Assembly: GCA_043228905.1 (NCBI GenBank) | Contig: JBHGNT010000017.1 | Coordinates: 5,704,001 to 5,768,000 of the forward strand | Origin: Azolla caroliniana | Lineage: Eukaryota > Plantae > Polypodiophyta | Direction: 5' to 3' | Length of the DNA: 64,000 bases | Shown here: piece after piece, positions 1 through 64,000 of the stretch | Layout of the letters: each line of letters starts with the position of its first letter | How positions within the stretch are numbered: position 1 is the first letter of the stretch | Position numbers and translations under genes: made by a program | Notes under the pieces: model-generated | The model's input: the letters and a program-made list of their open reading frames with translations, nothing else | Told to the model about the DNA's origin: nothing | Database searches by the model: none

Positions 1-1930
1 GGATAACAATAAATCACGATCATATTGTCTTATTGGTTGGTAAGAGTTATAAGATTTTGTTTCACCATGAATTACCCACATTACTAATCTCCTGCCTGAT
101 ATTAGGCCTAGCATATACAATTTCTTTATCTCAAGCTGAGTCATTATTTAAATGTCCAATGTTGAAATTTGAAAATTGTCCATATATATTTGTAATTATC
201 ATGGGGGTCATTATAAAATGTCCAATGTTGAGAAATGCCAGAATGAGTTGAAACCTTAAAACAGAATTCTTAAAAAGATGTATGCAAGTGTGAACGGATT
301 TCCATTGAATCCTACTCATCAAAAACTTACTTTGCCCACAATACAACAGAAAACAAATTCTTCTCTCTTATTTATCTATCCAATAAGGCCTTTGATAACA
401 TTTCCTGATTTTCCACTAGAATCAAGATCTTGCTGTTCATGACTGATATACGTTCCTGGCATTAAAAGTTTGTATCTTATTATCGTAAGAACATTAAAGA
501 AGTTGCTTTAGATCAGGAAGTAGGACCATAACTTAGCAATATTGAGTGAAGTTGAAGTTGAATTGCAGCCAAAAACGAATGCAGGATGTGGACTTATCAA
601 CGTAGAAGCCTTAGAAGACACGGATGCTCCAAAAAACGAATTGGTAACATTACTTTCCGCCAGAGTTCTTGTATTTTGGAACTCAGACTGCAAATTGGTA
701 AAGCGGTTACTATCAATCAAAATCCTAAATAAAACCTCAAGTTTAAAAACGCAACAAACAGTGTACAGATTCCTTTAATTGCATTGTTAACTGCCCATAA
801 TAAAAATGGTGATTCCTTATTTGTGGATTCAGTTCTCTTTTTTAAGAAACATGGGAGAATTTGAGAATGGAACTTTCAAGTTTCAAAGTACGCAAGTTGA
901 CCTAAATTCGGATTTTTATTATATTTATAAGATACTTTGTTTGGAAAACAGTCATATTTGTCAAAGCTACTACAATGGGAAGAAACTACCCAAGTAACCT
1001 ATATAGGAAATGAAATTAAATATAAAGAGGTAATGCAAGGCCTCCACATTGTGTAGCCCAAGACTATGATGGACTTGGTCTATGTAGTGACTTTCATCGA
1101 AAATTTTCAAAGCATTAATCAATCAATCATCATGAGCACCCATGTATTAGGATTAAGTAACATCTTGAAATGTCATATGACCAATAATAATCTTTAGAAT
1201 CTAGATTATGAAGCTTAGCTAAATGGGATGGCTTCGGACACATTATTCATCGTATCTACAAATGTTGTTGGTGTATCTATTTGAGACTGAAAACAAAGGT
1301 ATATATATATATATATCTTCTAGGCTCAATCCTATTTCACTAATTACCTCATAAATTAGCATGAGCATCTGTGGGCTTAAAAAGGTGACTAATGAATGGA
1401 TAGACAAGAGAATTAAGGCAAAGTGAGGAGAGCAAATAGGTACTTGCCAAGAGATAAAAAAGCAAATCTGCAAGTTGAAGGAACAATACAATGCAAACAC
1501 AATTTTATCAATTACCAATAAACGTTTCCAACATTATAGAGGACAATGAATGGTAGAGTTGTGAACAAAGGTCATAGGTTAACATGTACTCCATCAAGAT
1601 ATTTGGACTAATCATATAATTTCTACATATCATAGGACTTGTATATAACAATGCTATTCATTGTTGGCATCTTGTGGTCATATAAAGGATTATACAGAAA
1701 CATTCAACCTACAATGTCTACATCTCATTAGCTTAAATTTAATTAGAGGAACCTACACGAAGCTCTCGATGCTTAAAATTAGCTGTGTAAAGTTCAATCT
1801 ACACTTTTGCTATTCAGCCATATTTTTAAATGCTAAAGTGACCCATAGAACGTAATAAACGTGTTCCTGCAAGCATACAAACACGTTTGAAAAGGGAAAA
1901 ATGTGTGTTCCTTCTTCTTCTTATTCTTCT

Positions 1931-1995
1931 ACTAGTGGTAAGTTATTGTTCTAGTATTGCTTATGTCTTGGGTTCAAATCCCAATTTCCCCCCCC

Positions 1996-2044
<49 letters not shown>
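1931..2044 (+). repeat. Degenerate tRNA-like A/B-box remnant followed by a ~57-nt poly-C tract
   Basis: CTAGTGGTAAG (A-box-like) about 1932 and GGGTTCAAATCCC (B-box) about 1970-1982, then C-run 1988-2044. No intact cloverleaf. Confidence 0.4.
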
Positions 2045-2046
<2 letters not shown>

Positions 2047-2690
2047 TCTTTAGTGTCATGTCATAGTACAAGTTTATGTTAGTGTCATGTTTTCTTCATA
2101 TTCTTGAATATATGTTTTATGAGTTTTTTAAAGTTTGATTATAATTTATAATGACATAATTTGATTCAAACTCTATAGTTCATACTCTCTCTCTTTTTTT
2201 ATTTCTAAAGTGAAGAAATTGATACCTTCACTAGTTGCGAGATGTGAACATTGATAATTGCAAGATGAGCTCATCATCAATACAATTATGACTTTGAATT
2301 ATTTGATTATTATGTTTATGCTTTCTAATGTTTAGTAGTTAACTAATTCCTAAGTTTTGAACCTTCAATTGTGTTGACATTTAATTCAATCAATATATAA
2401 TATAGACCATAGTCATTTTTTGAAATTCCAATCTTTATTTGTTTTCCAACTTATAAATCCAATCCAACTTTGAGATGATTTACCATAAACATTTGATTGA
2501 ATCATTCTCGAATGCAAATGCACGTACGACACTATGGTTCATTCTACATATAGATATAGATATGTCATGTATGTATCACAAATCCTTGCCTATCTTTACT
2601 CTACCAAATCTTTCAAACAAGCTTTTACCAAGACCACCACATTGTATAAAAAATGTAAGCACCAAAAACTCAAGTATTCATTCATATCCT

Positions 2691-3194
2691 TTATATCGTC
2701 GCATTTGCCTCTTTATGATGATTACATGTATGGATATAGTCAGAGAGAGAAGGGTTTCGCAACACGTGCTTGATTCGGGCAATTTCTAAAACGACTAGAT
2801 GCCATTTCCAAGGTGTTCCAACAGGTTGTCTTGTTGTAGCTAGCTCATCAATGGGCGACGATTCTTCGATGATTTCGAGATGCGAGAATTGTGTGAAATG
2901 GCGCGCCACGAAATTGATCAGGCACTGTGACATGCGTTCATATAGAGTGAAGCCACAATATCCGCTGGGCCCGATGTCGTGGTAGACATCAAGCCACACT
3001 TGCTCAAAAATCGGGGGCTCGATGGTGGCAAGCATTTGGAGGTATGCAAGCTCGCTGGCGCCATCGATGTCGAAGACCAAGTCATACACGGAGATGTGCA
3101 GGCTCCGCTCACGAAAGTCGATGCATGTGGTCCATCCCAATCGCTTCGCAATATCCTGTTGGATGTCGACAGGGAGTGCATGGAGCAGTTCCAT
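2691..3194 (-). CDS. Putative intronless hypothetical protein (167 aa from the ATG at 3194), divergent from ECM29
   Basis: Open frame (part of ORF 2691-3470). It is much more GC/CpG-rich than the flanks and has globular-looking composition. The N-terminus LLHALPVDIQQDIAKRL resembles the start of an F-box. No family recognised. Confidence 0.45.
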   Translation of the reverse strand: MELLHALPVDIQQDIAKRLGWTTCIDFRERSLHISVYDLVFDIDGASELAYLQMLATIEPPIFEQVWLDVYHDIGPSGYCGFTLYERMSQCLINFVARHFTQFSHLEIIEESSPIDELATTRQPVGTPWKWHLVVLEIARIKHVLRNPSLSDYIHTCNHHKEANATI

Positions 3195-3556
3195 TTGGGG
3201 CAGGGCAGCTCGGGGGGGGGGGGGGGGGGGGGGGGGGCTTTGCCACACTAGTGACTTGAGACGAGCCAATCGAGAGATCTCTTTACGAGAATGGTTCGTA
3301 ATGTAACGAGCTATTGTCGTGCCATATGTGAAGAAGAAAAAAGTGTCTCGAACTATATACATATACATATTGCCTCTTTGTGTGAGTGTGCTTTTGCGTT
3401 TTTTGTTTGGGTAGAGAACGCAAGAGAGAAAAAGCACACTACCAAAACGCAAAAGAACAAAGAAACGCAAGGGAGAAAGAAGAAGAAGAAGAAGAAGAAA
3501 TAATAACGAGAGAGAGAGAGAGACCTTATTAGCACGCCGCCTCCTTCCCTCAAGCG
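3195..3556. promoter_or_regulatory. Probable bidirectional promoter/5'UTR region with poly-G, (AAG)n and (GA)n tracts
   Basis: 362 bp between two divergent ATGs. G-run ~3212-3238, (AAG)n ~3477-3499, (GA)n ~3508-3523; GAGA elements are typical of plant promoters and 5'UTRs. Confidence 0.5.
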
Positions 3557-3711
3557 ATGGCAGAAGAGGACCAGGAAGCGCTGTTGGAGCGATTTCTGAC
3601 TCGTCTCGCCCTAACAGACGACAGTAAGCTCGAATCTGTACTGAAGAAGCTCCTTCCTTACGCTATTTCTTGCTTAGCTTCTCCTCGTCAATCCATAAAA
3701 CAGAAGGTTAG

Positions 3712-3742
<31 letters not shown>

Positions 3743-6700
3743 GTTCCATGGATTCCTTTCTGATTTCATCTGTTTTTTATTATTCTTTCGAGTTCGATTT
3801 GAATGGACATGTTCAAACGATCCTACTGTAATTTGTATTCCAAACCAACGTAAATCATGTTCACATGTTTTTCCTGAGTTTCTTTTGAGAAAATACAGAA
3901 CTTGTTGCAACATTTAACTTGCTCAAATTTGCAGTATACAAAATTTATCCTTTTTTCATACTCAAATCTTTGTGAAGCATTGTAGCAATCCTTATATAGG
4001 TAGAGAGTGAACTTCACTAATCTTATACTTGCATAAATATTAGATATTTAAATATCATTAAGCTACATGAAAACATTGTAACAATGTATTCTATCTAACT
4101 TTTGTACCAATATTCTATACAATTTGACAAAAGTTCCATTTTGGGTTTAAGAGCATCTATAAGCACGTGTTCTGAATTTTGGTGTGGCCATCAATACTTA
4201 CTATTCCCATTTCCTTAGCATTTGGGCTGAGATTTTCCTTATATTTGTGATCTTGATTGATTCACACTCTAAACCTCTTGGTAGTTATGAAGGCTTATAA
4301 AATGATATAATATCAATTGATTTCATAGAGAACCTTTATCGTTTTCTCTTCGATGATGATATTGCTAATTGATATACTATAATAGAGTGATCTGAATTCA
4401 TACAATAAATTGGAAAATGTGTATTAACCCCATTGTATATGAATAAAATGAAAAGGAATTGAGTGATATGAACTAATGTCATTAAATTGGATAAGGAAAT
4501 AATGTTGTTCAGCCCCACAATGTCACTTGGTTGGAAGATGGTCTATTATGAGGCCCTAGTTTTACACATCTTGTAGGATGGATTGCTTCCCTTGTCTCTT
4601 ATATGAATACACATCTATCTTATACATTCAGTAGTGTGATAGAGAAAATTAAGACCTCTCAATGTCAGTTATGCATTGAGACAGGTAGGTATGCATGCAA
4701 ATCTATGTAAGAGAGGATCTATCAATTGCGCTATCGGAAGTGGATCAAAGAAACACCATATTTGCAGATATGCATGAAAATTTCAGGAAGATCAGATTTG
4801 CGAAGTTGTGCCATCGAGACATGGAATTAATGGAACACAATGTTTATCATTGTATTGTTTTTGAGCAAATACCACTGCTTCTACAAAAAAGCATGAAAAT
4901 TTCAGGAAGATCAGATTTGTGAAGTTGTGCCATCGAGACATGGAATTAATGGAACACAATGTTTATCATTGTATTGTTTTTGAGCAAATACCACTGCTTC
5001 TACAAAAAAATCTTTGACCAATACAAAGACCAATAATGCTTGGAGCTGCTCTTGCTAGAAATAAAGAGTTAGAGAGTGAAGTTGTTGAAGGCAGTAATAC
5101 AATTGCAAAATCTCATCTACAAAGAAACATTAAAAAATTCTTTAACTCCATCACTCGTTATGCTACAAGTTAATGAAGGGAAACACAAGTGGGATGTCAA
5201 CCACAACATTCGAAAGGTGATACAATAGATCAGACGATAACAATTTGTTGTGCATATAGGCCACATCCATCGGAATCTGGCTCTTATTACCCTTTTTATT
5301 GACAAATCAATGCCATTATCACCCAACACTGAAGATTTTTCACTTATTCTGGAGATGTCTCCATATTGGATCATATTTTGTGGAGATCTTTCAAAGGCAG
5401 ATGTGTCAATCCATGTAAGCTCAGAAGTTCATAGATCATGAGCATATATGGTACCGTAGGCAACTCAACCAGTTTAGTTATCTTTATTTTGGTTTGTTGT
5501 CCTCAAAGATGATACACCATTGTAAAATATAATCTTTTGTTCAATCTCATAGTCAACTTTGGCCTCTTAAAAGACATTAATAACATACATTTCTTTCTTA
5601 AAAGGTCAGACTTGGCCATATTTGAAGTAGAGGTATACTGATTCATCCTCAAACTGTAGTGGAGTGCCATTATTAATTGTCTATAAAACTTACTTGCATT
5701 CATCCTCACGTCAGGGTTCATTCTTTACAACATATTGGCTCTTTGAGTCCTTATTGAGTAGGAAAACCATAAAAGAGGATATATGGTTGCTTTATGGATT
5801 TTTTGAAAGCCTTCAACACCATGCAATGTGCTGGCTTCATGCAGAAATTAGAAGCTCTTTTAGTCCCAGTAGATATGCAATGGGGAATCTATGCACTACA
5901 TGAAAAGTGCGCATTCTTATTGGTTTTTCCAAGATAATGGTTAGCATGATTGGAGGAAAAACAAAATTGTCCACTTCAGCCACTCTCTTCGGTCTTTATA
6001 TAGATGAGATATCTAATTAGATAGAGAGATTGGGTAGTTCAAGAGCATGCTTACCAGGGGTTTCTGTACTGTTACTACTATATGCCAATGATGTTCGGTT
6101 GATTTCCTACTCCCAGGAAGTATCATTGAACCACCCTTTAAGAACAACAAACCAACCACAGAAGCTAATCAGGGGTTTCTATTCTGATACTACTATATGC
6201 CAATGACGTTCTGTTGATTTCCTACCCCCAGGAAGTATCATTGAACCACCCTTAAAGAACAACAAACCAACCACAAAAGCTCATCAGTAGAGAACAAATA
6301 ATGACTTACTTTAGCTCCAACACTCCTTACGTGACAAGTCGATCAAGGTCTACAAAAGTGGGTTCTCTACAAAGACGATGGAAAGGGGTTAACAATAGAT
6401 AAAGAAATAACAATATGTCCTGCATGTAGGGCATGACCATCTAGACCATGACCGCATCACCTTTGTCATCAACCAACGTTGAAGGTGCTTCCCTTGCTTT
6501 GGCAATCTCTCTATCTTGATGTGGCCCATGGTGGAGATTTTCTGAAAGCAGAGTTTCAAGCTATCTGAATTCAGAATATTAAGTTATTAGGTATCTAAAG
6601 TCTTTAGCGCCTTGTTTTTTGCTATATTTACCTTTGGTTTGTTCTTAAAGATGAGAACACATTCTAAGATGTAATTTCTTGTTTGATCTTCTAGCCCATT

Positions 6701-9700
6701 TTGGCCTCTTAAAAGATGTTACTATAGCTTTCTTTCTTTCTATGGTACTCATGAACTACCCTTTGAACATGTGATTAATTAACAAAGTTTTGTATATTGC
6801 AGGTGATGGAGATGCTTACTCATATTAATAAAAGAGTTAAAGGACAACCTTCCATCAAGCTTCCTCTATTGGATTTACTCAAGCTATATCAGAATGAGAC
6901 TTCAACACCAATGGTTAAGAGTTTCTCACTTGTTTACATGGAGATGTCTTTTGATCGCTCTATAAAGATGATTGAGGTCTTGTATATGTTTGCTGTTGGT
7001 TAATCTTCGTAATTTATGCAAACAATTAAACCTTTAGTAATCAGATTCTAGACTTTCTAACTTTGAAGCTTATGTAATTTTTGCCTATTGCATGGATGGA
7101 TATGTGATACATGATTATCTCAGGAAGATGGAATAGTTTTGGCACCGTCATTATTGGAAAACATATCTAAAGTTTCTGCACAGCATCAAGATATTCTTCT
7201 ACGAATGGCTGCAAAGGTATTTATGTTACATTTTATGTGGTAGAAAGTAGTCTAATTGAAATGCAAATAGATAAAGGATTCCAGATTTAAAATAAATAAA
7301 TAAAGACATCTCATAGATGAAGAGAGTATATTACCAGAAACTTTTCCACATATTTCTGAGATGTGCAAACTTTCTACATTTCAGTCATCTCCAAATCTCT
7401 TGTACATTCAAAGATGTGTAGTTTCCATAATTACCTCTAGATTGTTGCTAAAATATCCCACAAAATTTGGAACATTCTTTTTCATCGTGATGGAACAAAT
7501 GTGATGGTCATCAATTGAAATATCCGGAAAAGTATTATATCTTTCATTTCGACCTTAAATTTAGACTGTGACATTTACTGAATGTACCATAATTGGTGTT
7601 GAGCAGGAAATGGAGAAATATTCATCAGAACTCATGAATGAAACCAGTGCAGAGAAGTACAAGTTTGTAAACAATCCAGCTGACCGGGATGTTTTCTTAG
7701 ATTTTTGTTTACAGACAATCCTTTATCAGTATCAATCTGGTTTACCTGAAGGGTAATTTCCATATATTCTTGTTGAATCACTTCTTCAAAAAAACTGATT
7801 CAGGGTATAAGTTAGATTAAACATGTTACATGCAGGACTGGAAATGCTCCACCAGGCCTTTCCAGGCTTCAGGTAGCACGAATATCAGGAAAATCACCCC
7901 TCCAGGGCGAGTCACTTTTGAACCGAAAGGCAAGTCTCTTTTATTGTCCATCTAATAATTGAAATCACGTTTTTTGGAATACAATAGTTTTGAGTTGATA
8001 AGCATACTCTGTTTATTGAACAGATCAGCCTGCTAAATGTATCTACGGGGCTGAATGTACCCATTGATACTATTTATCCCTTGTTGATTGTAGCATCTGT
8101 AGACAGGTGGGTTTGTGTATTTTTACTGTGGAGATTCTAGTCATATTTGCTCTCCCTTAGTTTTGTCGGGTGACTGAATTACTTTGCCCTCACAGAGGTG
8201 CTGAAATAAAGTTGCACGGCCTATTAACGTGATTTTTGCAGTAACGATCGTGTATCAAAAAAAGCTGAAGAACTGTTGAAAAGGAAGGCTACTGGAGTAG
8301 ATCTTGAGAATTCAATGCTTGTAGGAAAGCTGTTTTCTATTTTTCGGGGTATGAGAACTTAATGCAGTCATAACTGTGGGTTTTGCTTGCAAAACTGAAC
8401 ATTCATTCTAATCAATGGAAGGATAGGCTTCAAATTTTCGTTTCTGGCTGCAATTTACCCTGCAGCATCTATTATAGTCGTGTGTTCTTACTCACATTAA
8501 TTGTATTTTCTGATTAACAGGTACACAAGGAAGTGAAACTGCTGCAGATGCAAAAGTTTCTCCAGCAAGTCCTGCTGTGAAAGTAAAATTAATGAATATC
8601 TTCACTCACTCCATTGCTGCTGCAAACTCTTTTCCAGCTACTCTTCATTGCATTTTTGATTGTATTTGTGGTAATGACCTGACAAGATTTCTCTTTTTCT
8701 TTCTTCTTCTTCTAATATAATTTAAGAAGTAAAAAAAGTTCGTGCAAGTGGCTGTATGAAGTACAGTTATCAGTGGCTTCAACAATATTAGATATCAATG
8801 GTTTTATAAAATCGTTTTATGTTCCATCACTTCATTTCTAAACATATTATGTTAAACAAGTTATCATTCTTAGTTAGTGCTGGCAGCAAAATCTCCTTAC
8901 GCTATTTCAGTGACTACAATGAATAAGTAACTTGTTGAGTGATAAAAGCCTAGACATTTACATCACTAAACTTATTTCTGTTCACCATCTGATTTAGAAG
9001 GAACCTAAATCATACACGTGAAAGGGCTCCCAAGGTTTGAAATTTGGTCTCATGAGCAATTCTGTAGTATTTTACAAACGAAAATTTGTATGTGTCTGAT
9101 ACATAACAAGCTCTTAGTTGTTTAGCAGTATCATGGTTGATTGTCGTAGATTGAAGTTAGATTCTCAGATCTATATCAGTCGTGTGATTAACAATGTCAA
9201 GGCTTGACTTGTCTTTTTTTGTCAGGAGATAATTCATTTTTAAAACTAAAGCAGGCTGGCATGGAGTTCGCGATTTGGGTATTCAAGCATGTAATGAATT
9301 TGACCAGATTATGAGTCACAAGTTTTGCCCAAAATTTCAATCTGGTATTGACATACTAATTTATATCCTGATAAAATGCTGCTAATTGTAGGCGAGGGAC
9401 GAACAGATGGAACCTATGGCTCCTATTATTCTATCTGGAATATTAAAGCTTCTTACTGATAATGCATCTTCTAGTGAAGCAGGTGTTTTCTCCTACCAAA
9501 TATAATCAATGATTGCTTATGCTTTTGCATCATATTGATTGGCTGAATTGACGTTTTAATCTATTCAGATACCTCTGTTAAACAATTGAAGATGTTTGCT
9601 TATCAAGCAATTGGCCAGCTGGGGCAACGAGCACCGCATCTTTTTAGGTAAACTGCAAACAGATCTGAGACCAGAATCTGCACTTCTATTTCATAATCCA

Positions 9701-12700
9701 TCCTCTGCTCACCAGAAAGGAAGATCCCTGCATATTCTTTTCTATGGCATGCTTTTTCAGGAGGTTGCATTTTCTTTTTATGCAAAGATGATTGCTTCCT
9801 GAGTCATGAAAAGATGTTTCATGATAATAGAAGCTCAAAGAAATATACAAAAATTAAATGACCAAAATGGAATATAATCAAAGGAATATTGCAGCATGAG
9901 CTTCCAAAGCATTTGGAAAGCTACAGGAAAATGTACAGGTTGGCTTGCATAGGCTGAAAGTAATGATCCTTTCGAAAGTTTCACCATCTGAAATACATAT
10001 CAATGTCGTTGTGTAATGATTCTTCTCATGCACCAGCTTCGATTAGATGTTAATATCTTTTCTCTTATTTGCCCTTAACACTCTTGATCCCACTGGTATG
10101 CTATTTCCATGTGAACTTTTTTATATTCTTTGCTGATATCTCATGTATAAATATTATTGAATTTGTTGGCCTTCTGGTGAAAGACTGCTTGATACCCTTT
10201 CTGTTACAATTTACATGCTCATTGTTTCCTTTTTTATATATCATTCACATTTATAATGGAGATTTATTTCTTGCGTCAACTGTAGTTGTATTATCCAAAC
10301 TTGTTTAAAAAATAATTTATGTTAACAGGGGTAGCACAGATGTTGTACTGCAACTATTTGAGGCATTGAAGATTGAGCCAGCATCATTGCGATTTACCAT
10401 ACAGGAAGCCATTACTTCTCTTGCACCTGCATATAAGGTATGCTTTCTATTATGCTGGCTAAAAGCACATATGCATAAAGCCAACGAGGAAACATTTGTC
10501 CTACGTCATAATATTTGAATAAAAATGGTGCATAGCCTTCATGAAGCTTTCCTGCAAAATGCTAGAAGCAATATAATAATGTACAAAACGTGGCTATTCT
10601 AGGCTTTTATGTAGTTGAAAAGGTGCGCACATTCACCATCCATTATGCAAAGGCATGTAACCTGAAATGCAAGTAGGTTTGTTAAATATATCCGTTTTGT
10701 ATGCAAGTATAATGGGGCTTCAGAAAGCTGATTACAAATAAATCCAATGTGCGTCCAAATGCTACTTTTCATCACACTTTTTTGGGTGACAAAAAACAGG
10801 TTGCAGTCTCTTTATTATATAGATGTACTGGAGATTGTAGACTTATTTTCAAGAAAATGATAAGAAATGAAGAGTGTTTATCACCAAAGAGTCAACACTA
10901 TTATAACTATATTCACACCTAACAGCTACTTAACTAGGTTCATACAATTCTAAGTATGTTCACACCCAACAGTTACTTAACTAGGTTCACACTATTATAA
11001 CAATGTTCACACCAAAACTTTCATAGGATACACATTTACGTGTAACAGGCCCACATATTCCATTCATGCATAGTGTGCCAAACTCTTGGTTAAAGAGGAA
11101 ATCGTGTCTTTCTTATTTCATAAAAAACACTACAGTGACAAACATAGTGCTCTTCAGAATCCACTCCCCGATGACACAATTGGCAAATTCTTTCTTCTAG
11201 AGGCATTCTTGCATATCTGCCTACCTCGATCTCTAACTGATGTGATGATGTTCGCAGCATCCCTATCACACTACACAACACATAGGACAGATGTATATCC
11301 ATATAAGATGGCCTGCTGATGGATCCATCCTCCGGCAGGTATAAAAAGTGTTCCACTTGGCAGCCATCTTCATACGAAGAGATTTTTTGGGGCTGATCCA
11401 TGTTCATCTGCTATCCAATGTGATAATATTAGTTGGGATCATTATGTTCTTTTCCGCTTTGGTCAAGTTTATTGGGGACAATCCATTCTATATTGGATTG
11501 AGGGTAGTGTGTTTATGCTTATGCCATTTGATTCAAACCATTGTTGTGTCTTAGCACAATGATTATCTTCGTGTTCACCAAGTTATTTTGATGAAATAAG
11601 TGCCAATCTTGCGAACCTTCCTTTATGCAGCTTCTAAAGCTGTTGGATTTATTGGTCACTGATCGCAATAACGCCTCAGTGATTATTAGGGCTCTCTTAT
11701 TTTCTCTGGAATTAAATCATGGGATGCCTGTGCTTTGCTCCTTACCATGTGGGCAATCATTGTGACTAAAGTTATCTGCAAATCTTTCTAGTTATTCACC
11801 ATGTTAAGACTTGGTTCCTAAGTTTCTGCCCCGTAGGGAAGAGTTGGTATGATGAGTGTATCAAATAGCCACAATTTAGTTCATGGCATTTGGAATTGTA
11901 TATGTTCACATTATGTTTCAAGAGCATGAAAGGCTGCATATCCACGAGAAAGTCGAGCACATGCAGCCTCCTGTAAGGAGAACTGAGGCCCTCTGAATGT
12001 TACTCCTAGGTATCTGTAGGATTTTATTATGCCTCGTTTTCCCTTCCCCAAGAAGAAATCTGGTTTTGATCTTGTTACCCAGGCTTGAGTGGTGTTGAAC
12101 ACTGTCACCTTAGTTTTATCTAAGCTTATTGACAAACCTTTGTCCATAAAAATGATTTAAAGATGTTTAGATGTCTATGTAATACCTCTAGAGAGTTGGA
12201 AATCAGTACAATATCATGAATGTAAATAATCAACCGTGTGATTATGTGCTGCGGAATTAGAATAGAAGTGTGTATGTATATGTATGAAGAAGGAATAGAC
12301 ACCAGATAGACAACAAAGCAGAAAATTGTATATTCACAAGAATGATAACCAACTGATTACAAAGGAGAGGAGAAGGTGCATGGTCACCTTCTCTCTACAT
12401 TCTGTTACTAAAACTACCTCTCGCCATGTGATTGGATGTGCCGGAGTCGACAAACCATACATTTTCCGAACCGGAGGTGCTGGTTGGACCAAAGGCCGAC
12501 ATAGAGTTCACTCTATGCCTCATCACGAACATTCCACCATAATCTTCATAGTCGGAGTTCGTGGCGTAATTGGTGAGTTGGGGACTTGTGGAAGCCCTCT
12601 CACGCTTCTTCTTTTGGCACTCTTCCTCATGGTGGTAGAATTTGCTGCAATATCCGCATTCGACAGGGTTGTTTTGTTGGCTTGTTCCGGCATGAAAGCT

Positions 12701-15700
12701 CCCCCTTTTGCCGAACGTTCTTCAAGTGTTTCCACTATCAAGCTGAAAGTGGAATTGTTATGGGATGGACATCGTCCTTTTTGTCCTTGGCCGAATCAGC
12801 CTTTTCTTGCATGACCGCAATCTCTACCTCAGTCCGAGTGTGAATAGAGCATGTGTCCTTCCGATGCGGAGCTCCTTGTTCCGATGTGGTTTTCTTCGAC
12901 CAGGAACATCAATTGAAGGTCAAAGGAGGGAGGATTTTCTCGTGAGGATGAGCGTTCTCATTGTGGTGCTAGGCTGTCGAGACATATTTGAACCATTTCG
13001 TCGTCATCAACGTTCACGTTAATTGAGCCGAGTGACTTGCACAACTCCTTGATCTTCATGGTATAGCTTGCGATTGACATGTCCCTTTGTTGGACATTAT
13101 TCAACTCTTGACGGAGTTGAAGCTTTCATGCGGTTGTATCAGCCACGAAGATTTTCTTGATATTTTCCCAAGCTTCATTTGGCGTCTTGGCTTCTTGAAT
13201 GTAGCCGAGCATGTGGTCATGACCACATGATGCCAAGCATTACAACACACGGTTCGCCGCTTGCTCCCAAGTTGGGTAGTTGGCGTGTGTTGGGTTGGGT
13301 TTCATTTCATGAGCTCCTTCAATGTAACTCCAATAGCCGTGGTTGACAAGATATTGGTGCATCTTGTATTCCCAAGATATGAAGTTGTTTTTATCCAACT
13401 TTTTACTGGGAAGAGAGCTGCTCGTCTGAGTGTTCATGATGGTCGAAATGGATTTTCTTCTCTCTTGGATATGAATTATGTAGTAGTGCCATGATAACGA
13501 TCAACCTATTCTTCCTGAATGTTGGCGTAGGCACAACACACGCGGATCGGCTAGATCAAGCTACCAACTGCTTTGATACCATGGAAATAATCAACCGTGT
13601 GATTATGTGCTGTGGAATTAGATTAGAAATGTGTATGTATGTGTGTGTGTGTATGAAGAAGGAATAGACACATGATAGATAGCAAAGCAGAAAATTGTAT
13701 ATTCACAAGAATGATAACCAACTGATTACAAAGGAGAGAAGAAGGTGCTTATATGGTCACCTTCTCTCTACATTCTCTTACTAAAACTACCTATCGGGAA
13801 AGGGGGATAACCTTAACTACCTCAATAAAAATGTGTTCTATGACACATTAGTTATGTTACATAGTGGTGGTGTGTTCACAGACTTCATATATTCTTAGGG
13901 TGTGTTACCACACTAGGTAAAGTTGAGTTTTATTCACAACAATCAGCATATAGTAATATATGTATGGCAAAAGGAAACGGATATGCTTGGTTCCATTTGG
14001 TGATTATGAAAGATACATGTAAAGGCCGCAGTTGTATATCCCTGGCTGCAGTCAATGATGATTTGAAGATTTCTCCTAATGTAGTTTTGCAGTTTAGTTG
14101 CTTGATTAGTGTCTGCATTACTTGGACGCGTCAGTTCCGTATTTTTAAACCTTGATCAGGCTTTCTTCAAAAGTGGTATAACTACTGTCATAACAGAATA
14201 TCATTCAAACATCTGTGTATTTATATTTTTAATTGTGTTGAATTAGTGTCTGTATTTCTTAAACATGATATTTCTGTATTATTTTGCATTTCATATGAGT
14301 ATTGGTTTAAATTGTTGGCTAGGGTTGCTCATCTGAAGTGGCAGAGCAACTTGATTCTTTCCTACTGGGGAATGTTTCAGAGGTATCTTTTTTGAATATT
14401 TGGTCATTTTGCTTTTCCCATGATTTATTATTGTATGATTTAATTACAGACTTCAGTTAACATCTATAAAGCCTGTCCATTTGTTTGCAGGCTGTAGGGG
14501 AGGCCAGATTTTGTTCTGTTTGGTGGGCGAAAAATATCTATGATTTCAGCAATTGTGCTGGGCGTTTCATATGCATGTTAGGAGCATCTGATGAGAGGCT
14601 TGATGTAAGGTATATTGATACTGGCTTTTAAACCCTATCATTAATTGTACTGTTGAAATCAAAGTAGTGTTAAGGTACATATCAGATTATTATGTGTGAG
14701 TAGGAAAGAATGTCTTCACCCTTGTAATTATCTTTGTTCCAACATCCAATCGTAATGGTCCATTACAGCTCATGTTGCAAGTTCATATGGTTCCTAGATA
14801 TCACACAACACCCTGCACACTGTCCTCTCTAAAAAGCTAATTGTCCATTACACGTGGCTGCCTTGAATTCCAGCATGCATTTTCTCATATGTGCAGCATG
14901 GGATAATATGAACCCATCTCCATGGAAATCTCTGTTTTCGCAGTCTGTCTCTGGATGCTCATGCGAATCCATTATCTCTACCTAGCCTCCTGCCTCCAAA
15001 TATGAAAGAAAGCTATGTCCTGATTGATGTGGAAGCGTGAAAGATCATGACCTTAGTCCTCGCAAGGCTCACTGTGACCCCTTCTCTGTCTGTAAAGATT
15101 CCTGGGAAAGAGGTGGTGCTGGATTCCACCTGATATGTCAGACTCTTCGAATTTACGTTGAGTATGTAACATTATCAATGAAGAGCAAACAATTTAAGTG
15201 ATAATGGAATTCAGGCCAATTCCTGCTTATTACCAAGTAAACCAAGCAATACAACAGCAAGGTCTCCACAATATAACATTTGGCATCCGGATCCACAAGT
15301 AGCGGTAATGATATTAAAGACGTTGGTGGTTCATGCTGATGAGGTTTCATTGTTTTGCATTCATAGATTGACATATTCGCATTCACGGGGGTTACCAAAT
15401 GAATGCATACGAATGCATGAATAAATATTCGTAAAAAAAGAGAGAGTTCATAAAGTCCATACTTTTTAGTTTCTTAGATATATCATTTAAGTTATAACAA
15501 AGAGGACATTGACAATAAAAAGGGGATATTTTACTTCACATTAAAAAGGAGACTTAGACCAATAATATTTTTATAATAGATGTAAAACTTTAAAAGTATT
15601 TGTTTTCTTAAAATTTTTTTTTTTCATTAATTTCCCACTTTTTACTCTCCCAAAAATTTGATATTTTTTTATCTATCATTAAAAAGGGAACCTCATGCTA

Positions 15701-16431
15701 ATAATATTTTTATAATAGATATAAAACTTAAAAGTAAAACAAAAAAACAAAACAAAAGAACAACAAAAAAAAGATAAAAAAATAAATAAATGAAATAAAT
15801 AACAGGTTCATTGATTCCCTGCTTTTTACTCTCCCACAAAATTTAATATTTTTATTTGACATTAAAAAGGGGAGCTCACACTAATAATATTTTTATAATA
15901 GATGTAAAACTTAAAAGTATTTGTTTTATTTTAATAAAAAAAATAAAAAAAATAGAAGGTTCATTAATCTCCCACTTTTTACTCTCCCACAAAATTTGAT
16001 ATTTTTATCTGACATTAAAAAGGGGAGCAATAAGATTTTTTGATAGATGTAAAAATATATATATTTTAAAATAATAAATAATAAATAAATAAACGAATGG
16101 TTCTGTAATATTCTTGGGGTCATTTTGTATTCTCGAATATTGCGAATATTACAGATGGCGAATACCATGAATATCACGCATGGGTCAATCTATGGTTGCA
16201 TTCTTGTCTTGATAACTTCTTTCTATTTGTTTGTTGATTTCTACAAAGAATAGTCCCAAGCATCATTGCTCTTTGTATTCCATTACCTTGCGGAGTGATT
16301 CAAAGCTGTGGTTGAAGAGGTAGTGGTATCGCCCCGGTTCAGAATAGATTACATCTTAAAATATAGATCACATTATTGTGTCCTCAGACGTTGAATATCA
16401 CCTTTGGGGGAGAGTGTGTGAAAGGTAGGGA

Positions 16432-16471
<40 letters not shown>

Positions 16472-19400
16472 AATATTAACGTCTTTTAAGAGGCCAAAAT
16501 GGCCTATAAGACCAAATAAGAGATTACATCTTAAGTGTTGTCTCGTCTTTGAGAACAAATCAAAATAAAATAAATATTACACAGTAAATATAAAAGTAAA
16601 TAACATGAAAAGAAAAGAAATGAGGGAATTTGGTTTTTGGCACATGTGAGATCCTCAAGTTAGGTATATTGTAGCTTTTGTCTTCGAAAGATCTCTAGCA
16701 TAGGTTGATCCAGAATGGAAATGTCTCTGAAGCGAGGGAAGCACCTACGATGGTGGGAGATAATGGCTTTTATCTGTCGATGACAAGGGTGTCGAGGTCG
16801 TGGTCCATGGGGCCGAGGCCTACGTGCACAGCAAATTGCCATTGCCCGATCAATTGTAACCCCTTTGTTATGTCCTGGTCTGAAGCCCATTTGTGTATCC
16901 TGGGGTTGACTTCTAGCATTAGGAGTGATGGGGCTAAAGAAAGTTGTGATTGTTCTTTGTGGATGAGCTTGTGTGGTTGTATTATTGTCCTTCAACCAAC
17001 AACTTTTCCCTATGTCTCTTGAGTTCAAGCAAGAAAAGTCCTAGGCACCGTTGGTCCTCATATTCCATTAACTTGCGCAGCGGGCCAAATCCTTGTTTAA
17101 AGAGGCAATGGTATCTCCCTCTGATTTCTTAAAAGACCCTATAGTGACAAACATAGTGTTCTTCAGATTCCACTCCTTGATGACACAATTTGCAAATTCT
17201 TTCTTCTAGAGGTATTTGTGTATATCTGTCTACCTCAATCTCCAAATGATGTGATGAAGTTCGCAGCTGCCCTATCATATTGCGCAGTGCATTGGATAGA
17301 TTTATGTCCATATAAGGCGGCCTGATGATGAATCCATCCTCCAATGTGTGTAAAAAGTGTGTCTTGTAGTTGGCCATCTTCATACCAAGAGAAGAAAGAA
17401 AGAAAGAGATATTAACATATTTTAAGACACCAAAATGGCCAATAAGACCAAACAAGAGATTACATCGTAATATAGACCATATTATTTTGTCCTCAGACGT
17501 TGAAAATCACCTATGGGGGAGTGTGTGTGTGAGTGTGTGAAAGAAAGATATATACATCTTTTAAGACATCAAAATGGTGTATAAGACCAAACAAGAGATT
17601 ACATCATAAATCATTGTCTCATATTTGAGAATAGCAAACGAAAATAAATATAATAAAACATATGGTATTAAAGAATCTAGTTATCTAAGCACTTAAAATT
17701 CTGATGCTAGATAGATTGAAACTCTTGTCTTCGAATAATCTCCACCATGACTCTCTCCAATATGGAGAGATATATGAAGTAAGAGAAGCACCTTTGGTAC
17801 TGGGTGATAATGGCATTTATTTGGTCATGACAAGGATTTGAAAGAGAGGGAGTGAGAGAGGTGAGTGAGAGAGATGACATGGATTTGTTATTTTAAGAGA
17901 GATGGCATTAGAAGGACTCTTCCCAATGAAAGAAGGAAACATACCACACTATCCATCATTATTTGATATGCTGAACTTCATTTGGAAACAACAACCTGGG
18001 TTGGCTATTCAAGCAAGACTGGGAGAGCAGGATCTTCTATTCGAATCAAAGACCTATGAAGCAATGATCACTTTCCTTTTGAAATGTTACAAAGAGTCTG
18101 ACAAATCATCCCTAGATGAACGTATTTTGTTGCTATTGGAACATGCCATGGCCTTAAATGGAACTGTTGATTTACATGTTAAGGCATCAAATGGACTCCT
18201 GGTTGTTGCTGCTCAGTCACCAAAGGTAACACCATGGGAATAAAGCTTCCGTAGCTGTTTTGTTTACAATGCATATCTTGCAGTTGAATGTTAAATATTT
18301 TCGTGTTGGTCACACTTTATACTTCTTGACAATTGGAAGCTTCAATGTTTGCAATCCAGTTTGAGAGAGTATGTGTTTTAACCTATGGATAATTTCTTAT
18401 TAGATCAAAGATCTTCTAAAAGAGAAGATTGTCATAAATTTAGTTCTGTACTCAAATGACTCATATCTTCCCAGAAGAAAGGATGTGAATGAGTTGATGA
18501 CTGGTAATTATATGCAGAAATTTGCAGAAATGTATGTTGGGAGAGTAAGCTGGTTGAGACAATTCGTTGGACATGTTGATACAAGTACACGAGAGATAAT
18601 AGGAAGGCTTTTTGGTATTGTTACCTCTGAACTTTCAATATCCAATGTTGTCACTCTATTGGAGGATTTAACAACAACATTCAATCCTGCTCAAAAGACA
18701 AGGTATTCTTCTAAATGTGAAGTGAATGGGATCCTCAAATGTAAATTGAGTGAAAGGGTAAGGTTTACTATGGTTTCACCACTTTTATCTGACTCTATTT
18801 GTGTAAGGTTTGAAGAAGCTCAGGGTGCTGTATGTGCAACTGGATATATTCTGGCGCAATGTATGACTGGCATGCCAACAGTAAGTATGGATGTGACTTT
18901 GATTTAGTGTAAAGATGCAATACCGTAGTAAAAGAAAAAATCTAGGGCATGTATTTGTTCCTGTCACTGTGTCTGGACATGCTAGTATTCATTTCTGCTC
19001 TTTCTGGAAATTTAGGTTCCAGTTAACAAGATGAAAAATATACTATCAAGCTTGGTTCACTTGAGAAAGTCAGGCAATCCTCTCCTATCAGGAACTGTAG
19101 TGGAAGCAGTTGGTCATATTGGTCTACGGGGCTGTTTACCTCTATTTTCTGATGGTGATGAACAGTTGATAGGTGTAGATTCTATCAGCAATAATGAGGT
19201 GACAGAAGGAAAACTAGATTTAACATCTGTAATTCAGTTGTTGAATGATGTCATAGCTTCAAAGGATTCAAAATCAGTTCAGAAAGCAATTATTGCATAT
19301 GGGCATATCTGCCATGGTAGCCCTGAAAAGATACTCTTGGAAGCAGCACTGAATGCGCTATTCGCATTGAGCAGGACTAAGGTGTGCTTTCATTTTTTAC

Positions 19401-22400
19401 TTAATTATAAAATGCTGCAAGAGAAGTAATAGGATCTTGTAGCTATATCTAGAACGCAGATGAAAAACTGGATTAACTAGACAAGAGTCTGTCTAGTATT
19501 CATGGTGACTTTGTGTAGGATACGATGGTTAAGATTCAAGCTTGCTGATCGCTTTTATACACAAGCACTGACATTGCATTGTGGTTCAGGTGGAGGAGGT
19601 GCTGTTTTCTGTAGGTGAAGCTATTTGTTTTATATGGGGTGGTCTTTGTGTTACAGCAGATGAAATTCTCAAAACGACATTTGTCTCTCTTTCTGGCGCA
19701 CATCATTTTTTGACTGATGAGAGTGACATAAATGATATTGATCGAAAAAATATACCATTTACCAATGAATTGGATGAAAAGAGAGAGAATGCACGAGAGG
19801 TGATTGTGACAAAACTTTTTGATGAGCTTGTCTACAGTGGTAGAAAGGAAGATCGGTGTGCAGGTGCAGTATGGTTGGTTTCTATCATCACATATTGTGG
19901 GAATCATCCTCGTGTACAGAAGATGCTTCCAGATATTCAGGTTCCTAAAACCTAAAGCCTAAACCTTGGTTTTAAACATTTTTCATACCATGAATAAATG
20001 AGGTCAATTGGAGATAATAATACATTGTATATTTTTGCGGTGGTGTATGATGTTTTTGTTGATTCTACATTCAGAATGTGCATATTAAGGGTAAATTGAC
20101 ACTTTTATGTAATTGATTCTGCATTGCGTAGGCGTTGTGGTCAGTTTGTTTGTTGATGTGAAACATCTCTGGTAGTCACAGGCCAATTTTGGCCTTTTGA
20201 AAGATCTTAATACATCTTGCTTCATTCGATCTGTGTCCATATGTATGCCCAGACTGCTGTTGCATATGTAATGTCTCTTTCTGTCTCATGGCCATTTTGG
20301 AATCTTAAAAGATGCAGATATCCTTCTTTCATTGTGCATATCTAGGCTCAGATTGCTGTTATACATATGTGGGAACGCCACCCCTTTGTGCTAGTCTTTT
20401 GAAAGTAGGGTTTAGGGTTTAGGTTGATGAGGCTGCTTGTCTAACATAGCAAAACTGCATATCCATGGAGAATATTACTAGAGGTGATTGGGAAGGGAAC
20501 TTCCCAATACGGATTTGATCTCAAAAACTGCTCGTGAAGGTGGTTGCATGTGAGACAATGCGATGACGATGTCATCAGCATAAAGAAAAATATGAACTTG
20601 AGTACCAGCCAAGTCTGTCTTAATGAAAATAAAAAATTATTAAACTTAATAGAACGATAGTAAGGAATAGAAAATTGAGTCGGCCTAAATAGCGGTTGAA
20701 GGTAGAAAAAGGAGAAAGAAAGTAAACAAGTGACATTATTTGTTCTTTGTTAGCGTTTTTCCCCTGTAAACTTCAGTGTTATTTAAGCTTTAATTTGATC
20801 TCCAAATATCTCTTTCTCCTTTTCATCAATAATTTTTTATTGTTAAGCTTCATTCTTTTTTTCAAGCTTAGTTCCTTTGTACCATCAACAACTATCATCT
20901 AGGTCTAAATTGGCATATTTAGGTAAAGGAGAGAAATGAAATGAAATCACATATTTAAGTGACTGAGGTGCAGGAAGCATTTAATCATTTACTTGGGGAA
21001 CAAAATGAGCTCACACAAGAGATGGCATCAAAAGGCATGAGTATCCTTTATGAACTCGGTGACACAGCATCTAAACACGAGTTGGTAAAAGCACTTGTGA
21101 ATACCTTATCTGGGACTGCAAAACGGAAACGTGCAATTAAGGTACTTTAGAAGTGCTTTACTTTTCCTTTATGATGCTTCCTTTCTTGTCTAAAGTGACT
21201 GTTTTACCCATGCAGCTGACTGAAGACTCTGAAGTATTTGAGGAGGGTACATTAGGTCAGAAACCAGGTGGTGGAAATATAACTACATACAAAGAATTAT
21301 GTAGCCTTGCAAATGAAATGGGACAGCCAGATTTAATTTACAAATTCATGGATCTTGCGAATCACCAAGCATCCTTAAATTCAAAGCGTGGAGCAGCATT
21401 TGGTTTTGCCAAAATCGCTAGGCAAGCTCGAGATGCTCTTGCTCCATTTCTGCCATCATTGGTACCAAAGCTTGTCCGATACCAATATGATCCAAATAAA
21501 TTAGTACAGGTAAGCATTGGAATTCATTCGGTAATGAAAACATGCACATTATGAATCATTGTTTTTCTCACTTTCATATTCATTTAGGATGCCATGGGCT
21601 ATATTTGGAGGTCAATTGTTGCGGAACCAAAGAAGACAATTGATGAATATTTTACCACAATAATGGAAGATCTTCTTTTACAAGCTGGATCGAGGCTTTG
21701 GCGATCACGTGAATCTTCTTGTCTTGCTTTAGCAGATATATTACAAGGTCGTCGGTTTGATGAGGTTAGAGATAAAAAATGCGCTCTACAGAATGTTTTT
21801 AATTTCCAAAGTTTGTTACTTTCTTATGCTTGGATTTGAGGTAAAAACTAAACTCTTATAAAATTTAACCTTTCTGGTGATTCTTTCTGTAAACACTGTG
21901 CAAACTTGGAGTCCCCTATGTTGGAGTTCCTGTGTATGATGTTGAGAATTTATACAACTAGAAATCAAAGGAGCTGCATTGAATTGCACAAATGGCTTCA
22001 TGGAACAAAAATTGAAGGAAAATAAAGCTATACTAGCATCTTTTAAGAGAGGCCAAAATGGCCTATAAGACCAAAGAATAGGCTACATCTTACATTTTTT
22101 TCTCATAATAAACCAAAATAAATACACCTAAACAATTGACACTATGTATATAAGAACCTAAGATTCTAAACTTAATCTTTAAAATTGTTGTCTCCAACAG
22201 GGGCCACTCTAAGATGGAGAGATCTCTGAAAAGGGGAAGCACCTTTGGGGCATGGTGATAACCTTTATTTTTTGATGAGAAGGGTGATAGGTTCATGGTC
22301 CAGATGGTCATAGCCTACATGCATGGCACATTGCTATTGCATGCTCTGTTGTAACCCCATTTAAGTGTCTTGGTCAAGAATCAACTTATGTAGTCCTTGA

Positions 22401-25400
22401 TCGACTTGTAGCATGATATATGCTTAAAGAAAGTTGTGATGATCCCGGTTGAGCTATTGTGGTTGTCCAGCAACTTTTCCCTATGTTTCTTGAGTTCTTG
22501 TAAGAAAAGTCCTAAGCAACCGCTGGTCTTTGTATTCCATGATTTTCTGTAGTGGGCCAAATCCTTGTTTGAAATGGCAGTGATACCTCAATTATTTCAT
22601 AAACACCACAGTGGCAGGCATTGCATTCCCCCCTCTTATATCACAGTTATATCACAGTTATATCACAGTTGGCATATCTGTTCTTCAATAGATTTGCCTG
22701 CATATCTGCATATCTCAATTCTAACTGATGTGAAAAGGCCAAGAGCTAACTGATGTTTAACTGGTGTTTATTCAAATACGAATGCTTGATGAAAAATACA
22801 TCCAGTGACATGTGTACAAGTGCTTTTTAGTGGGCCTTCTTCGTATTAAGATATATCCGTCCTATAGTTTTTTGTGCATATCCACCTATTTCAATTTCTA
22901 ACTGATGTGAAGGGGTCTTGTTCTACCCTATCACACTATGGAGCGCATGAGATAGATGTATATCCATATAAGAAGGCTTAATAATAAATCCATCCTCCAA
23001 CACATGTAAAAGGATGCCTTGTAATGGGCCATCTTCCTACCAAGAGATGTGGGGTGACCATAATAGTGATTGGTATTAGGGAATACCTGATAAATTGGGT
23101 GTGGTATGCCCAAGAAAACCAAGATGTACCTTTCTAACACTGAAATCCTCAACTACACCATGGAGTCATTCCACATTCCTGGTCCCACTCAACCACTGAA
23201 TGAGGTCATTTACTCAAGAAGAAATTGAATAAAGAAGAAAGGATTAAATTAGATATTTTTTAGCATCCATAGAGAGGCCAAATTGACCTATGGGATGTAA
23301 GTACACAAGTTCTCTTGATGTGTGTCTCCTTCCTAAGAAGGGATATTCATACTTTGAAGCACAATGTCTCGATGTGTGAATAAGGCATACGCGTATGAAC
23401 TCAAACTTCTAGGGGTTCTCTTTAATGTGATAATCAAGTCATCACCTATGTCATTATAGCTTTCACGAATTGTACTACATGCAGAGCATGTAAAAAGCAA
23501 ATGATACTCATCCTCTACTAGCCCTTCTAATACCTAGGTTGTGATCGCGAAGGAGTATGAGGACTCTATGAGAGTTAATACTCATGTTAGTAATGAGAGA
23601 AGGTTGAATACGATCAATAAGCCTTCTTACCTTATATAGAGCCCATTATTCAGTATTGATGTTTGCAATGTAATATTCTAATTGTCCTGTTAGCATCTTT
23701 CCACTTCTTCTTCCTTAGTGGTTCTATAAACCTTTCCACAAAAATTACATATTTCATAGCATCACTTGAAAGCTCTAAGAAACTATTTTTTGATGTCAAC
23801 CACCCAACCAGATGAGAGAATTTACTCTTGTGTAGTTTACATCCAACATTCCTAGCAAGATGTGGTAATCTATGATTTGGCATATTCTTGACTTTTGTAA
23901 TGTATCTATATACTCTTTGTAGTGCCAACATCACTATAGGTTGACACATGTTTCCAAGAGCATAACCTGATTGGAGGAAAATCTCTGAAGTAGTATCTAA
24001 AAATCTTACTAAAGAAAGAAAGAGAGATATATTAATGTCCTTGAAGAGGCCAAAATACCCTATAAGACCAAACAAGAGATCATATCTTAAATGTTGTCTC
24101 GTCTTAGAGAACAACAAATCAAAATCAATGTTACTAAGTATAAAAAAGGATCTTGTTATTGGTGCATGTGAGGTTCTCCAGTCAAATATATTGGAATTTT
24201 TATCTTCGAAAAATCTCTAGCATAGGTGGTGAGATTGTGGTTCATGGGCCAGGGACTATGAACATGACAAATTCGATTGCCCAATTTATTGTAAAATGTC
24301 CTATTCGGGAGACCATGTGTGTAGCCCTTGATTAACGTGTAGCATGAGTAGGACTGTTGGGGCCCATTTCTTTTGATAGATGTTCTGATGGATTTGCTGC
24401 AAGAGAAATTTATTTAGAATCTGAGATTGATTTAAAAATATGATTATGGAAATTTGACTAATGCTATTGACATTCTTTGAAATAGGTTGAAAAGTATCTT
24501 GAACAAGTTTGGATAGTATGCTTCCGTAGCATGGATGATATTAAGGAAACAGTCCGTACGGCTGGAGTTGGTCTTAGTCGATCAATAAGCTCTCTTACAA
24601 TAAGGCTCGGTGATACACAACTAACAGGTGAAAATGATGCAAGGACCACAGTGAACATTGTTTTACCTGTACTCCTCTCAAAGGGTGTGATGAGCAACAT
24701 TTCAGATGTGCAAAGAGTTTCTTTGGATGTTGTCATGAAGCTTGCGAAGGTAAGGCCATAGTATCGAGTCATTAATGGCATCAACATGAATGTATAATTA
24801 CTTCAAATTATGACATCCTGATAGACATCTTTATGAATGAATGTAATAAGTATAAATTGCTTGGCCAAGTCAATATAGATTGTTTGCATTAGAGATACTT
24901 GGGGTAGTTTCACAAATATTTGAATGCAAGTAATGTAGCATTAATGGACTTGACTTGTCAATAACAAATGTGACTAGTCTATGTTCTTTCTTGGGAAGTT
25001 CTGTATTGCGAAGACGCCAAGATGAGGAAAGCAGCTTCAAGTGTTGGGTAAAAATGGCTTTGATTTGTTGATGTCAAAGGTGAGGAGTTCATGTAGCAGG
25101 TGGACATGCCTACATGCATGACAAATTGCTATTGCTCAATCCATTGTATCACCTTTAGAACGTTGTAGTACGGACATTAGTTATGCTGCCTTTGACTGAT
25201 CTGTAACATGGGCGAGAGGGGTGATAGTTTCAAAGAAGGATGTGAAGCTCTTGGCTTATGTGGTTGTGCAACTGTACTGATGTTTTTCAGCAGCTTCTGT
25301 CTATGTTTCGTGATTTCCAAAAACAGTCCCAAGCATAACTGGTCTTAGTATTCCGTGAAGAGGTTGTAGTATCTCCCCTTTATTTCATCAAAACAGTACA

Positions 25401-26202
25401 ATGGCAAAACTAAGACTTCTTTGATTCCGTCCCCTTGATTTTGCTATTGGCAGATCTGTTTCTCCATAGCTATCTATGCATACCTACCTATCTCAAATCT
25501 AGTACTGGAATAATGCTTGATTTTTGTTGTGGTCGTTATTGCGGGAAGTGTTTATATTATTGGAGAATATTTATATCGATTAAATAATACATCAAAACGT
25601 TTTCATTTTCAGAATGCTGGTAGCTCCATTCGTCCCCAACTTCCAGACCTGGTTATCCACATGTTGGAAAGCCTTTCTGGCCTAGAAGATCAAAGGCTCA
25701 ATTATGCGGAGGTATTAAGTTACTGATTCCATTGAACTTAGTATTGAGAATTATATGTTTTCTGTAAGTTTCCATGCTCTTCTCTGAAGTAATTATGAAT
25801 ACACCAAGTCTTCTTAATTACTACCCAACTATTAAAAACCTGTTACGAAAATATTAATTATTGTGGTGCTGTCTCAACTTATTTTCTAATATGACTTTGT
25901 TTTAGTTACACGCTGAGAAGGTGGGAATAAATGCTGAGAAATTGGAAAGCTTGCGTGTAGCTGTTGCAAAAGATTCTCCAATGTGGGAAACACTAGATTT
26001 CTGCTTACAACAGGTTGATGGTCATACTTTGGATATTCTTGTTCCTCGTTTAGTACAACTTGTGCGCACTGGTGTTGGCGTAAATACAAGGTACATATAC
26101 TGTCACTTTAGTCTACTAGTTTGATATTAAGATGCTATTCAGTTATTGGACGGTAATGACGTTGGTGAAGGAGAGGTTGGGAGTGAGAGTAGATGAATGA
26201 GA

Positions 26203-26240
<38 letters not shown>

Positions 26241-29200
26241 TATTGTCGTCTTTTAAGAAGCCAAAATGGTCTATAAAACCAAAGAGATTATATCTTACAA
26301 TGTTTTGTCGTCTTTGAGAACCACCAGAATAGATATAACTGAACATTGGGTACCAAAGTATCTACATATCCAAGAACTTAAAATTCGAAACTTAAAAAAA
26401 TCACCAACATGGGCCGCTCCTATATGGACAGATCTCTGAAGCACCTTCAGTGACAAGTGATAAAGACCTTTATTTGTTGGTGACAAGGGTGAAGTCTGTT
26501 GGGAATGACTAATGTTATAGCCAAACAGCTAGCCAACCCGAAGGGCTAATTATCCCAACGGCCAGATCTTGGCCTTTAAGAGGAACCTTCTCCTCATGTA
26601 AAAAGTGATCTCTGTGTTTTCTCTCTCCTGTTGTGACATATATGTATATTCTTGAGAATAAAGGTGGTTTTCTCATTTTTCAATATGGTATCAGAACCTA
26701 GATCCTCCCCTCTGCAAAACCCTGGATCCTCCCCTCTGCCAAACCCTAGATCCGCCCCTCTGCTGGTGTAACAGTGAACGGAACAGCACTATCTATCCTA
26801 GCATCCAAGAGACGAAAGGGAGGCTTCTCCTTCTTTGATGACAGTGCTATGTGACTTCAGGAAAGAAGTCAGAAGAAAGAAAGAAAGAAATATTAACGTA
26901 TTTTAAGAGGCCAAAATGGCCTATAAGACCAAATAAGAGATTACATCGTAAGTGTTGGCTCGTCTTTGAGAACAAATCAAAATAAAATAAATATTACACA
27001 GTAAATATAAAAGTAAATAAGATGAAAAGAAAAGAAACGAGGGAATCTGGTTTTTGGCACATGTGAGATTCCCAAGTTAGGTGTATTGTAGCTTTTGACT
27101 TCGAAAGATCTCTAGCATAGGTCGATCCAGAATGGAAATGTCTCCGAAGTGAGGGTTTAGGGTTTAGGGTTTAGATTGAGAAGATGGATGAGGTGTTGTC
27201 AAATTTGAACGAGGCTCAGGTGAAAACATAATGCAGGAGTCACTCCTGATCGTTAGGTGTTTCCTCATGATATTGCTCAGTTTATCGCTTATTCTAACAT
27301 ATCAGCTACACATAGAGCATTCATTGCATCATTAGACTCTGTCACTTTACCCAAGTGTTTAAGGTTGCTAAAGAAGATCCAAAGTGGAAAGCAGCTATGC
27401 AAGAAGAACAAAATTTGGGAGATTGTATCACTACCACCAGGAAAGAAGTCGGTTGGGTGCAAATGGGTATTTACAATAAAACAAACCCTAGACGGCAAAA
27501 TCGATTGTTACAAGGCACGATTAGTGGCTAAGGGATATAGTCAGACATATGGCATTGATTACGATGAGACTTTTGCACTTGTAGCGAAGATGAGTAGTAT
27601 TAGGACGCTTATTTCCTTAACAGTAAATAACGATTGGAAATTACATCAATTAGATGTAAAAAATGCATTCCTTCATGGAGAGTTGATGGAGGAAGTGTAC
27701 ATGGATATCACCCTAGGTTTTGGTACAATTCAAATAGTAGGCAAGGTGTGCAGACTAAGGAAGTCGCTTTATGGACTGAAGCAATCTCCTCGAGCCTGGT
27801 TCGACATGTTAAGAAGGGCTATGGTGGGTATGGGATACCGGCAGATCAATGTGGACCATACTGTGTTTCCGACAACAAAAGGAGAAATTTCCCAACTGAA
27901 GGTGCAACTAGATAAAGAGTTTGAGGTGAAGGATCTAAGGTTGCTACGATATTTTCTTGGAATTGAGGTAGCTGGTGGGGCAGGAGTTGTTCTATCTCAG
28001 CGAAAATATGTGTTAGATCTTCTCACAGAGACTGGAATGTTGGGTTTTAGGCTTGTAGCTTCTCCAATTGACCCAAAGATTAAGCTAACTGAACTTGCAG
28101 GAGAGAAAGTTGATCGTGAAAGTTATCAAAGATTGGTAGGTTGGCTTATTTATTTGACTCACAATCGTCTAGATATTTCATTTGCAGTAAGTGTGGTAAG
28201 TCGCTACATGCATGTTCCGAGGAAAGATCATTTGGATGCAATGTACCAAATTCTGAGATATCTCAAAGGTGCCCCAGGGAAGGGATTGATCTATAGAAAA
28301 CATGGTCATTTTAACATTGAGGGCTATTGTGATTCTGATTGGGCTAGTTGTGCTGATGATAAGAAATCCACATCAGGATACTGCATGTATGTTGGGGGCA
28401 ATCTGGTCTCTTAGAAGAGTATGAAACAGTCGGTAATAGCAAGGTCAACAGCAGAAGCAGAATATAGAGCTATTGCTGTAGGAGTTGCGGAGATGTTGTG
28501 GCTGAGAACTAAAGTGGAATCAAGAAAATCAGATGAAGCTGTGGTGTGACCATAAGTCAGCAATCAGCATTGCCAACAATCCGGTACAGCATGATAGGAC
28601 CAACCACATCGAAATCAACAGCTTATTTATCGAGGAGAAGCTTGATAGTGGAATATTAAAATTGAGTCATGTTTCTACTGAAGATCAAGTAGCAGATTGC
28701 CTTACGAAGGGACTTGGGCCAGTAAGGCTTTCTAGATTGTGTGACAAGATGGGCTTAGTGGATAACTTTCGCCCAATGGCTAGTTATCCCAACGGCCAGA
28801 TCTTCGACTTTTAGAGGAACCTTCTCCTCATGTAAAAAGTGATGTCTGTGTTTTCTCTCTCCTGTTGTGACATATATGTATGTTCTTGAGAATAAAGGTG
28901 TTTTTCTCATTTTCAATAAAGTCCATGGTCCAGTGGTTGTGGCCTACATGCATGGCACATTGCTATTGTTTGTATTGTAACCTCTTTGGTTAAGTCTCCA
29001 ATTGTGTAGTCCTTGATTCACTTGTAGCGTAAGTGGACATGGCTAAAGAAAGTTGTAATAATTCTCTGTTCATGAGCTGTTGTGGCTGTATTATTGTCCT
29101 TCAACAATTGTGTATTACTCGATTGTTTACTTATAGCATGAGTGATTGTTGTCTGTTGATGAGCTGTTGTGGCTGAATCAACCTTTGTTAGAGATCTTTT

Positions 29201-32200
29201 GAAGACAAAAAGTACAATATATCTAACTTGGGAATGTTACATCTATAGATGATGAGAATCTTTAGTCACATCTTAATTTTATTTCTATTTACTTTTTTGC
29301 TTAATTACATTTATTTTGGTTTGAAAAGGCAGTGGTATCCCTCTTATTTCATAAAACAGATTGTGGCTGAAGAGAGGCAGAATAACAGAAAATTTCTATT
29401 AAGCTCCATAGGTAACCGAACTTGAGCTATGGCAAGACCAGAGTCTGTCTATGAGATGGGAGGGGATGAAAAAATCTGTCTACTTTGATAATGCATTGGA
29501 AGCTCTACTTTAATTTCATTGCTTTGTGGCATGATTTTAAAATTTATATCATGGGTTTGTGCTAGCATGGTGAATCATTAGTATAAAGTCCAAGAGAGTG
29601 GGTGGCAAGGGGAACCTTAACATTTTATCATTAGTGTTTGTCATCATGCAAGTTAGGCACCTTGGGTCTTGGAATTATTGCTCAGACTGATATTGCAAAC
29701 ATGTGCAACCTCATATTCCTGTGTTTACCTAGATTATTTTTTTGTACCTTTTAAAATAGAAATTGTGAACTGTCAATTGATTCACGTTCACCTCAGTACT
29801 TACTCCATCTATTAATATTATGAATATGTTGCAGAGTGGGACTAGCAAAATTTGTTGGCTTGTTAGCACAGAAAATGGGTTCTGATATGAAGAGGCATGC
29901 TGGTATGCTTCTGAAGGTTCTTAATAGGGCTGCACAAGAAGAGAAAAGTTCTGCTGCCAGGCGCGCTTTTGTCTCAGCTTGTGCATCTGTTGCGAAATAT
30001 GCTAGTCCTCTCCAGGTACAAGCCCTATTTGAGGATACAGTTGCATTCTACAATACAGGTGCTGCAAGTGCACAGGTAACTGCTGGCTTGTTATTGAGGG
30101 AGTTGTCGAGGCAAATCAGTGACACATTTGTTGGTTACCATGCATTGGTGCTCCCTCTTGCATTTATAGCAAGGTTTGTATTTTCCAATGAAATATTCAT
30201 GATAATTTTGTGGTGTTATTTATAAGTATTTGAATGTATTATTGATTGAATACCTTTTTGTGCAACGGCACAACCACTGAAACAATAGGTTTCCCCAACC
30301 CAGTATCTTGTACTAGGACAACCGTCTCAGGATTTTTTGGCAATGCTACATAGCAAACGAACTGTCTCCTGATGTTCTAAAGCAAACCTTATTCAACCCC
30401 AGACCATCTAGTTTTCTAGAGAGTCAGAATATCCTCCTAGGTTTCCATTGATATATCTGCTCATCATCAGAATTCCTGTTCATATATGCCCTCATAGATA
30501 TGTTGTATTAAGCTTTCCATTTTCTGGTTTCTTGGTGCCCTTTTTTGTTTCAAGTAATATATTTGTTTTCCTATCTATTAGGCAATAGAATATTGTATAA
30601 TTGGCATAGAATGAAAGAAAGAAGAAAGATATATTAATGTCTTTTAAGAGGCCAAAATGGCCTATAAGACCAAATAAGAGATTACATCTTGAGTGTTTTC
30701 TCGTCTTTGAGAACAAGTCAAAATAAAATAAATATTACACAGTAAATATACAAGTAAATAAGATGAAAAGAGAAGAAACGAGGGAATCTGGTTTTTGGCA
30801 CATGTGAGATTCTCAAGTTAGGTATATTGTAGCTTTTATCTTCGAAAGATCTCTAGCATAGGTCGATCCAGAATGGAAATGCCTCCGAAGCGAGGGAAGC
30901 ACCTACGATGGCGGGAGATAATGGATTTTATCTGTCGATGGCAAGGGTGTTGAGGTCGTGGTCCATGGGGCCGGGGCCTACGTGCATGGCAAATTGCTAT
31001 TGCCCGATCAATTATAATTTATGCATAATTTAGAAACTGGTACTTCCACCGACAGCCTTCAGAGTCATCTTTGGTTTGTGGTTTCAGTTGCGCAGGCCAT
31101 CTATTCTACTCAATGGAATGAGCGATTTAATCACGTGAAAGTGAAATTTAATCTCATACTCTATTTTTTCTTAATTTATCTAGGAGACTGGAATTTGTTT
31201 TGCTTATCTTTTCTTTTGTTAACTTCTCATTGTACACAAACGACATGCTTTTCAGTTTTGAAGATGACAAAATGGTGAGTACTATATTTGAAGAGATTTG
31301 GGAGGAAAACACCAGTGGGCAAAGTGTTGCACTGCAGCTATATGCATCTGACATTATACCCCTTATTTTGAAGGGACTTTCTTCTACATCATGGACTGAA
31401 AAAAAGAAGGTAAATGACGTCTGAGAATTAAGTGTTTTTAATTTGTTTTCTGCGAAGGTTTATTGGGAATGAAAAGTTAAATGAATTATATTATAATATT
31501 GAAAGTTCCAAAAGATGAAAAGACCTATGTTACCTAAGTGTCAGTAAAATAGCTAGAGAAAATAGCAATAGGAATGCTAGATTTGAGGAACCAGTATGCA
31601 ATTACAATGTATAAGGATTCCAGAAAACATCATTATGGAAAGAGATGACATGAGGATGTGTATCTTGTTACTATAATCATCTGATACATTATACAATTGT
31701 CAGGTGAACCAATAAAATTAATAGTAATAACGGCACTTAAGCTGAGGCACAAATATTTTTAGTGTAGTAGGGATGGTGGAGAAACCAGAATACAACACGA
31801 GATGTGTGTTTGTCATCCCTTGAATTCTCTCATAAGGTAAGACAAGGAGGCCATGCACAATAGAGAGGTAGTGGTGTTTGAAAGTTGTCGTGGAGTTATA
31901 ATTATACTGCTACCATTGCTATAATAATAGTAAATTACTCTGCTCCAGAAGTTGATGTTGGCATTGTAGACTGGTTCTACTTAAGTGACAACATGGGTAA
32001 AGGAGAAGAAGTTGAATATCTGGTAGCTGCTGACCCAATCTGAGTCTACGTAAGCTGTTAATTGGAATTCAGAAATGCTGATTCTGCCCCACAGGGTAGT
32101 TTGCTCAGTGCAATACAATCTACCAGGAATAGGCAATGCTTATTATGGTCAGATAGGAGAAATCTTCAGGCTGCATATAGTAATGTTGACCGTATGCATA

Positions 32201-35200
32201 AATAAGTAGTGAAGATGAACTAGATCTATTGTGTTAGAAAACGTTTTCCAATTATGCGTGATTTAGTCATCTATGTACTATCCATGTGATGGTCATATTG
32301 TTTCTTTCCTGCTTTTGTTTCCATCATGTATTGTTTCCAATTATAATTTTAATATGCTTTTGTTTGCGACAGTTTAGATGTACACTTTTTCCACCATGTT
32401 TTTGTTACCAACTTTCAACTGTTATTTGATAAATCTATATATACATTCTTTTCTACCAGAGTGCAAAGGCAATATCGAAGCTTGCAGATGTATCTGGGGA
32501 GTCTATGGCTGCCTATGTACAACAGTTGTTAAAAAGTATTTTAAATGAATTACAAAGTCGTTTTTGGGAGGTAAATTCTTTCCTCTTCATAGGAGATTGA
32601 TATCAAACATACAAATAGAGTAAAAATATTTGCTACTGTAGGGAAAGGAGCTGTTGCTGCAGGCAGTTACTGCGATATGCAAAAGTTCAGTGGCAATGAT
32701 TCCGAAAGCTTGTTCCCCTGATATGGTTAGCAGGGAGGCAGTAGTGGCAGCTATGCTAGGAGCCTGTTCGAAAAAGAATATCACCTTCCGTAACACTGCA
32801 TTCTCCTCTCTAGAACAGGTTTGATTCTTCATGACTTTTTGAGCTTCTATTGGCTTTTCCTGGTGTTTGCAGAAGATTTTAAGTGGAAATGCTTCAAAGG
32901 GAATTGAAAATGGCAATAACAACTTCCTTTCAAAGTTTCCGATGTAAATTGTAATTCAAGCTCTAAGGAGAGTTTGATACTGATGTTTGACAACCGAATG
33001 GCCACATGAAAAAGATGGCCTAGGAACTGTGCAGGTAGGGAAATGCTTCAAATGGTCAATGTATGTTTACCAGGGAATTGTGCAGGTTTATGCATGCGTA
33101 GAGGCAAAGTCTCAAATCTCAACAATGGTACTGAATTTCAAGAAGTGAATAAATTCATCAAGAGCAATGTAACCAATACAAATTTGGAGAACTTCTGGAC
33201 TTCCTCTATTTCACTTGAGTGTGTAGTTCCCAGATTAGCTTTTCTTTCATGTGTTGCCATCTGAGTTGCTGCATATAGGAAGAATAAACATTTTCCCCCT
33301 TCCATGATTATAATGAAGTTTTTTCTGTTGGAATTAAGAAATTGCTATAAAAGTTACCATAGAATGATGCTTCAGTTATACACATAAATAAAGAGAATTG
33401 AAAAGTAAATGAATCACCAATCTTGAAGATAATTGATTCTTCTTCAGCATCCTTGAGACGACTATTGCATGAATCATTGAATGATCCATCTAGAGATTCT
33501 TGAGTTGTAGCTTGTTCTATGAAATTTTATATATAAAAAATATTTATTGATTCCATTTTTTGTTTGTTTTATAATAGTTATTTCTATTTGTGCAGATTCT
33601 TCTTTATTTTAAAGATGAAAGCTTTTTCAAGGATGCCTTCCAGTTCCTTCTGCAATGTTGCTCCACCAGTTCGTCAAGGAACCTTATTATACCTAATGGT
33701 AAATTTATGATTTCTGTGTGAGCTTGTAGCTGCTCACATTTTCTGTCTGAGCATGCTACCTTGAAAAATATGCACTTCCAACAAAGTGAAGCAATTATAA
33801 TTGGGGCATGTTAGACTGTCTATCCATGGTGTTCAGAATTATAGGTTGTGTGAATGCACATGTAGACAAGAACATGGGTAATGAAATTCTGCCATTTTTA
33901 TCACATCTAGTAATGGAACCATTGAAAACATTACCTAATAATGGTTCCATTCTTCCAAATGGTGTCCTTTCTTCCAATTGGCAGAATCATCCTTTAAAGG
34001 AGACATAAAGGATATCCACTATACATCTTACATCTATCTCATTGTCTATGCAATGGAGATAAATGGGTGTGCTCAGAGCAAACACTGCATTCCCTCCGTT
34101 GGAAGCTAAAATGTTATGATATCACAGACTGCTTTAATAAGCTGGTGGTGTAGATTTGTAAAACAGGCTGCAACTGATTTTATTTTGCTAATGCAGGTGA
34201 AGATGTAATAAATGAAAACTATTTGCCATCTCTTGAGAAGATAATACTATGCCTTAAGGCGAGCATTCTAACAGCATCGTCATCAGATATTTTAGATCAA
34301 TTTGACAATGTTCTGTCATGCCTGTTGGAGAAAATAAATGGAAGCTATTCTTGGCAGGGTAATAATTTTTTTCTACTCACATGAATTTTACTTATGCATC
34401 AGAGAGGGGTAGGAGAGCAATGAAATGACTTATTAGACAAAATCTTGTCATTTGAATCTCTGGTAACTTAACAACAAAATTACTAATGGCTGTCAAATGA
34501 CTTGAATCTTATTCTTATAGATTGGTAATGTAAAAATAAAAATTAACGTGTGCCTAAAATGCATAGCATGCTTCCGACTTTCTGCCTGTGAGTGGCAAAT
34601 GCTGTATATATGGAATTGACTGTTTAAAAGAGGCCTCCAACTCTGTTGAGGATAGTGAATGATTTAATTCAGCAAGGATTAACCCAACAGCACAGAGATT
34701 GATGCTTGATGTGCAGTCAAGGCCTAATAGAGATAAGTCAGGAGAGTAAGATGACAGACATTAATCAGCATGAGACCAAACAAAAGGTTACATCTGAAAT
34801 GTTACTCGCATAAAAAAAGAGTGGAATCTATGAATTTTACTCTCCATTAGGTGTGTCCCTGTGCACCCAAACTGTCAATGTCATTTGGATAAACACCAAA
34901 GAGAGTGGGTGAAAAGGGCATCCTTGTTTCCTTCCAGTAGCTAAAACTGATATTTCTACTATTCATTATTGGGTTTGTCAAATTACAAACTAAAACCATT
35001 GTTTAACAACAGAGACTTAAAACCGGAGTATGTTGCGAGAGATAATTAATTTTGATTGTTTGCAGTAACATTAGCAACAATTGCGACAATTCAGGCTATT
35101 TTCACCTTTGGAAAGACGGGGGTATTACAAGAAAACTGTGAACTTGCATCTGTGCAGTCAAAGGTAATAGTGAAATTGGCACCATCTCCATAGCAAATGC

Positions 35201-35571
35201 TTTTGTTACATAATTGGTTTCTTTGCAATGTAGTGTGCAGAACCAGTTGCTCTAGCTCTTCTTGAATGCCAAAACAATGCAAAAGTTGGACAGGTGGTTA
35301 CATACTATAGCATGTGCATGTTTCTTCTACTGATGATATTTTGTTCTTAACTTGTATTTGTGTGTTGATTTGTTTTGAACAGGTGCGAGTTGCTTGCCTC
35401 GAATGTATTTTGGCTCTTATTCAGGGTGATGATTTACATAGTAAATTCAGAGAAACCTTGTCTAATAGAGTTCATGTTCTGTTCGAATCGGAGAAAACAC
35501 CATTGGTAAAATCCCATCTGCAGAGTGTGCTTGCAGCAATTGAAACCAGAATGGATATACCAAGGACATGA
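3557..35571 (+). CDS. ECM29: Proteasome-associated protein ECM29 homolog (ECPAS), 34 exons, ~1800 aa
   Basis: Exons traced by hand with splice sites and phase continuity: 3557-3706, 6803-6976, 7124-7216, 7607-7752, 7836-7929, 8024-8106, 8242-8348, 8521-8670, 9226-9290, 9392-9482, 9569-9647, 10329-10437, 14323-14382, 14491-14609, 17898-18225, 18518-18702, 18808-18880, 19016-19381, 19590-19940, 20974-21141, 21216-21509, 21588-21764, 24486-24749, 25613-25711, 25906-26090, 29835-30173, 31256-31409, 32460-32570, 32642-32818, 33596-33698, 34197-34358, 35066-35163, 35234-35293, 35383-35571. Sum 5403 nt, in frame, ends TGA. Recognisable ECM29 peptides: [85 protein letters not shown]. Confidence 0.95.
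4530..5600 (+). mobile_element. Degenerate 3' part of the (TTTC)n-tailed LINE, including a ~119-bp tandem duplication (4772-4890/4891-5009)
   Basis: Homologous to the ORF2 C-terminus and 3'UTR copies elsewhere in the window; ends TTTGGCCTCTTAAAAGAC...TTCTTTCTT. Confidence 0.65.
5860..6741 (+). mobile_element. LINE fragment: RT remnant (TLFGLYIDE, LLYANDV) fused to 3'UTR with (TTTC)n tail; ~115-bp tandem duplication at 6056-6285
   Basis: RT motif remnants plus the same 3' end as the other copies (TTTGGCCTCTTAAAAGATGTTACTATAGCTTTCTTTCTTTC). Confidence 0.7.
10800..14150 (-). mobile_element. Degenerate LINE ORF2 (RT plus C-terminal Cys/His domain), split by a Copia at 12221-13941
   Basis: ORFs 13930-14118 (ILLYAD), 11911-12147 (KTKVTVFN..YRYLGVTF) and 11090-11407 (RTSSHQLEIEVGRY..EERICQLC..SEEHYVCHC). 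Confidence 0.8.
12221..13941 (-). mobile_element. Internally deleted Ty1/Copia LTR retrotransposon, related to the 42374-56188 element
   Basis: 5' LTR 13582-13941 (TG...CA). PBS TGGTATCAAAGC is tRNA-iMet type. gag MNTQ..LDKNNFISWEYKMHQYL; protease WFVDSGTSNHM at ~12425-12457 joined directly to a truncated 3' LTR 12221-~12420. Degenerate 5-bp TSD CTGAT/TTCAT. Confidence 0.88.
15372..16169. mobile_element. AT-rich non-autonomous DNA-transposon-like element (hAT-type MITE?) with internal ~145-bp degenerate repeats
   Basis: Ends CAT..ATTCGC / GCGAATACCATG form an imperfect inverted repeat, with GAAT/ATTCG subterminal motifs and repeated TTAAAAAGG..TAATATTTTTATAATAGATGTAAAAC units. No clean TSD. 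Confidence 0.4.
16431..17840 (-). mobile_element. Stack of three 5'-truncated LINE 3' ends with (TTTC)n tails
   Basis: (GAAA)n at 16431-16470, ~17393 and ~17540, each followed by TTTTAAGA..CCAAAATGG..ATAAGACCAAA. ORF 17129-17455 encodes LRTSSHHLEIEVDRY..EERICKLC..ESEEHYVCH. Confidence 0.85.
22035..24360 (-). mobile_element. Cluster of LINE fragments (at least two subfamilies) in ECM29 intron 22
   Basis: 3'UTR motif at ~22041 and ~24040. ORF2 C-terminal remnants (KNMPNHRLPH; VEDEYHLLFTC at ~23490-23522). Confidence 0.7.
24980..25500 (-). mobile_element. Old LINE 3' fragment
   Basis: Visible similarity to the 16660-17250 copy (GCCTACATGCATGACAAATTGCTATTG, CCCCTTGA, ACCTATCTCAAATCT). Confidence 0.55.
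26497..28918 (+). mobile_element. Deleted Ty1/Copia element (Ale-like) with TG...TA LTR ends and AAGTC TSD
   Basis: 5' LTR 26497-26685; PBS TGGTATCAG at 26686. RT/RNaseH ORFs 27257-28414 and 28533-28814 (YKARLVAKG, LDVKNAFLHG, LYGLKQSPRAW, CDSDWA). Truncated 3' LTR ~28777-28918. TSD AAGTC at 26492-26496 and 28919-28923. gag/int and the YVDD segment are deleted. Confidence 0.9.
26870..27155 (-). mobile_element. Young LINE 3' end nested inside the Copia
   Basis: Near-identical to 16471-16738, with a (GAAA)n tail. Confidence 0.85.
30613..31015 (-). mobile_element. Young 5'-truncated LINE 3' end
   Basis: Near-identical to 16471-16855. Confidence 0.85.
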
Positions 35572-36139
35572 TGCAGTAAACTTATGCAACCTATTACTTT
35601 GTATCTGTGTTCTGCAACCAATGACCATAGCTCGAAAGAAAACATGCCCATCAAATGGGATTACATGAGATGACAGCTTTTAGAGAACACTTGAAATGCA
35701 GGGAGGCCCTCTAAAAAACTGTCAATGTTAAACAAATAATTTATCATTCATTTTTTATGTGCTTAAATCAAGTACCATATGATTCTACTTTCATGAACAT
35801 CTCAATTTATACATACCTCGATTGAATGCAAAATACTTGTGGTAGCAATACATCAAGGGATCCACCACATCAACCTTGGTTTAGGATGCATAGGAATTTT
35901 ATCTTCCTCCGATGTAATTGAAGTTGTGGAATATGATGACTTCTTTTTTTCGTCTTTCGACATAGCAATTGTGAAAATCAACATCTCCCGACATGGAAAG
36001 AAACCAAGAACTTGAGGGCAAAATCAAGGAAAAATGATGAGATACACTCAAGCAAAGTAATAGTTGAAAAATGACCATTATAGGTAGTTGGCCGACTTTA
36101 GTCGGGCTACTATCCGATATAGGATAGTTAACATATATT

Positions 36140-36390
36140 CTTTGACGTTTAGGATTTCACCATGTACACCATATTCTCGTAGGATCTCAAATACACCATA
36201 TACACTAGGATTTCAAATATACTATATACACTTAGTATTTCATCATATTCTCTTACATTTTCAAATACACCACATATGTTTAAGATTTCATCATAATCGC
36301 TTAGGAGTGCAAATACACCACATACAGCTAGATGTAGACCATATACACCATATTCACTTAATATTTGAAATACACCATATACACCAAAAT
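36140..36390. repeat. Degenerate ~27-bp tandem/subterminal repeats (TTTCAAATACACCATATACAC)
   Basis: Motif recurs about 8 times. Confidence 0.55.
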
Positions 36391-36595
36391 ATTGCTTCTT
36401 TATTATGTCAAATCTCTTAATTTACATCGAATACCGAATATACATGCTATTTTCATTCTCATGAGAATCAATACATACTATTTGGCATTACATACAATCA
36501 AAATTACAAAATGGGCATATAAAAAATGTAATGGTTAGTTGCCAAGACTCATGATATCGAAAAGCCCAAAACCTAGTGTGCCCATTTCATCATAT

Positions 36596-37170
36596 TTATC
36601 CAAGGGAGTTCCACATCTTCATGTTAAAACCAATGCTTAGACCATTGTCAAACAATACTTGTAAGAACCAACATAAGAGGACATTTAGAAAATCTAGAGA
36701 GCCCAAGCCTTGGACGAACTCCTCCATTAGCATCCAAATAGTTTGCATCACATAATAGCCACAATCGGTCCCGTTGAGTTGGAATGTGGAATTCGTGATG
36801 TTGGTTTTCATTTAGGAACCAATGGTCTTTGGGCGTACTACTGGTCTTTTGTACAACCAAATTTTCCAAAATCTTCAAAAAAGGAGTTTCGAGATTTTAC
36901 AATGGATCACAAAATACTACCCGGTTGGTCACCTTTTGGGCATCCAAACTAGTGGGATGTTGCACATCTTCATCCAAAGCACCCAACGGTCAAAGTGCAA
37001 TACCCGTATGAAAACATAATCCCGCCCTTGCACATGTCCAAGGATGACGGCCACCTTGTTGATTTGCTTAGCAAGTTGCACCCATAGTGGATTGACAATC
37101 CAATACTAGTGGAGATCTCTTGGGGTTGTGTATATTCCATCCACATGTTGAAGCGATAGTGGCTCATCAT
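36596..37170 (-). pseudogene. Frameshifted Ulp1/C48 peptidase-like remnant, probably transposon-borne
   Basis: QLNGTDCGYYVMQ matches the Q-x-N-x-x-DCG catalytic-Cys motif of Ulp1 proteases; neighbouring frames are broken. Confidence 0.5.
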
Positions 37171-39829
37171 TGTTTAGCAACTACGAAAGGCAACGGTCAA
37201 TAAAGCATTTTCTGGATCCCTAGGTAAAAGACATTAGATCTCGTCAATCATACATGAGAAAGTTAAAGACGAGAGCGGTTAACCAGTTCCATGTTGTCGT
37301 GATGTGGTGTGGCCAAAGATAGAAAAGTGGAAAAAGGGAAGGTCCACTCACATAACAGAAACATATGTATACAAGGTAAGAAATAAAAGCATAGTGCGTA
37401 CTATACATATTCGTCTGCCCAAACATTTGTTTTCATATGTTGTCTGATGAGTGCATATATTATCCAAACATTCATGTGTGTGTTTTTTACTTTTTTTTTT
37501 GCTTACAGAGGAGTGAAATTGTGAACGTCCTGCACAGGTGCCCATTTTCTACTGCCATCAATTTCTGCACATCAGCGCGATTCCAAGCTCCTCTCCAACC
37601 TAAACGATCTCTTGCGTGGATAGTGTACACTACACATATTCTCTCGCCATCAATTTCTACACATCAACACGACACCAAGCTGTCAAATACGAGGTATAAT
37701 GGACGTATTCACATTGTCCCATCTGGATAGACTAGGTTTAGGACATTTTTGTGATTAGAAAAAAGGGCAATTGCGCTAGTTCAATTACTATATATACTAA
37801 ACTTTTAGTTGTAACCTAGTTGATGAGGTTGTTGTCATTCTTTTGTATTGTAACTTTTGAAAATAATACAGTTGCAATTTGTGCCTTTGTGTGTCTCTCT
37901 CCTTCTCTGTTGTCTCTTGATCTTGTTCTCTATTTTCAATTGTATTGATTGCTCACTCTGTTCTTCTTGTTGATCTTGTCTACACCAACTTGTTGCTCTT
38001 CAACCTATAGTGTTGTTTTGTATTATGCAATGATGGCCTCAGTTTCCAACACAAGCTACCTCCTCTCCCATCCAGGTATGTTTAGGGTTAATAATAGGGT
38101 TTAAAGTTAAAATTTTAAGGATAATATATGGTTTAAATGGCATCTCGGGGCTTCATCCTAGGTATACTAATTTTAAACTTCCAACGATGGTCTAAAACAT
38201 TATTGGATATAATGCATTTGGTCTTGATCCCTAGAAAGGTTTACTTTCTGCGATAAAAAGATCCATGATTCAAAAGAATTCCTATAATGGTTGATGCTCA
38301 AGTGTTCTTTATGTACTATTAAATGATTCAAAAAATTCAAAAAGCTGAATTATAAGCTCAAATTCGATTAGTACATCAAAGAGGTTGAAATTTGATGATG
38401 AGATCATTATGGTTGTAAGAATATCTAATTGAATGCTTAGACATATCTAGTACCATGAACGTGTACATGGTACAACCTCCTTTTATCACAATCTCCAACT
38501 CTAGCCAAGTCCAATGATGGTTTGATGTTAATGTGTGTGTTTTTTCTTCGTATTATTGAGGGAAATTCTTTTCATAACTAATGCATGATAAGGTCAAACC
38601 TCAAAGAGGACATAAAAACATGCTAATGCAAATGATTTCGTTAACATTTAGAACTTCAAAAGTAAATAATGCAAATGATTTCATTAAATTTAACTTATAA
38701 TAATAATGAATCCAAAAGTATGGTATTTACCATACTTCGAGGGTGTTTATCATTCTCGAATGCAAATGCACGTATGGTAATTATAGTTCATACCATGAAT
38801 AAAAGTGAATAGCCTATTGGTAAGAGCTATTCACTAGGTTGAAAGGGGTATAGAGAGGGTTAAGGACGAATAAGCACATTTGATGTCAAAATTAGCTACA
38901 TCTTTTTCTCTATAAAAAGAAGAGAAGGGAGCTTACTTTGGGTCGCCCGTTTTTGGTTTGGGGGTGCACCATAATGATTTTCTTTTCTTCTTCTTCTTCT
39001 CCTCAATCTAGTTGCAGTTTTCGGATTTATTTTTTGTCCCTTTTCCGTCTTCGTCACGAGTAGTTTTCTTAGTTCTTCTCCCTTTAGGGTTTCTTTTCGG
39101 TATTCTTCTTTGGTGGCTTCTTTAACTTTCAAATTGTTTACCTACTTAGGTCTACTTCAGAGGTTGGGTCTTCTTCCCCACAACTGAGAATGCTACGCTT
39201 CGGCGATTTAGAGAGATGGGTTAGGCTAGCCCTCACTCTAGTTGTTGAAGGGAGGACGAAGTGCCACGGGAACACTACACCATCACCCGGGCTCATAACC
39301 AATAGTAGTAGTCGCGGTCCCGACGGAAACTCCATAGCCTCCCTTTCGTTTGTTTCGTTTTCATTTTGTGCTCTAATCATATCACTGTTTTGTAAAATCC
39401 ACCGAAATTGTAGTGCTCTAGCTCTAATCGTTGTAAACCCCAATTTGTAAAAAGATCCCTTGTATATTTTATGCGCACATTTTTCTCTCTCTTATGTACA
39501 TTCCCTTAATCGTGTGTTTCAATCCTAATCGCATGCCAATCATCATTTGACTCGTTGATCCCATCGCGTCTTAGGCCTTCATGTTTAAAGAGCTTTTGAG
39601 TCTGAAGGACCTTCGAGTGTAGGATGCCTTCAACTTTGGGCTCCCTTCAACTCTAGGCTCTCGTCGAGTCTTAGGATCCCTTAGACTCTACGTTCCTTTC
39701 GATTCTCAGGATCCTTCGAATCGAAGACCTATTCACCACACGTTCTCAACCCTTGTGACCTCCCTAGTCCAAGACCCACTATGTTACGGGCATGACCATA
39801 TAATATCCCTGTGGTGAGAATTTACGGGC

Positions 39830-40976
39830 GGAACTCTTAGAACTCTCGGAACTCTCGGAACGCCTTCGTTGCGCTCCGGTGGGTCTTTGCCGATGCCACC
39901 CACTGATTGAAGCCGCGTCGTCCCCGACTCTTCCGCCGTCGCCCATATGCCTGTAGGAGCGCCTCTTCGAAGGCTTCCCACGAACTATGAGCTTCTTGGA
40001 GCTCCTTCACTTCCGAGTGCATACGGACGATGACGACCCGACAGAAGAACTCCAGCCTCAACGCCTCGTCTACGACTCTTTCGACCACCCGCTTGATAGC
40101 TTGTTGCGTCGTCTCTATTCTCGTTGTTGCTCGTTCAAACTCCCTCACCGCTTTGACAAAAAGTTGTGCGAAGTCGCCTTCTTCCAACTCCATTCTCCCT
40201 TGCCACCCTTCACATCGGGTTCACCAAAGATGTCGCGTTAATACGCGTGTGCGTGTAGAAGGGGCGGGACCACAGGGGTCTCGGACGTGGGAGAAAAGGG
40301 ATGCCAAGAAAACCGACACCGGACACGACCCGGATGCAACCGAACATGAGAGAGAGAGAGAGAGAGAAAGGAGAGGGACAGCATGCGCGCGACACCGACA
40401 CTTATGCACAGGAAGCAAAGGGGTTGTGCTCACGACACCACCAAATACACCAATATGCACAGACAGTTATGAGTATGTATATAACAGGGGGAAGAATACA
40501 ACCCCGGCTTCGAGCCGGACCAAGGTAGGGTATGTTACAACGGCAGTTTGCTACCAAGCCGCTGATCGGGGAGCTCTCGGGCCCGTCGCGCTGAGCGGGG
40601 TCTTGCATAGGAGGCCGGGCAGAAGCAAACCCCAAACATACACGAACTCTCAACCCACACAACGACAACTAAGAAGAAGAGGAAGAAGAAGAAAGAAACT
40701 ACCAAGATGAACCCTAGAACGAAACAAGAATAAGAGGAACTGCCTAACCCTAAATCTAACGGTATACCCTCATAACTCAAAATGGGCAACCCCTTCAAAA
40801 GGGAACCCTCCCTTCCTTTTATAGCCCAAGGAGGGAGAGACGTTACAATGTGGGACAAGTACGCCCCCTTTATTCTATACACTATTTTCCTACTATACAT
40901 GTGCACATGCTGCTGCACACCACCCACTTGCCCTTTCCACCCCGATTTCACACCATAGCCGGAAATCTTCACGACA
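39830..40976 (-). mobile_element. 5' end of a Ty3/Gypsy element: 746-bp LTR, tRNA-Trp PBS, gag start
   Basis: LTR 40231-40976 with inverted ends TGTCGTG...CGCGACA. The PBS (+ strand TCACATCGGGTTCACCA, 40210-40226) matches the 3' end of plant tRNA-Trp. gag-like ORF 39837-40193 (SWEAFEEALLQAY). The LTR resembles 56581-57206. Confidence 0.8.
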
Positions 40977-41339
40977 ACGTGATGAAAATGGAATATACTA
41001 CTTAACAAAGAACCAACGGATGGTGAAGCTCAAGTTAAAGATTGTTGTTGGATATTAATGTTATGTAAGTATGAATCTCAAGTTAAAATGTATGGCTTTA
41101 CTAATATGTTGATCTCAAACTCCAATATTTTAGTGTATGGCGCACGGGATTGTGATATCAAAAGGTGACGGTGGTTTATCAACCAAGTGTGAACAAAACC
41201 AGTCGTCTGAATCAACACCAACTAAACGGAGAAGGGAAAATTTTCAAGTTTAACGGAAAGAGGTGAACCATCAATCTTAGATTGTTGCAAATGAAAAGAG
41301 GTGAACGCTTACAAACACATTGTTGCCTTTTTTTTTGTC

Positions 41340-41790
41340 AATTCCACGCTAAGAAAAAATCATGGGTGGACAACTTGTTGCCCAAAGTATGTTGTTGAGA
41401 GAAACCACCTCTATCAACAAATGTGCCAATGCATGCATTGCATTACGGAATCTGCCTTTAATGCTATGTGTGAGGAGTGAAAGGGAGAATATATATGAGG
41501 ATGGTGTGTCTTGACTTGTGTTTGGAGGAATCTATGGCCCAAGTTTAGTAGATTATTCAACTACAGGCATGTTGACACTATCAATATTGTGGAGAGACAT
41601 TGGCAGTTTATCAAGTACACTACCTTGAGTCGAAGAATAAAGCGATCTATTTTCGATCTTGTGCATATCTTAATTGGGGACAATGAAACCGGCACTTGCA
41701 TTGGAGGGAGCAATATAGAATGGTATGTGCACCGACAAGAAATATGTGGAAGTGGTAGATTTGTGCCCCGTGCAAATTGTAGGGATTAAA
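41340..41790 (+). pseudogene. Mutator (MULE)-like transposase remnant
   Basis: W...RLFNYRHVDTINIVERHWQFIKYTTL..RIKRSIFDLVHIL resembles the T-N-x-x-E catalytic segment of MULE transposases; stops upstream. Confidence 0.5.
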
Positions 41791-44700
41791 GGTCAAAAAC
41801 TTAAAGAGGAGACTAAGGTAGAACAAGTTGTGGAGATAGATCACTTACCATTTGACATGGAATCATGGAAGCCTCAAATGGCTCAAGCAAGGGTTAGGAT
41901 TTTTTGACAAGGTTGCTATTGAGGATTGTATGCAAACATTGGTGGCTTTATCGCAAAAGGTGTATGATTTAGGTGAACCGAAATCAACCAATGAGGTAGG
42001 CACAAGATCCATAAGTCCAAAGCAAAAAATTGCTGCAAAAACACCGTGATGGTTGACATTTCACTTGAGAACTTATTGGCAACTCCCCAAAAACTTCCAA
42101 ATCCACACCTGGAAGACTAGGGAAGACTAGGAGGCAGTTGCAAAAACACTGTGATGGTTGACATTTCACTTGTGTGGTGCAAGTTGGGCTAGGAGGCAGT
42201 TGCCAATATGTGAGACCGGGAAGGTTTGGTGTTTGAGTTGTGATGGCTTCACCTTGACTTCAAGGGAATCGAAAGTTGATTTCAGCAAAAATTGTGGTTG
42301 CATTTTGCCATTATCCCCACATGAGCATTTGTGGTTGCATTTGTATGGATTTAGTTTTCATTTCTAGGTTTTTTGTTGAGAATCAAGCTCAACTTGGTCT
42401 AGTGTGTGAACTCACCTTGAGAGTGAATAGACACTCCAGCGGTCAAGAGTCACCATTATGTCACCTCTTTGTATTCTAGCATTTAGTATGAGTCATAGAA
42501 TCATATTCTATGACACATAACTTATGAGCTTTCACATTCCCCATGCTCCATGAGTCTTGTAGTTAATGAAGAGAGAGGGTGACTATATAAAGCACCCTCC
42601 TCCCACCTTGTATTGTGTTGAGTCTTTCTCCTTTGTTAATACAATCTACCTTGCGTATACTCTGTGTCTTACTCCTTATCTCTCTCACTCTCTCTTACTC
42701 TCTCTCTATCTCATACACACACACACACATAGTTCACACCTATTCCGCTACACAAGAATCATACCCGATTCTTTACATGGTATCAGAGCGATTTGGTAGC
42801 TCGATCTAGCCCATTCGCCTCATCGTGATCGTGTGTTGTGCTCTACGCCGATGACCAAGAACCGGCTCATCGCTATCGTAGCTTTGCTACATAGCTCGCA
42901 TTCGAAGAGAGAAGAAGAAGAAGAAGAAGAAGAAGAATCGACATAATGAATACTCAAATGGGGAGCGCTCTCCCTACCAAGAAGTTGGATCGAAACAACT
43001 TCGCATCTTGGGAGTATAAGATGCACCAATACCTTGTCGGACCGACATGGGAGCACTAAGACCGACATGTCGCGTATCCGTCAAAGGAGAGCACTAAGAC
43101 CGACATGGGAGCAAGCCGCAAGCCGCGTGATGTATTGCTTGGCGACATGTGTTCACGATTACATGCTCGGCTACATTCGCGAAGCCAAGATGCCGAAGGA
43201 CGCATGGGAAAATCTACGAAAGATTTTCGCGGCGAACACAACCGCAAGAAGGCTTCAACTCCGCCAAGAGTTGAACAACATTCAACAAAGGGACATGTCC
43301 ATCATGACATACACCTTGAAGATCAAGGAGCTTTGCGACTTGCTCGGCTCGATTAGCGTAAGTATCGATGATAATGAGATGGTGCAAATATGCCTTGGTG
43401 GCCTCACACCACGGTTTGACGCGATGCGAACATCCGTTCTAGCAAGGGAGAAATCTCCCTCCTTCTTCGAGCTCCAATCAATGTTATTGGTCGAAGAAAA
43501 CCACGTGCGTACAAGGAGCAATGAGTCGGAAGGCCACATGCTCTACATGCACTCGAATGGAGGAAGAAGACGCGAACGAGCGAGAGGCCAATTCGGCCAA
43601 GGACAAGGCGGACGAGGTCCGACCTACGACAACAACTCCCAATTTCGGCCGCAAAACGGAAGCCAACAAGGAACCTTCGCAAGAAGGGGGAGTGGAACAC
43701 TCCGGCCCGAGCCGTCAAAACGCAACCGAATGTGGATATTGCGGAAAGCTCGGCCACCATGAAGAAGAGAGCCAAAAGAAGATGCGTGAATCGGCCTCCA
43801 CACGCCGACAACTCACGAATTACGCGCATAATTCCGACTACGAAGAGTATAGTGGAATGAATGGGCACAACTCTGACTACGAAGATTGTGGTGGAATTTA
43901 TGCACACAACTCCGACCGTGGCGGAATGTTCATGATGAAACATAGAGCAAACTCTATGTCGGCCTCTACCTCAACTAGTGCCCTCAATCCGGAGGACGTA
44001 TGGTCTTGTTGACTCCGGAGCCTCAAACCATATGACATCTCATAAAGAATGGTTTCTCGAACTACGAGAGCTGGAGCGACCCGGTTATGTCAAAACCGGA
44101 TATGACACTACGCACCCGATTCGGCACATCGGCAATGTTCTGTTCGGCGAAAGAGGTAAGCAAACATACATTAAAAATGTCTTGCATGTTCCCACCATCA
44201 CGAAGAATTTGGTCTCGGTCGACCAAATGGTTGAGCAAGGGATGCAACTACGATTCGACCAAGAAGGGTTCTTCATCGAAAAAGAGGGCTGAATCATCGC
44301 GCGCGGAAGAAGAGAGGGCCGGATGTTCATTCTCGATTCACACGAGATGAAATCCGCCATGTTTGCAAAAAGCACGAAAGCCGACTCCGACATAGAGCTA
44401 TGGCACAAGCGAATCGGCCACATCAATCTCAACAAACTCAAAGCAATGAAATCGAAAGGAATCGTCATCGGACTCCCGACATTCAAAGAGAAGGAGATTG
44501 AAGGTGTATGCGAAGCGTGCCAATTCGGCAAGCAACACCGACACCCATTCCCGAAAGAACGGAATGTGAGCAAAGGTCTACTCGACGTAATTCATTCCGA
44601 TGTATGGGGTCCGGCTCAAATAGCGACATTCGGCGGATGCCGATATTACGTGCTCTTCATCGACGACTTCTCTAGGCACATTTGGATCTACCCGATGTGG

Positions 44701-46100
44701 CAAAAGAGTGAAGTGTTCAGACACTTCCAAAAATTCAAGAATGAAGTCGAGAAAGCACGGGCCGACATGTACGGTGCCTTCGATCGGATGGTAGCAAGGA
44801 GTACTTCTCGGACGATTTCACGGCGTATCTCCAAAAGGAAGGAATTCGGCGAGAATTCACTTGCCGACACACTCTGCAACAAAACGGAGTAGCCGAGCGC
44901 AAAAATCGGCACATCCTCGAAGTGGCGCAGGCCATGATGAATGAGAAGCATATGCCCAAGTCATATTGGGTCGAAGCTGTTAATACGACCGTCTACCTAA
45001 TGAACCAGTGCACAACATCCGGAGTGCACAAGGTCACTCCGCACGAAAAATACTTCGGAAAGAAGCCGGATTTATCGCACACCCGGATATTCGGCGCAAT
45101 CGCGTACGTGCACATCCCCGACAAGAAGCGTCAAAAGCTTGACCCGAAGTCGGAGAAATGTATCCTCGTAGGATATTCACTGGAGCAAAAGGGGTACAAG
45201 TGCTACAACCCCTCAACTCGAAAATCTCGAATAAGCCGTCTTTTTTGACGAGTCCGCATCCTAGTATACACCAGAGACAACTCCGACTCCGCTCGACCCG
45301 GAATCCGCCGAACAAGAGATAGAGGATGAAGATCGCGTTACACGCTTGTTCGAAGAAAGTCCGATCACAACCCAACTGAGCGGACCACAAGAGCCTTTGA
45401 GCGATCAAAGCACATCACGACTTAGCCCGAAGATGGACAAAGGCAAGGCGAAAATGTCGGAATATGAAGACGATCGCTTCGACGACGATGAGTTGACTCA
45501 CTCACTCAACAATGAGTTCGGTGGCTTCGATGTACCAATTGGAGCTAAGAAAGCCCTCATCTCTGCAAATGAAAAGCTCTGTCGCTCCACCCGTGAAAAA
45601 AATCTGGTCAGCTGATTCGGCTACAACGACTACATGGCATATCACTATGCCTTTATGATGAAGGTGGCAACAGTACGCGAGCTGGAAACACTCTCTGAAG
45701 CAGCCAAGGATCTGCGATGGATCGAAGCCATGAATGAGGAGATGCAGGCACTACGCAAGAATGAGACATGGGATCTCGTTCCCACCTCACCACACAAAAA
45801 GGCGATCGGATGTAGATGGATCTACAAAGTGAAGTACAACGCCGACGGCCCAGGGACTTCACTATCAAAACTTGTATGATAGCACGTGAGTTCATCAAAA
45901 GGGGTTTTAATTAATTAGTGAGATACAGAATATATATACATAAGGGTATTAATAAAGATTTGAAAATATTTTTACATAAGGGTATTATCAATTATGCTGA
46001 AAAAAAAATTACGTAAGCCCATGAAATATTAGATATTTCAATGAGATAGTAAAGAATATATTATGCAAAGAATACTCAAATTTGAAGTGGCATACATACA

Positions 46101-46132
<32 letters not shown>

Positions 46133-46897
46133 CATGCATGCATCCATATATACCTACATTCAAACATTACATCCATGAATATGTATATACATACATACAT
46201 TACACCCATTTATACATGCATGCTGACTAAACATAAATATATATTACCATATGTAAATATGTACATACACATACATACATGCATTACATACTACATACAT
46301 ATTAAAATTGGCCATATATATTGACATACATATATAGATAATACATACATAAAAATTACATATTACATTTATACATACACTTCCTTACAAACATATTTTA
46401 TATATTACCATATGTAAATATGTACATACACATACATACATGCATTACATACTACATACATATTAAAATTGGCCATATATATTGACATACATATATAGAT
46501 AATACATACATAAAAATTACATATTACATTTATACATACACTTCCTTACAAACATATTTTATATATTACCATATGTAAATATGTACATACACATACATAC
46601 ATGCATTACATACTACATACATATTAAAATTGGCCATATATATTGACATACATATATAGATAATACATACATACATAAAAATTACATATTACATTTATAC
46701 ATACACTTCCTTACAAACATATTTTATATATTACATATGTACAAATATATATTACCATATGTAAATATGTACATACACATACATGCATGCATTACATACT
46801 ACATACATATTAGAATTGGCCATATATATTGACATACATACATAAAAATTACATATTACATTTATACACACACTTCCTTACAAACATATTTTATATA

Positions 46898-47082
46898 GGG
46901 AAAAGTACCAAGATACCCCTGGAAGTTTGTCTATTTACCAGAATGCCCCTGGAAGTTTCAAATTTACCAAACTACCCCTAAAGTGTATTTTTTTGGACAT
47001 AGGGGTAGTTTGGTAAATTTGAAACTTCCAGGGGCATTCTGGTAAATAGACAAACTTCCAGGGGTATCCTAGTACTTTTCCC
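46898..47082. mobile_element. Mutator-type MITE (185-bp hairpin) with 9-bp TSD
   Basis: ~83-bp TIRs beginning GGGAAAAGTAC with 2 mismatches. TSD TTTTATATA at 46889-46897 and 47083-47091. Confidence 0.9.
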
Positions 47083-47118
47083 TTTTATATATTACATATT
47101 ACACACATTTATTATTAT

Positions 47119-47571
47119 TATTTTTTCCAAAAAAACACTACTTCGCATTAGTTAGCAAACAAAATTACATCATAGAACACCCAAAGTTCTTCTCACCAGC
47201 CCTCACTCTGGCCTTCCCACCAAAGTGGACATAGTCCCCACCTCATTTTCAACAAACGTATCCAAACAACTCCAATAACCTAATAATTTGTACCATATCT
47301 ATACAGATTTACAGCACCTAGACGTTGTTGGAAACCGGAAACAGCCATCGGGGTGCTTGGTAGTTCGTTCCATTGAGGCCAGTACTGATGAGGATCTGCC
47401 CACCATAGGAGAATTACCCCATTTCAGCAAGAACTTTGATCGAGATCTTTCAGCTGCATCAGATTCCCCCTTGATTGAGTCGTATCGTCCCCGCAGCCAA
47501 GATACCAACTCAAACCAGATATTTAATAATACCTCACCGCTAGGGATCTTTTGTTGTTGAAAAACAAATTA
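47119..47571 (-). mobile_element. 5'-truncated L1-like LINE 3' end
   Basis: ORF2-C-terminus-like frame (IWFELVSWLRGRYDSIKGESD..RSKFLLKW), A-rich tail, flanked by a 19-bp duplication TACACACATTTATTATTAT (47100-47118 / 47572-47590). Confidence 0.6.
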
Positions 47572-47647
47572 TACACACATTTATTATTATACACACAATT
47601 ATATACAAATGCAAATATACAAACCAAACACAAAAAAAATAAAATTC

Positions 47648-47698
<51 letters not shown>

Positions 47699-48555
47699 CA
47701 CATACATACACATACACACATTCCATACATACAATACAATACAATATGTACATACATACACACACAAACATAACACACATCACACATGCATATCATATAC
47801 ATGCATATATACCTACATCCATGAATATGTATATACATACATTACACTCATTTATACATACATATTAACTAAACATAAATATATGTACAAATATATATTA
47901 CCATATGTAAATATGTACATAATACATACAATAAAATTACATATTACATACATATATACATACACAAATGCATATATACATACAAAACACACAAAAATAA
48001 ATTACATATTATATATATGTATACACATACACATACATATTAACACCTAAAGGCTAAGATTACATACTATATATATACAAATCTTCATACTTACAAACAA
48101 GTTACATATATTACATATATATACACGTGCACGCACATAAATAAATTAGATATTACATAGCATATATTACACAATATTCAAATTTACACATACATAAATT
48201 ACATATATACATATATAGATACATACATAGATATACATATTACATATGTACATACATATTCCACATATCACCATATATATATGTATAGATTATACTGGAC
48301 CATACAAACCACAATACTTATATATATACATACTACACACACACACACACACACACATTAGATATGTATATGTATACTTACACATAAATAAATTAGATAT
48401 TACATAGCACATAATCCATACCTATTACACAATATACAAATTTACACATGCATAAATTACATATATACATACATAGATATATTACATATGTACATACATA
48501 TTCTACATATCACCATATGTATAGATCATACTAGACCATACAAACCACAATACTT

Positions 48556-48586
<31 letters not shown>

Positions 48587-50023
48587 TTAGATATATGTAT
48601 ACTTACACATACATTGGATATATACATGCATATTACGTACATATTACAAACATACATCCATATACGAGCCATATACATATGTACTAAACATGAAAATATC
48701 CCAAAAATATAGATACACAAATACATTACATATATACACGTACATACATTCATACATTTACATATATATGACCACATACACACACATACATACATACATT
48801 AGATATATATGCACATATTACAAACATATTCATACTCATTAAATCATGTATATCTACATATACATATATGCATACACATACATACATTACATATGTACAT
48901 ACATATTCCACATATCACCATATATATATGTACATATGCCTACAATGTTAAAAGTTTTACAAACATACATCCATACACATATATACATACATTACATGCA
49001 TGCATACACATAAATATGTTACATACACATACATACATACATTTCATCACAGACTACAATACATACATGTATACTTACACATACATAAATATTATGAACA
49101 CACTCATGTATGCATAGTACACTATTACACATACAAACATACATGCATTGCATATTACATATATATACATATGTACATGCATACATGTACATTCATGTGT
49201 GTACATACATACATTGCATATGCATATATTACAATCACATTCATGTACATTGAATCATGTACATTGTCATATATATGCATACACGTATGTACATTCATAC
49301 ATGGACATACCTATATTCATTCATATATTGCTACAGTCTACATATACATAAATTAGATATATACATAAATATTACAATCACACATCCATACACATTGAAT
49401 CATGTACATTGTCATATGGATATATGCATACACATACATACATTAGATATGGATATATGCATACACATATGTACATTCGTATATGGACATACATATCTTC
49501 ATTTATACATTGCTACACATACATACACATATATACATTAGATATCTACATAGATATTATGCATATATTACAATCACACATCAATACACATTGAATCATG
49601 TACATTTGCATATGCATATATGCATACACATACATACATGACATATGCATATATGCATACACATATATACATTCGTACATGGACATACATATAGTCTTTT
49701 ATACATTGCTACATGTACATACACATACATACATACATGCATACATACATATATTAGATATACACACACATACGTATATATATATATACACCTACATATA
49801 GTCTTCTATACATACACATACATTACATATGGATATATGCAAACACATATGTACATTCGTACATGGACATACATATATTCATTTATACATTGCTACATAT
49901 ACATACACATATATATACATAGATATTATGCACATATTACAATCACACATCTATACACATTGAATCATGTACATTTGCATATGCATATATGCATACACAT
50001 ACATACATATTACAAACAAATAT

Positions 50024-50056
<33 letters not shown>

Positions 50057-51152
50057 TATACATACATTACATATTACATATGTACATTCATTCATTCATG
50101 TTTATTCATTGAAGCATACATATTTTATGCATACATTACATATACATATATATATATATATATTCATTCATTCATGCATGCATGCATACATTATGTGCAC
50201 ATACATACATAACATACATTCATACTAAACATACATTCAAACATTCATGTTTTTTTATTTAGATATTTGCCGCCTCCTCCTTTGCTCCCTCCTCTTCTCT
50301 GCTCATTTCTGCGATTGCTTCTTCTCCCCTTCTTTTTGTCCTCGTTTTGCCGCTGCCTCTGTTCTCATTTTGCCGCCACCGCTCGCCTTGTCGTGCCGCT
50401 TTTGCTCACCATTATTCTCTGTTGGGGTTGCCACAACTATTCTACAAATATTTTACAGGTACACATAAGTACAAACATAAACCAACACATAAATTCTTAG
50501 CCACACACACACGTACATACATACATACATACATACATACATACATAAACACACACACACACACACGGGCCATACATACAATAAACGAAATTAATACATT
50601 ACAGTACAATATGTACATATATACACACATACCTATGTACACATACTTACACATTTACACATATAACACATACATACAATACAATATGTACACACATACA
50701 TACATACACATGGAATACAAACAATACATACATAAACACACACACATGTGTAGAATATACATACACACATGTACACACATACCTATATACACATATATAC
50801 ACTTACATACATACACATTTACACATATAACACATACATACAATACAATATGTGCACACACACATACATAAACACACACACACACACACACGTGTAGAAT
50901 ATACATACACATATGGACACATATATATGTTGTATGGAACATACATACACACACACAAACATAACACACAACACACACATGAAATACATACAATAAATGC
51001 AATACAATATGTACATAATACACACATACCTATACACACATGCATACAATCCATACAATACCTATATACACATATAATGCACACATACATACATAAACCA
51101 ACACATAAATTCTTAGCCACACACACACACGTACATACATACATACATACAT

Positions 51153-51222
<70 letters not shown>

Positions 51223-51559
51223 GCCATACATACAATAAACAAAATTAATACATTACAATACAATATGTACATATATACACACATACCTATATACACATAC
51301 ATACACATTTACACATATAACACATACATACAATACAATATGCACACACATACATACATACACATGGAATACAAACAATACATACATAAACACACACACA
51401 CACACACGTGTAGAATATACATACACACATGTACACACATATATGTTGTATGGAACATACATACACACATACCTATATACACATATATACACTTACATAC
51501 ATACACATTTACACATATAACACATACATACAATACAATATGTGCACACATACATACAT

Positions 51560-51600
<41 letters not shown>

Positions 51601-52296
51601 TAGAATATACATACACATATGGACACATATATATGTTGTATGGAACATACATACACACACACACAAACATAACACACAACACACATGAAATACATACAAT
51701 ACAAAACATAACACACAACACACACATGAAATATACATGAAACACATATATGTTATATGGAACATACATACACACATGGACACACATATATGTTGTATGG
51801 AACATACATACACACATACCTATATACACTTACATACATACACATTTACACATATAACACATACATACAATACAATATGTGCACACATACATACATAAAC
51901 ACACACGCACACACGCACACACGCACACACGCACACACGTGTAGAATATACATACACATATGGGCACATATATATGTTGTATGGAACATGTATACACACA
52001 CACAAACATAACACACAACACACACATGAAATACATACAATACAAAACATAACACACAACACACACATGAAATACACATGAAATACATATATGTTATATG
52101 GAACATACATACACACATGCCTATATACACATATATACACTTACATACATACACATTTACACATATAACACATACATACAATACAATATGTGCACACATA
52201 CATACATAAACACACACACACACACACGTGTAGAATATAGATACACATATGGACACATATATATGTTGTATGGAACATACATACACACACACAAAC

Positions 52297-53016
52297 ATAT
52301 TGTTGAGGATGAGATTGTGATTAAGCGGAATGTTAAGTGGGATAGCTCAAATGAATTACTTTTGGGTTTTTGTGGGTTGAAGTCATCCAATCATCAATGT
52401 GTCTCATCATGTATGATAAAGGTGGGTGACTCTAATGCTGATTATGAAACCATTGTTAGCTCCTTTAAAGACTATGTGGTTGGACACTATGCTAGGGTGT
52501 TAATTGCGAATCCTCTTCACCCTAAACTTCCACGATTAGTATTGGTTGTACAATGTACATGTAATTGCTTTGATGCAGATTTTGTAAAATGCCAATGGAA
52601 TGAAGTGGAAACTTTATGGGAAAAACACCTCTCCACAAGTATTGGGCCAATTGTTGGACATGCATTTGATGGAGATAGTAGGAGAAGAAAGATTATGCTT
52701 CAAGTTTACTTAACCCCAAGCATATGCTTAAGATATAAATTGCCTTGGGATGGTTGGATCTTCACAGGTCAAATGCATAATGATATGGTAAGTTGTCTTC
52801 ATGATCAAGATTTCATCCATAATGGAAAGAAACTTGTGAATGCACTAGATAATCCCTCAAGACAATTAGTAATTGGGGATGTATGGATCACATTGAATCA
52901 TGTGCCTTTGGTATATAATAACTTCTCTATTGATGCACATGGCTTAAGGGAATGTGATATTACGAGAGAAGATAGACAAAATTGGGCTGGAGCTCAAAGA
53001 ATTGCAAGTAGAAATG
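52297..53016 (+). pseudogene. P-element-like DDE transposase core fragment (~240 aa)
   Basis: Motifs in P-transposase order: EDEIVIKRNVKWD..LLGF (first Asp), GHAFDGDSRRR (second Asp), DQDFIHNGKKLVN (DxxHxxK), DRQNWAGAQRI (resembles D/K-MKV..A.Q). N-terminus and the final Glu segment are not visible. Confidence 0.65.
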
Positions 53017-54699
53017 TAGAAACCAAATATAAACCTACGGTATTCCAAATATATTTTCTGATTTCTTTACTTCCATGTATATTAAGATTTCTTGCTTTTG
53101 TTGTTACATTTTATGATATAGGTCCAATGTTGAAGATGGAAACGACATGAAATTTACAGCCTAAAATGAACTTCTTAGGGTTTTCTTTTTATATACTCAG
53201 TCTTTATAAGGGTAACCTTTATTGCAATAAGTTTTTTAAGTAGATATTGCAATAACAAAATGATTTATTTTATTTCATTTTGATTTGGGTAAGAGTATGT
53301 GAATAGATGAGGAGGTCTTACATTTCAAATGGAAATATGAAGTAGGTTGCCATTTGTTTGATCAATGTGTTTGAGAAAAAATAATATTATGTCTTTATAT
53401 GAGTCTATATCCATGAAACCAAACATAATGTTAATTTGTTAGTAATTTCATTATTGATATGCATTTTGGATTGTTCCATATGTGCTCTTTGAGATGTATG
53501 TGTTAAGTTCAAGATTGTTTTATTGTAAATTACATTGTTTTTTATCACTCAATGTTCTTCATACGTCTCAATAAACTAAAAACAAAAACTTATATGTGGC
53601 TTGTATATGTTATAATTGTAGTGTTTTTGGGTAATGTTTCCTAATTGTGTGTACATTACTTTGTACTTTACACATTGTGTTTTCAATCTATGTGGCACTT
53701 AATGAAGCATTTCTAGGAATTTGCATATGATGTTTAATGTCGATTCATAATTTTGCGAGTCATCAATTGTAAAGATGGTCATTGATCCCTTCTAGGATTG
53801 CAACCTATGTGTGCATGTATATTTTATATGTAAGGGTATTTAAAATGGGTAGTTATCAAAAAATATATTGGTAATAAGGGGTATTTTTATTAATCTTTTT
53901 TCTACAGAAGGGTTACTAAAATAGTAAAAACCATACGTATAAGGGGTTTATAAATGATGTCATGAACGCACGTGATACAATCTTCTTATGTATAGTGGAG
54001 TCCCCGGGGCCGACGGTTCCGTCAACCGCTACAAAGCGCGACTCGTAGTGAAAGGCCCAAACGCACGGAGTTGACTACGAGGAGACCTTTGCCCCGGTGG
54101 CAAAGATGACAACGGTACGGATCATAATTGCGCTTGCCGCGGCGAAAGGGTGGCACCTCCATCAAATGGACGTCAAGAACGCCTTTCTACAAGGCGAATT
54201 AGAAGAGGAGGTGTACATGATACAACCACCCGGCTTCAACTCGAGCACCCATCCGAAAGCTGTCTGCCGACTCAAGAAGCCACTCTACGGCCTCCAGCAA
54301 GCACCGTGTGCTTGGCATTCGAAGATAACGCAATATCTTCATCAAATCGGCTTCTGTATGTCAAAATCGGACAACTCCCTCTACATACGAAGCGATTCCG
54401 CAACTCCGATCGTCATCATCTTATATGTGGATGACCTAGTCATTGGAGGTGAGCATCTCGTCGAAATCAATAAGGTCAAATCCCTCCTTTCCATTTGGCT
54501 CGGAACCCGGTGTTCCACGCGCGGACAAAGCACATCGAAGTGCACTATCACTTCATCCGTGAGCGTGTTCTAGCTGGCGATGTCGACCTACAACACATTA
54601 GCACCAATCTTCAAACGACCGACATCTTCACTAAAGCCTTAGGAGCCGACAAGCTATGGCAATTCATGACCGATCCCTGACATGCCAAGCTTGAGGGTT

Positions 54700-55531
54700 T
54701 GTTGGGAGACAGGTCCCTCCGGATGGAAAGGGAGAAGAACAGTGCTGATGAACAAGCTCGGCCGAGGCTGATAGGCCGAGGCCGAAACCGGAAGAGAAGT
54801 ACCCGGCTACGGAGAGCCGGATGGTGCAGGCCCGGTGTGAACCGGATGAGGAGTACCCGGCTACGGAGAGCCGGATGGTGCAGGCCCGGTGTGAACCGGA
54901 TGAGGAGTACCCGGCTACGGAGAGCCAGATGGTGCAGGTCCGGTGTGAACCGGATGAGGAGTACCCGGCTACGGAGAGCCGGATGGTGCAGAACCGGTGA
55001 GAACCGGATGAGGAGCACCCGACTACGGAGAGCCGGATGACGCAGACCCGGTGCGAACCGGAGGAAGAGACATATTCGTAAATATGTTTCTGAGAGCCCA
55101 TCGAGGCTACATTAGTAAATAGCCGAAAAGTCATATTAGTATAAATATGACTTAGGGCAAACTTTTAGCGGGGTGTTGTTGTTGTCATTTTCTTGTTGGT
55201 GCAAGAAGAGAGAGCGTGTAACAGTGTACAGAGAGAGAGAGAGAGAAAGAGGTCGTTGCCTCTGTTGTAACCGCCGCCTGTGGCGAAGATCTGTGAGCAC
55301 GAGGTCGGTGCCTCAGTGAACTCATTGTTGTACATTCCATCATAGTGATAGTTTGCAGCCTGTGGGCTGCCGTGGTTTTTCCCCCTAGTTTGGGGTTTTC
55401 CACGTAAACCTCCTGTGTACCTCTTCTCTCCTTTTGTGTCGCGTGTTTTTTTTTGTTTCCTGTTTTCTGTGTAAGAAAAGAATCTCGGTCGTGGCCGAGC
55501 GTTGGACATAAGGAGCGTAGAGTTCCCGTCA
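54700..55531 (+). mobile_element. Probable solo LTR of a second Copia family, containing a 54-bp tandem array (54787-55060)
   Basis: TGTTGG...GTCA ends. GTGGTTTTT..GGGTTTTCCACGTAAA motif typical of Copia LTRs. Imperfect AGGG(T/G) duplication; it splits the host's CTTGAGGGGGAGTAC. Confidence 0.55.
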
Positions 55532-56580
55532 AGGGGGAGTACTAAAGACGCTACGCAATAAACCATGGATTCCACAACCGTGCAACGAAGCCACGAAGAG
55601 CCGATCTACCGCGCAAAGGCACGAAGAAAGACGCAAGCTGAAGCACAGACTTCGAAACTACGCACAACGCAAGCTGGAGCACGGATTCCGCAACTCCGCA
55701 TAAATGCGAGTCGACGCAAACTCCAGAATGCAAGTTGAAGCGGATTTCGGATACTGTTTGAAACCAACCTGACTTGAGCTTGAGGGGGCGTGTTGAAAAT
55801 CAAGGTCAACTTGGTCTAGTGTGTGAACTCACCTTGAGAGTGAATAGACACTCCAACGGTCAAGAGTCACCATTATGTCACCTCTTTGTATTCTAGCATT
55901 TAGTATGAGTCATAGAATCATATTCTATGACACATAACTTATGAGCTTTCATATTCCCCATGCTCCATGAGTCTTGTAGTTAATGAAGAGAGAGGGTGAC
56001 TATATAAAGCACCCTCCTCCCACCTTGTATTGTGTTGAGTCTTTCTCCTTTGTTAATACAATCTACCTTGCGTATACTCTGTGTCTTACTCCTTGTCTCT
56101 CTCACACACACACACACTCTCTCTATCTCATACACACACACAGTTCACACCTATTCCGCTACACAAGAATCATACCCGATTCTTTACATTTTTATTCTTG
56201 GATTTTGAACATTTTTTGTCTTCAAAATCAACACTACATAGCTTGTTATCTTAGAAACCTTTTGTGGCTGGAAATTTGTGTAACTTGAAGTTTTAAGTAT
56301 GTTCAAAACACATTTTTGGCTTTTTCGTAATTGGAATTTTTGGTGGCGGAACATTCAACCGGTGTTGCTTGTCGAGGTTGCTATTGTAGACCAGCACCCA
56401 ATCTCCCTCGATCTTTCGGGGCCGCAGTCGAGGTGTTTTGTCAAATCAGACCTTGTTCTTCATCCAGGTTGCCTTCATCCGTTCTTTTGCTCTCTGTAGA
56501 TCCTCGAGTCGTCTTTCGAGATGCCATATTCGTGCAATTAATAATTCCTCCATGCTCATCTCGTCCTCCCATGGAACCGT

Positions 56581-59500
56581 TGTCGTGTTGTTACACTCTC
56601 GCGTGTGAAATGAGGCGGGACTGCGGGGGCCCTAGACCAAGGAGCGTGAGAAAGAAGAAGGAGAGCAATTCACAGAAACACAGGGAGAGAGAGAGACGGG
56701 AACAGAAGATTCAATTACTATTTCAACAACGATTACAACCGGCAACCCAGCAACAGACCCGAAACGAGGTCCCACGCACACACACACAGACGACACAGAG
56801 AATGCACGGTGGAGCCTCCGCTGGAAGCACATGGGCTTACACGCAACATAGGTGACCAACACAGAAACGTAACGGAGAGCGACGATTGAGGAGGAGAAAG
56901 CTTGGTTCCCAGTCCGACAACACTTCGTCCTCGCCAAAACGCGATAGCTTTTACAATTCCCCTCCCTCTCTTTTATAGCCCAAGGAGGGAGGCCGTTACA
57001 ACTTGTTACATCATCTTTATTCTCTGCCCTTTCGGACAGAGATATACCTCGATTTCCTACCTATCAAATCCGTGCGACCTAGGATACTCACATCAATCGA
57101 CTTGTATCTAAATATGAACATTACAACAAAACTTGTGCCCGCGTGTAAGGGCTGGTTCGCGCACATCATTCTCCGATTCCGCCTAGGGACGGTTTTTTCC
57201 ACGATATCCGCCCCCACCTAACCGCGCATCCACCGGTATGCGCCAAAATAGACTCTTGTCGGAGAAGACCGGTCCGCGGTTACCCTTCGTCCTCCGGATT
57301 GCCATTTGCTCCGAACCGGTCGTCCTCGCTATCCAAGTCGTCCGGGTCCGGTTCATCCTCGTGCCGCTTTTTCAACACTTTGATCCTTTTCCCGACCATC
57401 GGTATTGCCATCCTCGTCCCGTCAAGCTCTGCGAGATGTTAGGTCCCGTTGTCGTTGGCGCTTGTCACCACCTAAGGCCCGAACCACCTCCTTGCGAACT
57501 TCCGCATCGGCTTGTGTTGGTTGTCGAGGCTGCTGTCATATACCAAAACCCAGTCACCTTCCTCGATTTTCTTCGGCCTTAGTCAGTGAGTCTGGTCGAA
57601 TTGTCCCTTGTTCTTTACCCTCGCGGCCCGCAGCTTTTCTGTGGCTTGTCCCACATCCTCCGGTCTTCGCTTGAGTTGTCGGATCCGCGCCGTTAACAAC
57701 TCCTCCTGGCTCATCTCGTCTCTCCAGTCCACCGTGGGCCATGAGGAGATCATTTGCTCCATTGGCATGATCGGCTTTTGCTCGTACATCAGCTCTGTCG
57801 ACATTAACCCGGTTACCGAACTGTGCATAGTTCGGTCGGCCCACAACGCATAGGGTAAGAGCCGTGGCTAGTTTCCGACTTGGCCTCCACATGCCCGCAC
57901 TAACGCTTTGACGATCGGCCTGTATCCACGTTCCACCTTCCCGTTCGCCTCCAGATTGTACGCCGTGGTGAGCGAGAGTTTAACCCCTAGCCGATCAAAT
58001 AGCTCTTCAACCTCTTATGCATCCAGTTCTCCGTGGTCGGCTACGATCTTTCCTAAGCACCCGTATTGGCATACTACTTCTTCGATCAGAAATCGGCACA
58101 CGACCGCGGTCGTTTTGTTTGGCAATGCTCGGCCTTCCACCTGGTTCGTCAAGTCCTCTCGAGCCAGAACCAGATATCGCATCTGCCCTACCCCCATCAG
58201 CATCATCACTAGATCCACCATCCACTTGAAGTGGACAATTGAAGGGTAGGTCGGGTGGAGCTCGTCCCGATGTCGGACTATGGACTGCATTTGACAGCTT
58301 TCGCAAGCCGTCATGAACCAATGCACGTCTCGGTATAGTCTCGGCCACTAGTACTTCCGCTTCAGCTTCTCGAATGTGGCTCACGTCCCATGGTGTCCGG
58401 CCCCAAGGACTCTCGTGGTACACCGTCAACAATTCCACCTGTTCCTCTTTCTTCGCCACAACCCAGAGCGGGATGCCGTTTCTCTTCTTCGGGTGCTTCC
58501 ATATGCACCCATCCCGTAGGAAGAATCGGTACGCTTTCTTCTTAATCTGGTTGGTCTCTTCCTTCGTCCATGCCACGTCCAGTGTCATTGTCTTCAGGAA
58601 CCAGCCGATCTGGAACCGCTCCCCGTTGTACTTGCTCTCGTCGAACTCGTTAAGCGCTAAAGTGCTCCCCTTCCTTGCTGTTACGTAAGCCGTCTCGAAG
58701 AAATCCACGCCGACTTCTTCGTCCTCCGAAACCATGTCTTCCTCATCATCGAATCTCGTCCTTGAAAGCATGTCGGCCATGGCGTTGTCCTTTCCAGAAA
58801 TGTGTCGTATTTCCGGATTCAGGGACTTGATGTACGCTATCCACCTGAGCATTGCCAGGTCCGACGTCGTGCATCTGGAAACCATACTGAGAATCGGTAG
58901 GCAATCCATCTCAATTATCACCTCCATCCCGATCAGGTAGTCTTTGTCAGCCTTGACGGCCGAAACGATACCCCAGAGTTCACTGAGGACTTTGGCGCCA
59001 AACCGGATGGGGAACCTTCATGCCATTCTCATCCTTGTGTCTACGGTCACGTAAATCAAAATGTCTTTATCGTAGACCGCTTTCCGGAGTGCCGGCGCCG
59101 CATCAAGTGCTTCTTTCATTTTTCGGACCGACTCCATATGCTCCTCTCTCCACTGGAATTTACGCCCTTTCTTCAGCAATCCATAGAGCGGCTCCGCGAC
59201 GTGGCATAATGCGGGATTGAGATATGGTAGAACACGCATGCTCCCAAGAATCTCCGCACCTCCGTAGCCGACTTGCCCCTTTCCTTCATTACGAAGATGG
59301 CTTCTATCTTTGCCGGAGACGGTTTCCGGCCATAGGGCCCGCACAGGTGACTGACCATTAGGATCTCCAATTGGCCAAATGCCGATTTCTCTTCGGAGAA
59401 AGTGAGCCGCGCGTCCTCCAGCCTTTGCAATACCTTCTCGCAGTCATTAATGTGGTCTGCGACGAACCTCCGGCATCCGTCCGGCCCAAACCGCCTCGTC

Positions 59501-59602
59501 CTTATCCTCCATCGGGCATCCTTTGATCGGGATGTCGTCCAGGAATGGCATGGTGATGTCTGGGATGCAGTCCCTTAGCACCTTGTTCATCGCATTCACC
59601 AT
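56581..59602 (-). mobile_element. 3' half of a Ty3/Gypsy element (RT-RNaseH-integrase, PPT, 3' LTR)
   Basis: RT PFLDDIPIKG; RH..ISGKDNAMADMLSR; integrase (CESCQ, WMVDLV, IVADHGE). PPT GGTGGGGGCGGA; LTR 56581-57206, related to 40231-40976. Confidence 0.85.
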
Positions 59603-62600
59603 GTGCACCCAATCTCCAATGTTAAAACTGGATGGAAGCCAATGACGATCCGCGTAAACCTTGTGTGTTTGTTGAGCTTGTTGTAGATGAGTAGATAAAT
59701 CTGCTTGTATCTTGCATAACCGCTCCAAACGATCCTCTACGCAAGGATTTGTGGGTAACTCCGGGGTTTCAAATACACACCACCGGGGGTGACAACCGGT
59801 ATAAGCATAAAATGGTGTAACCTTTGTCGATGAGTGGACAGAGGTATTATACACAAATTTGGCCCAAGTGGAGAATATCCGCCCAGTTATCTTGATGATA
59901 ACTTAGAAAGCACTGATGATACTGCTCCAGCGTTTGATTTGTTTGTTCTGCTTGGCTGTCTATTTGCGGGTGGTAGCCAAAGGAGAGGTTACAAGTGACC
60001 TTGAACATTTTAAAGAGGTGCTTCCAGAATTTCGAGACGAATTGGGGTCCATGGTCGCTGATGATACTATCGGGAAGGCCATGATGCCAACATACTTCAC
60101 GCATGACAGTTTCGACGGTTTCCTCATTGGAGATTTCCTTAGTACATGGCAGGAAATGGGCCATCTTCGTATATTGATCTACCACTATTAAGATCGCATC
60201 AAATCCCTTAGAGACTGAAAGATTTGGGATGAAATCTAAAGCAATTGATTGCCACTGCTTGCTTGGAATTGGTAATGGTTCTAATAAACCATATGGATGA
60301 TGCCTTGGCATTTTTGCTCTATAACATGTATCACAAGTCTGAACAAAATCTTCGACAAATTGTCGCATATGGGGCCACCGGAATGATCAATGTACTAAAT
60401 CTAATATTTTAGTACTACCAAAATGCCCAGTAGTATATGTGTCATGATAGTTTTGGACTACTAGAAGGTGACAAGAACCATTAGGAACATATAAGAGTTT
60501 CTTAAAGAATAGTAATCCATCATGACATTCGAATTGTGGATAGTCCGTACCTGGTTGTTGCGATTGTGAACAAGATGCTCAAGAGGGATCAATTTGTGAT
60601 AGAATGGCTTGGGCGAAATTATCTGTCTTCAAGTCCTCACATATAGTTTCGATAACGTGGGAATCCAAGGGCATACCAAAGACTTGAGTTGCTTGCAGTT
60701 GTGCCAATCCTAGGATTACTTGCTTTTGGTTATCGAAAGTTGGCTCGCCAAGACGCAGTGCTAGATACGAGCGTTGTGATAATGCATGTGCCTTCGCTTG
60801 TTGCTTCCCCGGACGATATGTAATTTTGAAGTCGAAACGAGTGAGGAATTGGACCCACCGAGCTTGACGTCGATTTAACACACGAGCATTCTGAAAGTAG
60901 GCAAGGTTTTTGTGATCACTAAATACGGTGACTTGATGAGAATATCCCTCTAGAAAATGCCTCCATTGCGTTAAAAAGTCCACTATTGCTAATAGCTCCT
61001 TATCATGAATTTCAATGTTGATTTCGGCGGCGTCAAACTTGCGTGAGTGGAAAGCCACAGGATGTAGCTTTTCATCATCGCCTTGTTGTGACAGAATGCT
61101 ACCCAAGGCGAAATCCGACGCGTCTGCTTTGATGATGAATGGTTTTCCCGGATCAACATGAGTTGGAATAGGAGCTGATGTAAATGCCTTCTTAAGACCC
61201 TCAAAAGCCATGTCTTCTTCTTCAAACCAAACGAACAATTGTCCCTTCCTAGTAAGCTGTGTGAGAGGCAGAATAAGCTTTGAGTAATCCTATATAAACT
61301 TGCGATAGAAATTGGAAAAGCCTAAAAGCATTGGACATCTCCCAATGAACGTGGAGTCTGCCACTCTACCACCATTTTGACCTTAGCTGGATCCATGGAG
61401 ATGCCTTCCGAGGAAATGACATAGCCCATAAATTCTACCTGGTTGCACTCGAAACTACATTTTTCCAGCTTTGCATAAAGACCACGTTCTCGAAGTCGTT
61501 TTAGTACTAATAATACATGAGAATCATGCTCTTCTTGGGTCTTCGAATAAACCAGTAGATCATCCAAATAGATGATCAAACAAACATCCAAGAGATCTCA
61601 GAATATATTATTTGCCATGTGTTGGAAAAATGTTGGCGCATTAGTGAGGCCAAATGACATGACCGTATACTCGAAGTGCCCATATCTGGTAGGAAACGTG
61701 GTCTTCCATTCATCTCCTGGTCGGATCCGTATGACGTTATATGCTCCTTGTAAGTTGATCTTTGTGAAGAACCTTGCACCATTGGTCTGTTCTAAAATAC
61801 TTGAGATAAGGGGAAGTGCATACCTATTCTTGATGGTGACCTTATTCAAGCCATGGTAATCTACAACGAGACGAAGTGATCCATCCTTTTTCTTGACGAA
61901 GAAAATGGGTGCGTTGGCTGGAGATTTCGAATGTTGAATGAAACCATTTGCCAAATTCTCCTCTATATAGGCTCAGAGGACTTCTAGCTCGGTTGGTGAC
62001 AAATTGTAGATCGGTCCCCATGGTGGCTCTTTTCCCAATTGTAAATCAATGGGGCAATCATACGGTCGATGGTGAGGAAGCGTATTGGCTTGTACTTCAT
62101 CGAACACATCAGCATAATGATGATACTTCTCTGGAAGTTGAACGGTGGACTCCTCTTTAGTGGTTTTGGAGGTTTAACTGATACTGCGAAGAGAAACATT
62201 TCTTCCTTGTGTCCTTCCTCATGCAACTGATGTAGCGAAATGGTTGCAATCTTATGAGTAGATCCTCGGGTTTGTTGATACTGGATTTCTCTTGTTCTCC
62301 AATCTATGTCTGGGTTATGTAATTCGAACCATGGTAATCCCAAAACAATGGGATGTTCTGGGATACTAATTATATTAAAGGATACTACACACTCTAAATT
62401 ATCTAGGACAATATTAACGGTCTCTAACTCTTCTATGATATTTCCGGAAGCAATGGGACAACCATCAATAACTACTACAGGGTTGGACACGAGAGTTTTC
62501 TTAGGGATATCTGATGAGCTTGGGCAAAATTCCTATCCATGAACGAAGAATTAGCTCCGGAATCTAGGAGTGTCGAGACATGTACTAGAGAGGTACTTTT

Positions 62601-64000
62601 AATACTAACTGTTAATTGGGCTAATAACATATTGCTAACTTGCTTAGGGGGAATGGAACCACTAATGGGTTGCACAGATCTAGGGTTGTCCAACCAAACG
62701 GCTCCTATTTTGGATGGACTTAGTCGTTTAACTCTTCTTCTAACTGACTAAGGACATCAAATTTGTTCGATAGATTTGAGCTATTAGTACTATTAGGACT
62801 ATAAGATATTCCTATTGAAATAGACTCGGGTTTAGTACAATTAGAACTAGCAACTATTTGGTTTACCTGTCTTCTTGGCCTATGGGGACAGTTCACTACA
62901 ATATGCCCTGGTCCACCGAAATAAAGACATAGTTGATTTGCTCTACGTCGCCACTTTTCTTCTTCCGATAATGGTCCGTGATGATGTGTAGTGTCAATTT
63001 CCATTTGAGTTGGAGTATTCACTGGAGGCGCATTATATGACTCCCTTGGAAAAGGTTTTGCTACCACTAAGGCGTAGGTGGGCTCTAATCTTGCCCTTGG
63101 CATCTGGAACTGACGTTCCGAACGTCGTTCAAAAAGACGGTTGTTGCATCTCACTACGCGACTAATTGCTTTTGTCAATGACTTTGGTTCTTCGGGGAAG
63201 GTCAAGAGTAAATCCTTGACATCGTTACGTAGACCATAACGAAATTGCTCCATTAATGCTTGGTCATCCCAAGGGATATCGGAGGCGAGTAGGCGGAAAT
63301 CTGCAGAGTATGCAGAGGCTAGAGGATCACCTTGACGTAATCGTTGGATTTTGTTGATTGTTGTCCTTATCCTGTCAGTATCTCCAAAACAGGCTTTAAA
63401 CTCACTTAAAAACTCTTCAAAATTGTTTAGTAAAGAAGATTCCTTTTCTAACAACGGAACGAACCATGTCAAAGTTGAGCCACTTAACAACGTGCCTACT
63501 AAACCCTCTCGTGATGCATCGGTGGGATATCGGGAAGGATGCATTTGAATGACTAATCGTACCTGATTAAGGAATCCTCTAAACTGCGATCGCGTTCCAT
63601 CGAATTTCATGGGAAGGCCGATCTTGGGTTCTTTATGAATCCCTTGCGTACTAGGTCCTTGTTGTTGAATCACTACTATGGTTGCTTCGAGTTGTTGCAC
63701 GTGTAATGCTAGTTCCACATGTTGTTGTTGCGTCTGTTGCTTCTCTAAGGAGATTTGTTAAAGCTCCCCAAATAGTCATTGATGAGGAATAAGAGATTAG
63801 TATGAAGGGAGGGAGAAATAAGGAGATAAAGGAAGAGAAGGAAGGAGAATAATCGGTTCAAACTGTCAAGAATAGTACTAAGACAGAGAAGGAATTAGTA
63901 CTAAAAGATGAGGATTAGTACTAAGGGAGATGTAGAACTCTTGAGAGAAGTAAAGAGTGAGTAAGGGAGAGAGAGAGAGAGAGAGAGAATGATAATAACA
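59603..64000 (-). mobile_element. Tcn1/chromovirus-like Ty3/Gypsy retrotransposon, degenerate; 5' LTR runs off the window
   Basis: gag 62720-63718 (PMKFDGTRSQFRGFLNQ, zinc knuckle CLYxGGPGHIVVNC), protease LLDSGA, RT YLDD, RNaseH DASDFA, integrase GLLEPL..WQSIALDF..SDHGPQF. LTR 3' end (..TGACA) at 63864. Confidence 0.9.

Follow-up and report, generated by a model that had tools for sequence, protein, structure and literature searches.

A deleted P-like DNA transposon inserted in a young Copia retrotransposon of a land plant

Introduction

The P element of Drosophila, whose transposase structure has been solved (6P5A and 6PE2), has ends that begin with CATG, carries 31-bp terminal inverted repeats (TIRs) accompanied by subterminal repeats, and generates target site duplications (TSDs) of 8 bp. 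Its transposase comprises an HTH-adjacent region, an RNase H core and an insertion domain that binds GTP. In the P superfamily as a whole, TSDs are 7-9 bp long and typically 8 bp, and the protein has an N-terminal THAP zinc finger. THAP9 and the animal P-like transposases are described by the Pfam models PF21787, PF21788, PF21789 and PF12017. Duplications of 8 bp are also made by hAT elements (e.g., Ac, Tam3 and Hermes), which are common in plants and have short TIRs and a DDE core with an all-alpha insertion, and by Novosib elements, which were first described in a green alga. Transib and RAG1 are set apart by 5-bp TSDs, hairpin-forming chemistry and other termini.

In P and THAP9, the first two catalytic aspartates (D1 and D2) are about 70-73 residues apart, and D2 is separated from the catalytic glutamate by 228 residues in the Drosophila protein. 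The corresponding D2-E spacing in human THAP9 is 239 (PMC8230255), and the signature of the superfamily has been written as D ... D ... [C/D](2)H ... E (Yuan and Wessler 2011, as cited in PMC8230255). When 1,007 green-lineage genomes were surveyed in 2025, with Pfam models used to screen for P, the recently active autonomous elements reported came from seven superfamilies only, P not among them (PMC12973397). Here, we describe a P-like element in a land-plant genome and compare it with these systems.

Structure of the element and its insertion site

The element occupies positions 45849-54008 (8,160 bp) of the window, that is, of the whole 64-kb stretch of DNA analysed (Table 1). A preliminary description, drawn from the letters of the sequence alone, had proposed an exact 8-bp TSD and 17-bp TIRs, and both were recovered: GCCGACGG stands on either side, and the left and right TIRs agree at 15 of 17 bases. 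A degenerate 17-mer describing the ends occurs at two places in the 64 kb, both of them element ends, where shuffled sequences would be expected to give 0.02. As in the Drosophila P element, the short TIRs are accompanied by subterminal repeats. The two 200-bp ends together hold seven copies of AAGGG(G)T[AT]N, a motif with a background density of 0.12 per kb per strand, and these copies are probably transposase binding sites. In the interior, there are tandem arrays with periods of 161, 196 and 341 bp, two short patches are richer in GC, and a foldback is nested at 46897-47083.

Table 1 Coordinates of the element, its parts and its host retrotransposon in the window
Feature	Position	Strand	Basis or remark
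Host Copia LTR retrotransposon that took the insertion	42374..56189	+	LTRs, primer binding site, domains
Left TSD copy, 8 bp, GCCGACGG	45841..45848	.	Exact match to right copy
Left TIR, CCCAGGGACTTCACTAT	45849..45865	+	End sequence
Left subterminal cluster, 3x AAGGG(G)T[AT]N	45899..45986	+	Motif count
Interior without transposase homology	46091..52297	.	CATA-type microsatellite, tandem arrays, patches, foldback
Internal fragment of P-like transposase gene, ~240 codons	52298..53017	+	Only coding piece of the element
Right subterminal cluster, 4x AAGGG(G)T[AT]N	53832..53949	+	Strand same as left cluster
Right TIR, reverse complement CCCGGGGACTCCACTAT	53992..54008	-	End sequence
Right TSD copy, 8 bp, GCCGACGG	54009..54016	.	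Exact match to left copy

The host is a Copia retrotransposon with LTRs at 42374-42777 and 55791-56189, the primer binding site TGGTATCAGAGC, TTTTT on its flanks, and gag, pre-integrase and RVT_2 domains. Its reverse transcriptase (RT), whose closest named relatives are all from land plants (60-70% identity), was already suspected to be interrupted by the element. Indeed, the Pfam domain RVT_2 is split, with positions 1-28 on the left flank and 59-188 on the right, and removal of the element together with one TSD copy restores the Copia frame, in which ...YNADG is followed by SVNRYKARLVVKG across the junction. Furthermore, contigs from four public runs follow the left flank as far as 45848, where they pass directly to TTCCGTCAACCGCTACAAAGCGC, the window sequence that starts at 54017. 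These contigs thus represent paralogous Copia copies that are uninterrupted and have a single GCCGACGG. The empty site also fixes the ends of the element at CCC, unlike the canonical P termini.

The two LTRs of the host differ by approximately 1.3% (5 differences in about 380 non-microsatellite positions). Because the element sits inside this Copia, its insertion must be young, in line with the recent transposition first proposed, and its landing in the RT gene of a young retrotransposon indicates that the family was recently active in the plant.

A truncated transposase gene in the element

The fragment lies in an open reading frame of 52098-53150 that is extended by chance, the homologous part being 52298-53033. 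It carries the candidate catalytic D1 (EDE), D2 (FDGD) and D(2)H motifs, and has neither the DNA-binding/HTH part at the N-terminus nor the C-terminal half, which contains the catalytic E. The P-order motifs reported initially are real, as EDE, FDGD, DxxH and DRQNWAGAQR are all in the peptide and fall on conserved columns of the family alignment; the coordinates then assigned to the peptide (52297-53016) are out of frame. Among more complete copies, the closest, on the short contig L002, is 96.7% identical to the window over exactly 52298-53017, and homology stops at both edges. This copy is frameshifted and has no element ends, and no autonomous copy was seen in the same genome. The window copy is a deleted, non-autonomous derivative.

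A widespread protein family with weak Pfam recognition

The fragment has 51 relatives, with E-values down to 6e-93 and a Pfam domain in none of them. A profile search extended the family to 2,194 cluster representatives, many of which are 800-1100 aa long, with almost no Pfam matches. Its sister clades include animal sequences, and the family is not plant-specific. The family has a nearly invariant D in AEDET, located on a strand, SDGD just past a strand, D(2)H directly after the next strand, and a helix bearing an E about 240 residues beyond D2. AEDET, SDGD, DxxH and E thus occupy the secondary-structure elements expected from the P signature. The order D, D, D(2)H, E is shared with the Drosophila protein, and the D2-E distance (~240, or ~241 when set beside THAP9) is close to the values for both, whereas the D1-D2 distance (~120) is longer. 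About 45 extra residues, with Cys and His conserved among them, are inserted in the RNase H core between helix alpha1 and strand beta4. Full-length members have an N-terminal C..CxxC motif instead of a THAP finger, and the THAP domain (PF05485) had no match in 18 of them at E up to 0.1-1. The original label "THAP9-like" therefore holds for the catalytic core only.

In the Pfam check suggested at the outset, the P-element models recognised the family only weakly. The window fragment had no Pfam match, and neither it nor most full-length members matched any Pfam P-element model at curated thresholds. Weak recognition was found on the first catalytic strand, where PF21787 matched the fern (Adiantum) protein P0052 at E 0.0022 (18.7 bits, below the 24.6-bit cut-off) and L002 at E 0.1. 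Two Nymphon gene models reached the PF21787 threshold, and one member, P0114, exceeded that of PF12017 (23.7 bits vs 23), with a match just upstream of the core. The language-model features of the window fragment itself pointed to PF21787 clusters at 0.95. Searches of PDB chains by sequence, using the fragment and profiles of 26 and 100 sequences, found no transposase; weak matches to BCCIP and designed repeats were regarded as noise.

Predicted fold of the catalytic core

As PDB sequence profile searches miss the P element transposase, superfamily assignment relies mainly on the predicted fold. The window fragment itself, modelled with AlphaFold2 from 26 sequences, gave a structure too poor for a fold search (pLDDT 55.5), and a full-length relative, P0054, was modelled in its place. 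P0054 is 41% identical to the fragment and falls in a clade with animal-named sequences; the model of its residues 120-700 had a pLDDT of 93.6 and a pTM of 0.87. Foldseek placed the Drosophila P element transposase first in the PDB (6pe2/6p5a, E 4e-13, TM 0.66-0.68), and the next class after P was RAG1 (E 5e-5). With VIA-align, the P element transposase gave a Z of 29, with 409-418 of 442-456 residues aligned, and the alignment spanned 128-569 of 6P5A, including the insertion domain between beta5 and alpha4. The other values were far lower (Transib 13.5, RAG1 11.5, hAT Hermes 8.8), in a ranking of superfamilies with solved structures, outside which Novosib, Kolobok and MULE lie. Among the ten ESM Atlas neighbours shown, all those with a Pfam family were TNP-like or THAP9; full-length matches had TM 0.61-0.73 (0.63-0.73 for THAP9 and animal P-like transposases), and neighbours carried PF21788.

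The catalytic core of the family, as modelled for P0054 rather than for the window fragment, is therefore predicted to be closest to P element transposase. The HTH-adjacent region, RNase H core and insertion-domain fold appear to be shared with the Drosophila protein at a sequence identity of about 13-15%, and members of the family may likewise depend on GTP. Together with the lack of hAT and KDZ Pfam matches in 18 full-length members, these results favour P over hAT or KDZ, as had been proposed.

The same protein family in other elements

At three other loci, the same protein family lies inside elements with 8-bp TSDs and related ends, which answers the question raised earlier about the termini of other copies. 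The L005 element (6,758 bp) has an intact 823-aa ORF, and both its 14-bp TIR and its 8-bp TSD are perfect; none of 30 shuffles gave a hit. The L008 element (6,870 bp) also has a perfect 8-bp TSD; its ends were located through the terminal motif and TSD, and an AT-rich pair of candidate ends from a generic TIR and TSD scan was taken for chance. In L003, from Adiantum, the two TSD copies match at 7 of 8 positions. All three share the terminal motif C(C/T)(C/T)NGGG....CAC with the window element, and their TSDs agree with the length typical of P. The ends of the family begin with CCC or CTC rather than CATG, and the TIRs (14-17 bp) are shorter than those of the Drosophila element. At a further Adiantum locus, L004, which encodes P0052, only a motif resembling the left end was found, with no partner in 23 kb. 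The recurrence of the same family with 8-bp TSDs and related ends ties the peptide to such termini and argues against an unrelated capture.

Discussion

Very probably, the element belongs to a divergent clade of the P superfamily and is a copy of a cut-and-paste transposon that has lost internal sequence and is no longer autonomous. Three other explanations were weighed. The most durable, though improbable, is that it represents another superfamily with 8-bp TSDs and no solved structure (Novosib or one without a name), whose likeness to P reflects related folds. The 8-bp TSD of Novosib would fit, as would the general failure of Pfam P models, the missing THAP domain and termini unlike canonical P. 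Nevertheless, the structural alignment covers nearly the whole P chain, insertion domain included, at more than twice the Z of the next superfamily; the Atlas neighbours with Pfam families are uniformly P-related (TNP-like or THAP9); and PF21787 and PF12017 match at homologous positions both below and above threshold. Moreover, an RNase H domain could not be confirmed for Novosib (PMC5751038).

Less probable still is a Pack-type element of another superfamily that captured a P-like gene fragment, with TIRs unrelated to the peptide. That the window holds merely a 720-bp gene fragment amid unrelated repeats would suit such an origin, but three independent loci combine the family with related ends and 8-bp TSDs, one of them with an intact ORF. 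A hAT element can practically be dismissed: hAT is the usual 8-bp-TSD superfamily of plants, CAGGG in the left end resembles some hAT termini and [C/D](2)H occurs in hAT too, but the fold match to Hermes is much weaker than that to P, no hAT dimerisation (PF05699), BED or DUF659 match was found in 18 full-length members, and the empty site sets the ends at CCC, not CAGGG.

Full-length relatives encode proteins of ~800-1100 aa that combine a coiled-coil/HTH region with an RNase H-like DDE core and, in addition, a large insertion domain, in a predicted layout matching that of the Drosophila P element transposase. The enzyme may bind the clusters of short G-rich repeats that lie under the two ends and cut at the C(C/T)(C/T)NGGG....CAC termini. 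The ends would then be joined to a target whose strands had been cut 8 bp apart, and repair of the stagger would leave the 8-bp duplication. The window copy retains both ends and the subterminal repeats, with only ~240 codons of the gene. Given this reduction, it was presumably moved by transposase from another copy.

With less assurance, we favour a broader interpretation, in which the family is a deep, unrecognised P clade that lacks THAP, has C(C/T)(C/T)NGGG....CAC ends and carries a Cys/His insert in its RNase H core. Such a clade would occur in land plants (the source genome, the fern Adiantum and the liverwort Riccia), in animals and probably in fungi, and its transposition in the source plant would date from roughly the last few million years. 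Surveys based on Pfam would then have missed P as a genuine superfamily of land-plant transposable elements with recent activity.

The divergence of the family from domain models may be the reason why plant surveys have reported no P elements. Pipelines for annotating plant transposable elements use a fixed set of TIR superfamilies. As the family escapes Pfam models, its copies would be left unclassified or, owing to the 8-bp TSD, mislabelled as hAT. With the family recognised, the known hosts of P-like transposons would come to include land plants, fern and bryophyte genomes could be annotated with its profile and terminal consensus, and a THAP-less relative of P would be available for comparing the ways in which these enzymes locate their ends.

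Boundaries and insertion site of the P-like element

The P-like element is flanked by an 8-bp target site duplication (TSD), GCCGACGG. It starts with CCCAGGGACTTCACTAT, its right end is the reverse complement of CCCGGGGACTCCACTAT, and the two terminal inverted repeats (TIRs) agree at 15 of 17 bases. A degenerate 17-mer of the ends had no occurrence in the window beyond these two, versus 0.02 expected by chance. Both flanks belong to a single Copia reverse transcriptase (RT; Pfam RVT_2 1-28 on the left and 59-188 on the right), whose codons are continuous after removal of the element and one TSD copy. In contigs from four public runs, the match to the left flank ended exactly after 45848 and was followed by TTCCGTCAACCGCTACAAAGCGC, the window sequence starting at 54017. 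These contigs are paralogous uninterrupted Copia copies serving as an empty site, and thus fix both the boundaries of the element and its 8-bp duplication. The exact TSD, the 17-bp TIRs and the interruption of a Copia RT had all been proposed in the preliminary description and are borne out at both ends. Furthermore, the left end had high contig coverage in the four runs, which points to a multi-copy family. Duplications of 8 bp are also made by Novosib.

Features of the P-like element, its surroundings in the window and related elements on other contigs
Feature	Position	Description
Host Copia	42374-56189	LTRs about 400 bp; primer binding site TGGTATCAGAGC; TTTTT at both flanks
TSD	45841-45848 and 54009-54016	both copies present
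P-like element	45849-54008	8,160 bp; inside host Copia
Satellite-like tandem arrays	46238-46897, 49369-50008, 51413-52119	periods 161, 196, 341 bp; within the element
Foldback	46897-47083	187 bp; 84-nt arms, 98% complementary; 19-nt loop; TTTATAT at both flanks; nested in the element
GC-richer patches	47200-47560, 50250-50440	one CT-rich; inside the element
Transposase fragment	52298-53017	about 240 codons
tblastn match of family proteins	52299-53033	single coding piece matched
Frameshift in host Copia RT	54040-54075	immediately downstream of the insertion site
Tandem repeat in host Copia	54732-55069	54-bp unit, five copies
Second Copia RT ORF and Ty3-type gag ORF	27257-28414 and 62720-63718	
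Element on contig L005	4378-11135	6,758 bp; intact 823-aa ORF; ends CCCGGGGGGGGCAC, perfect 14-bp TIR; TSD ACTGGGGG, perfect 8 bp
Element on contig L008 and its copies in other samples		6,870 bp; broken copy; ends CTTGGGGGGGACACT / CTCGGGGGAGACACT; TSD CGCTTAGT, perfect 8 bp
Element on contig L003 (Adiantum)		16.1 kb; family gene P0005; ends CTCGGGGGGTGCAC; TSD 7/8

The host Copia LTRs showed 5 differences in about 380 positions, microsatellite excluded, and the P-like element arrived after the Copia had inserted. Its insertion is estimated to date back roughly one million to a few million years, or less, at commonly used plant rates rather than this plant's own, in line with the recent transposition suggested earlier. 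Retrotransposons dominate the window, and none of its long ORFs was recognised as a host gene. The best named relatives of the second Copia RT are all land plants.

Anatomy of the window copy

The element is AT-rich (20-35% GC versus about 50% in the host Copia). Its interior consists mostly of CATA-type microsatellite and tandem arrays, which together occupy about 6 kb. The nested foldback looks like a MITE, with no family assigned, and the GC-richer patches, in which no transposase-family homology was detected, may be remnants of other sequence. Seven AAGGG(G)T[AT]N motifs cluster near the ends, three within the left 200 bp and four within the right 200 bp, and every one is on the same strand (background 0.12 per kb per strand).

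When all family proteins were searched against the window, a single coding piece was found. The public contig L002 is 96.7% identical over exactly the span of the fragment, and its coding sequence extends past both edges whereas that of the window does not, so the window copy is an internally deleted derivative. The fragment still encodes the first two putative catalytic aspartates together with the D(2)H motif, but neither the N-terminal part nor the C-terminal half, which bears the putative catalytic glutamate. The 23 substitutions relative to L002 (11 synonymous and 12 non-synonymous) hint, in small numbers, at some past purifying selection. No autonomous copy from the window's own genome was seen.

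Association of termini and transposase at other loci

Because the window copy alone cannot tie the ends to the transposase, contigs encoding relatives were examined. The motif C(C/T)(C/T)NGGG....CAC is common to the window element and those of L005, L008 and L003. The TSD is perfect at L005 (0 of 30 shuffles gave any match) and L008 and matches at 7 of 8 positions at L003, and all three elements carry the family between related ends. Thus, protein family, terminus type and 8-bp TSD travel together. At L005, a subterminal repeat, ACAGCC[CA]C, is likewise present in three copies per end on one strand, arranged as in the window element, and the left end of L008 has AGGGTAT-type motifs similar to those of the window. 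The L005 element is apparently intact, and its protein falls in a clade with animal-named sequences while its termini resemble the plant ones. The terminal sequence seems to be conserved across very distant hosts.

Protein family, predicted fold and probable P-superfamily membership

The fragment had 51 relatives (E down to 6e-93), and no Pfam domain was precomputed for any of them; those with a named source came from the fern Adiantum nelumboides and from the liverwort Riccia sorocarpa. A profile search without length limit retrieved 2,194 cluster representatives, of which 329 had E below 1e-30 and many were 800-1100 aa long. Pfam scans of family members gave almost no matches. PF12017 (P transposase-like HTH) was barely over the cut-off in P0114, directly upstream of the core, and PF21787 (TNP-like RNase H, N-terminal part) was over the cut-off in two sea-spider gene models and under it in Adiantum P0052 and L002, where the match falls on the first catalytic strand. 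Judged by sequence, these exceptional matches all point the same way, to a P-type identity, and language-model features placed the fragment with PF21787 clusters at 0.95.

The decisive test for the P assignment was the fold predicted for a full-length relative, P0054, which is only 41% identical to the fragment (AlphaFold2, residues 120-700, 100-sequence alignment; pLDDT 93.6, pTM 0.87). Foldseek matched this model to the Drosophila P element transposase (6pe2 and 6p5a; E 4e-13, TM 0.66-0.68), with RAG1 the next class (E 5e-5, TM about 0.3). In VIA-align, P element transposase reached Z 29, with 409-418 of 442-456 residues aligned, well ahead of Transib (13.5), RAG1 (11.5) and hAT Hermes (8.8), which upholds the P-like reading. 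The interpretation in the preliminary description was borne out by each check that it had named. Among the ESM Atlas neighbours listed, every one with a Pfam family was TNP-like or THAP9 (vertebrate THAP9, TM 0.63), and the closest cluster was from Basidiomycota, without a Pfam family.

Nearly invariant residues lie where the P signature string (PMC8230255) places them. The D of AEDET is on a strand, SDGD directly follows a strand, DxxH comes immediately after the next strand, and the E is in a helix about 241 residues past D2 (228 in Drosophila P, 239 in human THAP9). In contrast, D1 and D2 are about 120 residues apart versus about 70 in canonical P, an excess due to an added stretch in which Cys and His are conserved. 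This stretch (P0054 residues about 308-376; GFCG..H.C and TCN.F in the family alignment) separates helix alpha1 from strand beta4 in the RNase H core, and its sequence suggests a possible metal-binding insert that Drosophila P transposase lacks. Canonical P has a THAP domain, whereas Pfam detected none in family members, whose N-terminus carries a C...CxxC motif unlike canonical P. The proposed likeness to THAP9 therefore holds for the catalytic core, in fold and signature, but not for the THAP domain.

In the core tree, which is unrooted and has most rows without taxon, the fragment grouped in a 24-sequence clade with the three Adiantum proteins (support 97), and animal-named sequences (Nymphon and Amphiura) and P0054 fell in a different clade. 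The tree would fit a plant lineage of the family and does not separate vertical descent from horizontal transfer.

P-like elements have been described from insects, vertebrates, Ciona, Trichomonas and a few fungi (PMC3698922; PMC5751038). A survey published in 2025 screened 1,007 green-lineage genomes for 17 superfamilies, P included, with Pfam at E below 1e-5; it reported recently active autonomous members of just seven, and P was not one of these (PMC12973397). On the predicted structure of the 41%-identical P0054 and weak sequence-model matches, the window element is best classified as a defective copy from a divergent P-superfamily clade that has no detected THAP domain and was recently active in a land plant, and a Pfam screen of the survey's type is exactly what its family fails.
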